From: an uncultured Planctomycetaceae bacterium
GTDB lineage: Bacteria; Planctomycetota; Phycisphaerae; SM23-33
NCBI GenBank assembly: GCA_964472875.1
Contig: CAYYMD010000005.1
Location: forward strand, 7,670-71,669
DNA length: 64,000 nucleotides
Reading direction: 5' to 3'
A program made the position numbers and the translations under genes. Of this stretch, positions 1 through 64,000 are shown in pieces. Position 1 is the stretch's first letter. Each line of letters begins with the position of its first letter. The notes below the pieces were generated by a model that searched no databases, was not told the DNA's origin, and worked only from the letters and a program-made list of their open reading frames with translations.

Positions 1-613
1 TGATATTGACATTCGTAACGCGACCCTGCTTGCCGACAACCAGTCGCAAGATGGTTCTTCCGGTGACGCCGTCTATTTTTGCCCGCCGGGGGTAATACCG
101 GGACAGGTCCGGCGGCTGGATGAGCAGGGGCCCGCGTGTCGTTCCGGCGGGGCCGGGTGATGACGGATCGGGCGTTGGGGGGACATTCGGCGAACGGCCG
201 ACCACGGGCGTAGAAATCGCCTCGGCCGATATGTCCGGCAACCGGTCGGATACTTCCGGTACGAGGACAGCGTCGGCCCGCGGCATCGTGGGGGCGTCGA
301 GTTTTACCGTCTCTGTGGCGATTTTCGGCATCGGCGGGGAGGGCAGGTTCGGCGCGGCCGGCTTCTCGGCAGGGGCGGCGCTGGTGACAGCCGCATCAGT
401 GACGATCTTCATTTCTTCTTCGGGTAAATCTACCACCTCCAGCGGAACGGCGCGGGGCGGCTTACCTGCGGAGTCTCCTTCGGCCATGTTCCAAGCCGCC
501 AGCAATATGACGAGCGCCGCATTGAGGGCGACAGCACCGGCCGCAGCCAGTATGTGTCGGATGCGGGGCCCGGGGCGGTATTTGTGAGTCAAATTTAGTT
601 TTTTGTTTTCCAT
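1..613 (-). CDS. TonB-like energy transducer; C-terminal part runs off the window start
   Basis: Manual minus-strand translation from the ATG at 613 gives MENKKLNLTHKYRPGPRIRHILAAAGAVALNAALVILLAAW (short cytoplasmic N-terminus plus one TM helix). A Pro-rich linker follows (EKPAAPNLPSPPMPKI ... NVPPTPDPSSPGP). Then a TonB-C-like segment YYPRRAKIDGVTGRTILRLVVGKQGRVTNV. It is absent from the ORF track because the stop codon lies outside the window. It sits immediately downstream of exbD in the same orientation. Confidence 0.6.
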   Translation of the reverse strand, partial: MENKKLNLTHKYRPGPRIRHILAAAGAVALNAALVILLAAWNMAEGDSAGKPPRAVPLEVVDLPEEEMKIVTDAAVTSAAPAEKPAAPNLPSPPMPKIATETVKLDAPTMPRADAVLVPEVSDRLPDISAEAISTPVVGRSPNVPPTPDPSSPGPAGTTRGPLLIQPPDLSRYYPRRAKIDGVTGRTILRLVVGKQGRVTNVNI

Positions 614-626
614 TGCGGTTTAGCCG

Positions 627-1040
627 TTACTCTGCGATTGCGGCAACGCTGACATCCTTCGCGCCGGCGGCCTTGCAAGTGTCCAGCACCTTCAGCAGCA
701 GGTGCGTTGGCACGTCCCGGTCGGCCTGGATGACCACGCGGCGGGCGTCGAGGTCTTTCATGGCGGCCTCGATGGACGAGGCGTCGCCGGGATTTATTGT
801 GCGCCCGGCCACGTGAACGGTGCCAGCCTTGGTGATGGCCACGGGCAGGTATCGCGCGGTTATCTGCTCGGCCGAGGCGCTCTGTGGGCGGTTCACCACC
901 ACGCCGGAGTCCTGGACGAAACTCGTCGAGACGATGTAGAAAATCAGCAGGATGAACACCATGTCTATCAGCGGAGCCATCTCGATGGTCGCGCCTTTAC
1001 TGCTGTATCGCCTGCCTGTAAGCACGTCGCGGCGCATCAT
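627..1040 (-). CDS. exbD: ExbD/TolR biopolymer transport protein
   Basis: 137 aa with one N-terminal TM helix and the conserved Asp (PLIDMVFILLIFYIV), followed by an ExbD periplasmic domain. It overlaps the upstream exbB by 4 nt. Confidence 0.8.
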   Translation of the reverse strand: MMRRDVLTGRRYSSKGATIEMAPLIDMVFILLIFYIVSTSFVQDSGVVVNRPQSASAEQITARYLPVAITKAGTVHVAGRTINPGDASSIEAAMKDLDARRVVIQADRDVPTHLLLKVLDTCKAAGAKDVSVAAIAE

Positions 1041-1498
1041 CGCACCTTCTCTTTCATGCGGGCGGTTTGGGCCAATTGGCTGACCAGCTGCCGCCGACGA
1101 AGCAAAAATCTCTCGACCAGCAGGCCCGGGGCCGCTATGGCCAGACCGAACTGCGTGGTCAGCAGCGACTTCCGTATGCCGGCGCTCATCTCGGTTATAT
1201 ATCCGCCCTGCAGTATGCTTCTAAATGTTTCTATCATGCCGGTGACGGTGCCCAGCAGGCCAAACAAGGGGGCTATCACTATACACGCGCGGATGAGCCC
1301 CATGCGTCGCAGGCCCGCCAGTTCGCCGGTTTCGCGCATCGCAATGTTCCCGAAGGCCCCGGCACTGCGTAAAATTTTCGCCCGCACGGTAACGTCCCAC
1401 AGCTGCTCCAGTATCAGGAAAGTCATCGCCAGCGACAGGACGCACAGGGCGTACATCACTGCGCCGCCGTCATTTAACCATTTTATGATTTCGCTCAT
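1037..1498 (-). CDS. exbB: MotA/TolQ/ExbB proton-channel protein
   Basis: 153 aa carrying the MotA/ExbB signature LFGLLGTVTGMIETF ... LLTTQFGLAIAAPGLL. It is translationally coupled to the flanking genes. Confidence 0.8.
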   Translation of the reverse strand: MSEIIKWLNDGGAVMYALCVLSLAMTFLILEQLWDVTVRAKILRSAGAFGNIAMRETGELAGLRRMGLIRACIVIAPLFGLLGTVTGMIETFRSILQGGYITEMSAGIRKSLLTTQFGLAIAAPGLLVERFLLRRRQLVSQLAQTARMKEKVR

Positions 1499-2832
1499 TT
1501 GTCACGTCCGGATGAATCTTCGTGGTTAAGACCGAACACTCGTATCGCGTCGTGTTCGAGCAGGGCCTCGCGACGCTCGACCCAGCGGGCCAGGCCCGCA
1601 TGCGCCAACAGCAGCGGAATGGCCACCATCAATCCGAACTGCGTGGTGATAAGCGCCTCGGAGATACCGCCGGACAGCAGGCGGGGATTTCCCGTGCCCG
1701 CCGTCGAGATCGTATCGAAGGTGGCGATCATTCCAGAGACGGTACCCAGAAGCCCCAGCAGCGGCGCCACGCCTGCCAGGGCCGCCAGCACCGAGAGTGA
1801 CCTCTCCAGTTTGGGGGCCTCGGCCAGAAGGGCTGTCTCCATCGCCGCGTCGCGCTGCTGCTCGTCGGCGCCCATGGAGTCTATGCCGGCCCGCAGCACG
1901 CGGGCAGTCGGCGTGTAAGATTTTTTCAGTTCGATGTGCGCCTCTGAGGCCCGGCCGCTGCCAACCCTTGCCAATACGTCATTCACCAGCGACGGCGGCG
2001 CCTTGGTAGCCACCAGGTACACCACCCTCTCAATGATGAGGATGATTCCAACGGCCCCGACGACAATTATCGGATAAATGAACAGGCCGCCGGCGCTAAT
2101 CCAACTTTTCATCGTCCACGGCCGAGACGGGCTTCGCTCTACCAAAGACCCATCCACGTCCAAGGGCAGATGGGCAAGTTCGCCGTCGGCGGCTGCATGA
2201 AGAGTATCGGCGCCGTCCTCGGGAACGTACTGGCCCGTAACGCGCATGGAGCCGTCGGGCAATTTGCCAAGCAGGCCCAGCGTCGCCTCATTGTCGCCGC
2301 AGGCGTAGGCGGCGAAGTCGCCAAGGTGCAGCACGGTAACGCGTTGTTCGCCACCGTCGCGAGCCACGATATTTTCCGGACCGACGGTAACGTCGAAACC
2401 GTTGCGTATATTTTGCATCCGGCGCCTAAGCGCATCCCATGCTGCCTGCTCCACGGCAGCTATGGAATCGTTCACTTCTATCGAAGCGCCGGCAAGTTCC
2501 GCCAACTGTGTTACAATGTTTTTAGTGCGACGCTCGGCCATGGCGGCGTTGCTGCGGAGGTCTTCGGCCTTCTGTCGCATGCTTTCCAGCGATCGCTCGG
2601 TCTCTTTTGCCTCTGCGCGGGCGGCGTCGAGATTTTCGTAGGCCTTTTGTAACTTCGCGGCCAGTTCTTTGCGGCGTTGAAGATGTGCGGTTTTCGCCTC
2701 GGCCAGACGCTTGCGGGCCTGTTTGCGTGTGGCCCTTGCGCGGGAGAGCAGATCCTGCGGCGAGGGCAACTCCTGCGCAGCGACCGGGAGTGTAAGAATA
2801 ATGGGCACAATAACGCACAGGCCTCGCTTCAT
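1495..2832 (-). CDS. Large MotA/TolQ/ExbB-domain protein with N-terminal signal peptide and periplasmic coiled coil (TtpC-like, TonB2-system type)
   Basis: 445 aa. An N-terminal signal peptide is followed by a long coiled-coil-rich region. The C-terminal ~200 aa hold an ExbB domain (LLGLLGTVSGMIATFD ... LITTQFGLMVAIPLLL). The architecture and the position upstream of exbB-exbD-tonB match Vibrio-type TonB2 clusters. Confidence 0.6.
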   Translation of the reverse strand: MKRGLCVIVPIILTLPVAAQELPSPQDLLSRARATRKQARKRLAEAKTAHLQRRKELAAKLQKAYENLDAARAEAKETERSLESMRQKAEDLRSNAAMAERRTKNIVTQLAELAGASIEVNDSIAAVEQAAWDALRRRMQNIRNGFDVTVGPENIVARDGGEQRVTVLHLGDFAAYACGDNEATLGLLGKLPDGSMRVTGQYVPEDGADTLHAAADGELAHLPLDVDGSLVERSPSRPWTMKSWISAGGLFIYPIIVVGAVGIILIIERVVYLVATKAPPSLVNDVLARVGSGRASEAHIELKKSYTPTARVLRAGIDSMGADEQQRDAAMETALLAEAPKLERSLSVLAALAGVAPLLGLLGTVSGMIATFDTISTAGTGNPRLLSGGISEALITTQFGLMVAIPLLLAHAGLARWVERREALLEHDAIRVFGLNHEDSSGRDK

Positions 2833-3692
2833 TGTTCCTGCTCCTCGTTTTTATCGACGTTCAGGTGATGCACCGGAAGGAGCGTCCAGTGGGGCGCGGA
2901 CTGCCCCTCGGCGATGGCGAAGGCCTTTTTGATGGACTCTGCGTCCTGCTCGTCGGCCGCGGGATCCAACATCAGTTCCTCATCTTGCATGGTGGCCTGG
3001 CCGGCTTTTTTGCCGTCAAGCGACATCCACCACGCGGCCGCGCCGCCGGCGCGAAGGAGTTTGACGGTTACGGTCCGCCCGCCCAGTTCCGCGTTGACCA
3101 GTTCCACAGTTGAGGTGCAGTTGTTCTGCTCGGTTTTGGCCAGGCGATTAATATCGGCCGAAAATCGCCGCAGCGGGTCGGTTATCCCAGCAGCGGTGTC
3201 CGGCGGGACAACGCCGGGCAGCGAGTGGCCCTTCAGCGTTTCCAAGGCCTGTTCGAGCCGTTCGGCGAGTGCGTCCACCATCGCCTCGACCTCTACGAGC
3301 CGCTGCTGTTGGGCCTGCTCGTCGGCCACCTGCTTTTTCAGTTCCGAGCGATTCTTTTCGGCCTTATCGGCTTCCCGCCTGAGTTGCTCGGCCCGACGGT
3401 TGACCGAGTCTATGAGCATTTGGAGTTTTTCCTCCTCCATGGCCCATTGTTGCTCGGCCTGTTGCAGTTCATCGCGGGCCTGGTCGGCAGCGATTAGTTC
3501 GGCAATTACGTTTTGCGCGATAGAGGACGACGGGCGGGTGGCAGGCGAATCCGGCGGATCGCCCGTGGCCAGGGACATCAGCGCCAACAGACAAACAGCC
3601 GCATGCAAGTGAATGTTTTTGCATACGCGGCCGATGCCGGCGACAAACCCGACGATAATTTTCAAAACCATTTTTGATGCCTCAATTTGCAC
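2829..3692 (-). CDS. Secreted coiled-coil protein (DUF3450-like accessory protein of TonB2-type clusters)
   Basis: 287 aa with a signal-peptide-like N-terminus and extensive heptad-type coiled coil (AEQLRREADKAEKNRSELKKQVADEQAQQQRLVE...). It overlaps the downstream TtpC-like gene by 4 nt. The family assignment is by architecture and context only. Confidence 0.45.
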   Translation of the reverse strand: MQIEASKMVLKIIVGFVAGIGRVCKNIHLHAAVCLLALMSLATGDPPDSPATRPSSSIAQNVIAELIAADQARDELQQAEQQWAMEEEKLQMLIDSVNRRAEQLRREADKAEKNRSELKKQVADEQAQQQRLVEVEAMVDALAERLEQALETLKGHSLPGVVPPDTAAGITDPLRRFSADINRLAKTEQNNCTSTVELVNAELGGRTVTVKLLRAGGAAAWWMSLDGKKAGQATMQDEELMLDPAADEQDAESIKKAFAIAEGQSAPHWTLLPVHHLNVDKNEEQEQ

Positions 3693-3720
3693 GGTACAGA
3701 ATAATTATAAACTATTGAGT

Positions 3721-5769
3721 TCAAAACTTCAGGCCCAGGCCGCTTTTGAACGTGGCGCCTTCGTTGGGCCATCCGACGACCGTGGAATAATGCTCGTCGA
3801 ATATATTGTCCACGCCGAAGAAAACATAGTGCTGTTTGTCCTCGCCGAAGTAATATGTAACCTTCGTGTTGACCTCTGTGAAGTCGCCCAGGTCGACCGG
3901 CGCACTGCCCGAGGCGAGGAACCGCTGGTTTTCGTACTGAGAGACGCGCTTGGCCAGTACGGAGAATTCGACGTTCTTAATTAGGTACGACACGCCGCCG
4001 CCGAGAATGATATTGGGAACTTCCTCATCCTCGACCCATACACCATCCTCTTTTTTCTCCGTTTGCATGCCGACGGCGTTGAAGAAAAACTGCAGTCCGT
4101 TGTCGAACCTTTTTGACCGCACGTCCAGTTCCAGGCCATAGTTGTCCCTGTCGGTGTTTTCGAACAGCCCGAATTCGTTGCCATTGACGGTGACCGTCTG
4201 TCGTGTCAGCACGGCCGCGTCCTGCTGATGGACGTAAAATGCTGTCAGCGAGGCCTCGCCGAAGCGGTCCCATTCCCGCTTGAGGCCCAGGTCACATTTT
4301 GTCCTGGTCTCGGTTCCGGGCTGCTGGAGGTCGGTGTCGAGCATGCCGGGATTGGCCTCCAACTGGCCTCGCGTCACATTGGCGTGAATAGAGTAGCCCT
4401 TGGGCAGTTTATACACACCGCCGAGCGTGAACGTGTGCAGCGGATCGCGCCACTCGTCTTGGACTTTCACGTTCCTGAGGCCCCCCTTGGGGCTGCCTTC
4501 GACGTTGAAGCCGCCAAACTCGTTATAGTAGGTGCGGCTGAGGCGATAGCCGGCATTCAAAATTAAATTGCCGAAATCGTGCTCGTCGACGATTATCCCC
4601 GAATACGTCCACAGGTCAGCGGGGTTGCCCACATAAAATCGTTTTCCTGTCGGCGATATCCAGTTGTTGAACAGGCCGCCGAATCGCAGCGTGTTTTTCT
4701 CGCAGAGTTTCAGCGTCTGAGTTATTCGCGCCCCGTATTCGAAGTCGTCCTCGAGCCAGTCGTCGCTGCCGGAGGTATGGCCGTGAAATCGCCGCTGGGC
4801 GTAGTTGGCGATTATTTCTGTGGCGGCCCTGTCGCTCGGCTGATACCGCGCCTTGCCCACGAACAGGTAACTTTTCATCGGATCATAGTTAGTACTTTCG
4901 GTCCGGAACCTGGCCTGCGCGGGCGGTTCCGCAAGTTGCAGCGAGCGGTCGCCGAAGAAACTCATGCCCATAACTGAGAAAGTCCATTCCGGAGTGGGAC
5001 TGGCGACAATACGGCTATAGAGGTTGGTGATATTCTCATTGGCGTTTTCGCCATCCGGTCCGTCTGTGTGTTTGTACCCCGCCCCGATGGCGTAGGACAG
5101 TTCGCCGATTACGTCGCCGTGGCTGAGGTCAGTGCGGGAGGTGTTGTGGCTTCCGTAAAGGGTCTTAATATTGGTCCGGCGCTTGGTGTACGTGCGGGGG
5201 ATGATGTTTATCATGCCGGACATACCGCCGGGGCTGAGCATCATGGCGCCGCTGGAGCGAAGGACCTCCAGCCGTTCGAGGTTCGCGGTGCTGATAAAAT
5301 ATCCCGTTTCGTGGAATTCCCTGAACCATGCGCCGTCGATGAGATAACCCGGATAGGGATATCGCTGCCCGCGGACCGAAAAGAACTTTTTAACCTTTCT
5401 ACCGCGGGACTCCGTCCACGCGCCCGGCACGTACTTAAGCGCGTCAATGACGGAATACGCATCCAGCCATTCCATCTCCTCCTTGCCCACAACGCTTTGT
5501 GCGGTGTCCAGTCCTGGTGACTCGCTCAATGGCCGCTTGATTAGGTCGCGGGGCCCCTGGGCGGTGAAGTTGGACTTTTCGCCCTGCTCCACGGGTGATT
5601 TTTTACCCGTTATGGTGATGGTTTGCGCCTGTTCGTCCTCCCGGCCGGCGGGTTGCGTGGCCGGTTGCGTAGACGCAGCGACGGAATCATCATCGCCCGC
5701 TGCAGTCGAGTAAACGAATAAAAACGTTGCGAATATTGCCAAAAACATCTTCGAACTACTGAACTTCAT
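3721..5769 (-). CDS. TonB-dependent outer-membrane receptor
   Basis: About 680 aa with a signal peptide (MKFSSSKMFLAIFATFLFVYSTAAG), a plug-domain-like region and a long beta-barrel ending in the C-terminal aromatic GLGLKF. The probable start is the internal Met at 5769; the ORF track extends it to 5814. Confidence 0.8.
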   Translation of the reverse strand: MKFSSSKMFLAIFATFLFVYSTAAGDDDSVAASTQPATQPAGREDEQAQTITITGKKSPVEQGEKSNFTAQGPRDLIKRPLSESPGLDTAQSVVGKEEMEWLDAYSVIDALKYVPGAWTESRGRKVKKFFSVRGQRYPYPGYLIDGAWFREFHETGYFISTANLERLEVLRSSGAMMLSPGGMSGMINIIPRTYTKRRTNIKTLYGSHNTSRTDLSHGDVIGELSYAIGAGYKHTDGPDGENANENITNLYSRIVASPTPEWTFSVMGMSFFGDRSLQLAEPPAQARFRTESTNYDPMKSYLFVGKARYQPSDRAATEIIANYAQRRFHGHTSGSDDWLEDDFEYGARITQTLKLCEKNTLRFGGLFNNWISPTGKRFYVGNPADLWTYSGIIVDEHDFGNLILNAGYRLSRTYYNEFGGFNVEGSPKGGLRNVKVQDEWRDPLHTFTLGGVYKLPKGYSIHANVTRGQLEANPGMLDTDLQQPGTETRTKCDLGLKREWDRFGEASLTAFYVHQQDAAVLTRQTVTVNGNEFGLFENTDRDNYGLELDVRSKRFDNGLQFFFNAVGMQTEKKEDGVWVEDEEVPNIILGGGVSYLIKNVEFSVLAKRVSQYENQRFLASGSAPVDLGDFTEVNTKVTYYFGEDKQHYVFFGVDNIFDEHYSTVVGWPNEGATFKSGLGLKF

Positions 5770-5845
5770 CGAATAAATCCTTTCCTTTCTCTGTTGGTAA
5801 AACGTCTGTAACAATTCCGGCTGTTGGTCTACATTTTGGGGGTGA

Positions 5846-7294
5846 TTACGAGCGGCCGGGTTCGGCCATGACGATGGCGTGTACGGTGCCGTCGCGTGTT
5901 TTTATGTATCCTGTGTCGCCGACACTGGCGAAGGCGTTGCATGAGAGCACTCCGGGTATACGACGGACGATTTTTCCGGTGCGGCGATCCAGCGCCACGA
6001 GCCGTCCGTTCCGGCGGGTGTCGACGTAATAAATAAGTCCGCCGGTCTCACTCAGCGGACTGCATCCCTCGGCGGCGCGCTTCCAGAGCACCCGGCCCGT
6101 GCGACGGTCAATCGCAGTTACATTCCTGCCCCTCAGATAGAGTCCCTCGGAGGTCGTCAGCAGGCACCGGGTGGGGCTGACCGCCCTGCGCCACAGTGTT
6201 CGGCGAGAGTTTTCATCGATGCAGAACAGTTTGCTGTCCATGCCGAGTTCGGTTTGTGCGAAATAAATCCGTCCGGACCCCAGCGCCACAAGCGGTCGTC
6301 CGATGGCGAACCTGCTGTCCTCGAATTCTCGGCGCCACAAAATATGCCCGGAGGACGCCTCCAGCCGCATCAGCCGCCCCGCAGTTGCTACGTAAATATA
6401 ACCGTTTCTATTTGCCGCACGGGAAGGCAGCCCCTCACGCTCGAATGACCGCGTCCACTTTACCTCGCCCGTGGATGCGTTCAGCATTCGCACCTCGCGG
6501 CCGACGGTCCAGCATACCCTGTCCTGGCCCAGTGGCGACGGCCGGGAGGGATATATCGTGTGCCCGCGCCCCCGATAGATACTTTGCCACAATTTGCCGC
6601 CGTCGGCGGCGTCCAGCGCAAGCAGGGCGATTTGCCCGTTTTGCCCCTTGGCCAGACAGAATACCCTTTTTCCGTCGGCTGCGAGATAACCGAAACTTCT
6701 GGCCGGGCAAGTCCATTTGGACTCGCCGGTGGCGGCGTCCACGGCTACCACATGTCCGTCCGTATCATCGCCGGCAACAAAATACATGTTGTCGCCGTTT
6801 ACGATGAAACCATCCGCCGTAGAAGCCCGCGCGGCCATGGCGCCTTCGTAACGCCACTTTTCAAGAAATCCGTTGCTGGCTGATGTTTTCCGCGGCTGCG
6901 ATTCGCCACTGATTATGCCCCACAAACTCACCGCCGCGATAAGTACGGCCGCGGCGCCGAAGACAGTAATGACGCGACGAATACGACGGCCGAAACGTTT
7001 CGATTTGATTTCCCGCGACACTGCATCCTGCAATCTGTATTCGAAAGCGACCGACGGCGCATCGGCGTCGCCTGAGCATTTGACGTCGTCGGCGATCCGT
7101 CGGATTTGCTCCTTGGCCTCGCGGCAGGCCGGACATTGTCCGAGGTGCTCGCGCACCCGGCAGTGTTGCTGCGGCGAAAGGCCGCCAAAGACGTACAATT
7201 CGAGATTTTCGCGGGCTTGTCGGCAGTTCATGGCCGCATCCGGATACGGGCATATCCTTCCATCAATACGCTCAAACCGTCCGCGGCGGGACAA
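5846..7294 (-). CDS. Anti-sigma factor: N-terminal zinc-finger anti-sigma domain, TM helix, periplasmic PQQ-like beta-propeller
   Basis: The N-terminus (CRQARENLELYVFGGLSPQQHCRVREHLGQCPACRE) is a ZAS/ChrR-type anti-sigma zinc finger. One TM helix follows (ITVFGAAAVLIAAVSLWGII). The rest is repeated beta-propeller blades typical of PQQ/BamB-like repeats. It overlaps the ECF sigma gene by 23 nt. Confidence 0.55.
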   Translation of the reverse strand: MSRRGRFERIDGRICPYPDAAMNCRQARENLELYVFGGLSPQQHCRVREHLGQCPACREAKEQIRRIADDVKCSGDADAPSVAFEYRLQDAVSREIKSKRFGRRIRRVITVFGAAAVLIAAVSLWGIISGESQPRKTSASNGFLEKWRYEGAMAARASTADGFIVNGDNMYFVAGDDTDGHVVAVDAATGESKWTCPARSFGYLAADGKRVFCLAKGQNGQIALLALDAADGGKLWQSIYRGRGHTIYPSRPSPLGQDRVCWTVGREVRMLNASTGEVKWTRSFEREGLPSRAANRNGYIYVATAGRLMRLEASSGHILWRREFEDSRFAIGRPLVALGSGRIYFAQTELGMDSKLFCIDENSRRTLWRRAVSPTRCLLTTSEGLYLRGRNVTAIDRRTGRVLWKRAAEGCSPLSETGGLIYYVDTRRNGRLVALDRRTGKIVRRIPGVLSCNAFASVGDTGYIKTRDGTVHAIVMAEPGRS

Positions 7295-7880
7295 TTTTTT
7301 TGGAAATGTCGCCCGAAATTTCTTCCTCTTCCCCTGTGCTGTCTTTGTACAGTCGCCGCATCCGTCCGCTTTTACGCAGTCGCCGAAGCGCCCGCTGGGC
7401 GCGTTTTTTAGCCGCCTCGGTGGAAATCCCCATCGCTGCGGCTACGTCGACGAAAGGCATCTCATGTACAATCCGCAAAGTCAATACCATCCTGTCGTCT
7501 TTACTCAGTCCGGCCAGAATGTCCGATGCGTCAATATCTTTCCATGGTGAGGAGGTGTATGAAATGCATGTGCTCCCGAATGCCTGCTGATTCATTACAT
7601 AATTTGTCCTGCATTTCTTGTGGTGCAACCGCCGTCGAATCATATCTGTGCAAACGTTGCGGAGTATCGTATAGAACCAACTCGAGAACGGCCGGGACGT
7701 GCGGAATTTCTTACGGCTGCGAATCACACGCAGGAACGCCTCCTGGACGGCGTCTTCGGCCGCGTGCCCATCGCCGGCGTGGTCCATAATTCCATTTGCC
7801 ACTGCAAGCGCAGGCGAAGTGTAACGCCGCATGAGTTCATCGAACGCATCTGCGTCGAGGCAGGCCTTGAACCGAGCCAT
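7272..7880 (-). CDS. ECF (sigma-70 family) RNA polymerase sigma factor
   Basis: Region 2 (DAVQEAFLRVIRSRKKFRTSRPFSSWFYTILRNVCTDMIRRRL) and region 4 HTH (DDRMVLTLRIVHEMPFVDVAAAMGISTEAAKKRAQRALRRL) are both recognisable. The start is placed at the internal Met (MARFKAC...) at 7880. The ORF-track start at 8087 would add an implausible 69-aa AT-rich leader. Confidence 0.7.
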   Translation of the reverse strand: MARFKACLDADAFDELMRRYTSPALAVANGIMDHAGDGHAAEDAVQEAFLRVIRSRKKFRTSRPFSSWFYTILRNVCTDMIRRRLHHKKCRTNYVMNQQAFGSTCISYTSSPWKDIDASDILAGLSKDDRMVLTLRIVHEMPFVDVAAAMGISTEAAKKRAQRALRRLRKSGRMRRLYKDSTGEEEEISGDISKKIVPPRTV

Positions 7881-8158
7881 CAGCGATTCATCCCCAGCCG
7901 TACTTTTGCGACAGGGGACACCGTAACTTTTTCTGGAACAAAACGTTGTATTTTTCTTTTTACCGATGCTGTTGTTCCTCCGGATTTCGTGTCCCCATAC
8001 GGCACAGACGCCGCATGGCCGGCCAAATCGTCCGTTTTTGAAGTTAAACTCGATAATGTTATTATGGTTTTCCAATTTTATTGACAATTATTATTCACTA
8101 TTAATTTTCTGTTGCGATATGAAGTGTGAAGAAAATTGCCGAAATCCAAAATTTCTGG

Positions 8159-9004
8159 TTACTTGCTGAAATAAAGCCAAACGCCGTAATTGAGAGAGGA
8201 ATCTTCGGGCTTATGTCGAATTATCTCGAAGTCTTCGACATCCATTTGATTCATAATCACACGAAAACGCTTGGCGTCCTTGTCCGGATTGTACTTGGGC
8301 CCGCCGATTAAATGTTTGCGGGTCAGTTTTCTTACCTCACTTTCGGGCATAGTGGGCGCCACACCGCGCCCGATGAAGGCCTTCCCGCCCGGGCGCAGTA
8401 CCCTGTGAATTTCGGCCAGACCTGTTCGCAAGTCGCTCCAGAACTGGTAACTGCCGCGCGATATTATTATATCCGCGTAATTTTTCTTGAACGGCATGTC
8501 GCAGGCATCCGCAAACACAAATCCCGTACGATGCGCAAAATTGTAATCAAGAGATTCTTGTGCAAAGTTCCGAGCGCACCACGTGTTGATATCCGTGTTT
8601 ACCCAGTAGAAACGCTTGGTTCGCTCTACTAATTCAAAAACGAGATTGCCCGAACCGCCGCCGATATCAATCCCGATTCCCGCGCGTTTTGACAGGTTAA
8701 ACCGGTCCACCAAATAATCGGCCAGTCGGGCATAAACAATCTTCCGTCTGTCGCCAATCTTATCGATTCTCGCGGCTCTTTCCGGTCCGAATTTTTCGTA
8801 ATTCGGCCGCCGCAGGCCAAATCCAATTGTCGTGAGGGGTTTTTTTACATCAAAGCCGTGGTGAGCAAAAATTTCCCGGGCACGTGGACCGGCGCACACC
8901 AATCCCGTGCGTAAAGGAACGGCCACGATTTTCGAGCCCCTTTCAGTCGGCCGGCGGCTGCGTTCATCACCCTCGCCGCCGCTTAAAAAATGTCTTGCTT
9001 TCAA
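8159..9004 (-). CDS. Class I SAM-dependent methyltransferase
   Basis: Glycine-rich SAM motif I (GIDIGGGSGNLVFEL) and post-I/II motifs (ADIIISRGSYQFW, LRPGGKAFIG). Confidence 0.6.
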   Translation of the reverse strand: MKARHFLSGGEGDERSRRPTERGSKIVAVPLRTGLVCAGPRAREIFAHHGFDVKKPLTTIGFGLRRPNYEKFGPERAARIDKIGDRRKIVYARLADYLVDRFNLSKRAGIGIDIGGGSGNLVFELVERTKRFYWVNTDINTWCARNFAQESLDYNFAHRTGFVFADACDMPFKKNYADIIISRGSYQFWSDLRTGLAEIHRVLRPGGKAFIGRGVAPTMPESEVRKLTRKHLIGGPKYNPDKDAKRFRVIMNQMDVEDFEIIRHKPEDSSLNYGVWLYFSK

Positions 9005-9066
9005 GGCAGCACTGAATTATAAAATAATATGGAATAGTCAACTTATACTGATTTAAGGATGAACAA

Positions 9067-10227
9067 ATGAATACCATGTATGCAAGGTCAATTCGGGATC
9101 GTGTTCGGAAAGATGATTATTTTCAGGCGGCGCGTCGGCGCAGGGACACATGGTTAGGCAGCAGACTTAAGCACACTGCGTTTACCCTGGTCGAACTGCT
9201 GGTGGTCATTTTCATAATCGCTATGCTGGTGGCCATACTTGTCCCCAATCTATCCAAAGCCATGAGCGTTTCAAGGCGCGTTCAGTGCGCCAAGCAACTG
9301 CACGACATGGGCGTGGCTGCCGGTGCAATTCGTTCCAGTGGGGACACGGCGTATAACCCAGAACCGCTGTTGACCAAAACTGGCTGGGGAGGGCAACTGT
9401 TGGCCAAACTTAACGAGGAATCCTTTATTTGTCCCGAAGAAGACCCCATGCTGCCCATAGACGCAGTAAGGCATCCGCACCCCATGTCGAATTTGGGGGG
9501 ATACAGCATATACAATAAAGGCCTTGGCCACTATACGCCTTTAGAAGAAGGAGCATGGATGGTCAAACTGTCACAAACACAATTTAATAATGCTAAAAAC
9601 CAGGGTTACTTACGGGACAAGGGGCGGTGGTGGAACCCGTGGACGTATGAACCGGACAACAATCCGGGACATTACTATTTATGCTATGAAGGTATGCGAT
9701 GGAAACAAATATATAATAATCGTCAAGAGAAGGAAGAACCCGACTTTGATGATATAATCATCGAGGTGGAATTACAGCCCGGAGGCGAGACACGCGTTAC
9801 TAGTAGATATCAACCGGGGCCTTGGCCTCCTAATGGATCGACGATATATACGCATGCCATGGTTAACGAGGAGGGGGAAAAGTTTTTCGACCCGCTCAAT
9901 TTCTACCCTACTCCTACTATCTTCGATGTGGACACGGGCATGTGCAGTTACGGCATCAACTATAACGATAATGTCCGCAAGCTGGAAAGTATGGGAAAGA
10001 AGGTGCTTCTGCTGGATTACGAGGCGATGTGCGCGGAAGAGGATGACGAATACTGGGAAACCGGCCAAACGGGGGACCGCGACGGCGATGGGACGCTTGA
10101 CATCGCGCGCCACAGCGGCAAAATGAACGTTCTGTACCTCGACGGATCTGTGGAGGCGAAACGTCCGGAGGAAATCAATCCCCAGGGCGATTCGAAGATT
10201 CGCAACAGGATATGGGAAGAGAACTGA
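9067..10227 (+). CDS. DUF1559 (H-X9-DG) protein with prepilin-type N-terminal cleavage/methylation domain
   Basis: FTLVELLVVIFIIAMLVAILVPNL is a class III signal / N-methylation hydrophobic segment. The C-terminal HSGKMNVLYLDGSVE is an exact H-X9-DG motif. This family is abundant in Planctomycetota and relatives. Confidence 0.7.
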   Translation: MNTMYARSIRDRVRKDDYFQAARRRRDTWLGSRLKHTAFTLVELLVVIFIIAMLVAILVPNLSKAMSVSRRVQCAKQLHDMGVAAGAIRSSGDTAYNPEPLLTKTGWGGQLLAKLNEESFICPEEDPMLPIDAVRHPHPMSNLGGYSIYNKGLGHYTPLEEGAWMVKLSQTQFNNAKNQGYLRDKGRWWNPWTYEPDNNPGHYYLCYEGMRWKQIYNNRQEKEEPDFDDIIIEVELQPGGETRVTSRYQPGPWPPNGSTIYTHAMVNEEGEKFFDPLNFYPTPTIFDVDTGMCSYGINYNDNVRKLESMGKKVLLLDYEAMCAEEDDEYWETGQTGDRDGDGTLDIARHSGKMNVLYLDGSVEAKRPEEINPQGDSKIRNRIWEEN

Positions 10228-10281
10228 TTTGTAGTTCACGCGGCGCGGCGCAAAGACAAAGAGCGGAGAAGCGTTAATGTA

Positions 10282-10950
10282 ATGATACAGATGAGCCGTC
10301 GGATGTATATTCTTACAGGCATAGCCGTAGTGCTGGCCTGTGTTGCGGTGTGGACTCTGCTGACGGGAGAGGATATAAATGTAGATGACCCGATCCTGGC
10401 CAAAGTTTTGCGCCTGGAGCAGGAAGGCGATGTGGAAGCGCTTGCCCAAGCAGCCGGGGACGATAACACCCATCTTGCCGCCGAGGCCACAAAGGCCCTG
10501 GGGCGCATGGAAGTTGAAACCATACCACACGTGAAGGAATCCCTGAAAGACCGTCGCCAAAGGGTGCGCGAGGCGGCGGCGGGCGCGATTGGAAACATGG
10601 GCAGGCCCGCCGTGAGAAAATATCCCGGGGTAGTCGCCGACCTCGCACGGGTGGCGATGAATGACGACTCGGTGAATGTCAGGGCTTCGGCTGTGACTGC
10701 CCTCGGCAAGATGCGGGCCCACGAACACATGGAGGCGCTGCTGTCGGCCATGGACGATCCGGACGCTGCGGTCCGCGGGCGGGCGGCAAAGGCCGTTTCC
10801 AGGATTATCGGACGCGAATACGGCTTCAGGGCGAGCGCGCCGCGGGACCGGCGCCGCCAAGTTATTAAAAAGATCAGGGGCATCTGGCCGGAAATCGAAC
10901 CCTATATCCGCGAGTATTATTCCGAGGAATCACATCGCTGGAATGATTAA
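10282..10950 (+). CDS. HEAT-repeat (PBS-lyase-like) protein with N-terminal TM or signal segment
   Basis: Repeated Ala/Arg-rich helical hairpins (VREAAAGAIGNMG; VRASAVTALGKMR; VRGRAAKAVSRII) typical of HEAT/PBS lyase repeats. The N-terminus is hydrophobic (ILTGIAVVLACVAVWTLL). Confidence 0.5.
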   Translation: MIQMSRRMYILTGIAVVLACVAVWTLLTGEDINVDDPILAKVLRLEQEGDVEALAQAAGDDNTHLAAEATKALGRMEVETIPHVKESLKDRRQRVREAAAGAIGNMGRPAVRKYPGVVADLARVAMNDDSVNVRASAVTALGKMRAHEHMEALLSAMDDPDAAVRGRAAKAVSRIIGREYGFRASAPRDRRRQVIKKIRGIWPEIEPYIREYYSEESHRWND

Positions 10951-11377
10951 CTTAACCCTGTCGCAATGGGTCATAGCAACCGGAGATTTTACCTGCTGCG
11001 CTTCGGTCTGCGCCTGACTGGGGTGATAACTACTATCCGGGGCCCTGTTGCATCTCAGAGTTGAGACCGCGATTTGCCGCTGTACTTGCGGCGGAGGCGC
11101 TTAAGTATATCCAGGGCGGCCATTTGGATAACCGACGACCTGCCCGCCGACTGGTTTTCAAAAAGGTTGGCAGGCGGGTTCGTTCCATATGCTTAGATTT
11201 TTTTTGGCGCGGTAAGTCAAGTCGCGAGGCAGTTGCGCCAGCTGCACAATGGTGCTGCAATGGCCGATGGTTATAGCCGTGACCAAGTCACGAAAACGGT
11301 CCTATGCAGGTCCGACGAAGTGCTTGCATATGTGGTGAAAAAATTTTTTAACTTCCGCCGGAATCTCGCCGATGGTG

Positions 11378-11399
11378 GATTCCGGCGCGCCGGGATTCC
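11378..11399. repeat. Dispersed palindromic motif, copy 1 (GATTCCGGCGCGCCGGGATTCC)
   Basis: The core palindrome CCGGCGCGCCGG with GGATTCC flanks lies in an intergenic region and is preceded by a second inverted repeat GCCGGAATC ... GATTCCGGC. Confidence 0.6.
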
Positions 11400-11482
11400 T
11401 TCAATAAGTCTTTCTGCAAAAATGCCATATCAGCAGTTGCAGCCGCGTTTATTTTGTGCTAATCACCATCGATATTTCCTAA

Positions 11483-12580
11483 GTGGGGAAGTTTGGAGAT
11501 ATGGAGAGTAAATTAATGAATCACAAAGAACGCGTGCATACAGCTATACGTCACGAAATACCTGACATTACGCCCAAAGGCGATTTGGCAATCGAGGAAA
11601 AGCTTATTCGCAGCATTATCGGTCGGGTCCATTACGGGCGGATGAGCGCTAACGAGCGACTGCTTGCGACCTGGAACCGCCTGGGCGCCGACCTGGTCAA
11701 CATACATGAGTTCCCGATGGAACGGGTCGGGCGGACTGATTCGGGAAGTCCTATATTCCGCTCTGTTCTGGGCGACGAACATGTCATGGCGCCGGGCGCC
11801 TGCCGACTGCACCGGCCTGCAATGTCCGACATCGCGGAGGCCGAGCGATATGAAACCCCGGATGCCTCAACATGCAAAAGCGACTCTCTGGACTGGTTCG
11901 TCGCCAACAGCGATCTGTTTGTCTTCGCCCAGATCATGGGCCCGGTAAGCGCTCTGGACTGGATGCTGGGCACGGAGGATTTCCTCGTATATTGCATGAC
12001 CGAAACGAATTCCGTCCGGGACCTGATGGAGAAGGTAGCCAACTACGAAATCACTCGGGCTAAAATTTTTCTCGACCACGGCGCCGATGCGATTATGATT
12101 ACTGACGACATCGCATACAACGGCGGATTATTCCTGCCGCCGAGGATTATGGAAGAATTGGTTTGGGATCTGTACGTTCACATGTTGAGCGAGATAAAGA
12201 ACTGTCACAAAGCGCCGGTTTTTTTGCACACCGATGGCGATATCCGCGAGGTGCTTGGGAACATAGTCAAATGTGGATTTGACGGTCTGCATTCGCTGCA
12301 ACCTAGCGCAGGCATGGACATAGTGCAGGTCAAGCGCGACTTTGGCAATCGGCTTTGCCTGATGGGCAATATGGACCTGAATCACCTTATGCCTTATGGT
12401 GCGCCGGAAGAGGTAAGCAGGCAGGCAAAGTGGTTGTGCGAAACTATTGGCGGCAACGGCGGTTTCATTCTCGCAACGTGTAATGTGCTGACCGGTGCAA
12501 TCCCACTTGAAAACGTTTACGCCATGTATGGGGTTTCACCGCCGGACGGCAGTGAAACAGCCACCAGGAAAAATACATGA
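11483..12580 (+). CDS. Uroporphyrinogen decarboxylase (URO-D)/MtaA-like family protein
   Basis: 365-aa TIM-barrel-like protein resembling the URO-D/methylcobamide methyltransferase superfamily (ADAIMITDDIAYNGGLFLPP ... FLHTDGDIREVLGNIV ... LHSLQPSAGMD). The start codon is ambiguous among Mets at residues 1, 7 and 11. The stop overlaps the start of the symporter gene. Confidence 0.5.
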   Translation: MGKFGDMESKLMNHKERVHTAIRHEIPDITPKGDLAIEEKLIRSIIGRVHYGRMSANERLLATWNRLGADLVNIHEFPMERVGRTDSGSPIFRSVLGDEHVMAPGACRLHRPAMSDIAEAERYETPDASTCKSDSLDWFVANSDLFVFAQIMGPVSALDWMLGTEDFLVYCMTETNSVRDLMEKVANYEITRAKIFLDHGADAIMITDDIAYNGGLFLPPRIMEELVWDLYVHMLSEIKNCHKAPVFLHTDGDIREVLGNIVKCGFDGLHSLQPSAGMDIVQVKRDFGNRLCLMGNMDLNHLMPYGAPEEVSRQAKWLCETIGGNGGFILATCNVLTGAIPLENVYAMYGVSPPDGSETATRKNT

Positions 12581-14409
12581 CCATAATCGATACAATTGTA
12601 ATAGTTTTGTATTTAATAGGCATCGTTGCGGTGGGAGTGTATTTCTACCGCCTTTCGTCGAGGGGGACGCGGGCCTACTTCTTAGGGGGCAATAAGCTGC
12701 CGTGGTGGGCACTTGCAGCATCGGGCTCCGCGTCAAACTATGATGTGACAGGAACAATGTTCCTGGTCTCGCTGTTTTACGTAGTCGGGCTACGTAGTTT
12801 CTGGATGCTGTGGAGTTGGCAGTTCATGTCTGCGGCATTCCTGATGTCCTATATGGCTATATGGATCCGACGAACGAGGGTTATGACGGCCGTGGAACTT
12901 CTTCACATCCGCTTCGGAGCGGGCCCCGGTGGACGCATGGCTCGCACAGCCGGGGCCGTGTTAATGGTTACATTCCTGGTTTTCTCGATAGGTTATGCAT
13001 TCGTAGGTATAAGCAAGTTCCTGCCCCACGTGATCCCGGAATGGATACCCGGCAACGGGCGAATATGGGCGGTCGTGATAATGCTGTTGACTACCGTGTA
13101 CGTAACAGTGGGCGGCCTATCCGGCGTTGTGGTAACCGACCTCATACAGGCCGTGCTGATGAGCGTGGGCGGGATTCTTGTAGGGGTAATTGTTTTCATG
13201 AAACTCGACCTCTCAACCGTAGCCACCCTGCACGAACGTTTCGATACCAATATGCTTCCGCAGGCACAACTGTCGATGCCCCCCGGATATGAAACATGGA
13301 ATGACTTTGGCATCCTGTGCCTGTTCTGGTTTGCCGCTGGACTGTTGCTGAACATGAGCGGAGCCGGCGGACACTACCAGGAGCAAAGGTTTCTCGCTAC
13401 AAGGTCGGCGGGCGACTCCGCTCGCGCAGGTTGTGCATGGGGCATTTTTCTGATTCCACGCTGGGCCATGGTCGCCGGCTTCTGCTACATCGCTGCGACG
13501 GGAATGGCCGGCGCAGACGACCCGGAGCAGATTCTGCCGGTTGTGTTAATGGAAATGATTCCCGCCGGTCTTCGCGGCCTGCTTCTGGCGGCTTTTCTTG
13601 CGGCATTCATGTCCACATTCAGCTCTTACGTCAACGCTGCGGCTTCAATGGTTATCCGTGACCTGCTGCATCCTTTCATGCCGCGGATGAAAGACAGAAG
13701 CCAGGTTCTGGCTGGTTATATTGTCAGCGTAATGGCGGTTGCCTTAGGCATAATAATCGGCTTTAACGCCGAATCGATTAAAAATATATGGGTCTGGATG
13801 ATTATCGGGCTTATAGGCGGTTCTTTGATACCGAACGTGCTGCGCTGGCACTGGCACAGATTGAACGGATGGGGTTACTCTGCAGGTATATTCCTGGGCC
13901 TGATAACTGCGATGGCGGTGCGGTGCGGCCTGTTCGGCAAGGACCCTGCCGAGTATGTTTACGCACCGGTGGTCTGGATTATGACCTTGATCGGATGTGT
14001 GGCGGGATCACTTCTGACCCGCCCGGCGCCCACAAAGGTGCTGGAACGCTTCTACCGGACAGTCAGGCCGTTCGGATTCTGGGGGCCGGTCAAGAGGAAG
14101 GTCAATGCCACACCTCCTATCGGCGGCGTGGATTCTTCGCCCCTGCGCATAGCAGGTAATGTAGTGGTGGCTACAGTCAGTCTTATCAGCGCTTTCCTGG
14201 CCACATTTTTTATCGTGGGACATTATCTGCTGGCATCGATAATAACATTAATCACGGCTCTAACCGGTAGTGTTATACTCTATTTAACCTGGTACCGCCC
14301 GCTGGTTGCCGGTGAAAAGACCATAGATGATCCGCAGAAGCGGGAAAGCGAGAACACCGTCCGCTATTTTAAGATTAATCCTGAAGACTCTGAAGGCCGT
14401 AATCAATGA
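12577..14409 (+). CDS. Sodium:solute symporter family (SSS) transporter
   Basis: 610 aa with 13 or more TM helices. The N-terminal SSS signature (AYFLGGNKLPWWALAASGSASNYDVTGTMFLVSLFYVVG) is present. ATGA start/stop overlaps on both sides. Confidence 0.75.
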   Translation: MTIIDTIVIVLYLIGIVAVGVYFYRLSSRGTRAYFLGGNKLPWWALAASGSASNYDVTGTMFLVSLFYVVGLRSFWMLWSWQFMSAAFLMSYMAIWIRRTRVMTAVELLHIRFGAGPGGRMARTAGAVLMVTFLVFSIGYAFVGISKFLPHVIPEWIPGNGRIWAVVIMLLTTVYVTVGGLSGVVVTDLIQAVLMSVGGILVGVIVFMKLDLSTVATLHERFDTNMLPQAQLSMPPGYETWNDFGILCLFWFAAGLLLNMSGAGGHYQEQRFLATRSAGDSARAGCAWGIFLIPRWAMVAGFCYIAATGMAGADDPEQILPVVLMEMIPAGLRGLLLAAFLAAFMSTFSSYVNAAASMVIRDLLHPFMPRMKDRSQVLAGYIVSVMAVALGIIIGFNAESIKNIWVWMIIGLIGGSLIPNVLRWHWHRLNGWGYSAGIFLGLITAMAVRCGLFGKDPAEYVYAPVVWIMTLIGCVAGSLLTRPAPTKVLERFYRTVRPFGFWGPVKRKVNATPPIGGVDSSPLRIAGNVVVATVSLISAFLATFFIVGHYLLASIITLITALTGSVILYLTWYRPLVAGEKTIDDPQKRESENTVRYFKINPEDSEGRNQ

Positions 14410-17400
14410 AACAAACAAAAGGCATAGAGAAAATAATCGACAAGTGGCGCGGACTAATCAAGAGTAAAAAGCGGGCTATTATCAGTTTTGAAGAAATTAT
14501 CCAAGGCCGCATAGAATCACTGAAACCCTGGATATATCCCGACAGCGAACCACTGGAGGGGTGGACTTACCGGCAGTTTAAATATGACCGCCACGGCAAT
14601 CGCACCTTTGTGGATGACGAATGGCGGCCGATCCGTCCCGGCGATACCTGGGGCGGCGAGGACATGAGCGCCTATTTCCGCTGCAAGGCCTCTATTCCAG
14701 AACGGTTCAGGGGCAGAACCGTAGTGCTCAAATTATATTTTAGCGGAGACGGCCTGCTCAGAGTCAACGGCGACGCATTCCACGGTCTAGACCCGTTTCG
14801 CGACACTATATTTATGACCGAAAACGCCCAAGGTGACGAGTGCTTCGACTTGGAAGCGGAATCGTACATTATGTGGCACTTCGGCGAGGGCACCGTTAAA
14901 CATTTTGAAATCTCACAGTGGGCCGTTTTTGACCGAGAGCTTCACGAGGCGTATTGGGATCTAAAGACCGTTTTCAACCTAATGATGTCGGAGAAGACAA
15001 ACCCTGATGTCGTTAATTTTATCCGCAAGCACCTGGACGACTCCACCCGTCACATCGATCAGCGATGCGAAGACGGGGCGACAGTGCGTGAAATGGCGGT
15101 CCGGGCCCGGAAAATTATAAGAGAGAAAGTATATTCCTGCGACAGTTTCCGCCACGAGGGACTCTTGCACCTTACCGGCAATTCTCATCTTGATCTTGTT
15201 TACCTTTGGACACACGCTGAGTTTATCCGCAAGATAGGGCGCTCCCACGCCACGGCCCTGCGGCTGATGGAGCGATACCCCGAATACATATTTACCCAAA
15301 GTCAGCCCCACATGTATGATCAAATGAAGCGCCACTACCCGGAACTTTTCGAACAGGTTAAGCGGCGAATCGCCGAGGGTCGCTGGGAGGCCATAGGAGC
15401 GTTCTGGGTCGAGCCGGATTGCAACCTGATATCCGGGGAGTCAATGGTTCGCCAGATTATGCATGGTGTTGCCTATTACCAGAAAGAGTTCGGAGTCACG
15501 CCGCGGACCGCGTGGATTCCGGATGTCTTCGGCAACGCCTGGACCATGCCACAAATACTCGTCAAGTGCGGCCTGGAGTTCTTCGTAACGCACAAGATGA
15601 GCATCTGGAACGACACCAATGCGTGGACAAAGAACGTGTTCTGGTGGGAGGGCCCCGACGGATCACGTATATTCTCGCACGTGCCCACCACACATTTTAT
15701 CGGAACGGCAGAACCGGACCACTTGCAGGAGCACTGGGAAAGATTCTCCGATAAAGTGGAAATCGGCGAGTCCCTTTACTGCTATGGGTGGGGCGACGGC
15801 GGTGGCGGTCCGGATGCGGAAATGCTGGAATATTGCTGTCGTTACAGGTCGCTGCCGGGGCTCGTTCCATGCCGCAACTCCACGGTTGAGGATGCTCTGG
15901 AAAGCATGCGCGAGCGAGCCGAAAATGCCGATATACCTGTTATCAACGACGAACTCTACCTCGAAGAACATCGTGGCGTTAACACCACCAAGGGGCGACT
16001 CAAGAAATTGAACCGCTACTGCGAGCATCTGTACCGCAAGGCCGAATTGTTCAACTGTTTCTGCCGCGTTGCGTATCCGGCTGAAAGACTCCGTCAGGGC
16101 TGGCGGGAAGTTCTCGTCAACCAATTCCACGATTCACTGCCGGGGACACATGACTCGCGTTCTTACCTAGACATTCTGGAGTCCTATGACAGGGCGGTCG
16201 CCATTGGTCGGCAAGAGCTTCAAAATGCCCTGGAAGACATCATATCGCAAATCGACACCGACGGTCCGGGCCGGGCAGCCGTGATCTTCAATTCACTGCC
16301 GGCACCGCGGGACACCCGCGTCTCGATCCCGTGCGAACTTCCGGCCGCAACCGTGCTGGACCGCCGAGGAAATGAGATCCCCTGCCAGTTCAGCACAGAT
16401 TACCAAACGCACCAGCGAACACTTGAGTTTGAAGTAACCGATTTGCCTCCTGTTGGTTATGAGGTTTACCATATATTGGACAAACAGGAGGGTACGCACC
16501 GACCACGTCTCGAGTGTTACTATGGAGACAATGGTGAGATAATCCTCAATAACGAGCATATTCGAGCGGTAATCGATCAGGAGGGATGTATTGCCTCTCT
16601 GACGGACAAAAGCACCGGACGCGAGTTCATAGATACCCGCCGACGGGCAAACGTTTTCAAGCTTTACGAGGACATCCCCGGTACGTTCGATGCCTGGGAC
16701 ATAGAGGAACACTACACCAGCCACGAGTTCGACATGGGCACTGCCAAGGTGGCCATTCTTGAACAGGGTCCAGTAAAGGCGGTGGTCGAGGTCAACCGTT
16801 GTTTCCGTAATTCGCAACTTCGGCAGCAAATAGTACTGGGTGCGCAGGCCCGTCGCTTGGACTTTTGTACGTGGGTGGACTGGAAAGAACAGCGCAAACT
16901 GCTGAAGGTGCGTTTCCATACAAATATTCGCAGCCGAACGGCTACATATGACATCCCCTACGGAAACATTGAACGCCCTACTACAAGGAACAATTCTTAC
17001 GAGGCCGCCAAGTTTGAAGTACCCGGCCACGAGTGGATGGACCTTTCACAGGCCGATAGGGGCCTGAGCCTGCTGACAGATTCTAAATACGGATACGAGG
17101 CGCTCGGCTGTATGATATCGCTGTCGCTACTGAAAGGCCCCTTGTACCCAGACCCAACCTCGGATCAGGAGGAACATTACTTCACGTATTCATTGTATCC
17201 CCACGCAGACGGATGGCGGCGAACGGATACGATAGGGCAGGCCGCCGATTTGAACGACCCTGTGGAAGTTGTTATGTCCGAGCCGCATACGGGGCAAGCT
17301 CCCACCAGACGTTCATTTCTTCGGATGCAGGGTGAAGGCGTTACGCTGGAGGCAGTCAAGCAGGCCGAGAATGCCGATGGTGTAATTGTGCGCGTGGTCG

Positions 17401-17585
17401 AGCGACATGGCGGTGAGAAAACCGTTACACTCGAATTGTATGGAAATTTCGGATCAGTTTGCGAGTGCGACCTTCTTGAACGTGATGGGCAACCTCTGTC
17501 CAAAAATGCGGCCGGAAAAGTGTCGCTGGCTATCCGTCCCTACGAGATAAAGACACTGAGATTCACCAACGGACCTGCCGACTGA
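14406..17585 (+). CDS. GH38 alpha-mannosidase
   Basis: 1059 aa. The GH38 N-terminal catalytic region (HLTGNSHLDLVYLWT ... WVEPDCNLISGESMVRQ ... WIPDVFGNAWTMPQIL) and the central/C-terminal GH38 domains are present. Confidence 0.8.
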   Translation: MKQTKGIEKIIDKWRGLIKSKKRAIISFEEIIQGRIESLKPWIYPDSEPLEGWTYRQFKYDRHGNRTFVDDEWRPIRPGDTWGGEDMSAYFRCKASIPERFRGRTVVLKLYFSGDGLLRVNGDAFHGLDPFRDTIFMTENAQGDECFDLEAESYIMWHFGEGTVKHFEISQWAVFDRELHEAYWDLKTVFNLMMSEKTNPDVVNFIRKHLDDSTRHIDQRCEDGATVREMAVRARKIIREKVYSCDSFRHEGLLHLTGNSHLDLVYLWTHAEFIRKIGRSHATALRLMERYPEYIFTQSQPHMYDQMKRHYPELFEQVKRRIAEGRWEAIGAFWVEPDCNLISGESMVRQIMHGVAYYQKEFGVTPRTAWIPDVFGNAWTMPQILVKCGLEFFVTHKMSIWNDTNAWTKNVFWWEGPDGSRIFSHVPTTHFIGTAEPDHLQEHWERFSDKVEIGESLYCYGWGDGGGGPDAEMLEYCCRYRSLPGLVPCRNSTVEDALESMRERAENADIPVINDELYLEEHRGVNTTKGRLKKLNRYCEHLYRKAELFNCFCRVAYPAERLRQGWREVLVNQFHDSLPGTHDSRSYLDILESYDRAVAIGRQELQNALEDIISQIDTDGPGRAAVIFNSLPAPRDTRVSIPCELPAATVLDRRGNEIPCQFSTDYQTHQRTLEFEVTDLPPVGYEVYHILDKQEGTHRPRLECYYGDNGEIILNNEHIRAVIDQEGCIASLTDKSTGREFIDTRRRANVFKLYEDIPGTFDAWDIEEHYTSHEFDMGTAKVAILEQGPVKAVVEVNRCFRNSQLRQQIVLGAQARRLDFCTWVDWKEQRKLLKVRFHTNIRSRTATYDIPYGNIERPTTRNNSYEAAKFEVPGHEWMDLSQADRGLSLLTDSKYGYEALGCMISLSLLKGPLYPDPTSDQEEHYFTYSLYPHADGWRRTDTIGQAADLNDPVEVVMSEPHTGQAPTRRSFLRMQGEGVTLEAVKQAENADGVIVRVVERHGGEKTVTLELYGNFGSVCECDLLERDGQPLSKNAAGKVSLAIRPYEIKTLRFTNGPAD

Positions 17586-17754
17586 CACCCACGAGACTCC
17601 GCCTTCAATAATAACCATAACCAAAACTAATAAATCTTTTCCGAGCCGATTGCTCTGGCTGTAAATGACTGCCGCAAGGGGAATAAACTGCCATGGTTTA
17701 AAACCACGTAGCATTGCTGCTACGGATTTCGCCCGTCCGCCTGCTCCAAAGTGG

Positions 17755-18420
17755 TTTGGGATTTGGGTATTTGGGATTTGTTTCGCATTTCGATATCAGT
17801 ATTTCGGATTTTCATATTCTCCCATCCGGCCGTGTTTGTAAGCGCCCACTGTCAAGGGGGGGATGTTTTTTTCAATATGTTGCGTTATTATCCCCGCATT
17901 CACATGCGACAGCGGGGGCTTACTAAAATTACAAAAAACGCGTGCGGCCCTGCGGCCGAATTACGAATGACGAAATTCGAATGTCGAATCAATGACGAAT
18001 GCACGAATTACGAAACAAATCCGAAATCCCGACGGGACCTTTGGGCCCGGAGGGGCCGTCGGTCCGAAATTCGAAATATGTTTATCCCCTGCATCCCTGC
18101 TGATTTGCGCGCGCAGTTTGTCCGCGGAATCGGCCATAGCGCCCGAAAAAATAAAATTTTTTATGTCTTCTCCCGGCCGTGGGTTACGAATTCCGCATAC
18201 GCCCAACAGGCGCGGTTTGCGCGCGCAAAGGCGTTGTTTCGTCCAAGTATGGAGGGAAAAGTAAAAACTTAAAACTAAAAACTGAAAACTTAAATGCTGC
18301 CCGTCGCCATGGTGAAAAATGACCAATCCCGGCGCGCCGGGATTCCCAATGTCCAATTTCCTTACAAAAAACGCCGCGGGGCGGGCGGATCTGAAATCTC
18401 AAATTTTAAATTTCAAATTC
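17755..18420. repeat. Cluster of distinct short tandem repeats inside a 1.25-kb AT-rich non-coding region
   Basis: Seen directly in the sequence. (TTTGGGA/TTTGGGTA) x3.5 at 17755-17780. Degenerate heptamer NCGAAWN about 10x at 17955-18027 and again at 18061-18077. AAAACTN x4 at 18264-18291. AAATTTY x3 at 18398-18420. The perfect palindrome TTGCGCGCGCAA occurs twice (18105-18116 and 18217-18228). A G7 tract then a T7 tract at 17856-17872. Confidence 0.7.
18325..18344. repeat. Dispersed palindromic motif, copy 2 (AATCCCGGCGCGCCGGGATT, perfect 20-nt palindrome)
   Basis: It shares the core CCGGCGCGCCGGGATTCC with copy 1 and is intergenic. Confidence 0.6.
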
Positions 18421-18833
18421 TTGTCTGCTGTCTGCCTCGAAAAAGCGCGGCTTTTGAGAGGATCGCGGGTCAGAATTATGATTAACCACTGCAATACATA
18501 CACTTACGAATTTCTGTCAAGGGTAAAAAACGCGCAATATCGCGCAAAAAGGTCTAAAAACCTGCAACAGCCCGGCACAACGCGCAAAAAACCGGCAATT
18601 CCTGAAATAACTTACAAAGACGAGCAATACAGGCCCGAGTTCCAAGTTCCTCGCAAACGTCTTGAACGCACAGCCGGGCGAAAATACTTGCTCCCTGCGC
18701 TGAATTTGTTAATTTTACATTAATCGCAAATGCTCGTATCGGTAACGGGCCCGCCGGTACGAGAATTATTCACGGGGCCTGAATAAATTGGCGATAAAAT
18801 GGTTCGTTTAACCGCCGCCAGGAAAGGTCAATT

Positions 18834-21335
18834 ATGTCAATTATAAACACACTATCCCGTTTTGCTTTGTCACATGTTTTGTTTCTCGGCCTGCTGACCG
18901 TCTCTTTCATGGCCACGGGTCTGCGTGCGGATACGTCGCTGCTGCCGATGGAATCGCCCCAACGGGGATTCGTCAGCACGCGTCCGGCCGAGACGTGGGA
19001 GCAGGGGCTCCTGACGGGCAACGGCACCGTCGGGGCGAACGTCTTCGCCCGCCCGCTGGAGGAGACGATAATATTCACGCACGAGCGCCTGTTCCTGCCG
19101 CAGGGCGACCCGCACATGCCTCCGCCTCAGATGGGCACGCGATTGTACGACATCCGCCGTCTGATAGACCGCGGGCTCTACAGCCAGGCCGCGCAACTGG
19201 CGTCCGACCTGTCCGAACAGGACGGTTTCATGTACCCCGACCCGTTTGTGCCGGCCTTTGATATGAAAATAGACATGACATCGCCGGGGACGTCAGCGAT
19301 CGAGCGCTACCGTCGCGGCGTGAATTTCGAAAACGGCCTGGCCGGTGTGCAGTGGAAGGACGGCAGGGGCGTGTTCGAGCGGCGAATGATGGTTTCCCGG
19401 GCAGACGACCTTGCGGCGATGCAGATACGCGCGTCCAAGGCCGGTTCTATCCACTGCACCCTGGATCTGACGCCCCGCCGGCCCAGCGAGAAAATCGATG
19501 AGAAAAAACGCCGCCAGTCCGTCCGGCGTTTCGAAAATTCAATTAAGGACCTTGAGATTACCGCCGACGGCCGCACGCTGACCTTCCGCAACACCTTCGC
19601 AAACGCCTACCCGGGCAGCGTTCAAGCCGTCGAGGGCGTGGTGCACGTCCGCACGCAGGGCGGAAAGGTCACCACGAAGGACCGGACGATGATCATCGAC
19701 GGGGCGGACGAGGTTACGCTGCTTGTCGACGTGAATGTTATTTACAGGAAGGACCATTCGCGCATCGAGCAGACAAAATCGCGCCTGGCCGGCATAAAGC
19801 ACGATTTCGAGACTCTGCTGGAGCGGCATGCGCGTATCCACGGCGAGATGTTCAACCGGATGCGCCTGGAAATCGGCGGCGAGCATCACGACTGGAGCAC
19901 CGAGAAACTGCTGGCCGCCTCGACGAACGAAAAACTCTCGCGGACGCTGATTGAGAAGGAATTCGACGCCGCCCGCTACAACATAATCTGCAGCACGGGC
20001 GAGCTGCCGCCGGTGCTTCAGGGAATCTGGGCGGGGACATACGTCCCGTCGTGGGCGAGCGACTTTACGCACAACGGCAACGTTCCTTCGGCCATCGCCG
20101 CAATGCTCATGGGCAACACGCCGGAACTGATGCTCGCCTACACCAATTACATGGAATCCATCGTCGGCGACATGCGGGTCAACGCCAGGAACATTTTCGG
20201 CGCCCGCGGCATCGTCCTGCCCTCGCGGAGCAGCGCGCGGGCGTTCAACAACGCACTTGCGCCGAGGTTCGCCGGCGGATTCTGGGTGGCCGGCGCGCCG
20301 TGGGCGGCGCACTTCTTCTACGACTACTACCTCTACACCGGCGACAAAAAGTTCCTCGCCGAACACGCCCTGCCGTTCATGGAGGAGGCGGCCGTGTTCT
20401 TCGAAGATTACCTTTACGAAGGCCCCGACGGAAAATACGTGTTCAATCCCACCCAGTCGCCGGAAAACACACCCTCCAACACGCACTCGCAGGCCACGTT
20501 CAACGCGACGATGTCGGTGGCGGCCGTGAAGCAACTGCTGCGAAACCTCATCGAGGCCTCGCAGACGCTCGGCGTCAACGAGGACAAAATCCCCCAATGG
20601 CGCAACATGCTTGCCAAGATGCCGCCTTACCTCATCGACGAGGAACTCGGCGTGGTGAAGGAATGGCTGACGCCAAAACTCAAGGACAATCTCAACCACC
20701 GCCATTCGTCCCAGCTTTACCCCGTGTATTACACCATGTCGGAGGAAGTGGCCGGCAGCGAAAAACTGCAAAACGCCTTCAAGCGTATCGTCGAGATAAA
20801 ACTCGAGAAGCACTGGAAAGCCAAGCGCTCGGGTTTCATGTCCTTCGGCCTGGTGCAGCTTGGCCAGGCGGCCACGACTCTGGGCGACGGCGATCTGGCC
20901 TACCGCTGCCTGCGGCAACTGGTCAACCGCTACTGGCTGAACAACCTGGCGTCCATGCACAATCACCGCTCGCTGCTGAACATGGACATAAGCGGCGGCA
21001 TGCCGGCCGTCATTATCAAGATGCTGGTCGCCTCGGCACCGGGCAGGGTGCAACTGCTGCCCGCCCTGCCGAAAGAGTGGCCCGCCGGCGCCGTGGAGGG
21101 CGTGTTGTGCCGCGGCCAAATCGAGGTCGAACGGCTCCGGTGGGGCAAGGACGGCATACGCCTGCGGCTGCGCTCGGGCAAAAAGCAGACCGTCACGCTC
21201 GAAGCGCCACAGTGGGCCGACCGGGCCGAGGTGGCCGAAGGCGACGCCACTGTGAAGGCCGCCGACCGCGACAACGCCTGGCGGCTGTCGCTGCCCGCCG
21301 ACCGGCCGGTCGAACTGACTATATCGGCGAAATAA
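18834..21335 (+). CDS. GH95-family glycoside hydrolase (alpha-L-fucosidase/alpha-L-galactosidase-like)
   Basis: 833 aa with a signal peptide. The GH95 N-terminal motif GNGTVGANVF ... E.IIFTHERLF is present. The GH95 six-hairpin catalytic region (FWVAGAPWAAHFFYDYYLYTGDKKFLAEHALPFMEEAAVFFEDYL ... NPTQSPEN) closely follows the GH95 pattern. Confidence 0.65.
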   Translation: MSIINTLSRFALSHVLFLGLLTVSFMATGLRADTSLLPMESPQRGFVSTRPAETWEQGLLTGNGTVGANVFARPLEETIIFTHERLFLPQGDPHMPPPQMGTRLYDIRRLIDRGLYSQAAQLASDLSEQDGFMYPDPFVPAFDMKIDMTSPGTSAIERYRRGVNFENGLAGVQWKDGRGVFERRMMVSRADDLAAMQIRASKAGSIHCTLDLTPRRPSEKIDEKKRRQSVRRFENSIKDLEITADGRTLTFRNTFANAYPGSVQAVEGVVHVRTQGGKVTTKDRTMIIDGADEVTLLVDVNVIYRKDHSRIEQTKSRLAGIKHDFETLLERHARIHGEMFNRMRLEIGGEHHDWSTEKLLAASTNEKLSRTLIEKEFDAARYNIICSTGELPPVLQGIWAGTYVPSWASDFTHNGNVPSAIAAMLMGNTPELMLAYTNYMESIVGDMRVNARNIFGARGIVLPSRSSARAFNNALAPRFAGGFWVAGAPWAAHFFYDYYLYTGDKKFLAEHALPFMEEAAVFFEDYLYEGPDGKYVFNPTQSPENTPSNTHSQATFNATMSVAAVKQLLRNLIEASQTLGVNEDKIPQWRNMLAKMPPYLIDEELGVVKEWLTPKLKDNLNHRHSSQLYPVYYTMSEEVAGSEKLQNAFKRIVEIKLEKHWKAKRSGFMSFGLVQLGQAATTLGDGDLAYRCLRQLVNRYWLNNLASMHNHRSLLNMDISGGMPAVIIKMLVASAPGRVQLLPALPKEWPAGAVEGVLCRGQIEVERLRWGKDGIRLRLRSGKKQTVTLEAPQWADRAEVAEGDATVKAADRDNAWRLSLPADRPVELTISAK

Positions 21336-21366
21336 ACGCAAATTCTGTGTCCCCAGCGCGTCGTAG

Positions 21367-21382
21367 TCCCGGTGCGCCGGGA
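21367..21382. repeat. Dispersed palindromic motif, copy 3 (TCCCGGTGCGCCGGGA, one mismatch)
   Basis: It lies 30 nt downstream of the GH95 stop codon and is intergenic. Confidence 0.45.
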
Positions 21383-21553
21383 TAAACCAGTCTAAGACCA
21401 GGAGAGCCGCAAGCATTCCGGCCGTTCTGGCTGTATGCTTGCTCTACGCCTTTGCGATTTGGGGCAACGCAATTTGACACACTATTAAATTAATCTTAAT
21501 CGAATCTTAACAATCATTACAGAAACTTATTCCAACCTGAATATTTCACACGG

Positions 21554-21576
21554 CCGGCATGTCGGGAACATGCCGG
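21554..21576 (+). promoter_or_regulatory. Perfect 8-bp inverted repeat (CCGGCATG-TCGGGAA-CATGCCGG) 45 nt upstream of the porin-like gene start
   Basis: Seen directly in the sequence. It lies between a candidate promoter region and the strong SD AAGGAG of the 21620 gene. It could be an operator or a 5'-UTR hairpin. Confidence 0.25.
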
Positions 21577-21619
21577 GAAGGAATCTGAAAGTCTTTGAAT
21601 CAACCAATAAGGAGCACAA

Positions 21620-23059
21620 ATGATGACACAAAATAGATTCCTTGCAGCGGTGCTGGTGTCCGGACTCTTGTGCGGGGTTCTGTCTGCGGCCGAAACTTCC
21701 ATGGAAGAACTTCAGACCACCGTTGAGGCGCTGAAGGCCCGGATAAAGGACCAGGACAGGCGGATCGAGGAACTCGAGTCGCAGCAATCCGAAAACAAAA
21801 AGCAGCAGACGAAATTCCTCCAGATGTACGACAAGTTGCAGCATAGCGCCGCCGAACACGACAGCGATTTTCGCGTTTACTGGGACGACGGCCTGCGGAT
21901 GAAAAACGGCAACGGTTTTAAGATAAAGTTCGGCGGCCGGCTGATGTACGACATGGGCTGGGTCGACGGCGACGACGTGGAAGACCATTCCGACTTGGCC
22001 GGCGGAGATAACGACCTCGAGGACGCCGCCGACGTCCGCCGCGCGCGGTTGTATTTCCAGGGGGACATCTACGAGGATCTCCGGTTCAAGCTGCAGTTCG
22101 ACTTCGCCGGCGGCGACGCGGCGCTCAAGGACGCCTACCTGCGGTTCAAAGACGTCCCGTACGTAGGCAACATAACCATGGGCCACTTCAAGGAGCCGTT
22201 CAGTCTGGAAGAACTGACTTCCTCCAAGTACATAACGTTCATGGAGCGCGGCCTGCCCAACGCCATAGCACCCGGCCGGAACTTCGGCGTGATGGCCCAC
22301 GATTCATTTCTGGAAGACAACATGACGTACGCTATCGGCATCTTTCGCGACGTGGACGGCTACGGCGAAGACAACCCCGACGACAACGACGAGGACGGCG
22401 GATACAACATGACCGCCCGCGTCACGGCCGTGCCGTGGTACGCCGACGAGGGGAAGAAACTGCTTCACCTTGGCGGCTCTTATTCGCTGCGACACCCGCA
22501 GGAAGAGAGCATAAGGTTCCGCGCCAGGCCCGAGGCGCATTTTCTCTCGGAAAGGTACGTGGACGTAACGACCCCGGCCGAGTGGGAAAACAGGTTCGGC
22601 GCCGAGACTGCCATGGTTTACGGGCCCCTTTCGGCCCAGGCGGAATACATGGCCGTGGTCCCTGACGCCGGCAACGAGGCCGAAGTGGAGCCCACGCTGC
22701 AGGGCGCCTATGCATACGTGAGTTACTTCCTCACCGGCGAGCACCGCAACTACAGCCGCTCTTCGGGGACCTTCAAGCGGGTGACGCCGAAGAAGAATTT
22801 CCGCGAGGACGGCGGCCTGGGCGCATGGGAAGTGGGCGCCCGCTGGTCGTGGCTGGATTTCACGGACAATCCGCTGGAAGACACCGACGACGGCGCAAGG
22901 GAACTCAACAACGTCACGCTGGGCGTCAACTGGTATCTGAACCCGAACGTGCGACTGATGTGGAACTGGGTGCATCCCGTCGTCGAGGATGAGGGCCCGG
23001 TCGACGACTGGAAGGAAGAGAACGACATCTTCATGATGCGCATGCAGGTGGACTTCTGA
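21620..23059 (+). CDS. Putative outer-membrane porin (OprO/OprP-like beta-barrel) with N-terminal coiled coil
   Basis: A signal peptide is followed by about 60 aa of coiled coil. The remainder is rich in alternating amphipathic beta-strand segments and Asp/Gly loops, with a C-terminal aromatic (MRMQVDF). A strong Shine-Dalgarno (AAGGAG) lies upstream. Confidence 0.45.
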   Translation: MMTQNRFLAAVLVSGLLCGVLSAAETSMEELQTTVEALKARIKDQDRRIEELESQQSENKKQQTKFLQMYDKLQHSAAEHDSDFRVYWDDGLRMKNGNGFKIKFGGRLMYDMGWVDGDDVEDHSDLAGGDNDLEDAADVRRARLYFQGDIYEDLRFKLQFDFAGGDAALKDAYLRFKDVPYVGNITMGHFKEPFSLEELTSSKYITFMERGLPNAIAPGRNFGVMAHDSFLEDNMTYAIGIFRDVDGYGEDNPDDNDEDGGYNMTARVTAVPWYADEGKKLLHLGGSYSLRHPQEESIRFRARPEAHFLSERYVDVTTPAEWENRFGAETAMVYGPLSAQAEYMAVVPDAGNEAEVEPTLQGAYAYVSYFLTGEHRNYSRSSGTFKRVTPKKNFREDGGLGAWEVGARWSWLDFTDNPLEDTDDGARELNNVTLGVNWYLNPNVRLMWNWVHPVVEDEGPVDDWKEENDIFMMRMQVDF

Positions 23060-23100
23060 ATCCGCCTGCGGGTTTTGCAGTTATATTACGGTCGGCGGGC

Positions 23101-24519
23101 TTACATGGCGCGCCGGGAAGAAGACGAATCTCCGCTGAGCCGGCCGAAGAGCGTAAGCGGTGAGGCGTCGGTGATGTTGACGCGGACGTACCGGCCGGCC
23201 AGCTCCGCCGGGCCGTCGAAGATGACGATGTGGTCCCAGCGCGTGCGGCCGGTCAGTTGCACCTGCCCCGCCGGTGGCTCGCCCGTCTGCTTGCCGCTTC
23301 GCGGCGATGGGCCTTCGGTCAGGACTTCGACCTCCCGGCCGACGTATTGGCGATGATGCGTCAGGCCGACTTTCTGCTGGACGGCCAGCAGTTCGTTGTT
23401 GCGGCGCTTTTTTACTGCAAGTGGAACATCGTCTTTGAGCCGCCCGTCGGCGGTTGTCCCCGGCCGTGGGGAGTATTTGAAAATGAATGAATTTTTGTAG
23501 CCGGCTGTTCGGATAAGGTCCGCGGATGCGTCGTGGTCGGCATCCGTCTCGCCGGGAAAGCCGACTATGAAGTCGCCGGCCAGCACGACGCCCGGGACGA
23601 TTTCCCTCGCGCGGGCGACGAAGTCGTCGTACTGTGCCCGCGTGTAGCCGCGCTTCATCCGCTTCAGCACCGCGTCCGAGCCGCTCTGGGCCGGGCAGTG
23701 AATGTACTCGCACAGGTTTGGCAGGTCACGCATGGCCGCCAGGATGTCGTCGCCGAAGCCGGCCGGGTGGGATGTTACGAACCGCAGCCGCCGCAGGTTG
23801 TCAACGTCGGCGACCCTGGCGAGCAAATCGGCGAAAGACACCGTCCGGCCGCCGGAGCGCCAACGGTAGGCGTTGACGGTCTGGCCCAGCAGCGTTATCT
23901 CGCTTCGCCCGGCATCCACGAGACGGCGGACCTCCTCGACGACGTGGTCGGGGCTGCGGCTGTGCTGCGGGCCCCGGACATACGGCACGACGCAGTACGT
24001 GCAGAACCTGTCGCAGCCGCGCATCACGCGGACGAATGCCTGCACTCCGGCGGTGGTGTGATTGACATCGCGGCCGAGGTCCAGCGCGTCAAGGCCTGCG
24101 GCCGCCTGCTGGTCGGGCGGTTCATTCCGCGCCGGGTCGAGCGCGACTACACGCCGACCGGCGGCGGCCTCGGCCAGAAGCTCGGTCAGGCGGTGAATCT
24201 GACCCGGCCCGCATATTACGTCCACCTGCGGGTACCGGCGGGCCAGTTCCGCTCCACGCCGCTGGGCCATGCAGCCGATGATGCCGACCACGATATTTTT
24301 GCCGGATTGCTTCCGCTTGCCCTCGGCGCCGATGCGCGAAAGGACCTTGTCCTCGGCGTGGCGGCGGACCGAGCAGGTGTTATACAGGACCGCCCGCGCC
24401 TGTTTGCGGTCGGCGACCATCTCGTGGCCGGCTCGGACCAGCGAATCGGTGATTAGTTCGCTGTCCAGGCGGTTCATCTGGCAGCCCATTGTCTCAAGAT
24501 AAATCTTCATACTTTTCAT
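23101..24519 (-). CDS. miaB: tRNA methylthiotransferase (MiaB/RimO family; radical SAM MTTase)
   Basis: N-terminal MTTase domain (IYLETMGCQMN), radical-SAM CxxxCxxC (MRGCDRFCTYCVVPY) and a C-terminal TRAM domain. Confidence 0.8.
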   Translation of the reverse strand: MKSMKIYLETMGCQMNRLDSELITDSLVRAGHEMVADRKQARAVLYNTCSVRRHAEDKVLSRIGAEGKRKQSGKNIVVGIIGCMAQRRGAELARRYPQVDVICGPGQIHRLTELLAEAAAGRRVVALDPARNEPPDQQAAAGLDALDLGRDVNHTTAGVQAFVRVMRGCDRFCTYCVVPYVRGPQHSRSPDHVVEEVRRLVDAGRSEITLLGQTVNAYRWRSGGRTVSFADLLARVADVDNLRRLRFVTSHPAGFGDDILAAMRDLPNLCEYIHCPAQSGSDAVLKRMKRGYTRAQYDDFVARAREIVPGVVLAGDFIVGFPGETDADHDASADLIRTAGYKNSFIFKYSPRPGTTADGRLKDDVPLAVKKRRNNELLAVQQKVGLTHHRQYVGREVEVLTEGPSPRSGKQTGEPPAGQVQLTGRTRWDHIVIFDGPAELAGRYVRVNITDASPLTLFGRLSGDSSSSRRAM

Positions 24520-24598
24520 TCTACGAAATTTTGAACGTGAAGTTTACCGCCGGCGATGCGCTAAAATGATATAACAAGAAGATAGAAAGGAGACAGAC

Positions 24599-24940
24599 AT
24601 GGAAAAAGAACTTTGCGATTTAAAATGCAAGGCGTGCCGTGGCGACGTCGAACCGTTCGGCCCGGAGCAAATAAGCGAGTATCTCCCGCAGCTCGATGAC
24701 GCATGGAAGGTGCAGGACAACAAGCGCCTGGTGCGAGAGTTCAAACTGAAGGATTTCGCCGCGGCGCTGGAACTAGTCAACCGCATCGGCGAACTGGCCG
24801 AGCAACAACAGCACCACCCCGACATATTCCTTACCTGGGGCAAGGTGAAAGTGACGCTGATGACGCATAAGATAGGCGGCCTGCACGAAAGCGACTTTAT
24901 AATGGCGGCCAAGATCGACAAACTGTGGCAAGAGGGTTAA
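24599..24940 (+). CDS. phhB: Pterin-4a-carbinolamine dehydratase (PCD/DCoH)
   Basis: 113 aa with the hallmark EQQQHHPD motif and overall PCD length and pattern. Confidence 0.75.
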   Translation: MEKELCDLKCKACRGDVEPFGPEQISEYLPQLDDAWKVQDNKRLVREFKLKDFAAALELVNRIGELAEQQQHHPDIFLTWGKVKVTLMTHKIGGLHESDFIMAAKIDKLWQEG

Positions 24941-24972
24941 ACACAGTTTCGCAGGCACTAAAAATCTAAACG

Positions 24973-26127
24973 TCAGCCGGTGATTGTTTCCAATATCCGC
25001 AGGTAGCGTTGGTATCGGCCTGAAGGGATTTGTCCCTGCTTTACGGCATCCTTGACGGCGCAGCCGGGCTCGTGCGTGTGCGTGCAGTCATTGAACTTGC
25101 AATCTTGGGCCACATCCTCAAATTCCGGGAAGTACCACGGCAACTGCTCCGGCGACAGGTCGATGGCCAGTTCGCGTATGCCGGGCGTGTCGATCAGGAT
25201 GCCGCCTTCGCCCGCATCTTCGGCCGGCGGCAGGTCGTATACAGACGCCGCGGCCGTGGTGTGCCGCCCGCGATTGTCCTTCATGCGTATCGAGCGGGTT
25301 TTCGCCCCCGCCCCTGGAACAAGGGCGTTGACCAGTTCGCTCTTCCCCACGCCGGAGGCCCCCGCCAGGACACTTCGCCTGCCAGCCAGTTCGCGACGCA
25401 GTTCATCCACGCCGCTTCCGGTTATCGCCGATGTCTGGTATATCGGCAACTCCACGGCGCGGAACTCGGCCAGGAGTTTCTCGTCGGGGGCGGCAAGGTC
25501 CGTCTTGTTGACCACCAGCAGCGGCGCCATTTCGCCCCGCTCGGCGATTATCAGAAAACGGTCCACCAGCCCCGGTCGGAACCGCGGTCGGCGAGTGGAC
25601 GAGACAACCAGCAGGGTGTCCATGTTCGCGGCCACAACCTTCTGCACCGGTTGCGGGCCGTATTCGTCGCGATGCCGGCCGGCCTTCGGCGCCGGACGGG
25701 CCAGCACGGTCCGCCTGGGCTTTCGGGCTATTATCATGCCGTCGGCGCGGTCCTTGTCTCCTTCGGCTGCCTGTTTGGCGTCTTCGGCCACGGCCGCGGT
25801 CACCTCGTCGCCTACCGCGATGGGGCTCAGGTGCTCGCTACCGGCCGGCGGGCGAAACGCCTTTGCCACCCCGCACAGCAGTTCGCCTTCGCCGTCGGCG
25901 GGTCGAACCATCGCCCCACCGGGGAACAGGCCGGTTATCATGCCCTCGACGCACGGCAGCTCGTCGAGATTGCTGCCGGGCTCCGCCAGCCGGGACGGCG
26001 GCAGTTTGACGGCGCGGTGCGAGAGACTCTCCCGCGATGTCGCTCGGGCGTCGCCGGTCTTGCCGTCGAGATATTTTTGGCGCCAGTCTTTTATGCGCCG
26101 CTGCGATTTGCCCTTGTGTTTGGCCAT
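24973..26127 (-). CDS. rsgA: Ribosome small-subunit-dependent GTPase A
   Basis: OB-fold, a circularly permuted GTPase with P-loop GASGVGKSELVNAL, and a C-terminal zinc finger CKFNDCTHTHEPGCAV. Confidence 0.8.
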   Translation of the reverse strand: MAKHKGKSQRRIKDWRQKYLDGKTGDARATSRESLSHRAVKLPPSRLAEPGSNLDELPCVEGMITGLFPGGAMVRPADGEGELLCGVAKAFRPPAGSEHLSPIAVGDEVTAAVAEDAKQAAEGDKDRADGMIIARKPRRTVLARPAPKAGRHRDEYGPQPVQKVVAANMDTLLVVSSTRRPRFRPGLVDRFLIIAERGEMAPLLVVNKTDLAAPDEKLLAEFRAVELPIYQTSAITGSGVDELRRELAGRRSVLAGASGVGKSELVNALVPGAGAKTRSIRMKDNRGRHTTAAASVYDLPPAEDAGEGGILIDTPGIRELAIDLSPEQLPWYFPEFEDVAQDCKFNDCTHTHEPGCAVKDAVKQGQIPSGRYQRYLRILETITG

Positions 26128-26189
26128 TGTGGTGTATTTTCTCCTTATATCGTGTAAAAATCAAATCTCACCGCTGCGGGGCAATGCAC

Positions 26190-26218
26190 TTGACAACCGC
26201 TGCAATTAAGGTAAATTA
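26190..26218 (+). promoter_or_regulatory. Candidate sigma-70-type promoter for tRNA-Phe (TTGACA, 16-17-nt spacer, TAAATT)
   Basis: TTGACA at 26190-26195 and TAAATT at about 26212-26217, roughly 30 nt upstream of the mature tRNA 5' end. This applies E. coli consensus to an uncertain phylum, so it is tentative. Confidence 0.3.
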
Positions 26219-26248
26219 AAGATTTCGCTCCGTAGTCGCGGGCGTAGC

Positions 26249-26321
26249 GGGCAGGTAGCTCAGTCGGTAGAGCAACGGATTGAAAATCCGTGTGTCGGCG
26301 GTTCGAATCCGCCCCTGCCCA
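26249..26321 (+). tRNA. tRNA-Phe (anticodon GAA)
   Basis: Manual fold: acceptor GGGCAGG/CCTGCCC, D-arm TAGCTCAGTCGGTAGAGC, anticodon stem ACGGA/TCCGT with loop TTGAAAA (anticodon GAA), T-arm GGTTCGAATCC, discriminator A. CCA is not encoded, and a T-run follows. Confidence 0.85.
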
Positions 26322-26410
26322 TTTTTTATCACTTTGCAATCTTTGGGCGCCCTTGTGGCGGGCAGGTTCAACTGTTAGCATTTTTCAGGAATCACTGGTA
26401 AGGAACACCC

Positions 26411-27832
26411 GTGCCGAAGCGCAACTTAATCTGGCTAATAGTAATAGTGGCATTCACGGCCGTGCTGGGGCTGGTTCTCCGCCCGCACCGCTCGGTGAGC
26501 ATTTCCGCGCGGAAGCAGTTCCGGCCCGTCGTGCACACCTACTCGCTGATAAAAGAACATTACGTCGAGCCGATGGACGATGAGGAACTGGCCCGCAAGG
26601 CCATCCGGGCCATGGTCGGCGAACTGGATAAATACTCCACTTACATCCCTCAACAACAGGTGCAGATGGTTCAGGATCACATGCTGGGTCTGGAGCACGG
26701 TTTGGGCCTGGTGTGGGAGTTTGAAGACTCTGCGGTTAAGATACTCGGCCCGCTGCCCGATTCGCCTGCATGGAGGGCGGGAATATGCACCGGAGATGAA
26801 ATCGTGGAAATAGACGGGCAGGCAACAGCCGAACTTGGCAAGGATAAAATTTGCGAACTGCTTGACCCGCAGCAGGACGATCGCGTTGCGCTGACCGTCC
26901 TCCGCGGCGGCCGACAGCAGGAGCACGTTACACTCGCGGCCGATAAGTTTCCCATCCGCACCGTCACGGGTATGTACCGCCGCGACGATTCGCGGTGGGT
27001 GTATCGCCTGCCGCCGGCGGAAGACAAAGGCCTCCCCCGGCGTAAAAATCGTTCGCCCGCATACATCCGCATACGCGAATTCGTCCGCACGACCGGCGAG
27101 CAGTTCCGGCAGGCGGTGCGGCAGGCGCCGCTGCGGGACGGGATGATACTCGACCTGCGCGACAACCCCGGCGGGCTGTTGCCTGTGGCGGTTGAAACGG
27201 CAGATATGTTCCTCCGCGACGGACCCATTGTAACCGTCGTCGAGCGGGACGGGCCGCCGGAGCTATACCGCGCGCACGCCGACGGAACGCTGCCGGACGG
27301 GATGCTGGTGGTGCTGGTTAATTCAGAAACCGCTTCGGCGGCCGAACTGCTGGCCGGGACGCTGCTGGCGGGCGACCGGGCGGTTATTATCGGCGCGCCC
27401 ACGCGGGGCAAACACTGCATCCAGAGCATGTTTCCGCTCGGCGACGAGATGGGACAGTTGAACCTGACAACTTCGCGGTTTTTCGTTGGCGAATACGAAC
27501 CCGAGGAAAAATCCACAACGCCGCAGGCGGATAACGATACCACCGCCGAAGAAACAAGTCACACCGACGAACCTGTCACGCCCGACTTGCTGGTGGAAGT
27601 CACGGACGAACAACTCGAAAAAATACGATGCTTCCGCCGGCGGCAGGAGGTTCTGCGACGACGGGGCGAAACACGCACCGACGATAACGCGCCACGGCCT
27701 CGGCAGTACGACCCTCAACTGGCCGCGGCCGAGGAACTGTTGAATAATCCCCGAAAATATTATTCCATAATTGCCGAGCGTAAGCGCCGCCGCTCCGAGC
27801 GAACGAGCGAATTAAAGGCAACTTCTGAATGA
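26411..27832 (+). CDS. ctpA: Carboxyl-terminal processing protease (S41 family) with PDZ domain
   Basis: N-terminal TM/signal, a PDZ segment (ILGPLPDSPAWRAGICTGDEIVEIDGQ) and an S41 catalytic region (ILDLRDNPGGLL). A low-complexity charged C-terminal extension follows. Confidence 0.75.
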   Translation: MPKRNLIWLIVIVAFTAVLGLVLRPHRSVSISARKQFRPVVHTYSLIKEHYVEPMDDEELARKAIRAMVGELDKYSTYIPQQQVQMVQDHMLGLEHGLGLVWEFEDSAVKILGPLPDSPAWRAGICTGDEIVEIDGQATAELGKDKICELLDPQQDDRVALTVLRGGRQQEHVTLAADKFPIRTVTGMYRRDDSRWVYRLPPAEDKGLPRRKNRSPAYIRIREFVRTTGEQFRQAVRQAPLRDGMILDLRDNPGGLLPVAVETADMFLRDGPIVTVVERDGPPELYRAHADGTLPDGMLVVLVNSETASAAELLAGTLLAGDRAVIIGAPTRGKHCIQSMFPLGDEMGQLNLTTSRFFVGEYEPEEKSTTPQADNDTTAEETSHTDEPVTPDLLVEVTDEQLEKIRCFRRRQEVLRRRGETRTDDNAPRPRQYDPQLAAAEELLNNPRKYYSIIAERKRRRSERTSELKATSE

Positions 27833-28887
27833 CACCCGAAACTAACATCTTCGCCGTGGAGACCAGTTGTGACGAGACGGCGGCTGCGGTCGTGGCCGAG
27901 GGGCGATACGTGCTGTCCGGCGTGGTGGCCAGCCAGGTCGAACTACATGCACGTTATGGCGGCGTAGTGCCCGAGGTCGCATCCCGCGCGCATCTGGAGA
28001 GCGTTAACACGGTTATCGAAAAGGCGCTGGCGGATTCGCAACTTGCCCCGCCTGATATCTCGGCCGTGGCAGTCACCAGCGAACCGGGGCTCATCGGCTC
28101 GCTACTGGTGGGGCTGATGGCCGCAAAGACGCTTGCGTGGGTGTGGGACGTGCCGCTTATCGGCGTCAATCACATTTACGCCCATGCCTACTCGCCGGCG
28201 CTGGACGCCGAGGCGATAGATTATCCGGCCGTGGCGCTGATATGTTCCGGCGGGCACACCGCGCTTTACAAGTGCGACTCGCCGACGGAGATGGAACTGC
28301 TGGGGGCAACGATAGACGACGCGGCCGGCGAGGCGTTTGACAAGGTAGCCGCCGTCCTGAAACTGGGCTACCCGGGCGGCCCGGCCATCGAGCGGGCTGC
28401 GGCCGGCGGCGATGCATCGGCGGTGGATTTTCCGCGGCCGTTGTTGGCGGACAAGTCGCTGGATTTCTCCTTCAGCGGGCTCAAGACCGCCGTATTGTAC
28501 CACATAAACGGCGTGCCAGGCGCGCATCGCAAAAAGAGTAAATTGCCACGGCCGGGTGGAATCGAAAACTTCACCGACAAGCAAATCGCCGACGCGGCCG
28601 CGAGTTTTCAGTCGGCTGTGGTGGACGTTCTGGCGGGCAAACTCCGCCGCGCGGCCGAGACGGTGCGGCCGAAGTCGCTGATTCTCGGCGGGGGCGTCTC
28701 GGCCAACAAGGCACTCCGCGAGGCGGCGGGGCGAATCGCCGAGAAAACCGGCTGCCCGCTGCGCCTGCCGCCGATGCAATTCTGCATAGACAACGCCGCA
28801 ATGGTAGCCGGGCTGGCATGGCACTATCTCCGTGCCGGGCGAACCAACAATCTGGACCTCGAGGCCACACCGACGGTGAGGAGATAG
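27829..28887 (+). CDS. tsaD: tRNA N6-adenosine threonylcarbamoyltransferase
   Basis: Kae1/TsaD family. N-terminus IFAVETSCDETAAAVV, with a His-His metal site region (GVNHIYAHAYSP) and the conserved ICSGGHT. Confidence 0.85.
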   Translation: MTPETNIFAVETSCDETAAAVVAEGRYVLSGVVASQVELHARYGGVVPEVASRAHLESVNTVIEKALADSQLAPPDISAVAVTSEPGLIGSLLVGLMAAKTLAWVWDVPLIGVNHIYAHAYSPALDAEAIDYPAVALICSGGHTALYKCDSPTEMELLGATIDDAAGEAFDKVAAVLKLGYPGGPAIERAAAGGDASAVDFPRPLLADKSLDFSFSGLKTAVLYHINGVPGAHRKKSKLPRPGGIENFTDKQIADAAASFQSAVVDVLAGKLRRAAETVRPKSLILGGGVSANKALREAAGRIAEKTGCPLRLPPMQFCIDNAAMVAGLAWHYLRAGRTNNLDLEATPTVRR

Positions 28888-29350
28888 GATATAGAGTTTC
28901 CGATTTCGATATAAATATTCGGAGATTGGATTGAAAAACGTAAACGATCATACTGGCCGCCAAATTCGCCTGACTGATGAAAAACTGTCATATTCTCGAA
29001 CATCCCGAGATGAATGAGATGCTTGAGAGCACCAAAACACCTTCATTGTCACAGCTTATTTAAGGGATTCGCTCAAACGAGGCGGGAAAACATGGCCGAA
29101 AGAATAAAAGTCTGGGATGGCGCGGAAGCGGATTTTATCGAAGTTCTGTTTTCGATAAGGAAGGTTTCATGCGACGCACGGACAACGAGGCCGTAATGGA
29201 GAGTGTAAGCAAACATCAAAAAGATGCGCCGCCGGAGACCAAACTTGCTCAGCCATTTCCTGATGCGGTGTGCGAGGGGATTTTGACGCGCGGGGCATTT
29301 GCGATTGATTATCGCGGCCGGGCGCTGTTTAATCGTAATTTACAGCAATC

Positions 29351-31063
29351 ATGAGTTATCTCGTACTGGCAAGAAAATATCGCAGCGCCACGTTCGAGGA
29401 GGTTATCGGCCAGGAACCCATCGCGCGGACGCTGAGCAACGCCATCAAAGAAGACAGGGTGGCGCACGCATACCTGTTCGCCGGCGCCCGCGGCGTGGGC
29501 AAGACCACCACCGCGCGAATACTGGCCAAGTGCCTCAACTGCATGTCGGTCGAGGAGCCCACCACCGAACCGTGCAACAAGTGCGAGGCGTGCGAGGCGA
29601 TATCCCGCGGCGATGACATAGACGTGGTGGAGATAGACGGCGCCTCCAACCGCGGCATAGACGAAATCCGCGAACTCCGCGCAAACGCCATCTACCGCCC
29701 CGCCCGCAGCCGGTACAAGATTTATTACATCGACGAAGTCCACATGCTCACCCGCGAGGCGTTCAACGCGCTGCTGAAGACCCTTGAGGAGCCGCCAGAG
29801 CACGTGAAGTTCATCTTCGCCACCACCGAACCTGAGAAGGTCCTGCCCACAATAACCTCCCGCTGCCAGCGGTTCGACTTCGCCGACATCCCGACCCGCC
29901 TGATAGCCGACCACCTCAAGGCAATCTGCGAGAAAGAGAAGATAAAGGCCGACGACGAGGCCCTGTTCCGCATCGCACGCGCCGCGGCCGGGTCCATGCG
30001 AGACGGGCTGAGTCTGTTGGACCAGATAATCGCCTCCGATGCGGAAATAACGCCCGAGGCCGTCGTCTCCATCCTCGGCACGCCGCCGGACCAGAAGGTG
30101 CTGTCCATCGTCGAGGCGATCGCCGCCGGCGACTCAGCGGCTGCGCTGGGCGAACTGAACAAGGTGCTAAGCGGCAGCGTAACGCTGTCATCGGTTGCTA
30201 AGGCCCTGGGCGATGCGTTCCGCAATATGATGCTGGCGGCCACATGCGGTGGCGACAGCGACCTTATTGAACTGCCCGATACGCAAAAACAGGCCACGGC
30301 GGAACTCGCCGGGCGATTCTCGCTGCCGGTGCTGGTGCAGGCGGTCTCGGTGGTACAGAACGCCGCATGGCGGATGCGCAGTTCGGCGCTGGCGAGGGCG
30401 CTGCTGGAGGCGGCGGTGGTGCGACTGGCCGAGGCCGACAAGTTCGTCGACCCGGAAAGTCTCATCGAGCGGCTACAGGAATTATCCGGCGGCCAAAAAA
30501 AAAATTCCCCACTAAAAGGTAAACCCTCTCCCGCAGCCACTGCCGGCTCACGCAGCGCCAAAAAAGAATCCTCTACCGGCCGTTACCTCGCAAACGAGCA
30601 ACCCAAACCCCCGCCACAGCTTCAGTGGGAACAGACCTGGCTTAGCGCTAACTGGGAAACTCTTATCGAAGCGCTGGCGGCCGTGGGCGAAAAGCAGGTG
30701 GCCGGGGCGATACGCCCTGCCCGTCTGGTGGAACTGGATGGCGAGACGGCCACGCTCGGCTTCGACAAGGACCATGAAATTCTACGGCGGCGATGCGACG
30801 GTGCGCTTAAGGCGCCTATCTGCAAAGCCCTTTCGCGACTGGCGGGCCGGCGTATAGAATGTAAATTCGTCTCCACGGCCACAAACGGCTCCGGCGAAGG
30901 CAAACGGGTGTTCGGTGGGCTGAGCACGGCAGAAAAAAACGGCATAGTAAAAGATCCTCACGTGCAGAAGGTCCTGGCGATGTTCGAAGCCGACGTCGTG
31001 GACATAACGAAGACCCAACCCTCGGCACCCGACACCGCCGGGGACAACACGCAGGACGACTAA
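29351..31063 (+). CDS. dnaX: DNA polymerase III subunit gamma/tau
   Basis: AAA+ clamp-loader N-terminus (LARKYRSATFEEVIGQE ... AYLFAGARGVGKTTTARILAKCLNC), a zinc module (CNKCEACEAI) and the SRC motif (TSRCQRF). Confidence 0.85.
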   Translation: MSYLVLARKYRSATFEEVIGQEPIARTLSNAIKEDRVAHAYLFAGARGVGKTTTARILAKCLNCMSVEEPTTEPCNKCEACEAISRGDDIDVVEIDGASNRGIDEIRELRANAIYRPARSRYKIYYIDEVHMLTREAFNALLKTLEEPPEHVKFIFATTEPEKVLPTITSRCQRFDFADIPTRLIADHLKAICEKEKIKADDEALFRIARAAAGSMRDGLSLLDQIIASDAEITPEAVVSILGTPPDQKVLSIVEAIAAGDSAAALGELNKVLSGSVTLSSVAKALGDAFRNMMLAATCGGDSDLIELPDTQKQATAELAGRFSLPVLVQAVSVVQNAAWRMRSSALARALLEAAVVRLAEADKFVDPESLIERLQELSGGQKKNSPLKGKPSPAATAGSRSAKKESSTGRYLANEQPKPPPQLQWEQTWLSANWETLIEALAAVGEKQVAGAIRPARLVELDGETATLGFDKDHEILRRRCDGALKAPICKALSRLAGRRIECKFVSTATNGSGEGKRVFGGLSTAEKNGIVKDPHVQKVLAMFEADVVDITKTQPSAPDTAGDNTQDD

Positions 31064-31142
31064 AATTAATATTGAGAGATGAGGTTCGTATTCGCGAAAT
31101 CCCATCGGGATAAGTTCGCGGCTGAAATAATCAGGAGTAAAA

Positions 31143-31508
31143 ATGTTCGGTGACATAGGCAAGATGATGAAAATGGTGGGGCAGATGAAAAAGCGACTGC
31201 CCGAGATGCGCGAAAAGATGGCCAACAGCGAGTTCACGGCCGAGATAACCGCACCGGAGTCTCAGCGAGGCACCACCGGCACGGTCAGGGCGACAGTCAG
31301 CGGCAGGGGCACACTGCTGGATTTGCGGATAGAGCCGGAAGTTCTCGACCGTGACGACACGCCGGCCCAGATGGCTGAAATGCTCGAGGACATCACTGCC
31401 GCGGCCGTAAAGGCCGCTCAGGAAAAGGCCGCCGACGCCATAAAAGAAGCCATGAACGAACTCACCGGCGGCGCCGAACTACCCCCCGGCCTTTCTGACA
31501 TAATTTGA
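31143..31508 (+). CDS. ybaB: Nucleoid-associated protein YbaB/EbfC
   Basis: 121 aa with the N-terminal MMKMVGQMKKRL motif. It lies in the conserved dnaX-ybaB-recR order. Confidence 0.8.
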   Translation: MFGDIGKMMKMVGQMKKRLPEMREKMANSEFTAEITAPESQRGTTGTVRATVSGRGTLLDLRIEPEVLDRDDTPAQMAEMLEDITAAAVKAAQEKAADAIKEAMNELTGGAELPPGLSDII

Positions 31509-31524
31509 TGATTACTATAAAGTC

Positions 31525-32124
31525 ATGGCAGATTATCCCAGCACAATCCAGCGTTTGATAGACCAGTTCGGGCGGCTGCCGGGCATCGGCGCCCGCACGG
31601 CCGAGCGGCTGGCGTTTTTTCTGCTGCGGTCGGAAAGACAGGAGGCGTTCGCCCTGGCCGAGGCCATCCGCGACATCAAGACCAAGGTCCGCCCGTGCAC
31701 GGTTTGCTTCAACATCGCCGAGGATGACCTGTGCAACATCTGCGCCGACCAGCAGCGGGACAAGTCCACCATCTGCGTGGTCGAGCAGCCCAAGGACCTG
31801 CTGGCACTGGAATCGACCGGCGCATACAACGGCGTGTATCACGTGCTGATGGGACACATAGCCCCGCTGGAGGGCGTCGGTCCGGAGGACCTGACCATCG
31901 ATGCGCTGGTGAAGCGCGTAAAGGCAGGCGGCGTGAAGGAGATTCTCCTGGCCACCAACCCCACAGTCTCAGGCGACAGCACGGCACTGCACATATCCGA
32001 GCGACTGGCAGACACGGCCGTAAACGTCACTCGCCTGGCGCGGGGACTGCCCACCGGCGGGCAGATAGAATACTCCAACAAATCCATCCTCGCCGACGCC
32101 ATAAGCAACCGGCGCAAAATCTGA
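31525..32124 (+). CDS. recR: Recombination protein RecR
   Basis: Helix-hairpin-helix (GIGARTAERLAFFLL), C4 zinc finger (CTVCFNIAEDDLCNIC) and a Toprim domain. Confidence 0.9.
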   Translation: MADYPSTIQRLIDQFGRLPGIGARTAERLAFFLLRSERQEAFALAEAIRDIKTKVRPCTVCFNIAEDDLCNICADQQRDKSTICVVEQPKDLLALESTGAYNGVYHVLMGHIAPLEGVGPEDLTIDALVKRVKAGGVKEILLATNPTVSGDSTALHISERLADTAVNVTRLARGLPTGGQIEYSNKSILADAISNRRKI

Positions 32125-32211
32125 TAAAATAATTTATCTGCGACCGCACCTCTGTGGCTGCCTGCAACGCTTGACAGTTTCGCGCCGGTGGGATATCGTC
32201 GTTTACAATAC

Positions 32212-32298
32212 GCCCGGGTGGCGGAATTGGCAGACGCGTCAGGTTGAGGGCCTGGTGGCCTATAAAAGGCCGTGCTGGTTCGAATCCAGTCCCGGGCA
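32212..32298 (+). tRNA. tRNA-Leu (anticodon GAG), class II with long variable arm
   Basis: Manual fold: acceptor GCCCGGG/CCCGGGC, D-arm GCGGAATTGGCAGACGC, anticodon stem-loop TCAGG-TTGAGGG-CCTGG (anticodon GAG), long variable arm TGGCCTATAAAAGGCCG, T-arm GGTTCGAATCC, discriminator A. A TTGACA hexamer sits about 40 nt upstream. Confidence 0.8.
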
Positions 32299-32397
32299 GT
32301 TTCACATTTCGGATCTCAAATTTGAGATTTCAAATTAAGAAACGTGTGGGAGGGTGACCAAGAGTCAGATTTTGTCTGTGGCGGCCGATTTTATGTT

Positions 32398-33339
32398 TTA
32401 AGTTTCGTTTTCCGTCGGTTTTGTTCCCGGCTTCCCCTCGGCCAGGTTGTCGTAAAACCGCCGTGTCGGATAGGCGAAATCCACGTTCTCACACTTCGAG
32501 AACTCTTCCAATATCGCCTCCCACATCTGCGCCTCGGTGCTGCGTCGGCGGCGCGGGTCGCACAGGTACCGCACGGTCAGCGTCACGCCGTAATCTATCA
32601 CCGACGTCCAAACGATGGGCGTTAGTTTCTCGTAGAAAATCATGTACTTGCCGGCCACGCGGCGGATCTGTTCGGCCGCACGCTCGCTCTTAAAGGCGGT
32701 GTGCTCCTGCGCCACGCCGGTGAGAATGTCCTTCGCCTTTCGCCAGTCGCTTTCGAAGGTAACCGTGACGGGAATCTCGTTCCAGATGAAGTTGAAGCCC
32801 TTGTTGTAGTTCGAGCACGAGTACTGGAATATCCAGTTGTTCGGCACATGGATGATCCTGCCGGTGCTCTGGTCGGCGTCGACCCAGTTGCCTATCTCGT
32901 TTATCGAAAACTGGAAGAGACTGATGTCGATAACGTCGCCGGCGTGCGAATGTATCTCGATGCGGTCGCCGGCGGTGAACGGCCGGGCGAATACTATGTA
33001 CAGCCAACCGGCCAGGTTTGTCACCGGGTCGCGTAGGGCTATGGCCAGGCCGGCCGAGACCAGGCCAAGATAGGTCATCAGGCCTGCTGCGCTGCCAACC
33101 CATACGCGGACCAGCGCCAGAACGGCCACGATGCCCAGCAGGTAGGTGATGCTCTTGGTGGCCATGTATTTACGGGCAACGTCCTTAACCCGCCGCCGGG
33201 CCAGGCGGACCAGTATACTGCGCACTACAAAGTAGCCCGCCACCACCGCCAGCGAAAGCAGTATGCTTCGCAGCGTATCCGGAGATATCCCCAGGTAACG
33301 GTGCACAACATCGCTGAAATGTTTCCAGATTGCATCCAT
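32398..33339 (-). CDS. Small-conductance mechanosensitive channel (MscS family)
   Basis: Three N-terminal TM helices including the pore-lining Gly/Ala-rich TM3 (GLVSAGLAIALRDPVTNLAGWLYIVF), followed by MscS beta and alpha-beta domains. Confidence 0.75.
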   Translation of the reverse strand: MDAIWKHFSDVVHRYLGISPDTLRSILLSLAVVAGYFVVRSILVRLARRRVKDVARKYMATKSITYLLGIVAVLALVRVWVGSAAGLMTYLGLVSAGLAIALRDPVTNLAGWLYIVFARPFTAGDRIEIHSHAGDVIDISLFQFSINEIGNWVDADQSTGRIIHVPNNWIFQYSCSNYNKGFNFIWNEIPVTVTFESDWRKAKDILTGVAQEHTAFKSERAAEQIRRVAGKYMIFYEKLTPIVWTSVIDYGVTLTVRYLCDPRRRRSTEAQMWEAILEEFSKCENVDFAYPTRRFYDNLAEGKPGTKPTENET

Positions 33340-33822
33340 ATTGATTGAACTGTAAGCGTTACGGATAATTCTACGAGGTTACAGTCCGATATTTCGACAA
33401 AATTACGCTGAAAGGCCGCGCATGCCGGCGGAAAATCGGTTACAAAACACGTTCGTCGCCGAGAAGGTGCAGGAATGCCCCGCGGACGTTTAGACTCTCC
33501 TTGCGGGCTGGCATGAGGACGGCGGAACTGACGCCGTTGGCCGACAGGCCCAGAACGGCAATGACCAGCATCAACGGCGCATCTATGCTCATGTCCCGCC
33601 CGAAACGCCGCCATGAGTTTCCGCGGCCGAATGCGCGCTTTACAGTCCTTGCAGGTATTTTCAGGTCAGCGGAGTTGACCTTTTATCGTAGTTTGATAAA
33701 ATCACTTTAGGTTATAAAGTAACCGGCTTATAAATGTACGATGGCAATGCCTCGCCAGCGTGATGAAGCCATAATATAAACGAAATATCGCAAAATCTTC
33801 GCGTAAAGACAGGAGATCGTTC

Positions 33823-36108
33823 ATGCGATTCTATTTTGAACTAAGCGATGATGTCGGTTCCACTGCCTTCGCCGCTTTATCGAACAGATGCCGTGCGCTG
33901 GGCTGGATTTGCCTTCTGGCCGCGATGCTTACGTTGTCTGTCGCCTCCGCCGCCGACGTCGTCGCGCCGCCTGATACGGAGGATGTATCCGAACAAATTG
34001 TCTCTAAGTACAAGTCGGTGTACACTACACGGCCGATAGGCCCAAATTATCAATCCTTGGATGCTGTTCTGATAGGCAACGGTGACGTGGCCGTCGCCAT
34101 CAGCACTACGCCGTCGCAGTTAAAAGGGCACCGGAGCCATCGCAAACCCGAGCAGATTCGTTTCTGGTTTCACAAAAACGACTTCTGGAAACTCGGCGGG
34201 CCAACCAAGAGTAAACTCCTGGGCTATATCGATTTCTGGTTCGAACTTCGCCACGGCAAGAATCGCCCTAAGCGAAAATACCGTTTCGAGAACGACCTAT
34301 ACACCGCAACCGCTCATGGCCGCGTGTCTCAGGGCGAGGACCAGATCCTCGACATAAAGGCCTGGGTCAGCGCGATTGACGATATGGTTTTTATACAGTT
34401 CTCCGCTCCCGCCAAGCAAAAGGTCTACTGGGTTAACACAGACCCTCAGATAATGCGGGCCGGCAGCGAGTGGGAAGCGAAAGGGGTAGACGGATACGAA
34501 AAGATTTTCTGGCGGCGGGAGTTTCCCGACGGCGATCCGCCTACGGGCATGAGCATGTGCTTCAAGAGGTATGGTGACAAAATGCGGCACGGCGAACTGG
34601 GCAAGAAGCCGCAGACGCTGGTTTTCGCCATTGACAGTCTTCTGGAGAACAAAAACTACGGCGAAAGCGTCCAAAAAAAGATAAAAGATTTTAAAATCGA
34701 GGACATGGAGAAGCAATACGCGGCCCATAGGCAATGGTGGTCCGATTTCTGGGCTAAAAGTTTCATCGACATTCCCGACGAAACAATCGAAAAGCAATAC
34801 TACCTGGCGAATTACGTGCTGGCCGGTTGCTGCCGCAACAAGGATTTCCCGCCCGGACTGCGGACTACATGGACGTGCAACGACAATCCGCGATGGAGTA
34901 ACGACTATCACCTCAACTATAACTTCCAGGCCGGATTTTACAGTCTGTATGGAACCAATCACCCCGAAATGGGCGAAGTGCAGGACCAGCCGCTGCTGGA
35001 TTACATGCCGGTCGGACGCAAACTCGCAAAAGAGCGACTGGGCGTGCCAGGCATTTTATATCCGGTCGGTATAGGTCCGAAGGGCACAACAACATGGGGA
35101 AATGACTACGGCCAGAAAAGCAACGCCTCATATGGCGCAGTCAACATGATTTTCCGCTGGAAGACCACATATGACCTTGATTATGCAAAAAAAGTTTACC
35201 CATACTTCAGGGAACTGACAACTTTCTGGGAGGCATACCTTAAGTACGAAAAAGAGAATGACCGCTACGTTATCGAAAAGGACTCGGTCCACGAGCAAAG
35301 CGGCAAGGACTTCAACTCCATTGTCTCCCTCGCGCTGTGCCGCGCGGTGTTCGAAACGGCCATGGACATGAGCAAGGCCCTCGGCGTGGACGTTGAAAAG
35401 CAAGAGAAGTGGAACCGCATCCTTGAACATCTCAGCGACTATGCCACCCAGCAGCGGGAGGGTAAAACGGTCTTCCGCTACACGGAAAAGGGTACGGAAT
35501 GGTGGAAAGGCAACACGCTCGGCATTCAGCACATATACCCTGCGCTGGGCATCGGCCTGGAAAGTGACCCGCGCCTTATAAAGATAGCCCGAAATACTAT
35601 TGACGTTATGCAGCGATGGTTCGACCACAACGGCGACAATAGTTTCTTCCCCGCGGCCGCTTACGTCGGATACAAACCCGAGGTCATCTACAAAAAACTC
35701 CACGAGTATGTCGCCAGCCACTATCGGCCTAACGGCCTGCGCGCCCGCCAGGGACATGGAACGGAGAAATTATCCACCATTCCAAACACGGTGAACATGA
35801 TGCTGTGCTCCGTACACCGCGGTGTCATGCGGCTTTATCCGGCCTGGCCGAAAGACGTCGACGCACGATTCGGCAACCTCCGTCAGTTTGGAGCGTTCCT
35901 TGTCTCCAGCGAACTAAAAGATGGAACGGTGCGGTATGTCACTATCCTGAGCGAAAAGGGCCGTGACCTGACACTCGTGAACCCCTGGCCCGGCCGGGAC
36001 GTGGCGCTGCGTCGGAACGGGCAGGAGGCAAAAAAGGTCCTCAGCGGGAAAAACTTTACTATTGAGACAAGCCCGGGCGAGACACTCGCACTGACTCCGG
36101 CTGAATAA
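33823..36108 (+). CDS. Secreted divergent GH95-like six-hairpin glycoside hydrolase (function uncertain)
   Basis: 761 aa with a signal-anchor-like N-terminus. The segment WSNDYHLNYNFQAGFYSLYGTNHPEMGE resembles the GH95 catalytic N-x-N-x-Q/E-x-N-Y-W region. The downstream layout (YG, aromatic-rich helices, VYPYFRELTTFWEAYL) parallels GH95. Similarity is remote and judged by eye. Confidence 0.4.
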   Translation: MRFYFELSDDVGSTAFAALSNRCRALGWICLLAAMLTLSVASAADVVAPPDTEDVSEQIVSKYKSVYTTRPIGPNYQSLDAVLIGNGDVAVAISTTPSQLKGHRSHRKPEQIRFWFHKNDFWKLGGPTKSKLLGYIDFWFELRHGKNRPKRKYRFENDLYTATAHGRVSQGEDQILDIKAWVSAIDDMVFIQFSAPAKQKVYWVNTDPQIMRAGSEWEAKGVDGYEKIFWRREFPDGDPPTGMSMCFKRYGDKMRHGELGKKPQTLVFAIDSLLENKNYGESVQKKIKDFKIEDMEKQYAAHRQWWSDFWAKSFIDIPDETIEKQYYLANYVLAGCCRNKDFPPGLRTTWTCNDNPRWSNDYHLNYNFQAGFYSLYGTNHPEMGEVQDQPLLDYMPVGRKLAKERLGVPGILYPVGIGPKGTTTWGNDYGQKSNASYGAVNMIFRWKTTYDLDYAKKVYPYFRELTTFWEAYLKYEKENDRYVIEKDSVHEQSGKDFNSIVSLALCRAVFETAMDMSKALGVDVEKQEKWNRILEHLSDYATQQREGKTVFRYTEKGTEWWKGNTLGIQHIYPALGIGLESDPRLIKIARNTIDVMQRWFDHNGDNSFFPAAAYVGYKPEVIYKKLHEYVASHYRPNGLRARQGHGTEKLSTIPNTVNMMLCSVHRGVMRLYPAWPKDVDARFGNLRQFGAFLVSSELKDGTVRYVTILSEKGRDLTLVNPWPGRDVALRRNGQEAKKVLSGKNFTIETSPGETLALTPAE

Positions 36109-36293
36109 TTATGCCACAGTTGCCGTGAATACTTTCGTAAATACTTGGACGGAAATATTAGGATAGACGGAAGTGGCCGACAAAAATGTTCCTGCGCCGG
36201 ACGAATCGTATTGAGAGCACCCGCAGCGTGATTTGCATGAGACCTTTCGAGAATTGTCCGTCAATTAGGGAAAAATACAATATGGGCATGATT

Positions 36294-37379
36294 TCAATCG
36301 ATGGGAAGTTGAGGTGGCCGCGACTTTTTATCGCTTCCAGACTCGGGCTTTGGCTTAGGTGGCTTTACGCCTTTACACTTATATTGCCACACTATGATAG
36401 TCCACTTGTCACGGGTGGTGGGCACCCACCCTGCTGCTAAAGAGTATTCGTCGCTAACGCGACGCGCACGGACATAGAGTTCAAAACTATCGGGCCAGAC
36501 GACAAATCGCACGTACCGCTTATCTTTGTCCGTATGCCGCAACACTCGTTGAAAAAGACTGTGCGGCATTTGGATTCGATTTATTGTTTCGCCGCCTCCG
36601 CGCTTACGGTTCAATACCACTTGTACCCCTCGCCAGTGTGGCTCGACGGTGTATCTAAAATCGTTCGTTCCCAGATTGTGGTTCTGGAAATACTCCGCAA
36701 GCACCTTGCAATCGACAGGGGCTGTTTTGTCCGACCGATTGGGAAAGCAATGTCGAACAATCGCACTGACGACCTTTTTGACGTTATCGTAACTGACATG
36801 ATACAGACGACCCTCCCGGCAAAGAAATAATACGGGCCTGGCGCCTTTCGGCGCCGGGCGGGGATTTGGAAGAGTCACGATTTTTGGTGGCGGCGCTTTG
36901 ACCTTCGCCACCTCAGCCAGCTGTGTCTGGATACGGTCCTCTTGCTGATCGAGCTTACCGATTTGCTCGGTGAGTTTATTGATTTCGTTCTTGCGTTGTG
37001 TCAGGAGTTTTTCAACCTTTTGTTTGAACTTGTCCGGCTCAGTGGGTTCAGATAGCTGCTTTTGCAGACCGGCGATGCGCTGCTGTGTCTCGTCGAGTCG
37101 GCGACGCAATTCAGGCAGATGCTTCTTTTTCTGGTTCCATTGACGAAGCAGTTGATTGATTTCTTGTTCCTGTTGATTGGCTTTCTTCTCGGCCAGCGCC
37201 AGCTGCCGTCTGCTGACTACCGGAATGTCTTGCTCCGCGCGTAAAACCCTCTTGACCGCATCAGCGACATTAAGTTGCGTAACCACCAGCAGAATAACCA
37301 GAATGCCGACAACGTTAGTCATCGTGTCAAGCAGTGAATCGAGACTCCCAATTTCGGTTTTTCGCCTGCGTCGCGACAT
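36294..37379 (-). CDS. ExbD/TolR-like membrane protein with long coiled-coil spacer (paralog B; retains TM Asp)
   Basis: 361 aa. The N-terminus MSRRRRKTEIGSLDSLLDTMTNVVGILVILLVV matches the ExbD/TolR basic patch plus TM helix with the conserved Asp. About 140 aa of heptad coiled coil follow. The C-terminal ~150 aa have an ExbD-like periplasmic-domain pattern and end in the paralog-shared motif W-Y-K-C-G-K-P. Confidence 0.5.
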   Translation of the reverse strand: MSRRRRKTEIGSLDSLLDTMTNVVGILVILLVVTQLNVADAVKRVLRAEQDIPVVSRRQLALAEKKANQQEQEINQLLRQWNQKKKHLPELRRRLDETQQRIAGLQKQLSEPTEPDKFKQKVEKLLTQRKNEINKLTEQIGKLDQQEDRIQTQLAEVAKVKAPPPKIVTLPNPRPAPKGARPVLFLCREGRLYHVSYDNVKKVVSAIVRHCFPNRSDKTAPVDCKVLAEYFQNHNLGTNDFRYTVEPHWRGVQVVLNRKRGGGETINRIQMPHSLFQRVLRHTDKDKRYVRFVVWPDSFELYVRARRVSDEYSLAAGWVPTTRDKWTIIVWQYKCKGVKPPKPKPESGSDKKSRPPQLPID

Positions 37380-37382
37380 GAT

Positions 37383-38189
37383 TTATTTTCCTTCAAAATG
37401 AGACAGATCAATCTTCCCCTCCCCCAGAACGGGAAGTTTACCGACTTGGCATTTATATTTCCATGCCTGATTGCGCATCGGTCTAATCAATCCTATAGAA
37501 TTGGGGCGAACCAGCAGGACCGCAACGCCTTTGCGCCTCTTCGCCGTACGGGAGAACACTTTAGCCAGTTCGGAAGAGTTTCCTATATCTTTCTGGTGAA
37601 TACGTACCGGCGGATCGCTGCTGTGGATTATAACATGGGGGTTGTCGAGTTCTATAAAAGCCGGCTGCATATTAACCCCGGAGCCGCTGGCGCGTATGCT
37701 GACACGCGGTTTCCTCAAAGATTGCTTTTCCTCCAGTTGCTGTTTGAGTTGCTTAATTTTCTCCTGCTGTTTGTGATATTGCTGCTGAAATGTTTGGATT
37801 CTCAGTTTCAGTCTTTCGGCTTCTTCCAGGCGCTTGGCTACTTCGCCGCTTTGCCTTTTAATTCTTTTCAACCGAACCTGTAACTGCTCAAGTTGTTGGC
37901 GATTCTTATTTAACTGATCGTTCAGTTTTTGGGCTTCATCGATTCGTTTTTGCAGTTGAGCAATCTGGTCGCTACGCTCCTTGTCGGAGCGGACCAACTG
38001 CGCATATCGTTGGGCCCGCTTTTTTGCCTCGACCAGTTCTCGCTCCGCTTTGGCTACCGCCTGCGGGTCCAATTGCCCCAGGGCCATAGCCGTGATCATC
38101 AATGTCAGAGTGCCTATTACACACGCCAGGATGCTCAGGAACGGAAACAGGGAAACGATATTCGCATTTTTACGCTTTCGACGGGCCAT
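37383..38189 (-). CDS. ExbD/TolR-like membrane protein with long coiled-coil spacer (paralog A; TM Asp replaced by Pro)
   Basis: 268 aa. The N-terminus is MARRKRKNANIVSLFPFLSILACVIGTLTLMI, a basic patch plus TM aligned to paralog B, with Pro where the Asp sits. About 140 aa of coiled coil follow. The C-terminal domain shares VIIHSSD / AWKYKCQVGKLP with paralog B. Confidence 0.45.
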   Translation of the reverse strand: MARRKRKNANIVSLFPFLSILACVIGTLTLMITAMALGQLDPQAVAKAERELVEAKKRAQRYAQLVRSDKERSDQIAQLQKRIDEAQKLNDQLNKNRQQLEQLQVRLKRIKRQSGEVAKRLEEAERLKLRIQTFQQQYHKQQEKIKQLKQQLEEKQSLRKPRVSIRASGSGVNMQPAFIELDNPHVIIHSSDPPVRIHQKDIGNSSELAKVFSRTAKRRKGVAVLLVRPNSIGLIRPMRNQAWKYKCQVGKLPVLGEGKIDLSHFEGK

Positions 38190-39561
38190 TACCTTTGTTT
38201 TTCTTCCTCAGAGCGCCCCAGTTGAATAAACCGCGCTTCCGCACCTCCACGACGACATGTTCATGCCCGAGTTTTTCCAGCACCCGGTTCAGCGATGCCA
38301 TCCCCTCTTCCAGGCCGGTGAAGCAGCGATGAATTCTATCCGTCGTTTCAGTCAGCGACTGACTTAATTCGGTGTGCGCAGACTTCGAGCGTTCGCTGAT
38401 GGTCTCCATATTCGCGGCTGCTTCCTGCCCGACAACCTCGGCTTGTTCATGTATCGTTTGGGCGATATGCTCCATCTGGGCGATTTGAGACTCATGAAGT
38501 TCGGTAACTTTTTCCTGCACTTGTCTGATTTCGGAGTAAACTTCCGGTGCAAGTTGCCCCGTGGCCGAGGCACCGCCACCACCGTCGTCCAGCCGTTTAA
38601 GCAGGTTTTCGTTGCAGTACTCATCGACCCAATTGAGCAGGTCGTCCTCGCTCTTTTGCAGTGCGTGGGAGGGTATGGCGATTATCAGACTCATCACCAG
38701 CGCCACAAGCGTGGTGTCGAATGCGATGCCGAGCCCGGTTGTTACAGTGCCGAGTTTCGCCTTGAGGTCTTCGATGTCGGCGCCGGAATCCAGTTCACCG
38801 CTGAATCCGCCAACCGCGGCGCTGATGCCGATTACCGTACCAATAAACCCCAGAATAGGAATCGCCCACGTGAAAACGCGCACAAGCGTGTAACTGGACT
38901 CAACGGCATTGGCGTCAATATCAGACTGACTGTTCATCAGCGAGGCAACCTCACCGTTATTTCGACGAGCCGTGAAATGCTCCAGGCCACGAAGTACACG
39001 GTTTATCATGAAACTTCCGGAAGCCCGCACGGGCAACTTTCTGACGTGAGAGATGAACTTCTCGGCGTTGTGAGCAGTTATGGTGTCGGCTATTATATTG
39101 GGCAGGACATCGAACAGCATTACGTCGCGATGTCGTCGATGACGCAGCCATTTAAGCACAAGTATCGCTACCGACCATCCGAATAGAAGAACCAGCACGA
39201 ACGGAACCCACCCGCGCCGCCAGAACAAGTCGTGGAAATAAGTTCCTTTAAAGGGCAGGATAACCACCATGAACGCTGCGGCGATTATCAAGCCAACTAT
39301 AAAACTTCGAAGCGGGCTTACATTAACGCCCGTGCCGCCGAGTTCCGCCACGGCTTTACTGGCTACCTTTTTTGAAGTCTTAGCGGATATTTTCTCCGAG
39401 GTTGTTTCCGCGGGCCTGGCCGTGGGAATCGTCGCTTTAGATTGACAAGGAATTATTACCGTATTCTTACAGTATGGACAACGTGCTTTTTTACCCCTTT
39501 TGTCCTCTTGTGCCCGAAGATCTTTGCCACAGTGTTCACATGTGAATTTAAAGTAATTCAT
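38170..39561 (-). CDS. MotA/TolQ/ExbB-family proton-channel protein with N-terminal zinc ribbon and C-terminal coiled-coil tail
   Basis: 463 aa. N-terminal CxxC-x16-CxxC (CEHCGK ... CPYCKN). There are four TM helices in MotA topology: two N-terminal, then a cytoplasmic loop, then TM3/TM4 carrying the PF01618-type signature ILGFIGTVIGISAAVGG ... GLGIAFDTTLVALVMSLIIAIP. The C-terminal ~130 aa are coiled coil. It overlaps paralog A by 20 nt. Confidence 0.6.
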   Translation of the reverse strand: MNYFKFTCEHCGKDLRAQEDKRGKKARCPYCKNTVIIPCQSKATIPTARPAETTSEKISAKTSKKVASKAVAELGGTGVNVSPLRSFIVGLIIAAAFMVVILPFKGTYFHDLFWRRGWVPFVLVLLFGWSVAILVLKWLRHRRHRDVMLFDVLPNIIADTITAHNAEKFISHVRKLPVRASGSFMINRVLRGLEHFTARRNNGEVASLMNSQSDIDANAVESSYTLVRVFTWAIPILGFIGTVIGISAAVGGFSGELDSGADIEDLKAKLGTVTTGLGIAFDTTLVALVMSLIIAIPSHALQKSEDDLLNWVDEYCNENLLKRLDDGGGGASATGQLAPEVYSEIRQVQEKVTELHESQIAQMEHIAQTIHEQAEVVGQEAAANMETISERSKSAHTELSQSLTETTDRIHRCFTGLEEGMASLNRVLEKLGHEHVVVEVRKRGLFNWGALRKKNKGNGPSKA

Positions 39562-40174
39562 TTTATTGACAACTTCTCCAATTTTTATCGGTCAACTTTA
39601 CTCATTGACTCATTGATTATAGCAACAACCACCACCTTTGAAAATGGGTTTCAGTGTAAGAGAGGTTTGCTTTGTAAGGATTTTTGCGGGGCCGTGGTGG
39701 TTGAAGGACACGGATTGAGGCGATCCGGCAAGGTGCGGCAGAATGAAAACACCGTTCTAAAGCGGAATTTGCTCCACACAACAGATCAACGGCTCATCGT
39801 GAGGGCTTTGACGGCCTGATAGCGCAGAGTTCCCCCGCAGGGACACATAAACGCCATAGATTTTCGGCTCCGGCGCCCCCCCTAAGCCACCTTCACCAGA
39901 GACCGAAGGTGCGGCTTTTGCTTCTCCCTGATACGGCCCAAGGCCATCGCCAGCATCACCAGCAGCGACAGACCGATCCGAAGACGCATCTTGGCCAGCC
40001 CACGAATAAAGTGATCCTCGAACCCAAAAGACACATCCGGTCCCCTCTTAAGCTTCATCCCGCACCGGATTTGAGCGGTGCGGGACTTCGGTGGACATGT
40101 TATATTGATTAAAACCTCTAACAATATGCTACTGACTTCGTTCGGCTGCATCGCCGAGGCGCTGCGTCGAACAG

Positions 40175-41578
40175 CTAATGGGTCGCTATTTTGAAATACT
40201 TTTTACATCGGCCTACGACATCCGGCTTTTTCTTGGCCAAATCATTTTTTTCGGCGATATCGTTTTCAAGGTCATACAGTGCGAATCCGCGTTTGCCGCA
40301 TCGGTGCAGTTTCCACTTACCGACCCGAATCACCCGTTTCCAGTAAAGGTACTCGTGCTTTTTTTGTTGGTCTGTGCGGCCCAGCAGTTCGGGCGAATAA
40401 CTGATTCCGTCTATATCCGAGGGCGGTTCGACCCCAGCCAGTTCGCAGGCCGTCGGCAAGAAATCCCAGAACGCGCTGGGATGATCGCTGGTACGGCCGG
40501 GATCGATCCTGCTGGGCCAGCGGGCGATGGTGGGCACGCGGATGCCTCCTTCTCGCAAAGACCGCTTTCCTCCTGAAAGCGGCCCGTTGCTGTTGAAAAA
40601 CTTCATAGACTGCCCGCCTTCGCCCGACGGGCCATTATCACTACTGAATATAACCAACGTGTTCTCGCTGAGATTCAGTTCATCCAGCAAGTCCAGTATG
40701 CGCCCGATATCGCGGTCCATCCGCGATATCATTCCGGCATATGTAGCGTTCGGGTGGCTCTGCCCGCAGTAGCCATTCTTGTATTGGCTACCGTAAGCGC
40801 CGCCGCCAGTATTTCCCTTGCCCTCGATTTTGGGCGTCTCCGGCCAGCCATTCTCCAGGTAGGGCTTCAAGGAATCTTGCGGCACAGTCAGTTCCGCATG
40901 TGGAATCGTGTAGGGCAAATAGAGAAAAAACGGATGGTCCTTGTTCTTTTTTATCCAGCCAAGTGCCTCTTTTGTAAATTCGTCGTGGCTGTAGGTCCCC
41001 TTGCCCGGGATGTATTCTCCGTTTTTCCGCAGTTTGTGATTTTCCGGGTATTTGACCTTTTTGTCGTTGCGCCACAGGAAACCCGGATAGTAAAAGTGCG
41101 CGAAGCCCTGGTTGTCGTATCCGAACCAGTGGTCGAAACCCTTGTTGTTGGGACTGCCCGGGTGTCCCGGCCGGCCGAGCAATCCCCATTTGCCTATCAT
41201 GCAGGTTTTGTATCCCGCCTGTTTCATGAGCATGGCGACCGTAACGTCTTGATTTTTCAAGCGGCCGCCGTTACGGGTTACTCTTGCGTGTCCCATATGC
41301 TTGCCGGTCATTAGGGAGCAGCGCGAGGGCGAACAGACCGTGTACCCGGCGTAATGATCTGTGAACCGCAGTCCCTCGGCGGCCATTTTGTCCAAGCGCG
41401 GAGTTTTAATCCTCTTCTGGCCGTAGCAGCCGAGGTCGCCGTAGCCAAGGTCGTCCGCCAGGATAAATACTATGTTGGGGCGGCGAGGGGACTTCTCGCC
41501 TGACACGGCGCGGGCCAGCGCCGGGATCGCGGCGCATGCAGTCATGCTCTTTAGAAATTCTCTGCGGTTTTTAATCAT
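40175..41578 (-). CDS. Sulfatase (formylglycine-dependent, Cys-type) with twin-arginine signal
   Basis: The Tat motif RREFLK is present. The sulfatase signature is CSPSRCSLMTGKHMGHARV (C-x-P-x-R). The N-terminal metal-binding region is IVFILADDLGYGDLGCYG. Confidence 0.85.
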   Translation of the reverse strand: MIKNRREFLKSMTACAAIPALARAVSGEKSPRRPNIVFILADDLGYGDLGCYGQKRIKTPRLDKMAAEGLRFTDHYAGYTVCSPSRCSLMTGKHMGHARVTRNGGRLKNQDVTVAMLMKQAGYKTCMIGKWGLLGRPGHPGSPNNKGFDHWFGYDNQGFAHFYYPGFLWRNDKKVKYPENHKLRKNGEYIPGKGTYSHDEFTKEALGWIKKNKDHPFFLYLPYTIPHAELTVPQDSLKPYLENGWPETPKIEGKGNTGGGAYGSQYKNGYCGQSHPNATYAGMISRMDRDIGRILDLLDELNLSENTLVIFSSDNGPSGEGGQSMKFFNSNGPLSGGKRSLREGGIRVPTIARWPSRIDPGRTSDHPSAFWDFLPTACELAGVEPPSDIDGISYSPELLGRTDQQKKHEYLYWKRVIRVGKWKLHRCGKRGFALYDLENDIAEKNDLAKKKPDVVGRCKKYFKIATH

Positions 41579-41858
41579 GGCAAATCCTTTACCTCGTTTT
41601 GCAGCAAAAAAGATTCTCTCTCATTATTCCCAACCGATAAATACGGCCGACGTTTCGGATGATCATATCCCAAATAAGTGGCGAAAGAAATCTTCTGTCA
41701 TAAAAGGACAATGACATGCTTGCGGTACAGTAAGAAGAACAGGACCGACTGACTCCATAGCGAGATCCGCCTTCAGTCTCGGCTTGTGCTTTGTTCCACA
41801 CCGGCCCGCACACACCATGGCTCCGGAAAAATTGTCATAAAGCAACCCGTCCCGCACA

Positions 41859-43079
41859 CTACTTACTTTTCAATTCCCTCGCTTTGGCCAGGGCCTCCCG
41901 GCGTGTGGTGAGTTGTTCGTTGAGTTGTGCGTCGTAGAGTTTTCTAAGCACCCGGCCGAGGCGCGGCCCCTGTTTGTAGCCCATTTTCATCAGGTCCCGG
42001 CCGGTCACTAAAGGCGGCGGCGCGATTTTGTCTTCGGGGATTTTCCCCGCCCGGGCGGCTATGCGGCGGCACTGCGTGTCGGAGCCGGTGAGGCGCTCTT
42101 CCTCCACGCGCCACAGGGCATGCAGGCGACGGTAATCCTCATCGGCAAGGATGCGCTTGAAATCGCACAGCGGCAACTCGGCCGCTTCGCGCCATGCATC
42201 GAGTTTGTCGGCCAGTTTGCACAGCGTCGCGCGCAGCCGGTTAGACCCGCCCCAGCGGCGGATAATTTTGCTCACCTGCGACTGCGACAGCCCCGCCAGC
42301 AGGCCGCCGAGCGTCAGCACCCAGTCGCGCCTGCGGCAAAGCGCTTCGGCCCGGGCGAACCCGTCGCGCCACAAATCCTTTGACGAGAACAGTTCCGGCA
42401 AAACTGCGCCGGCGAGGTTGAGTTTGTTCAGCATCTCCAGCGCCACTGCCGCCGACTCTCGCGCGAGCATGCTGCTCATCTCATCCAGTATGCGCTCGCC
42501 GCTGATTGAGGTGATTTTCGGTGCGTGTTTTTTGATGGCAGCGGCTGTGGTCGGTGCGATTTTAAACTCCAGCCGAGCCGCGAACCGTACAGCCCGCATC
42601 ATCCGCAGGTAATCCTCGCCGAAGCGCTCGTCAGGCGCTCCGATGGTTCGGATGACGCCCTTTTTCAAATCCTCCCGACCGCCGACGTAATCCACCACCT
42701 TATCGGCCAGCGGGTCGTAGAACATGCCGTTTATGGTGAAGTCCCGCCGCTTGGCGTCTTCCTTTGCGGAGGTGAATCGGACGCCGGCCGGCCGCCGCCC
42801 GTTGCTGTATGACATATCGCTGCGGAAGGTGGTGACCTCGACCTTGCGGCCGCGCATAAGAACCATCGCCACGCCGAATTTTGCGCCGACCATCAGCACG
42901 CGGCGGAATATCCGCTGCACCTGCTGCGGCGTGGCGTCGGTGGCGATGTCGTAGTCCTCGGCCCTGCCGCCCAGCAGCATGTCCCTTACGCATCCGCCGG
43001 CGAAGTAGGCCTGATGTCCGGCGGAGTGCAGTTTGCGCAGAACGCGGACGGCGGTTTTTTTATCGGCGGATTCAGCCAC
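41859..43079 (-). CDS. tRNA nucleotidyltransferase (CCA-adding)/poly(A) polymerase family protein
   Basis: The head-domain motif is GHQAYFAGGCVRDMLLGGRAEDYDIAT (the GG...DxD nucleotidyltransferase motif). The class II body shows RRDFTINGMFYD. CCA-adding and poly(A) polymerase activity cannot be distinguished from sequence alone. Confidence 0.7.
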   Translation of the reverse strand: MAESADKKTAVRVLRKLHSAGHQAYFAGGCVRDMLLGGRAEDYDIATDATPQQVQRIFRRVLMVGAKFGVAMVLMRGRKVEVTTFRSDMSYSNGRRPAGVRFTSAKEDAKRRDFTINGMFYDPLADKVVDYVGGREDLKKGVIRTIGAPDERFGEDYLRMMRAVRFAARLEFKIAPTTAAAIKKHAPKITSISGERILDEMSSMLARESAAVALEMLNKLNLAGAVLPELFSSKDLWRDGFARAEALCRRRDWVLTLGGLLAGLSQSQVSKIIRRWGGSNRLRATLCKLADKLDAWREAAELPLCDFKRILADEDYRRLHALWRVEEERLTGSDTQCRRIAARAGKIPEDKIAPPPLVTGRDLMKMGYKQGPRLGRVLRKLYDAQLNEQLTTRREALAKARELKSK

Positions 43080-43228
43080 GGCGGCATTTTAACGCCGAAG
43101 CGGCCGTAAAATAAGCGCAATTTGCTGTTCCATCGCGAAAGGCGGATTAAAATCGCGAACTTGTCATTATGAGCGGCTACATAAACTTCTTGCCACGGGT
43201 CGGCACATGAGTTCAAAATATTTGGGTT

Positions 43229-44536
43229 ATGCCACGAAGAGAATCAAAATCACGAGCGGCGTTCGACCGATCCGAGAAGGTTCTGGTCGGCGGGGTGAAT
43301 TCACCCGTCCGCGCCTACGGTGCGGTGGGCGGCACGCCACCGGTCATTGACCGGGCGGTCGGCGCCTCTATAACGGATGTGGACGGCAACACATACGTGG
43401 ATTACGTATGCGGTTACGGTCCGGCCATACTCGGCCACGCGCACGAGCGGGTGGTAACGGCCATCAACAAGGCGGTCCGCAAAGGCGTGGTTTTCGGCGC
43501 TCCGTGCGTGGCCGAGACAAAACTCGCCGAGGCAATAGTCGCGGCCGTGGATTCCATCGAAAACGTGCGGTTCGTCTCGTCCGGAACCGAAGCGGTGATG
43601 TCTGCGGTCCGGCTGGCGCGAGCTGCCACAGGACGCGATAAGATAATTAAGGCGGTGGGCTGTTATCACGGCCACTCCGACGCGATGCTGGTCTCTGCCG
43701 GCAGCGGCGCGGCCACTCTGGGTGTTCCGTCCAGCCCGGGTGTCACATGCGGCGCGGCGGCCGACACAATAGCAGTCGGCTACAACGACCTGGATGCGGC
43801 GCGGCAGACTTTCAGCCACTACGGGGATGAAATCGCCGCCGTCCTGGTGGAACCTGTGGCCGGCAACATGGGCGTCATACCTCCGGCCGAAGGATACCTC
43901 GAAGGTCTGCGGCAGCTTTGCGACGAGCATTCCGCGCTGCTGATTTTCGACGAGGTTATAACGGGTTTCAGGGTCTCTTACGGCGGCGCGCAGAAATTGT
44001 ACGGCGTAAGGCCGGATCTGACGACCCTCGGCAAAATAATCGGCGGCGGCCTGCCCGTGGGCGCACTGGGCGGCCCGAAAGACCTCATGAAAGAACTGAT
44101 GCCGCTCGGCAAGGTTTACCAGGCCGGCACGCTATCCGGCTCGCCGGCGGCGATGGCCGCCGGACTGGCCGTGCTGCAGGTATTGCAGGAGAAGGGATTT
44201 TACAACCGGCTGGAGAAGATTTCGGCCGCCGTTCAGGACGCCCTGGAGCAGGCGGCGGTCGGTGCAGATGTCGACTCGAAGATATGCATAAACCGCGTGG
44301 CGAGCATGATGTGCTGCTTCTTCAATCCCGGACCAGTCAGAGATTTCGCCTCGGCCGGCCGGTCCAACACAGATGCCTACGCCTCGTATATGCACAAGAT
44401 GCTCGCCGGCGGCGTTTACCTGGCGCCGAGCCAGTACGAGGCAATGTTCGTATCCGCCGCGCACGGCCCGGACGACGTGTCCAAAACACAACAGGCGGCC
44501 GAAGCCGCTTTCGCCGACGTAGCTAAACTTATGTAG
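43229..44536 (+). CDS. hemL: Glutamate-1-semialdehyde 2,1-aminomutase
   Basis: Class III aminotransferase with a typical HemL N-terminus (SEKVLVGGVNSPVRAYGAVGG) and a PLP-lysine region (TLGKIIGGGLPVGA). Confidence 0.9.
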   Translation: MPRRESKSRAAFDRSEKVLVGGVNSPVRAYGAVGGTPPVIDRAVGASITDVDGNTYVDYVCGYGPAILGHAHERVVTAINKAVRKGVVFGAPCVAETKLAEAIVAAVDSIENVRFVSSGTEAVMSAVRLARAATGRDKIIKAVGCYHGHSDAMLVSAGSGAATLGVPSSPGVTCGAAADTIAVGYNDLDAARQTFSHYGDEIAAVLVEPVAGNMGVIPPAEGYLEGLRQLCDEHSALLIFDEVITGFRVSYGGAQKLYGVRPDLTTLGKIIGGGLPVGALGGPKDLMKELMPLGKVYQAGTLSGSPAAMAAGLAVLQVLQEKGFYNRLEKISAAVQDALEQAAVGADVDSKICINRVASMMCCFFNPGPVRDFASAGRSNTDAYASYMHKMLAGGVYLAPSQYEAMFVSAAHGPDDVSKTQQAAEAAFADVAKLM

Positions 44537-44641
44537 AACACCCGTGTACGTCGATAAATATATGCGTAATACGGCTGCGAAACCGTTCAAAATAGATGTA
44601 TAAGAACAATTCAAACGACAGCCCTTTTACAGGAGCAAATT

Positions 44642-45325
44642 ATGGAACAGCCGGACTCACAGGCAATGGAATATGCGGCGGCGTTTAAGACAATCAGATG
44701 CGCCAAGAATTTGTTCATTTTTCTGGTTCTGGCGGCGATAGTGGTTCAGCTGGCCAGCTTCGTCATGGTGGAATTCGTCGGCGTGGCGGATGAGATGTAT
44801 GCGGCGAGTACTGCCGGCGGCGTGGAAACGAAGCCCGCCGAAGCAAGCCCAAACGGCTGGGTCGAGCTGATGCACTGGTTGCTGCCGGGAGTGAAATTCG
44901 TGGCAGTGGTGGCGGCCGCGATTCTGTCGCTGACTCTGCTGGTGGGTTTGAAGATATCGCTGGTAGGCCGCCTGGGCGGAGCGGCCGGGCTGGTAAGCGC
45001 GTTTTTCTGGTCTCTTATCCTGCTGGCAATGGTCACACCCTGGCAGAAGGTGCTCAACAGTAGTTTCGCGTGCGGCGCGCTGTATAACTATGGCCATCTC
45101 GCCGGCGAGGCCGCGAAGATAAAGCCCTCCTGGGGCGCTGCCGGCGTTGGCCTTGTGGACAAAATTCTCTACTACGCGCGGTTTATCGCCTATCCGGTGT
45201 TGGCCGTTTTCGTTCTGCTGATAGTGCAGGTAAAGTGGAGTCGCGGATTCTCGCAGATGATATCCCCGCCCAAGCAACAGCCGCAGCGGCCGAGCGAACC
45301 GCCCGCCGAACAGCCGGAACAATAA
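44642..45325 (+). CDS. Hypothetical polytopic membrane protein with Pro/Gln-rich C-terminus
   Basis: 227 aa with 4-5 predicted TM helices. No family was recognised. Confidence 0.4.
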   Translation: MEQPDSQAMEYAAAFKTIRCAKNLFIFLVLAAIVVQLASFVMVEFVGVADEMYAASTAGGVETKPAEASPNGWVELMHWLLPGVKFVAVVAAAILSLTLLVGLKISLVGRLGGAAGLVSAFFWSLILLAMVTPWQKVLNSSFACGALYNYGHLAGEAAKIKPSWGAAGVGLVDKILYYARFIAYPVLAVFVLLIVQVKWSRGFSQMISPPKQQPQRPSEPPAEQPEQ

Positions 45326-45380
45326 ACTTATATGCAAAGCAAATTATGAACGACGACGCCGGAACGCCGCCGCGCCATTA

Positions 45381-45412
45381 AAAAAAGCCCACGGTATTGC
45401 CGTGGGCTTTAA
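45381..45412. terminator. Bidirectional rho-independent terminator between convergent genes
   Basis: AAAAA-AGCCCACGG-TATTG-CCGTGGGCT-TTT has a perfect 9-bp GC-rich stem flanked by an A-tract and a T-tract. It lies between the 3' ends of the 44642-45325 (+) and 45434-46165 (-) genes. Confidence 0.55.
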
Positions 45413-45433
45413 TCCCGAAACCTATCCGAATAT

Positions 45434-46165
45434 TTACGTTCTGCGCTTGCGCAGCAGAGTGATTAAGCCCCCGCCCAACAGCAGCGCAAAGGCAGCCGGC
45501 TCGGGAACAAACTCGAAATCGTCGAAGTAGGCGTCGATTTCTACATCCATTTCGTCGCCCTGGTTTTGACCACCCGGCTCGCCGCTGTTGCGTAAGCAGT
45601 TGGTCAGCGCAGTGATGGTGAACTTGTAATCTTCGATGTTATCAATAACGTTCTGGTCAGTAATATTGATCTCGTACATTTTGAAAGCGTCATCATTGAT
45701 TGAGACCTCATTTATGTCTTCGATGCTACTGTCCGTTTTCTTCTCCCATGTGAGAGTAACGGAAATCTGTCTGGCAGTTGGCGTTTCTGCTATACCGTCT
45801 CTTTTGTAAACCGATGACGCTTTAAATCTCAGCTTCGTTGTGTCCTCGGGCGCTTCGAGCATTACGCCGCTTTCCGGCTGAATAAGCGTAACGGTGGCTA
45901 CGTCAATTGTGCTGGGGAGCACCCACTCGCTGCCGTTCCAATTGTATTTAATTTCAGTGTCAGCGTGGAAAGTATCAGAGTTATCGGAATAGTCCACGAT
46001 TTCGTGTGAAGCTAATCCGGCACCAAATTCTGAATCACTGACATCCCAGTTTGCTGTACTGCCGCCTCCTGTAGAAAAGTCCCCGTTAATGATGTCCGCA
46101 CGCGCGTAGCTGCACGCCATTACGATAATCGTCGTCGCCAATGTCCTCAATGTTTTCGCCTTCAT
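45434..46165 (-). CDS. PEP-CTERM sorting-domain protein (exosortase substrate)
   Basis: Signal peptide (MKAKTLRTLATTIIVMACSYARA), a secreted Asp/Ser/Thr-rich domain, and the C-terminal motif VPEPAAFALLLGGGLITLLRKRRT (PEP plus TM plus basic tail). The start is placed at the internal Met. Confidence 0.6.
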   Translation of the reverse strand: MKAKTLRTLATTIIVMACSYARADIINGDFSTGGGSTANWDVSDSEFGAGLASHEIVDYSDNSDTFHADTEIKYNWNGSEWVLPSTIDVATVTLIQPESGVMLEAPEDTTKLRFKASSVYKRDGIAETPTARQISVTLTWEKKTDSSIEDINEVSINDDAFKMYEINITDQNVIDNIEDYKFTITALTNCLRNSGEPGGQNQGDEMDVEIDAYFDDFEFVPEPAAFALLLGGGLITLLRKRRT

Positions 46166-46385
46166 GATTCGGCCCTCGATTTTACGTCTATACTGTCCGG
46201 GCACACTGCGCCGCCCGGAATGACGCGAGCATTTTTTTCAATCGAGCTGCCTCACATAAGCTTCAAGACGTGAATTACATCGTCACATCCATTTCCTCCC
46301 GGCTAATTTATCTTACCTCGGAAATGTGTTTTCACAAAGCACAAAATGCCGGTTGCCGTAAAAAATTACGCATTCGCGCGTAATT

Positions 46386-47411
46386 TCAGCAAATCCGCGG
46401 CAGTTCTTCACCATAGGGCATGCGAATAATCCGCCGGCCGCCTATAGAGGTTACCATTTCCACGAAGGGATTTTCACTTTTGTCGCAGATTCGCCCTATA
46501 TTGGCCGCCCTGGAAGCGATGGGATGCCGCCGGAGCACCTCGACGGCCTTTTCGGCCGCTTCGCCGTCGACCACTGCCACGAGTTTGCCCTCGTTGGCTA
46601 CGGACAGCAGGTCGAGCCCGAGCATTTCCCCGGCCGCCAACGCCGCTTGGTTCATCGGAATCGCCTTCTGACGAATTTCCACATCCGCGCCAGCGCTTTC
46701 GGCCAGTTCAACCAGCGTGGCCGCCACGCCCCCGCGTGTCGGGTCGCGCATGAAGTGCACACTGTCGCCCAGCGACTCCAGCAGGTCGGCGGTCAACTCG
46801 TCAACGGCCGCACAGTCGCTTTGCAGTTCTCCGGTGAACTCCAGCCCCTCACGCAGGCACATCACCGCCAGGCCGTGCTCGCCCGGCGGGCCCGAGAGGA
46901 TAACCGCATCATCCTTCTTTATTCGCTCGAAACCAAGCGACGCCTCCGGCCGCAGTTGCCCCACGCCTGTGGTGTTAATGACAAGCCCGTCCAGCGCATC
47001 GCGCCCCACCACTTTGGTATCGCCGGTTACTATTTTGACACCCGCCTCAGCAGCCGCCCGCCCGGCCGAGGCCAGCAGGCGGCCAAGAAGTTCGATTTCC
47101 ATCCCCTCGGCGATGACAAGGGCAATGCTTATGGCAGCGGGCGCCGCACCTGCCACGGCCAGGTCGTTGACCGTGCCGCAGACCGCCAGTTTGCCGATGT
47201 CGCCGCCGGGAAATTCCAGCGGCTGAACAACGTAAGTGTCGGTGGTAAATGCCACCCGCCCGGCGTCAAAATCCAGCCCCGCTGCGTCGCTGAGGTGCTC
47301 GGCATCCTGCGCGCCGGCTTCGCCCAGCGCTGGGAGAATCACGTCGTGAATAAGTTCGGCGGTCAGTTGTCCCCCGCCGCCGTGCGCGAGTCGAATACGA
47401 TTATCCTGCAA
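46386..47411 (-). CDS. hypE: Hydrogenase maturation factor HypE
   Basis: AIR-synthase-related fold with the HypE N-terminus RIRLAHGGGGQLTAELI. Confidence 0.85.
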   Translation of the reverse strand: MQDNRIRLAHGGGGQLTAELIHDVILPALGEAGAQDAEHLSDAAGLDFDAGRVAFTTDTYVVQPLEFPGGDIGKLAVCGTVNDLAVAGAAPAAISIALVIAEGMEIELLGRLLASAGRAAAEAGVKIVTGDTKVVGRDALDGLVINTTGVGQLRPEASLGFERIKKDDAVILSGPPGEHGLAVMCLREGLEFTGELQSDCAAVDELTADLLESLGDSVHFMRDPTRGGVAATLVELAESAGADVEIRQKAIPMNQAALAAGEMLGLDLLSVANEGKLVAVVDGEAAEKAVEVLRRHPIASRAANIGRICDKSENPFVEMVTSIGGRRIIRMPYGEELPRIC

Positions 47412-47441
47412 ATCTGAACTCCGTTCAGGGTTGTTAACAAA

Positions 47442-48548
47442 TCAGCGATTTCTGTATTTATACGCGGCCGCGCACGCACCCTCGGAAGACACCATGCACG
47501 GCCCCAGAGGGCTGCGCGGCGTGCACCGCCCGCCGAACTGCGGACACTTGTCGGGGGCGATGCGACCGCAGATTACATCCCCGCAGCGGCATAAGTCCAG
47601 TTCGGATTTCTTCCTGTCGCGGCTTTCATCTCCCGGTTTTTCTTCCGCGGCAAGGTAAAATTGCTTTTGCGCATCGAAATCCGCGAACTCGCCGCTCGGC
47701 GACAGGCCGCTTTCGGGAATACGCCCCAGCCCGCGCCAGTCGGCGTCGCATGCCTCGAGGGCGCCGTTAACCATTTCCATAGCGTGCGCGTTGCCCCCGG
47801 CCGAGACGACCGGATACACAGTGCAGGCGGCGGGCCGCTGGTCGACAATTTGCCGCAAAATTTCCTCCACTCCGTAGAGAATCTGCCCCGGATCGAAACC
47901 TGCCACCACGCAAGGCCGGCCGTAATCGGCGGCTATCTGCTCATAGGCACGCCAGCCGATTATAACGCTGACATGGCCGGGACACAGGAAGCCGTCTATC
48001 TGAAGATCGCCGGAGTTCAGCAAAGCGTTCATAGCCGGTATGATTAATTTGTGCGCAGCGCAGACGGAAAAGTTATTCACTCCGTTTTCGCGTGCTCGGT
48101 TGAGGGCGATTACCGTCCCCGGCGCCGTGGTCTCGAAACCGACCGCCAGGAACACCACCTGCCTGTCGGGGTTCGCCTCGGCCAGTTCCACCGCCCGCCG
48201 CGCCGAGTAAACCACGCGCACGTCGGCGCCGTCGGCGCGTGCGTCGGCAAGCGAACCGTCCATGCCCGGAACCCGAACCATGTCGCCATAGGTGGCGATG
48301 GTTACGTCGTCGCGCTGGGCCAGAGACACGGCCGCATCTATATACGCCTGATCGGTTACACACACAGGACAGCCCGGACCGGATATCAACTCCAGCCCCT
48401 CCGGCAGCAGAGATCGCAGGCCGCTGCGCGCGATGTTCATGGTGTGCGTGCCACAGACTTCCATTATCCGCACCGGCCTGCCGATGCTTTCGTGCAGATG
48501 GTGTATGCTCTCAAAACGAGCGTTAATTTGTTTATTGCTTGTCGTCAT
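47442..48548 (-). CDS. hypD: Hydrogenase maturation factor HypD
   Basis: Conserved motifs CGTHT, GPGCPVC and the C-terminal Fe-S cysteine cluster (CRCGDVICG ... CPQFGGRC). Confidence 0.9.
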   Translation of the reverse strand: MTTSNKQINARFESIHHLHESIGRPVRIMEVCGTHTMNIARSGLRSLLPEGLELISGPGCPVCVTDQAYIDAAVSLAQRDDVTIATYGDMVRVPGMDGSLADARADGADVRVVYSARRAVELAEANPDRQVVFLAVGFETTAPGTVIALNRARENGVNNFSVCAAHKLIIPAMNALLNSGDLQIDGFLCPGHVSVIIGWRAYEQIAADYGRPCVVAGFDPGQILYGVEEILRQIVDQRPAACTVYPVVSAGGNAHAMEMVNGALEACDADWRGLGRIPESGLSPSGEFADFDAQKQFYLAAEEKPGDESRDRKKSELDLCRCGDVICGRIAPDKCPQFGGRCTPRSPLGPCMVSSEGACAAAYKYRNR

Positions 48549-48771
48549 TGTCCGCGGGCGTGACGTTCATTTCGGCCAGGACGTCGAAGGTTTCCTTCGC
48601 CTGTTCGGCGTCGATAACTGTTATGGCGAAGCCGGCATGAACCAGCACCCAGTCGCCTGCTCCGGCATCGGGGACAAGGTCCAGCGACACTTCTTTCCTG
48701 GCGCCGCCGAGCGTGACGGTGGCGCGATTCGACGTTTTCTTCTCAATTTGTACCGGTACTGCAAGACACAT
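48532..48771 (-). CDS. hypC: Hydrogenase maturation factor HypC
   Basis: 79 aa with the N-terminus MCLAVP that is diagnostic of HypC/HupF. It overlaps hypD. Confidence 0.8.
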   Translation of the reverse strand: MCLAVPVQIEKKTSNRATVTLGGARKEVSLDLVPDAGAGDWVLVHAGFAITVIDAEQAKETFDVLAEMNVTPADNDDKQ

Positions 48772-48775
48772 TATT

Positions 48776-51145
48776 TTATTCCTGTTGTTTGCCTGTTAAC
48801 GCCTGCGACGGCGCTTGTTTGTTTTGCGCTATTCTTGCGGCGGCTACAATCGCCTGCCCCAGGGCCACGCCCCCGTCGCCGGGTGGGATAATCCTGTGAC
48901 GGATGACCTTCAGGCCCTTATCGGACAGCAACTCAATAACGCGGGCAGTCAGATATCTGTTGGCGAAGCAGCCGCCGGTAATGGCTACGGTCTCGAGGTT
49001 TGTTTCCTCGGCGGCGCGGACGGCGGCGGCGGTCAGAAATTCCGCGACAGTATTATGAAACTTCGCCGCAATTACCTCCGATGTCATCCCGCCTTCCAGG
49101 TCCGCAATTATATCTCTTACCATTATACACGGGTCTATGTGAAATTTCACGGTGCCGGCGGCTTCGACGATTTCAAATCCGTAGGAAGAATCGACGCCTT
49201 TTTCCACGGCCGCCTCGAGCTTCATGGGGGCTTCGCCCTCGTAGCGGTTTTTCTCGGCCACGCCGGTCATCCATGCCACGGCATCGAATAACCTGCCCAG
49301 CGAACTGGTCGGCGGGCAGTTGACGCCGGTCCGCAGCATCTCCATGGCCGCATGGATGTTTTCCGCTTCGGCTCGGCCGCGACACGCCGACATGCGCTCG
49401 GCGCAATCCGACCCGAATGCTCCATGCAGCGCCGCAAGCGCCGGCCGCCACGTCTGCACGGCCGCGGCGTCGCCACCGATAAGCGGCATCTCCTTCAGGT
49501 GGCCAATCCGTCGATAAGAGGCCAGGTCGGCGCGGAGAATTTCACAGCCCCACACGCCCCCGCCCGGGCCGTACCCTACGCCGTCACACGCAAGACCGAT
49601 GACCGGGCCATTGGTGGAATTCTCACCCAGGCACGCGGCCACGTGCGCGTGGTGGTGCTGAACCTTCTCAAGCGGCAGGTTGTCATCCTCGCTGCGCCGG
49701 GTAGCGTAGCGGCTGGAGAGGTACTGCGGATGCAGGTCGGCCGCGATGAGCGACGGCTCAAACTCGAACAGTCGACAGAGGTGTTCGATGGTGTCCGTAT
49801 AATGGCGATAGGTTCTCGAGTCGGTCAGGTCGCCGATGTGCTCGCTTATCAGGGCGCGGTCGTTCTGTATCAGGCAGAACGTGTTGTTTAACTCCGCCCC
49901 CACGGCCAGAATGCGCGCATCGGCGATGTTAAGACCCTCCAGCCGCACCGGCCTCGGCGCATATCCCCGCGCGCGACGCAGCAGGGCCGTGGCACCGTCG
50001 GTGTGCAGTTGCGCGACGCTGTCGTCGAGGCGGCGGGCGATGGGACGGTCGTGGATCAGGAACGCATCGGCAATGTCGCCCAGCAGGCGCAGGGCCTCGT
50101 CGTTGTCCTTGACCAGCGGCTCGTGAGAGAGATTGCCGGATGTCATCACCAGCGGCAGTTCGCGGACCGCCTCCTCGGCAAACAGCAGGTGATGCACGGG
50201 CGTGTAAGGCAGCATCACGCCGAGCGTGTCGAGGCCTTCGGCCACGCCCGCAGCGATATCGGCCTCCTCGCGGGTCGGCATGATGACTATCGGCCGCAGC
50301 GGCCCTTCCAGCAGGCGCGCGGCATCTTCGCTGACGCGGCACAAACGCCGGGCGCCGGCAAGGTCAGCCACCATAAGCGCGAACGGCTTGGCATCGCGGC
50401 GCTTCCTGCGGCGAAGGCGCGCCACGGCCTGTTCCTCGTCGCCGCGGCAGGCCAGGTGAAAACCGCCCAGCCCCTTGATGGCCAGTATTTTCCCGTCGCG
50501 GAGTATCTCGGCCGCCGTGGCGAAGGGCGACTCGGCCTGCATCTGCCGGCCACGGTTATCGCTCAGCCATACTTGTGGGCCACAGTCGGGGCACGCCACC
50601 GGCTGTGCGTGAAACCGCCTGTCGGCCGGGTCGTCATACTGTGATTTGCAGAAGTCGCACATCGGGAACGCGGCCATCGTCGTATTGGGGCGGTCGTATG
50701 GTATGCCGCCAACGATGGTGTATCTCGGCCCGCAGTTGGTGCAGTTTATGAATGGGTAGCGGTAACGTTTGTCGGCCGGGTCGAACAATTCCTTCAAACA
50801 CTCGGCGCACGTGGCGGTATCGACGGTCACCTGCGCTTCGGCCAGGCCGGACTCGCTGGATGGCACGATGCGAAAGTCGCTTTCACCGGCGCGCAGCTCG
50901 ATTTCCCGCCGGTCGCACGAGGCGATTTCCGCAAGCGGCGGCAATTCGCTGCCCAGTCGCCGGGCAAAGTCGTCAACGGCGTTCCTGTGGCCCTGAACCT
51001 CGATGAGCACGCCACGGGCGTCGTTGGAGACCCGGCCGGTAAGACCAAGCCCCGCCGCCAGGCGGTACACAAACGGGCGGAAGCCGACGCCCTGGACCTG
51101 TCCTGTGATGCGAAAGCGGCTACGAATTTTTTGCTGGTTGGCCAT
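48776..51145 (-). CDS. hypF: Carbamoyltransferase HypF
   Basis: An acylphosphatase domain, two CxxC zinc fingers (CAEC ... CTNCGPRYT; CDFC ... CPDCGPQV), a YrdC-like domain and a Kae1-like domain, 789 aa in total. Confidence 0.9.
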   Translation of the reverse strand: MANQQKIRSRFRITGQVQGVGFRPFVYRLAAGLGLTGRVSNDARGVLIEVQGHRNAVDDFARRLGSELPPLAEIASCDRREIELRAGESDFRIVPSSESGLAEAQVTVDTATCAECLKELFDPADKRYRYPFINCTNCGPRYTIVGGIPYDRPNTTMAAFPMCDFCKSQYDDPADRRFHAQPVACPDCGPQVWLSDNRGRQMQAESPFATAAEILRDGKILAIKGLGGFHLACRGDEEQAVARLRRRKRRDAKPFALMVADLAGARRLCRVSEDAARLLEGPLRPIVIMPTREEADIAAGVAEGLDTLGVMLPYTPVHHLLFAEEAVRELPLVMTSGNLSHEPLVKDNDEALRLLGDIADAFLIHDRPIARRLDDSVAQLHTDGATALLRRARGYAPRPVRLEGLNIADARILAVGAELNNTFCLIQNDRALISEHIGDLTDSRTYRHYTDTIEHLCRLFEFEPSLIAADLHPQYLSSRYATRRSEDDNLPLEKVQHHHAHVAACLGENSTNGPVIGLACDGVGYGPGGGVWGCEILRADLASYRRIGHLKEMPLIGGDAAAVQTWRPALAALHGAFGSDCAERMSACRGRAEAENIHAAMEMLRTGVNCPPTSSLGRLFDAVAWMTGVAEKNRYEGEAPMKLEAAVEKGVDSSYGFEIVEAAGTVKFHIDPCIMVRDIIADLEGGMTSEVIAAKFHNTVAEFLTAAAVRAAEETNLETVAITGGCFANRYLTARVIELLSDKGLKVIRHRIIPPGDGGVALGQAIVAAARIAQNKQAPSQALTGKQQE

Positions 51146-51259
51146 GATTACACATTGGATTGAGCACTACATTGTACAACAATCGAGCGGGTATTGTGAT
51201 GTTTTGGGCAGGCGTAAGGTCCCGCGGACTTGTAAAAACCATCGATTGCGACGATACTC

Positions 51260-51904
51260 TTGGTCCGTATGGAAGACATCGCGCGAAAACTGGCCGGCAG
51301 GTTCATCGTCATAGACGGCCCGGACGGTGCGGGCAAGTCCACGCAGATGGAAATGCTCGCCGACCGACTGGAGAAAACCGGCGCGTCACTGGTGCGGACG
51401 CGTGACCCGGGCGGAACCGTCATCGGCGACAAGATACGGGATATTCTGCTGGACGGCAGGCACGATACAATGTCCGTCGAGTGCGAGGTGATGCTTTACA
51501 TGGCCAGCAGGGCGCAACTCGTGGCGGAGGTGATTCGCCCGGCACTTGCCGAGGGCAGGTGCGTGCTGTGCGACAGGTACATCTCCGCGACGGTCGCCTA
51601 TCAGGGCGCCGGCGGGGCCGACATAGACGCCATCCGCCGCGTGGGCGAAATAGCCGTGGGAGGGCTGATGCCGGATTTGACGATAATACTGGACATTCCG
51701 GCCGATGAGGGGCTCTCGCGCCTCGGCGAGTCGCCGGATCGTATGGAGTCCAAGGATGCGGCTTTCCACAGGCGCGTGAGGGAAATGTTCCTCGAACAGG
51801 CCGAACAGATGCCGGAAAGATTCGAAGTAGCCGAGGCAACAGGACCGCCCGAGAGTGTCCACAAAAAAATCCTGGATGCAATATCTGCATACCCTTGGGA
51901 ATGA
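51260..51904 (+). CDS. tmk: Thymidylate kinase
   Basis: P-loop FIVIDGPDGAGKSTQ, the DRY motif (LCDRYISATVAYQG) and LID-region arginines. Confidence 0.85.
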   Translation: MVRMEDIARKLAGRFIVIDGPDGAGKSTQMEMLADRLEKTGASLVRTRDPGGTVIGDKIRDILLDGRHDTMSVECEVMLYMASRAQLVAEVIRPALAEGRCVLCDRYISATVAYQGAGGADIDAIRRVGEIAVGGLMPDLTIILDIPADEGLSRLGESPDRMESKDAAFHRRVREMFLEQAEQMPERFEVAEATGPPESVHKKILDAISAYPWE

Positions 51905-52052
51905 ATTTAAAATTTCTTGACAAACGACATTGAAAGGTCGATATTATAAATAGGGATAAGGGAAATTTTGATTGGATAAATTATGGCTTTGTCTTACGCG
52001 TGACATCAATAGCAAGGCAAGGCCTTTTTATTTGTAATGGGGATATTTTGAA

Positions 52053-52691
52053 ATGAAAAAGAAAGCAGCCATATTAATTGACGGTGGGTTTGTTTTAAAA
52101 AGACTATACCTTCTTATGGGTAGAACATGTCCTGAGGCCGAAGATGTATATCGATTTGCACATGCATGCTTAGGGGATGATGAAGAAATTTTCCGAATAT
52201 ACTTTTATGATTGCCCTCCTTACGAAGAAAATGCCTGCAATCCACTTGATCCCGAGCACCCGATAAACTTCGCCGAGACGAGTGTAGCAATTCGTAACAG
52301 ACGTCCGCAGCAGCAACTTTCCTTAATGCCGCACGTCGCGTTTCGCAAAGGCGAACTTTTACTGCAAGGGTGGCGATTGTCAGGCAAGTTGCAGAAAGAA
52401 ATTATCAGTAAACACAGACCGATTTGTAAGGATGATCTTTCGCCCGAACTGCGTCAGAAGCGTGTGGATATAAAAATCGGACTGGACGTAGCATGGCTTG
52501 CTTCAAAAAGGATTGTAGACAGGATAATACTGGTAACCGGAGATACGGACTTCATACCGGCGATGAAATTCGCCAGAGGCGAAGGTGCACAGGTAGTGCT
52601 TATAACGATGGGAGTAAAAGTAAAATCTTCGCTCAGGGAAAATACTGATCTGATTAGAAAAGGTTGGCCCCTGCGCGATGATGAAGCGTAG
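52053..52691 (+). CDS. NYN-domain (LabA-like) putative ribonuclease, low-GC
   Basis: Acidic PIN-like motifs are spaced as in NYN/LabA proteins: AAILIDGGFV, RIYFYDCPPYE, VDIKIGLDVAWLA, ILVTGDTDFIPA. Local GC is about 40-45% against a background above 60%. Confidence 0.6.
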   Translation: MKKKAAILIDGGFVLKRLYLLMGRTCPEAEDVYRFAHACLGDDEEIFRIYFYDCPPYEENACNPLDPEHPINFAETSVAIRNRRPQQQLSLMPHVAFRKGELLLQGWRLSGKLQKEIISKHRPICKDDLSPELRQKRVDIKIGLDVAWLASKRIVDRIILVTGDTDFIPAMKFARGEGAQVVLITMGVKVKSSLRENTDLIRKGWPLRDDEA

Positions 52692-52705
52692 GATGGACAG
52701 ATAAA

Positions 52706-53857
52706 ATGCTTCAGTTTACGGACATAGTCGGACAGGATGAGGCGATTATGCGTCTGCAGGAGGCGATGCGGTCACATCGCGCGCCGCACGCGTACATCTT
52801 CGCAGGTCCTGAGGGCGTTGGCAGGCGGACCACGGCCGAGGCACTGGCCGCGACTCTGCTCTGCCACAATGCCGCGGAGGTCGATTCGCCCGAGGCGCTG
52901 CAGCGGGCGGGCATGGACAAAATAGTCCAGGCCTGCGGCAAGTGCAGCGACTGCCGCACAGTGGCCGACGGCACACACAGTGACTATCACGTCATCCGCA
53001 AGGAACTGGCCCACTACCACCAGGACGCCAACGTCCGCAACCGCAAGATGCAGGAACTGTCGATAGACGTTATCCGCAGTTTCCTTATCGAACTGGCCGG
53101 GCGCACATCCGCCGGCGGTCGGGGCAAGGTGTTCGTGGTGCTGGAGGCGGAACTGATGAGCACCGCAGCGCAGAATGCGCTGCTCAAGACGCTCGAGGAG
53201 CCGCCGGATGGGGTGACAATCATACTTGTATGCAGCCGACCCGAGCGCCTGCTGCCCACCACGCTGAGCCGCTGTTCGATGGTGCGGTTCGTTCCGCTGA
53301 CCGCGGAATTCGTGGCGTCGCGGCTGTCCGAGGCGGGCGCGGACAAGGAACAGGCGCGTTTCTGGGCGGCGTTTACAGGCGGGTCGCTTGGCCGCGCGAT
53401 GAGACTGTCGCAAAAGGATCTTTACGAGACGAAGACCGAAATCATCCGGCGGCTGGCCTCGCCCGCGCCCGGGGAGGAGATGGAATTCGGCGAGGAACTG
53501 GCCGGCATAATGGACAATTTCGCAAAGGACATGGTCAGCGATACGAGTCAACAGGAAGGGCCGGAACTGGCCAAGACTCTCGCCGACCGTAGGGCGGCCG
53601 CCGTTCTGCTGGGCATTATCTCATCGGCCTACCGCGATGCGATGAAAATCGCCGCCGCTGCGGAGGCGGATCTGACAAACTCCGACCAGGCGGACGCCGT
53701 TAGCGCCATAGCCGCCCGCTTCGATACGGTGCGCCTGGCCGATATCATCGAACAAATGGGACGCTTTGAGCAACTGCTGTGGCGTAACTTAAACGCCAAG
53801 ATAATCTGGTCGAACGTGGCCGTCACGTGCGCATCGGGCGCGCCGCTGAACGTGTGA
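52706..53857 (+). CDS. holB: DNA polymerase III delta-prime subunit
   Basis: AAA+ clamp-loader fold (HAYIFAGPEGVGRRTTAEALAATLLC), zinc module CGKCSDC and the SRC motif (LSRCSMV). It normally sits directly downstream of tmk. Confidence 0.75.
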   Translation: MLQFTDIVGQDEAIMRLQEAMRSHRAPHAYIFAGPEGVGRRTTAEALAATLLCHNAAEVDSPEALQRAGMDKIVQACGKCSDCRTVADGTHSDYHVIRKELAHYHQDANVRNRKMQELSIDVIRSFLIELAGRTSAGGRGKVFVVLEAELMSTAAQNALLKTLEEPPDGVTIILVCSRPERLLPTTLSRCSMVRFVPLTAEFVASRLSEAGADKEQARFWAAFTGGSLGRAMRLSQKDLYETKTEIIRRLASPAPGEEMEFGEELAGIMDNFAKDMVSDTSQQEGPELAKTLADRRAAAVLLGIISSAYRDAMKIAAAAEADLTNSDQADAVSAIAARFDTVRLADIIEQMGRFEQLLWRNLNAKIIWSNVAVTCASGAPLNV

Positions 53858-53949
53858 ACACGGAGGGTTACACTTGACCGTGATAAACAAGGGCGAATAT
53901 CATTCCATGGCGAAGCCATGTATTAAAACATTGGTCATCGGAGCCAAAC

Positions 53950-54579
53950 ATGAAATCTGCTGAAGTTCCCAATCCGGTCGTAAGAAGAATCAGTCTATAC
54001 TTGAGACAACTCGAGGAATTCTCGGCACGCGGCATGGAGAAGGTCTCCAGCAGGGAACTGGCCGAGAGTCTCCAGCTCAGCGACGCCCAGGTACGCAAGG
54101 ACCTGGGGTACTTCGGACATTTCGGGCAGACCGGCGTGGGATATCAGGTCAGCGATCTCGTGGACGAACTCAAACGCATACTGGGCACGGATCGAATGCA
54201 CGAGGTAGTGGTTGTCGGCGCCGGCGACCTTGGCAGGGCGTTGTTGCGATACAAGGGTTTTGTGCCGAAGGGATTCGAACTCGCGGCGGCGTTCGACGTG
54301 GCGGCGGGCAAGGTCGGCAAAAAGGTCGGCTCTGTTCCCGTCTATCACATGGACAAACTCAAGGATGTAACCGCCGAACACAACGCGAAGCTGGCGGTGG
54401 TGACCGTTCCCGCCGAAGCCGCCCAGGAGGTTACCGATGCGCTGTGCGAGGCGGGAATAAAGGGAATACTGAATTTCGCCCCCACCACAATACAAACGCC
54501 TGCGGAAACCGCCGTTTACCAGGTTGATCTCGCGGCGGGACTCGAACAATTGTCTTTCCGCCTGAAAGATAAAAACTGA
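53950..54579 (+). CDS. rex: Redox-sensing transcriptional repressor Rex
   Basis: Winged-helix N-terminus (RRISLYLRQL ... SSRELAE) and a Rossmann NADH-binding domain (VVVVGAGDLGRAL). Confidence 0.85.
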   Translation: MKSAEVPNPVVRRISLYLRQLEEFSARGMEKVSSRELAESLQLSDAQVRKDLGYFGHFGQTGVGYQVSDLVDELKRILGTDRMHEVVVVGAGDLGRALLRYKGFVPKGFELAAAFDVAAGKVGKKVGSVPVYHMDKLKDVTAEHNAKLAVVTVPAEAAQEVTDALCEAGIKGILNFAPTTIQTPAETAVYQVDLAAGLEQLSFRLKDKN

Positions 54580-54729
54580 CCCGCGGCTGATGTAGCTGTC
54601 GACCGCTCAGTGCCCGAGTGCGCATATATTACGATGGATGACTATGGTTCGGACGAATAAGGCAAAGGGGACTTTTCGGAAACGTCCGACTCACCGGGTG
54701 AATAATCCGGCGTCGACCCGAACGTTAGA

Positions 54730-55041
54730 CTACTGTCCCGGTCCTTTCTGCTCCATGCCTTTCTGAAGTTTGATTTTCATCAAACGGCCGGCCTTGAACT
54801 TGACCGCCCGGCGGGGTGGAACTTTTACTCTTTCGAGCGTTTTGGGGTTCTGCGCGATGCGCTCGGCGCGATCCTTGGTCTCGAATACTCCGAAATCACG
54901 GAACTCCAGGCGGTTGCCCTTGCCAAGTTCGTCTATGATTTCGTCGAGAAAACGCTGGACCACTTCCTTGACCAGAATGCGTTTCGTGTCGGCCTTGTCG
55001 GCGATCCTGTCTACCAATTCCTTCTTTGTTACTGTATGCAT
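54730..55041 (-). CDS. HU/IHF-family nucleoid DNA-binding protein
   Basis: MHTVTKKELVDRIADKADTKRILVKEVVQRFLDEIIDELGKGNRLEFRDFGVFETKDRAERIAQNPKTLERVKVPPRRAVKFKAGRLMK shows the HU-fold arm motif. The start is placed at the internal Met. A Lys-rich tail follows. Confidence 0.65.
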   Translation of the reverse strand: MHTVTKKELVDRIADKADTKRILVKEVVQRFLDEIIDELGKGNRLEFRDFGVFETKDRAERIAQNPKTLERVKVPPRRAVKFKAGRLMKIKLQKGMEQKGPGQ

Positions 55042-55198
55042 AGCGTCACCCTTTGCCTGGGTTAAAAGAACCTTATGCTTAACCTTCGACCGGAATCCAC
55101 TCACATGGCAAAACCATGATATGCCGGTTATTTCCAACGTGCTAAATATATATTATGGCATTACCTATCAACGCCACAAGAAAAATTTTACGTATTCT

Positions 55199-56251
55199 TT
55201 ACGATTCTTCGTCGGGAAGATCGCGGCTGTGGCGGAGGTCTTCGAGTTTGTCAAGCGGTTTGCGGAGCATGTTCGTGCGTGTGGTGCGGATATTTTCGTA
55301 TGTCCGCGAGACCGTATCGAGCTGGCTGCCGAGGCGGTCTATCTCCTCATTGTATTTCTGCCACTGCTTGTCGAACTCGTGTAACAGGTTCATCACCTCG
55401 TCGGCCGCGCGCATGAGATTGGCGCTTTCGGCCGACTGGCGAATCACCGCCAGCATGGCGTACAAGGTCAGCGGGCTGGCCAGGACGACCTTGCGCGACA
55501 ACGCCTGGTCTATCATGTCCGGCCCGGCCTCCAAGGCCAGTGCGTAAACCTGCTCGCTCGGTACGAACAATATCACGTAATCGACCGTTGGTATTTTCTT
55601 GTCCACGTAACCGCGCGACGATACGGCGCGGACGTGTGAATTAAGGTCCGACACGAGTTGTTTGCAGGCCGCCTTGATTGCCTCGTCGGTTTCGGCGTCG
55701 AGGTAGGCCTTGTACGCCTCGAGCGGAAATTTCACATCCATGTTGACCTTCAGGTCGTTGGGAAGGAAGAAGGTAAAGTCCGGCCGGTCGTTGCCCGTGG
55801 CGTATTGGCTGTCCTGCTTGGCATAGTTTATACCCTCGGCCATGCCCGCCAGCCGGAGGATGTCCTCGGCCATGCGCTCGCCCCACGCGCCTCGCCGCTG
55901 CGTGCTTGCAAGCATGCGGTGCAGTTCTCCGGTGGTCTGCGAGAGTGTCTGAAGTGATTTGTCCAGTTCGCCGAAGTCCTGCTTCCTGGAAGACTCCACA
56001 CTTTGAAGGTATCCGCGCACGTGCTCGAGGCGGTCGTTGACCGCCTTGATGGCCTGGTCGATGAGTTCCTTCTTGGACTCCATCGCGGCCGCGGTCTGTG
56101 CGGCCAGGCGCTGCGAGTTGGAATCGAGCGCTTCGGTCGCCAGGGCCTTGAAGGCGTCGCGCGAGCGGGCGTAGTACACCCTGCCGATTATAAATACAAG
56201 CGCTGCGCTAATAACCGCACCCATCAAAAATCCGATAATAAAGTAAATCAT
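55199..56251 (-). CDS. rmuC: DNA recombination protein RmuC
   Basis: N-terminal TM helix, a long coiled coil and the C-terminal RmuC nuclease-like domain (VDYVILFVPSEQVYALALE). Confidence 0.8.
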   Translation of the reverse strand: MIYFIIGFLMGAVISAALVFIIGRVYYARSRDAFKALATEALDSNSQRLAAQTAAAMESKKELIDQAIKAVNDRLEHVRGYLQSVESSRKQDFGELDKSLQTLSQTTGELHRMLASTQRRGAWGERMAEDILRLAGMAEGINYAKQDSQYATGNDRPDFTFFLPNDLKVNMDVKFPLEAYKAYLDAETDEAIKAACKQLVSDLNSHVRAVSSRGYVDKKIPTVDYVILFVPSEQVYALALEAGPDMIDQALSRKVVLASPLTLYAMLAVIRQSAESANLMRAADEVMNLLHEFDKQWQKYNEEIDRLGSQLDTVSRTYENIRTTRTNMLRKPLDKLEDLRHSRDLPDEES

Positions 56252-56367
56252 CTTATTGTCTGAAGGTATTGTATTGCCCGGCCGGCCAAATAAAAAGCCC
56301 CCACGCGGGAAACGCAGGGACTTTTATTAATTAGTCTTTATCCGCATTAATCTCTCGTACATCCCCG

Positions 56368-58185
56368 CTATTTAACACGTTTGAAGCGGACGGCCCGCAG
56401 GTTCATCACCGCCATTGCGGGTTTTTTAATCGGTTTGACGGCCAGGTTTATTTTGCCCGACTTGTCGATTTTAACCGTTCCGAGTTTCTCTGTGACGTAA
56501 CTGTCCCATCCGCCGGTTGGCTCTATCTTACCTTTAAGCGTCTGATTACCGACGGCCACCTTGTAAGTTGAGCCGCCGCTGCCGTTATCGCATGCGTAAA
56601 CAATTTCCACATCGAACCGGCCGGGTTTATCGATTTTGAAAGTCCATTCGACCCAGTCCTTGGCGTCGCTCCAGTATCCGATATTGTCGCCGGCCGCCCT
56701 CTGCTCAAGTCTTGCCGAGGAGCCGTGGATTTCGGCATCGGAGGCATTTAGAGATACCACGCCGTTTTCTTCTTGCACCAACATTTTGGAAACGGACAGT
56801 TCGCCCTTGTATTTCACCGCCACCACTGTGTCTATGGCGTCGGGGAGTTCTTCCGGCAAGGATATTGTCACGCCGTGGTCGGAAGAATTGACCTTAAGCG
56901 CTGACCTGCTCTTATCGGCCAGCAGGTAGGCCTTTTTGACCTTATTGTCAAGCCCGCGAAGGTCCAGCACGCCGTCTTTCGGCGCGTCAAATACGTGCAG
57001 ATACATGGTGCCGTCACCGACAGTTATTCTGCCCCACGACGGATGATGCCGCCAGGGCCCATCGCCGCAGCCGTAAATGGATTCGCCGTTGACCTTCATC
57101 CAGTCGCCGATTTCCTTGAGGCGTGTTATAGACGCCTGTGGAATCGTGCCGTCGGCCTTGGGCCCGACGTTCAACAGGTAATTACCGCTCTTGCTGACGA
57201 TGTCCACCAGGTTTCGGATTAGCGTCTTGGTGGATTTCCAGTTGTCGTCGTAACTCTTGTATCCCCACGTGTTGTTCATGGTCATGCAGGTTTCCCAGTA
57301 GTTTTCACTTTTTTGGCCGGGTATGTGCTGCTCCGGCGTGCCGTAGTCGCCGCCGAAGCCCCCGCCCAGACGGTTGTTGGTTATGATGTGCGGCTGGAGT
57401 TTCACCAGCTTATAGAGTTTTCTGGCGCGTTCGGCGTTCATGCCCACCGGCGTGTCCCACCACAATATTCCAAGCGGGCCGTAATTGGTGAGTATCTCGC
57501 GGACCTGTGGAACGGCGATTTCCTCTATGTATTTGTCCATGTCGCCGTCCTGTTTTTTGTCCCAGTGGCCCCTCATCGCGGCGGCGCCGCCGGGATGGGT
57601 CCAGTCCTGCGCCTGAGAATAATAGAAGCCAAGCTTGATGCCGTGCTTTCGGCAGGCCTCGGCCAGCGGCTCAAGAAGGTCCTTGCCGTAGGGTGTGGCG
57701 TCAACGATATCCCACTTGGTTACTTTCGAATCGAAAAGGGCGAAGCCGTCGTGGTGTTTCGAGGTTATGATTATGTACTTCATCCCCGCATCTTTGGCCA
57801 TGCGAACCCATTCGTCCGGGTCGTATTTGACAGGATTGAACTGCTTTGCGTACTGGCGGTATTCGTCCACGGGGATTTTGCCCCTCAGCATAATCCATTC
57901 ACCTATACCGCCGATACGCCTGCCCTTGTACGTTCCGGCCGGCACGGCGTAAACGCCCCAGTGGATGAACATGCCGAAGCGGTCTTCCCGCCACCACTGG
58001 CAGCGCTGCCGGCGCGTCTCCTGTCGCCATTGCCTGAACTGGGCCAAACCGGCATCCTCCGGCGGTTCGCCGTCATAATAAACATCGCTGACTTTGTTTG
58101 CGCCGCCCGCACCGCTGCATCCCGAGACGATTAAGAATACACAAACCGCCGTCGCCGCCACCATCAATCCTGCAATGCTTTTCAT
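56368..58185 (-). CDS. GH29 alpha-L-fucosidase lipoprotein with C-terminal beta-sandwich domain(s)
   Basis: Lipoprotein signal (LIVSGCSG). The GH29 catalytic region shows FGMFIHWGVYAVPAG ... GEWIM ... KYIIITSKHHDGFALFDS. The C-terminal ~200 aa are beta-rich, consistent with a carbohydrate-binding module. Confidence 0.8.
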   Translation of the reverse strand: MKSIAGLMVAATAVCVFLIVSGCSGAGGANKVSDVYYDGEPPEDAGLAQFRQWRQETRRQRCQWWREDRFGMFIHWGVYAVPAGTYKGRRIGGIGEWIMLRGKIPVDEYRQYAKQFNPVKYDPDEWVRMAKDAGMKYIIITSKHHDGFALFDSKVTKWDIVDATPYGKDLLEPLAEACRKHGIKLGFYYSQAQDWTHPGGAAAMRGHWDKKQDGDMDKYIEEIAVPQVREILTNYGPLGILWWDTPVGMNAERARKLYKLVKLQPHIITNNRLGGGFGGDYGTPEQHIPGQKSENYWETCMTMNNTWGYKSYDDNWKSTKTLIRNLVDIVSKSGNYLLNVGPKADGTIPQASITRLKEIGDWMKVNGESIYGCGDGPWRHHPSWGRITVGDGTMYLHVFDAPKDGVLDLRGLDNKVKKAYLLADKSRSALKVNSSDHGVTISLPEELPDAIDTVVAVKYKGELSVSKMLVQEENGVVSLNASDAEIHGSSARLEQRAAGDNIGYWSDAKDWVEWTFKIDKPGRFDVEIVYACDNGSGGSTYKVAVGNQTLKGKIEPTGGWDSYVTEKLGTVKIDKSGKINLAVKPIKKPAMAVMNLRAVRFKRVK

Positions 58186-58373
58186 TTGTTCGCTCCTTGA
58201 AATATCATACCAACTGAAATTTCCGAACTACCCGCATAATTAATTGTTGTCTTTGTTGCCATCCATAAGCAACCTGTAATTGATGTATTTCGTGCTGATA
58301 ATATTTAGCGCAGAATTATCGCAAAATCGTCTTAGTGTTGTCAAATCCTACTTGTTCGGATAAGAATGTCTTT

Positions 58374-59702
58374 ATGTCCCTTCCGATGGTAGCAATCGTG
58401 GGCCGGCCTAACGTCGGCAAGAGCAGTCTGCTGAACTGCCTGATGGGCAGGCGCATCGCGATAGTCGACGCCACGCCCGGCGTTACGCGCGACCGCGTCT
58501 CCGGCCCGTGCGCGCTGGACGAAGACCGCTGGGTGGAACTGGTCGACACCGGCGGGATGGGAATCGATGACGTGGACAACCTCACAGACCACGTCGAGGG
58601 CCAGATTAACTACGCCGTCTCGGCCGCGGCGGTGATTCTGTTCGTCGTCGACGCTCGCGAAGGGCTGACGCCGCTGGACCGCAAGGTCGCCGAAATGCTC
58701 CGCCGGCAGGACAAGCCGGTGGTGCTGCTGGCCAACAAGGCCGACAAGCCCGGCCTGGCCCTGGAACTCGGCGAACTGCACAAACTCGGATTCGGCGAGC
58801 CGCTGGCGGTCTCGGCCATGCATCGCCTCGGGCGGGATGAGATACTCGAGGCAGTCGCAGAAAGACTACCTACGGACGCCGCCGCCCGACCGCCGGAGGC
58901 GGTCATGAAACTTGCCGTCATCGGCAAGCGCAACGCCGGCAAGAGCACGTTCATAAACACGCTGGCCGGCAGCGAGCGGGTCATCGTCTCCGAGACTCCC
59001 GGCACCACGCGCGACAGCGTGGACGTCAGCGTCGATATGGACGGGAGAACGTTCGTGCTAATCGACACCGCAGGCGTCCGCAAGAAGCGCAAAATTGCCG
59101 ACTCGGTCGAGTATTACAGCATCGCCCGCACCAACCGCTCCATCCGCCGCGCTGACGTGGCCGCGCTGCTCATCGACGCCTCCGTGCCCGTCTCGCGCGT
59201 GGACAAGCACCTGGCCGGACTCATCGCCGAGCAGCACAAGCCGGTCGTGCTGGTGGTCAACAAGTGGGACATCGCCGCCGAAAAGACCGAACCCGACCAG
59301 TACTCCGATTACCTCCGCAAGACCTTCCCGCAGTTCGACTACGCTCCGGTGAGTCTCACGGCCGCGATTGACGGCACGAACGTGCCCCAGACGGTCGAAC
59401 TGGCCGAGCAGTTATACGAGCAGGCGAACTCCCGCGTGCCGACCGCCCCGCTGAACGAGGCCGTCGAAGATATTATGGCCTCGCACCGCCCGCCGCGCGG
59501 CAGGAGCGGCCGGCCCGCCAAGATTTTCTACGCCTCGCAGGTGGCCACCGCGCCGCCGACAATAGTATGCTTCGTAAATGACCTGGACTGCTTCACACAG
59601 TCCTACCGGCGGTTCCTGCTGAACCGCCTGCGCGAATACGTGCCGTTTGCCGAAGTGCCTATCCGGCTGCTGTTCCGCCCGCGAAGCGGTAGAAATAAAT
59701 AA
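58374..59702 (+). CDS. der: GTPase Der (EngA), tandem GTP-binding domains plus KH-like domain
   Basis: Two P-loops (GRPNVGKSSL; GKRNAGKSTF) with DTGG/DTAG and NKAD/NKWD motifs. The start is placed at the internal Met MSLPMVAIVG. Confidence 0.85.
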   Translation: MSLPMVAIVGRPNVGKSSLLNCLMGRRIAIVDATPGVTRDRVSGPCALDEDRWVELVDTGGMGIDDVDNLTDHVEGQINYAVSAAAVILFVVDAREGLTPLDRKVAEMLRRQDKPVVLLANKADKPGLALELGELHKLGFGEPLAVSAMHRLGRDEILEAVAERLPTDAAARPPEAVMKLAVIGKRNAGKSTFINTLAGSERVIVSETPGTTRDSVDVSVDMDGRTFVLIDTAGVRKKRKIADSVEYYSIARTNRSIRRADVAALLIDASVPVSRVDKHLAGLIAEQHKPVVLVVNKWDIAAEKTEPDQYSDYLRKTFPQFDYAPVSLTAAIDGTNVPQTVELAEQLYEQANSRVPTAPLNEAVEDIMASHRPPRGRSGRPAKIFYASQVATAPPTIVCFVNDLDCFTQSYRRFLLNRLREYVPFAEVPIRLLFRPRSGRNK

Positions 59703-59773
59703 TTTCCGCCAACTTGTCTGCTGCAGGTGGATTCGTGTAACTTGTTCGCTGAAGGCGGAGTCGTGGACTGAAA

Positions 59774-60823
59774 ATGGACCCGGCGAGAATGCACAGGATA
59801 ATGAGCGGCCGTGCGCTCGACCCAGGCGCACACCTGCTGCGTGCGCTTATGTGGACGGCGTGCGGGACATACGCCGCGGCCGTGCGGCTGCGGCGGTGGT
59901 TATACCGCACGAACCCGCTTCTGTCGCGCTCGGCGCCGGTGCCGGTGATATCGGTGGGCAACATAACCACAGGCGGCACGGGCAAGACGCCAATGACCGC
60001 GTGGGTGGTGCAGCGGCTCACCGAATCCGGCAAAAGTCCGGCCATCCTGACCCGCGGTTACAAGTCATCCAAAGGCGCCTCCGACGAGCCGCAACTGCTT
60101 CGCCAGTCAACGGGCGCGGCCGTGGTGGTCAACCCCAACCGCGTGGCCGGGGCCAAACAGGCGGCCGCCGACGGCGCCGACGTGTGCGTGATGGATGATG
60201 GCTTCCAGCACCGTCGCCTGCGGCGCGACCTGGACATCGTGCTGGTGGATGCGACAAACCCGTTCGGCTACGGGTACTGCCTGCCGCGGGGACTGCTGCG
60301 CGAGCCGCTAAACGCGCTGACCGACGCGCACGCTATTGTCATCACGCGAAGCGACATGATTCTCGAAAACCAAATGGAGGACCTGGCCTCCCGCCTGGGC
60401 GAACTGGCCCCGCAGGCCAGCGTGCACCGGGCGGTCCACAGGCCCACCGGCGTGATAGACGAGGCCGGACTGGACGTGCCGGCCCAGACCGCCTCGCGCA
60501 AGCGGGCGTATGCCTTCTGCGGACTGGGCAATCCGGAGAGTTTCCTCGAGACGCTCGCCCACCAGGGCATCCGAGTGGTAGGCAGCAAAATGCTGGCCGA
60601 CCACGTCGGCTACGACAGCCGCAGGATAGAAGCCATCGAGGCCGACGCGCACAGGCAAGAGGCCGAGGTGCTCATAACCACGCAGAAGGATTACGTCAAA
60701 CTCCCGGCCGGGGCGTTCGATATTCCCGTATGGCAATTGGGCGTGGAGATACAGATAACGGCCGGACGCGACGAACTCGTGGAGAAAATTAATCGCGCCG
60801 CACGAAAAGCCACCACGGATTAA
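59774..60823 (+). CDS. lpxK: Tetraacyldisaccharide 4'-kinase
   Basis: P-loop VISVGNITTGGTGKTP with overall LpxK length and pattern. This implies a lipid A-containing outer membrane. Confidence 0.8.
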   Translation: MDPARMHRIMSGRALDPGAHLLRALMWTACGTYAAAVRLRRWLYRTNPLLSRSAPVPVISVGNITTGGTGKTPMTAWVVQRLTESGKSPAILTRGYKSSKGASDEPQLLRQSTGAAVVVNPNRVAGAKQAAADGADVCVMDDGFQHRRLRRDLDIVLVDATNPFGYGYCLPRGLLREPLNALTDAHAIVITRSDMILENQMEDLASRLGELAPQASVHRAVHRPTGVIDEAGLDVPAQTASRKRAYAFCGLGNPESFLETLAHQGIRVVGSKMLADHVGYDSRRIEAIEADAHRQEAEVLITTQKDYVKLPAGAFDIPVWQLGVEIQITAGRDELVEKINRAARKATTD

Positions 60824-60827
60824 CGGG

Positions 60828-62039
60828 ATGAATATGAAATTGCAACTGACTGTGTTATTTGTGGCCGCGATGGCGGCCACAGCGGCCCTGCACGCGACGG
60901 AGGATGAGGTGGAAATCCCAACCGAGTCGAAGTGGCAGTTCCCGCGCATCGCGATGTTGTGGTCGGCGGCAGACAATCCCGACACCGGCAAACGACACCG
61001 CCCGAACCAGAAAGGATTCTGGAAAAATGTCGCGAGGCACGATGTGGTGCTTCTGGGCGCGGGCACGCTCGGGCTGGAGTGGACACACGCCAAGTACCAC
61101 GCCATGGTCGAATCTTTCCAAAAGGATTCCATCCCCGCCGCCAGAAGAAATCTCGCCCGCATAAAGGAATTGAATCCGCAGGCCGTCGTCCTGGTGGAGG
61201 TGTACTTCTTCGAAGATGCAAAGGACGCCTACCCTCCCGGGCACCAGTGGTGGCTGCGGGATGAGAAGGGACAAAAGAAGACGTTCTGGCCGGGCACGTG
61301 GCAGTGCGACATCAGCAACGAGGAATATATCTCACACGTGGCGCGGCGGATCGCCGCAGTTCACCGGGCCACCGGCGAGAAGGCCGGCATATTCCTGGAC
61401 AACATCCGCCTCGACAAAAATTCCAGGGCGGCCTGGGAAAAACTGCTCAAGAAAGTGCGAATCGCCTGCGGGGCCGAGATGCCCATACTGGTCAACGCCG
61501 GCTGGAACAGCCACGGCCTGCTGTGGCTGGGAAGGTACGTAAACGGCATCATGTACGAAGATGCAATCAACCACCTTCCCAAAAACGATCCGTCGAAGGA
61601 ATCGTACTACGGCCGTATCGCCGCCCTCGACGCCACGCTCCGCCCGCCGCGCATCAGCGTCAACGAGATATTCGGGTCGCGAGACGATGCGGCCGCGATG
61701 CGGCGGGAACTTATCCGCACGCTTGTCTATACGAATATGTCGTATCTGTATTCCGACTCAACGCAAGGTCACGAGCATCCCTGGTACGACATATGGAGCG
61801 CCCCCTTGGGCGAGGCCGTGGATACGCCGCAGAAGCCCGCACACGGCCGGCTCGCCCGGCGCGACTTCGCCGGCGGGACGGTCCTGTGGCTGCCAAAAAA
61901 CGCCGAGAACCCCGCCACAATCGAGTTCGACTCGCCAATGCTACCTTACGGCAGCGAGAATGAAGTCACAAAAATCACGCTCAAACCAAACCACGGCGAA
62001 ATCCTCCTGAAACCCGAACCAGCCACGAAGCAGAAGTAA
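60828..62039 (+). CDS. Secreted hypothetical protein (possible TIM-barrel glycoside-hydrolase-like fold)
   Basis: 403 aa with a signal peptide (MNMKLQLTVLFVAAMAATAALHA). No confident family was found. It starts 4 nt after lpxK. It has good GC3 coding character. Confidence 0.35.
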   Translation: MNMKLQLTVLFVAAMAATAALHATEDEVEIPTESKWQFPRIAMLWSAADNPDTGKRHRPNQKGFWKNVARHDVVLLGAGTLGLEWTHAKYHAMVESFQKDSIPAARRNLARIKELNPQAVVLVEVYFFEDAKDAYPPGHQWWLRDEKGQKKTFWPGTWQCDISNEEYISHVARRIAAVHRATGEKAGIFLDNIRLDKNSRAAWEKLLKKVRIACGAEMPILVNAGWNSHGLLWLGRYVNGIMYEDAINHLPKNDPSKESYYGRIAALDATLRPPRISVNEIFGSRDDAAAMRRELIRTLVYTNMSYLYSDSTQGHEHPWYDIWSAPLGEAVDTPQKPAHGRLARRDFAGGTVLWLPKNAENPATIEFDSPMLPYGSENEVTKITLKPNHGEILLKPEPATKQK

Positions 62040-62047
62040 CCCACGCA

Positions 62048-62254
62048 ATGCCGGCCGAAAAATGCAAATGGTACGAGTGCTGTCCGATAAAGCGTTTCAC
62101 CGACGCCGGGCTGCTGGATGAGAAATGGACGCGGCGGTACTGCCTCGGCGGGCTGTGGAACGAATGCGTTCGCTACAAAATGGAGGAATCACACCGGCCG
62201 CACCCGGACAATATGCTCCCCGACGGTTCGATAGACCGGAACCTGCCGGCTTAA
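62048..62254 (+). CDS. Small Cys-rich hypothetical protein
   Basis: 68 aa with five Cys (KCKWYECCP ... RYCLGGLWNEC). High GC3 typical of host coding. It starts 9 nt after the preceding stop. Confidence 0.3.
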   Translation: MPAEKCKWYECCPIKRFTDAGLLDEKWTRRYCLGGLWNECVRYKMEESHRPHPDNMLPDGSIDRNLPA

Positions 62255-62490
62255 CACCTTAAGAATAATCTGTCATCCGCAGTGACTACATAGTCGCCTT
62301 CGCTTACGGGTTAGGGAACTGGTTGCCCCTCGACCCACAGGCCTTCAATGTGCAGGTCAATGGCTTCATTGATGAATTGCTTCAAAGCTTCGACGCTATT
62401 ACCTCAGTACGCGCAGCCGGGTAGGACGGCAACGTAAGCACAGTAACTGCCATCGGCGCCCCTTCCGATTAATACCAGGTATTTCACCAT
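62240..62490 (-). pseudogene. HicB-family (UPF0150) antitoxin remnant interrupted by in-frame stops
   Basis: Manual minus-strand translation gives MVKYLVLIGRGADGSYCAYVAVLPGCAY*GNSVEALKQFINEAIDLHIEGLWVEGQPVP*PVSEGDYVVTADDRLFL. This matches the HicB N-terminal pattern (Y-x-v-x-i ... dGgYvAyvPdLPGC ... EEAL ... EAi ... hlE ... G-x-P-x-P). In-frame TGA (62404-62406) and TAA codons interrupt it. Confidence 0.45.
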
Positions 62491-62946
62491 AATCGACCTC
62501 GCCAACGTTTCAGTCTACGCCTGTTTAATGTTCCTTTTGTTTGGCACGTCTATGGTCGGTTTAAGTGGTAGCTCCTAGTAAAGTGCTACGGGTTAAAACC
62601 CGGTACCTGTTTAGCGTGTTAAAATATTTTATTACCGTCCCAAAGGTGTAGGAACGATCTGTATCTTCCGAAGTAACCACATGACGTTGCCTTCCAGCCG
62701 CAGCTTCTTCTTCCAGTAATCATCCCAGGCCTTCTTATTAGTGAATCGCTTGAGGACAATACGAGTCATCTTTGCGGCTCCGGCTCCACACCGGCCGCGG
62801 GCGATGCGCTTGTTGAACGCTTTCTATAGTGAATGTTATAGCATCGGCTGCAGTGCCGCAGGCGTATTTTTGGAAAACATGGCTACAGGGCTGATATCTA
62901 CCAGGATGCTTGCGTATATACGGCCGTCCGTTGAGCAGGTTTTCAC

Positions 62947-63055
62947 CGCTTGACGGCCGTGGGGGATTTGCGGAAAATGGCATTCATGCAGGGGTCGCCA
63001 ACATTTGACGACTGGGCGTTGGGGCGGCGGCACGGCCGTATCCCCGGCCGTCGTG
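62947..63055 (+). repeat. Direct repeat copy 1 (~110 bp), containing the start of the 62950-63351 ORF
   Basis: The segment CGCTTGACGGCCGTGGGGGATTTGCGGAAAATGGCATTCATGCAGGGGTCGCCAACATTTGACGACTGGGCGTTGGGGCGGCGGCACGGCCGTATCC is about 85% identical to 63906-64000. Confidence 0.7.
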
Positions 63056-63351
63056 TCCATGTGAACGTCAATCCCGGCGGTACTTCGCATGCGCTCAGCG
63101 TAATCGCGCTGATTGACGATTCTGGTAACGTGGCCGAGCGGATGATCCGTCCTGCGGTGATACTGCGTAAGGTCAGCCAGTCGAACCGGAGCGAGAAAGG
63201 CCCTGCAGTTCAGGCGGTGTTGATGGGCGTGTATCGTACGTTGAATCTCCGCGGCCATGCACCTCTGGCTACGATCACCTCAACCCTGCGAACTTACATG
63301 AGCACCGGCGAACTACCTCCGCTGCCGATAAAATCTGTTGCAGATGGGTAA
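62950..63351 (+). CDS. Hypothetical protein (133 aa), first copy of a tandemly duplicated gene start
   Basis: The ORF begins inside the repeated segment (MAFMQGSPTFDDWALGRRHGRIP...). GC3 is only moderate. No family was recognised. The start is ambiguous among TTG 62950, ATG 62977 and ATG 62986. Confidence 0.3.
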   Translation: MTAVGDLRKMAFMQGSPTFDDWALGRRHGRIPGRRVHVNVNPGGTSHALSVIALIDDSGNVAERMIRPAVILRKVSQSNRSEKGPAVQAVLMGVYRTLNLRGHAPLATITSTLRTYMSTGELPPLPIKSVADG

Positions 63352-63407
63352 AGTGTTACAAGAAAATATAGAATAAAACTTAAAACAATGACAGGTTAAT
63401 ATATTAT

Positions 63408-63776
63408 ATGCGAAATATTTATAAATTACGATTATTATGCGATATATTTATAGCCCTATTTTGGTTGTCGTTTTTTATATTTACATTAATAGGTAATATA
63501 ATATTAATTATAGACTTAAATGCGGGTAGGATATTCTTTAATTATTGTATGCATGCGTTATCTGATGATTTGTATATGGCTATATTTTATTATATATATT
63601 TGTTTATTTATGCTATATGGCTATATTCTGGTGGTCTAAATTCAAACCTCTGGAAGTGGTGCCCGCCCTTTGTTATTATTAACAGCGCTTTACCATTTAA
63701 AATATGTCGAATATTATTTGTGTTATTCATAAGTATGTGGTTTCCCATCTTTGCTACGATTGAATTGATAAAATAG
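63408..63776 (+). CDS. AT-rich small polytopic membrane protein (122 aa), likely horizontally acquired
   Basis: About 25% GC. It has 3-4 hydrophobic helices rich in Ile/Phe/Leu/Tyr (FIALFWLSFFIFTLIGNIILII; YMAIFYYIYLFIYAIWLY; ILFVLFISMWFPIFATI). It lies between the two repeat copies. Confidence 0.4.
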   Translation: MRNIYKLRLLCDIFIALFWLSFFIFTLIGNIILIIDLNAGRIFFNYCMHALSDDLYMAIFYYIYLFIYAIWLYSGGLNSNLWKWCPPFVIINSALPFKICRILFVLFISMWFPIFATIELIK

Positions 63777-63905
63777 GATAGTGTCCTATGATATTTAGAA
63801 GCGCCAGCAACAGGCAAGAAGCAGCGGGTGAAAGTTCCGCCCGGTGAAGGCAGTAGCGACCCACACCGAACATGATTTATTGAATTGCCTTGCTTTAGTA
63901 AACCG

Positions 63906-64000
63906 CTTGACTGCCACGGAGGATTAACGGAAAATAACGCTTATGCAGGGGTTGCGAACATTTGACGACTGGGCGTTGGGGCGGTGGCACGGTCGTATCC
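63906..64000 (+). repeat. Direct repeat copy 2, truncated by the window end
   Basis: About 85% identical to 62947-63055. It contains a second ATG at 63943 encoding MQGLRTFDDWALGRWHGRI..., a paralog of the first copy that runs off the window. Confidence 0.7.

What the first reader, a model, noticed from the sequence alone, without database searches (positions are those of the whole stretch)
51905..52705. Low-GC NYN-domain gene inserted between tmk and holB
tmk and holB are adjacent or overlapping in most bacteria. Here an ~800-bp segment of about 40-45% GC, against a background above 60%, separates them. It carries its own AT-rich upstream region and a 212-aa NYN/LabA-like putative RNase (AAILIDGGFV ... 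VDIKIGLDVAWLA ... ILVTGDTDFIPA). The compositional contrast and the interruption of a conserved gene pair argue for horizontal acquisition. NYN-domain nucleases recur in defence, toxin-antitoxin and RNA-processing contexts, so a lone NYN gene wedged into a replication-gene operon is worth examining.
Basis: partly seen in the sequence, partly recalled or inferred. Interest (0 to 1): 0.6.

Follow-up and report, generated by a model that had tools for sequence, protein, structure and literature searches.

The report
RNA-linked NYN nuclease cassette
The low-GC gene between tmk and holB is real, but it is an old, repeatedly lost two-part cassette (a short structured RNA followed by a NYN nuclease gene) from a family that also rides on plasmids and prophages and probably works as an RNA-controlled toxin or defence nuclease.

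Summary
Window 51905-52705 lies exactly between tmk (51260-51904) and holB (52706-53857). It is 42% GC against 61-63% in the flanks and encodes an intact 212-aa NYN protein (PF01936; model pLDDT 93; best fold match 2qip).

Nine of nine close NYN homologues checked sit at the same tmk|holB junction in related Phycisphaerae-type genomes, with divergence like that of the flanking genes. Eight relatives have tmk abutting holB with nothing between. One (L016) keeps a decayed remnant. So this is an old accessory insert that has been lost repeatedly.

The gene is also not alone. A sigma70-like promoter drives a short structured RNA that ends in a 13-bp terminator hairpin 20 nt before the NYN start. 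85% of family members have such a hairpin, against 29% of control genes. About 37 loci carry a conserved, covarying RNA (AUCCGAAC + UAGG hairpin + terminator) that has no Rfam match. It is sometimes divergent from or convergent with NYN, so it is a separate partner.

Homologues occur on 165 plasmids and in prophage lysogeny modules, including the lambda rex slot.

Best reading: a type III-TA/AbiF-like, RNA-controlled NYN nuclease. Toxicity is not tested.

The parts
51260..51904 (+). tmk (dTMP kinase), the left flank of the insert
   Evidence: PF02223 E 5e-48 and TIGR00041. GC3 is 0.735.
51917..51945 (+). Sigma70-like promoter of the cassette: TTGACA, 17 nt, GATATT. The predicted transcription start is near 51952.
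   Evidence: 10 of 12 consensus match. A TTGnnn-17-GAYAMT element lies at the equivalent place in most of the nine syntenic loci, read directly from the spacers printed. It is a consensus match only; no transcription data exist.
51952..52033 (+). Short structured RNA (leader or sRNA, about 82 nt). The 5' region 51952-51984 has lost the canonical AUCCGAAC + UAGG hairpin. Then come hairpin 2 and a U-run.
   Evidence: Alignment with eight other syntenic leaders and the L016 remnant. Compared with L112, about 19 nt covering hairpin 1 are missing. The class-A model R1 does not detect this copy. No Rfam family matches.
51985..52033 (+). Hairpin 2 plus U-run (intrinsic-terminator shape). 5' arm 51985-51997, loop 51998-52011, 3' arm 52012-52024, U-run 52025-52033.
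   Evidence: Model R2, built from the nine other clade members without the window, hits 51981-52034 at 38.4 bits, E about 9e-9, the top hit in 331 kb. Across the clade there are 13 pairs, 99.2% of cells paired, 7 pairs with double-sided changes, and 0 of 500 shuffles reach the covariation score. The only unpaired cell is the window's A51996/C52013.
52039..52043 (+). Shine-Dalgarno-like GGGGA, 9 nt before the ATG
   Evidence: Read directly from the sequence. Purine-rich boxes lie at the same place in the other loci.
52053..52691 (+). NYN-domain protein, 212 aa, a predicted metal-dependent PIN-like nuclease
   Evidence: PF01936 and phrog_5783 E 1e-48. AF2 pLDDT 93.3, with fold matches to 2qip and the MARF1 NYN domain. 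It deviates at 1 of 41 columns that are at least 90% conserved (H197N), which equals the family median. D10, D128, D139, D145, D164 and D166 are intact. GC3 is 0.41.
52706..53857 (+). holB (DNA polymerase III delta'), the right flank. It starts 14 nt after the NYN stop.
   Evidence: PF13177 and PF09115. In 6 of 9 syntenic loci the NYN stop overlaps the holB start by 4-13 nt.

Best explanation
Window 51905-52705 is a compact two-part accessory cassette. It has its own promoter, a short structured RNA that ends in an intrinsic terminator, and then the gene for a NYN (PIN-like) nuclease 20 nt further on.

The cassette entered the tmk|holB junction once, in an ancestor of a group of Phycisphaerae-type planctomycetes. 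It has been inherited there ever since and has been deleted or has decayed repeatedly.

I infer that it works like a type III toxin-antitoxin or AbiF-type module:
- The RNA is made in excess, because most transcripts stop at the terminator.
- Read-through gives a little NYN mRNA.
- The RNA binds the nuclease and holds it in check, and/or attenuates its expression.
- When the RNA supply falls, for example on phage infection, transcription shut-off or loss of the element, the nuclease cuts cellular or invader RNA.

What is shown: the anatomy, the conservation and covariation of the RNA, the RNA-NYN linkage in three orientations, the synteny and the pattern of loss, and carriage on mobile elements.

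What is inferred: nuclease activity, toxicity, RNA-protein binding and a defence or addiction role.

In the window's own sub-clade the 5' hairpin of the RNA has been replaced, and in the window itself it is largely deleted. Control may therefore be altered here.
For: Anatomy in the window:
- Promoter-like site at 51917-51945.
- 13-bp hairpin plus U-run ending 20 nt before the ATG, which leaves no room for a separate NYN promoter.

RNA is real and conserved:
- Clade hairpin 2 is 99.2% paired, with 7 of 13 pairs covarying and 0 of 500 shuffles as good.
- A model built without the window finds the window copy at E about 9e-9.
- Class-A RNA (AUCCGAAC, 5-bp stem with UAGG loop, terminator hairpin): hairpin 1 has no broken pair in 31 sequences and 3 compensatory pairs. 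On 48 model-aligned sequences, 11 of 12 pairs covary and 0 of 500 shuffles match.
- Model R1 finds it in about 37 loci, each time next to NYN, within 520 kb.

Family-wide trait:
- A hairpin plus U-run lies within 70 nt upstream in 61 of 72 NYN genes against 43 of 149 control ORFs, odds ratio 13.7, p = 2e-15.
- Other RNA classes (B, C) track NYN clades.

RNA is a separate partner, not only a leader:
- It is divergent in L026, L027, L036 and L052 and convergent in L048.
- L016 keeps the RNA at 94% identity to L005 although NYN has decayed and the flanking genes are only 76-79% identical.
- Tandem double units occur in L056 and L127.
- No recurrent protein partner exists.

Accessory and mobile behaviour:
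- The site is empty in 8 relatives, including the sister pairs L005/L014 and L006/L010 at 100% bootstrap.
- Homologues occur on 165 plasmids, 129 of them conjugative, and in 65 phage records.
- In phages the gene lies in the lysogeny module: cI-NYN-N in ev099, repressor-NYN-integrase in Javan85, and type II TA-NYN-integrase in phiE202. These copies also carry the promoter, hairpin and U-run.
- It is present in 275 of 5,426 E. coli genomes.

Nuclease likely active: invariant acidic residues and a confident NYN fold.

Precedent: the RCd22 RNA neutralises the AbiF toxin in cis and in trans (PMC12373285).
Against: - No data on toxicity, binding or transcription exist.
- The toxin fold is not one of the three known type III toxin folds, and the RNA is usually a single unit rather than tandem repeats.
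- The module has kept one chromosomal position across lineages whose HolB proteins are only about 50% identical. That is unusually stable for a TA or defence module and could mean domestication.
- In 6 of 9 lineages the NYN stop overlaps the start of the essential holB gene, an odd place for a toxin gene.
- In the window the canonical 5' hairpin of the RNA is missing while NYN is intact. This is awkward if that hairpin is the neutralising element.
- Chromosomal copies sit mostly among housekeeping genes rather than in defence islands.
- The hairpin-1 module also occurs in about 9 viral contigs without NYN, so it is not exclusive to this system.
- The PADLOC match is partial only.
- The trees are simple NJ trees, and monophyly of the syntenic NYNs has only 57% bootstrap support.
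Confidence: 0.45

Rival explanations
1. Autoregulated housekeeping RNase. The RNA is simply the 5' leader or attenuator of the NYN mRNA. NYN, or another factor, binds or cleaves it to set its own level. NYN itself is a non-toxic RNA-processing enzyme that this clade has domesticated into the tmk-holB operon.
For: - The RNA is on the same strand immediately upstream of NYN in about 32 of 37 class-A loci.
- The terminator lies directly before the RBS.
- Positional conservation is long-lasting, with purifying selection in nine lineages.
- NYN and holB show translational overlap.
- Chromosomal neighbours are mostly housekeeping genes.
- Published predictions link bacterial NYN proteins to tRNA or rRNA processing (PMC5499597).
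Against: - Divergent and convergent arrangements in 5 loci cannot act in cis on the NYN mRNA.
- I could see no alternative antiterminator pairing.
- The RNA is retained at 94% identity after NYN decay in L016.
- The gene is lost cleanly in close relatives, which argues against an essential housekeeping role.
- Carriage on plasmids and in prophage lysogeny modules is typical of accessory conflict genes.
Confidence: 0.25
2. Dedicated ribonucleoprotein. The RNA is a cofactor, guide or obligate substrate of NYN, so an RNA-protein complex acts on a target. It is not an inhibitor.
For: - The single-stranded 5' AUCCGAAC and the UAGG loop are conserved across phyla.
- RNA class tracks NYN clade.
- Linkage holds in any orientation.
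- The model shows an extra beta-sheet insert in NYN relative to 2qip.
Against: A seed that is invariant across phyla would point to one fixed target, and none was identified. Window, L003, L008 and L107 have lost or replaced that seed while keeping NYN intact. There is no precedent for NYN RNPs.
Confidence: 0.1
3. One reading: a lone NYN gene recently acquired by horizontal transfer into the tmk-holB operon of this genome.
For: - GC3 is 0.41 against 0.74 and 0.77 in the flanks.
- The junction is empty in eight relatives.
- The family is present on plasmids and phages.
Against: - Nine of nine close homologues occupy the same junction in diverged genomes.
- NYN divergence is about the same as that of the flanking genes.
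- The syntenic NYNs form a clade with a clade-specific homologous hairpin.
- A decayed remnant in L016 shows that loss occurs.
- Low GC3 persists in all lineages.
- No integrase, transposase or repeat flanks the insert.
Confidence: 0.03
4. The hairpin plus U-run is only the tmk terminator and the promoter-like site is chance, so there is no functional RNA in the window.
For: - The window copy lacks the canonical hairpin 1 and is not found by R1.
- The fold z-score of the whole 91-nt leader is only -1.67.
- Terminators covary anyway.
Against: - The same arrangement precedes NYN genes that have no tmk upstream, in many phyla and on mobile elements.
- The promoter-like box lies upstream of the terminator at a conserved distance in most syntenic loci.
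- The loop contains invariant positions.
- Empty tmk|holB sites need no such terminator.
Confidence: 0.05

Closest known systems
NYN domain, LabA-like / COG1432 group (Pfam PF01936; structure 2qip; cyanobacterial LabA)
   Same: It passes the Pfam gathering score. It has the PIN-like fold, with 2qip as the best structural match and the MARF1 NYN domain also matched. The conserved acidic residues are present.
   Different: Only the C-terminal third matches the Pfam profile. There is no PDB relative detectable by sequence. The protein carries an extra beta-sheet insert of about 50 residues. It belongs to a tight stand-alone subfamily (phrog_5783; 750 cluster representatives at E<=1e-10). The literature lists the group's function as unknown (PMC5499597).
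Type III toxin-antitoxin systems (ToxIN, CptIN, TenpIN). The architecture described here is from my own knowledge.
   Same: The order is promoter, then a small structured RNA, then an intrinsic terminator, then an endonuclease gene. There is no protein partner. The system is carried on plasmids and phages and is patchily distributed.
   Different: The toxin fold is NYN/PIN-like rather than ToxN-like. The RNA is usually one unit, not 2-5.5 tandem repeats; two units occur in L056 and L127. The RNA is sometimes divergent from or convergent with the gene. Toxicity and neutralisation are untested.
AbiF (Abi_2) with the RCd22 / abiF-motif RNA of a C. difficile prophage (PMC12373285)
   Same: A prophage-borne toxic RNase-type protein is preceded by a conserved structured ncRNA. 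That RNA represses it in cis and neutralises it in trans by direct binding.
   Different: The protein fold is unrelated (HEPN-like Abi_2 versus NYN) and the RNA is unrelated. Nothing has been shown experimentally for NYN.
VapC-type PIN toxins of type II TA systems
   Same: They share the PIN-like nuclease superfamily, a small stand-alone toxin-sized protein, and scattered chromosomal and plasmid copies.
   Different: No protein antitoxin gene lies upstream. No recurrent protein neighbour was found. An RNA occupies that place.
Prophage exclusion genes of the immunity region, such as lambda rexAB between cI and N. The map position is from my own knowledge.
   Same: In phage ev099 the NYN gene lies between the cI-type repressor and N. 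In Javan85 it lies between the repressor and the integrase.
   Different: The proteins are unrelated, and no exclusion phenotype is known for NYN.

Membership tests
NYN domain (PF01936, LabA-like/COG1432) | Match to the family profile above the curated cutoff | tested here: met
   33.9 bits against a cutoff of 24.2, E 5.6e-8, over residues 134-199 only. TIGR00288 scores far below its cutoff, 24 against 178.
NYN domain (PF01936, LabA-like/COG1432) | PIN-like alpha/beta fold | tested here: met
   The AF2 model has pLDDT 93.3. Foldseek finds 2qip at E 5e-7 and the MARF1 NYN domain 5yaa at E 2e-3.
NYN domain (PF01936, LabA-like/COG1432) | Conserved acidic residues that bind the metal ion | tested here: met
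   D10, D139, D145 and D164 are invariant, and D128 and D166 are at least 90% conserved. All are present in the window protein. Their clustering in 3D was not measured.
NYN domain (PF01936, LabA-like/COG1432) | Nuclease activity | not testable with these tools
   Needs biochemistry. The literature says no member of this group had been tested (PMC5499597).
phrog_5783 (phage protein family, unknown function) | Full-length profile match | tested here: met
   E 1.1e-48, residues 2-202 against profile positions 1-218 of 246.
Type III toxin-antitoxin system | Gene order of promoter, antitoxin RNA, intrinsic terminator, toxin gene | tested here: met
   Window: 51917-51945, then about 51952-52033, then the ATG at 52053. 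Family: 61 of 72 against 43 of 149 controls. Five of about 37 class-A loci have another orientation.
Type III toxin-antitoxin system | Antitoxin made of tandem direct repeats that the toxin processes | tested here: not met
   The window and most loci have a single unit. Two tandem units occur only in L056 and L127. Processing is not testable.
Type III toxin-antitoxin system | Toxin of the ToxN/AbiQ, CptN or TenpN families | tested here: not met
   The protein has the NYN fold. No paper in the library links NYN to type III TA.
Type III toxin-antitoxin system | Toxicity of the protein and neutralisation by the RNA | not testable with these tools
   Needs expression and rescue experiments.
Recently acquired genomic islet (horizontal transfer) | Composition unlike the host | tested here: met
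   GC3 is 0.41 against 0.74 and 0.77. The same offset is seen in all nine syntenic lineages, so it does not date the event.
Recently acquired genomic islet (horizontal transfer) | Absent from close relatives at the same site | tested here: inconclusive
   Absent in 8 relatives but present in 9 lineages at the same site. No near-identical relative of the window genome was available.
Recently acquired genomic islet (horizontal transfer) | Mobility genes or repeats at the borders | tested here: not met
   The borders are the tmk stop and the holB start. There is no integrase, transposase or flanking repeat.
Known anti-phage defence system (PADLOC-DB v2) | Full-length match to a system component | tested here: not met
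   Only residues 138-196 match positions 231-287 of the 310-position PDLC01154 'NYN' profile, E 6e-8.
Any Rfam RNA family (for the upstream RNA) | Covariance-model match | tested here: not met
   No match at E<=1 over the leader in the window or in 19 other loci. None at gathering score in the whole window.

The most novel reading that the evidence does not exclude
The stand-alone NYN proteins of this subfamily and their adjacent small RNAs form a previously undescribed, widespread class of RNA-antitoxin (type III-like) toxin-antitoxin or abortive-infection systems with a PIN-like toxin. The subfamily corresponds to phrog_5783 and has about 750 to 1,700 cluster representatives. At least three RNA classes co-evolve with the protein. 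Phages that carry the hairpin-1 RNA module without NYN, next to DUF3800-VII RNAs, would then be using it as an antitoxin mimic. In one planctomycete clade the cassette has been locked for a very long time in front of the essential holB gene, possibly because its promoter now drives holB.
Probability: 0.3. Interest if true: 0.8.

Novelty: new variant of a known kind. Interest (0 to 1): 0.6.

Why it matters
Bacterial LabA-like NYN proteins are a large group with no established biochemical role. A small structured RNA turns out to be a near-constant companion of one compact NYN subfamily. That subfamily sits on conjugative plasmids and in the lysogeny modules of lambdoid, P2-like and streptococcal prophages. 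Together these facts give a concrete, testable model: an RNA-controlled nuclease of the type III TA or AbiF kind. They also give handles to test it, including E. coli prophage copies present in 5% of complete genomes.

If confirmed, this would add a fourth toxin fold and new RNA classes to the RNA-antitoxin systems. It would also annotate hundreds of 'NYN domain-containing protein' genes.

For genome reading there is a caution. A strong GC3 deficit and an interrupted conserved gene pair do not prove recent transfer. Here the deficit has persisted across lineages whose flanking proteins are only about 50% identical.

Tried and rejected
1. Known RNA families. Rfam found nothing over the leader in the window or in 19 other loci.
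2. Solved relatives by sequence. None at E<=0.01, so a fold search was needed.
3. A conserved protein partner (protein antitoxin, helicase and so on). Clustering of 248 neighbouring ORFs gave at most 4 loci for any family. Pfam on 20 nearest neighbours gave mostly housekeeping genes.
4. A functional link to replication genes. Zero of 80 wider-family loci have tmk or holB nearby.
5. Decay of the window's NYN, to match its degraded RNA. It has 1 deviation in 41 conserved columns, the family median. My first impression from R176G did not hold at the 90% threshold in the larger alignment.
6. The -8 overlap shared by empty sites as evidence for an ancestral empty state. This was rejected because the TGA lies inside holB's own ATGCCTGA start, so any upstream ORF in that frame stops there.
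7. MAFFT alignment of hairpin 2 across all class-A RNAs failed; RNAalifold found only hairpin 1. This was solved by seeding a covariance model from a homogeneous subset.
8. Exclusive RNA-NYN linkage. This was rejected by an RNA-first scan of viral contigs, where only 1 of about 10 genuine motif copies has NYN.
9. An exact 20-mer scan of viral contigs found nothing.
10. Literature searches for NYN with small RNA, type III TA, anti-phage or RNA motif gave no description of this pairing.
Full report
1. THE OBSERVATION

The ORF map shows tmk at 51260-51904, a 212-aa ORF at 52053-52691 and holB at 52706-53857, all on the + strand. Their family assignments are unambiguous. The finding's interval 51905-52705 is exactly the space between tmk and holB.

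That interval is 42.2% GC. The ORF is 44.8% and the spacer 31.8%, against 61-63% for the two flanks. GC3 is 0.41 in the ORF against 0.74 and 0.77 in the flanks. The window as a whole is 56.9% GC, so 'background above 60%' is true of the flanks only. Among 800-bp windows this is the second-deepest trough, about 2.9 SD below the mean.

The quoted peptides are present. PF01936 is matched above its cutoff, though only over residues 134-199. The match to phrog_5783 is full-length, E 1e-48. An AlphaFold2 model built on 39 homologues is confident (pLDDT 93.3). Its best solved neighbours are the NYN protein 2qip and the MARF1 NYN domain. There is no PDB relative detectable by sequence.

2. THE INSERT IS NOT RECENT AND NOT UNIQUE

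A homology search found a compact family of stand-alone proteins of about 205-220 aa. The best hits are named Phycisphaerae.

I looked up the genomic places of eight of the closest homologues, at 57-66% identity. Every one lies between tmk and holB, in contigs whose outer flanks differ. With the window that makes nine lineages. L112 also shares the divergent hypF gene.

A holB-anchored scan of one genome per species returned 14 related loci. tblastn and ORF tracing gave the following:
- Eight loci have tmk and holB overlapping or at most 17 bp apart, with no NYN.
- One locus is a NYN+ locus already seen.
- One locus, L016, has a 497-bp gap.
- L021 is more distant (holB 40% identical) and has a 156-bp gap without NYN.
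- L018 and L020 have no tmk upstream, and L023 is truncated at the contig end.

The L016 gap holds a leader 94% identical in its RNA unit to that of L005. It also holds the first 13 codons of a NYN gene (MKTVAILSDGEFV), followed by unrelated repeat-rich sequence. This is a decayed copy.

On a tmk+holB neighbour-joining tree the NYN+ lineages are scattered. Two sister pairs differ in state with 100% bootstrap support: L005+ with L014-, and L006+ with L010-. L016 lies just outside the first pair at 99%. L005 and L014 are 87-88% identical in tmk and holB at the DNA level, yet L014 lacks the whole module of about 840 bp, cleanly.

Among NYN+ lineages, NYN is 49-64% identical, against 47-58% for tmk and 50-56% for holB. 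In a family tree the syntenic NYNs form one clade. Bootstrap support for that clade is 57%, and mean identity is 62% within it against 46% to the others. Host and NYN trees show no supported conflict.

The most economical reading is one ancestral insertion followed by vertical descent and several losses. The simple trees cannot exclude some exchange.

3. LOW GC IS A STANDING PROPERTY

In all nine syntenic lineages NYN GC3 is 17-34 points below the flanking genes. It is about 0.5 in hosts whose flank GC3 is 0.71-0.88, and only L003 is higher. Across 61 wider-family loci with enough flank, NYN is more AT-rich than its surroundings in 87%, by 5 points on average.

Compositional contrast therefore does not date the acquisition. 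It fits the general tendency of accessory genes to be AT-rich, or a constraint specific to this gene. I cannot tell which.

4. THE 'AT-RICH UPSTREAM REGION' IS AN RNA GENE OR LEADER

Aligning the tmk-NYN spacers showed three conserved elements:
- a promoter-like element, TTGACA-17-GATATT in the window at 51917-51945;
- a small hairpin;
- a 13-bp hairpin with a U-run that ends about 20 nt before the start codon.

In the clade that long hairpin is 99.2% paired, against 40-50% when the partners are slid. Seven pairs have changes on both sides, and 0 of 500 shuffles reach the covariation score. A covariance model built from the nine other members, without the window, recovers window 51981-52034 as the best hit in 331 kb (38.4 bits, E about 9e-9). 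It finds nothing at the empty junctions.

5. THE RNA IS A FAMILY-WIDE COMPANION OF NYN

A NYN-centred scan of metagenome contigs gave 80 loci at 36-54% identity. None is next to tmk or holB.

Their upstream regions nevertheless show the same plan: a sigma70-like promoter, a structured RNA of 65-88 nt, a U-run, an RBS and then NYN. A hairpin plus U-run lies within 70 nt of the start in 61 of 72 NYN genes, against 43 of 149 other ORFs of the same loci (odds ratio 13.7, p = 2e-15).

The commonest type, class A, begins nnAUCCGAAC. A 5-bp stem capped by UAGG follows, then a linker, then a long hairpin with a pyrimidine-rich 5' arm. For hairpin 1, no pair is broken in 31 sequences and three pairs have compensatory changes. 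Model R1 finds the RNA in about 37 loci, always beside NYN, within 520 kb searched. On the model-fitted alignment, 11 of 12 pairs covary (with the caveat that such an alignment leans towards the model).

A second type, class B, is an extended three-part hairpin with a conserved asymmetric loop. RNA class follows NYN clade. Rfam has no matching family.

In four distinct loci the class-A RNA is divergent from NYN, and in one it is convergent just downstream. It is therefore a transcription unit of its own and not merely a 5' UTR. No protein-coding neighbour recurs.

6. THE WINDOW'S COPY IS A DERIVED VARIANT

Within the syntenic clade, L005, L006, L110, L112 and (diverged) L108 have the canonical 5' module. 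L003, L008 and L107 have other small hairpins in its place. Relative to L112, the window lacks about 19 nt covering it, which leaves only a weak A/U stem. R1 does not detect the window copy, and the whole 91-nt leader folds only modestly better than shuffles (z = -1.67).

The protein is not decaying. It has one deviation (H197N) in 41 columns that are at least 90% conserved, which equals the family median, and all acidic residues are intact.

7. MOBILE-ELEMENT CARRIAGE

Full-length homologues at 31-38% identity occur on 165 plasmids, 129 of them conjugative. The hosts are Campylobacter, Xanthomonas, Aeromonas and Thermus. They also occur in 65 phage records.

Three unrelated temperate phages carry the gene in the lysogeny module:
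- In lambdoid phage ev099 it lies between the cI-type repressor and N. From my own knowledge, lambda has rexAB there.
- In Javan85 it lies between the repressor and the integrase.
- In P2-like phiE202 it lies between a type II TA pair and the integrase.

These copies too have a promoter, a long hairpin and a U-run just upstream. The ev099-type cassette is present in 275 of 5,426 complete E. coli genomes. An exhaustive search counts 1,692 cluster representatives at E<=1e-3 and 750 at E<=1e-10.

8. MECHANISM

Shown by the analysis: the anatomy, the covariation, the linkage, the patchy distribution and the carriage on mobile elements.

Inferred: the RNA is produced in excess because of the terminator, NYN is made by read-through, and the RNA restrains the nuclease by binding and/or attenuation. 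This is the logic of type III TA systems (architecture from my own knowledge) and of AbiF/RCd22. There, an upstream structured RNA represses the toxin in cis and neutralises it in trans (PMC12373285).

Three observations fit an antitoxin-like RNA. L016 retains the RNA after NYN decay. Tandem double units occur in L056 and L127. The gene sits in lysogeny-module positions in phages.

Five observations count against it:
- There are no functional data.
- The toxin fold is different, and the RNA is usually a single unit.
- The positional stability is very long, and NYN overlaps the essential holB.
- The window lacks hairpin 1 but has an intact NYN.
- Chromosomal neighbours are housekeeping genes.

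I put this reading at about 0.45. An autoregulated housekeeping RNase with a cis leader gets 0.25, and a dedicated RNP 0.1. One further inference is untested: the cassette promoter may now contribute to holB expression, which would help explain the long retention.

9. A CONTROL THAT LIMITS THE CLAIM

An RNA-first scan of viral contigs for the hairpin-1 module found 21 contigs. About ten look genuine, and only one of those (L127) has NYN beside the motif. Four lie 28-400 nt downstream of a DUF3800-VII RNA (RF02967).

The 5' module is therefore not exclusive to NYN loci. It might be a generic RNA module. It might be an att-related sequence. It might be a phage-borne mimic of the antitoxin; from my own knowledge, phage PhiTE carries a pseudo-ToxI. 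This is unresolved.

10. COMPARISON AND NOVELTY

The protein is a member of the NYN/LabA-like group and of phrog_5783. The literature lists that group as 'function unknown' (PMC5499597). The cassette works like a type III TA or AbiF module in architecture, but it fails two defining features of type III TA: toxin family and tandem repeats. I therefore do not file it as a member.

I found no Rfam family and no paper describing an RNA partner of NYN genes. I rate the whole as a new variant of a known kind, with interest 0.6.

The window-specific story, an old accessory cassette at tmk|holB, is moderately interesting. The family-wide RNA-NYN pairing is the part worth following up.

CAVEATS
- Promoters are consensus matches only.
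- Covariance-model E-values come from a shortened calibration.
- Trees are neighbour-joining on short alignments.
- The organism is inferred only from the names of relatives.
- Most loci were collected through NYN or holB, so the linkage statistics are conditional on that sampling.

Noticed in passing
L113-L133 (viral contigs), e.g. L131:9586-9724, L120:2550-2843, L117:8899-9282, L129:1297-1808: The AUCC..GCCGGUAGGCCGGC hairpin-1 module occurs in about 10 viral contigs, and only one of them (L127) has NYN beside it. Four copies lie 28-400 nt downstream of a DUF3800-VII RNA (RF02967). L120 also has a twister-sister ribozyme, and L113 and L117 have a serine recombinase and an XRE-type repressor nearby.
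   Followed up: partly
L016:3504-4000: This is a decayed cassette. The promoter and RNA unit are kept (94% identical to L005) together with 13 NYN codons. Unrelated sequence follows, with two copies of CCCCGTACGGGGG in inverted context, which may be a small inserted repeat element.
   Followed up: partly
L077, L078, L081, L087, L089, L091, L093, L094, L096, L099-L102 (about 65-70 nt upstream of NYN): A second RNA type, class B, forms a three-part extended hairpin (GGCUGC.. GGGUG ..ACAUGUAAGA.. GGGG/CCCC ..CACC ..GCGGCC) plus a U-run. It shows visible compensatory changes and goes with its own NYN clade. A third type, class C, is seen in L055, L057, L060, L061 and L075.
   Followed up: partly
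L056:2655-2710 and L127 (reverse strand, 8381-8462): The 28-29-nt unit AAUCCnnn-stem-UAGG-stem is duplicated in tandem. In L127 the two stems differ (GCCGG/CCGGC and GCAGA/UCUGC) while the flank and the loop are kept.
   Followed up: no
L104:3163-5666 (phage ev099), L136 (Javan85), L135 (phiE202): NYN homologues sit in prophage lysogeny modules: cI-NYN-N, repressor-NYN-integrase, and type II TA-NYN-integrase. The ev099 protein is longer (285 aa) and has a C-terminal extension.
   Followed up: partly
window 52677-52708, and the NYN/holB junctions of L003, L006, L008, L107, L108 and L110: In 6 of 9 syntenic loci the NYN stop codon overlaps the holB start by 4-13 nt, which suggests translational coupling of an essential gene to the cassette. 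In the window the gap is 14 nt.
   Followed up: no
window 62800-64000: This is the deepest GC trough of the window, about 39% GC. It holds an AT-rich ORF (63408-63776, 122 aa, very hydrophobic) and a 133-aa ORF (62950-63351). Neither has a Pfam match, and the patch runs off the window end.
   Followed up: partly
window 7272-10227, 17751-18723, 45434-46204: Milder low-GC patches (46-52% GC) hold an ECF-type sigma factor, a class I methyltransferase, a protein with a type IV pilin N-methylation motif, and three ORFs without Pfam matches.
   Followed up: partly
L074:231-388 (-) and L047:1237-1318 (-): A group II intron D1-D4 domain and a tRNA gene lie a few hundred bases upstream of two NYN cassettes. 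Two other loci (L028, L029) have an N6-methyltransferase-Mrr fusion next to the cassette. L042 has a phage integrase and L052 an IS1 transposase.
   Followed up: no
window 53950-56251: Downstream of holB lie rex (redox-sensing repressor), an HU-type DNA-binding protein and rmuC. This is an ordinary chromosomal housekeeping context with no mobility genes.
   Followed up: yes
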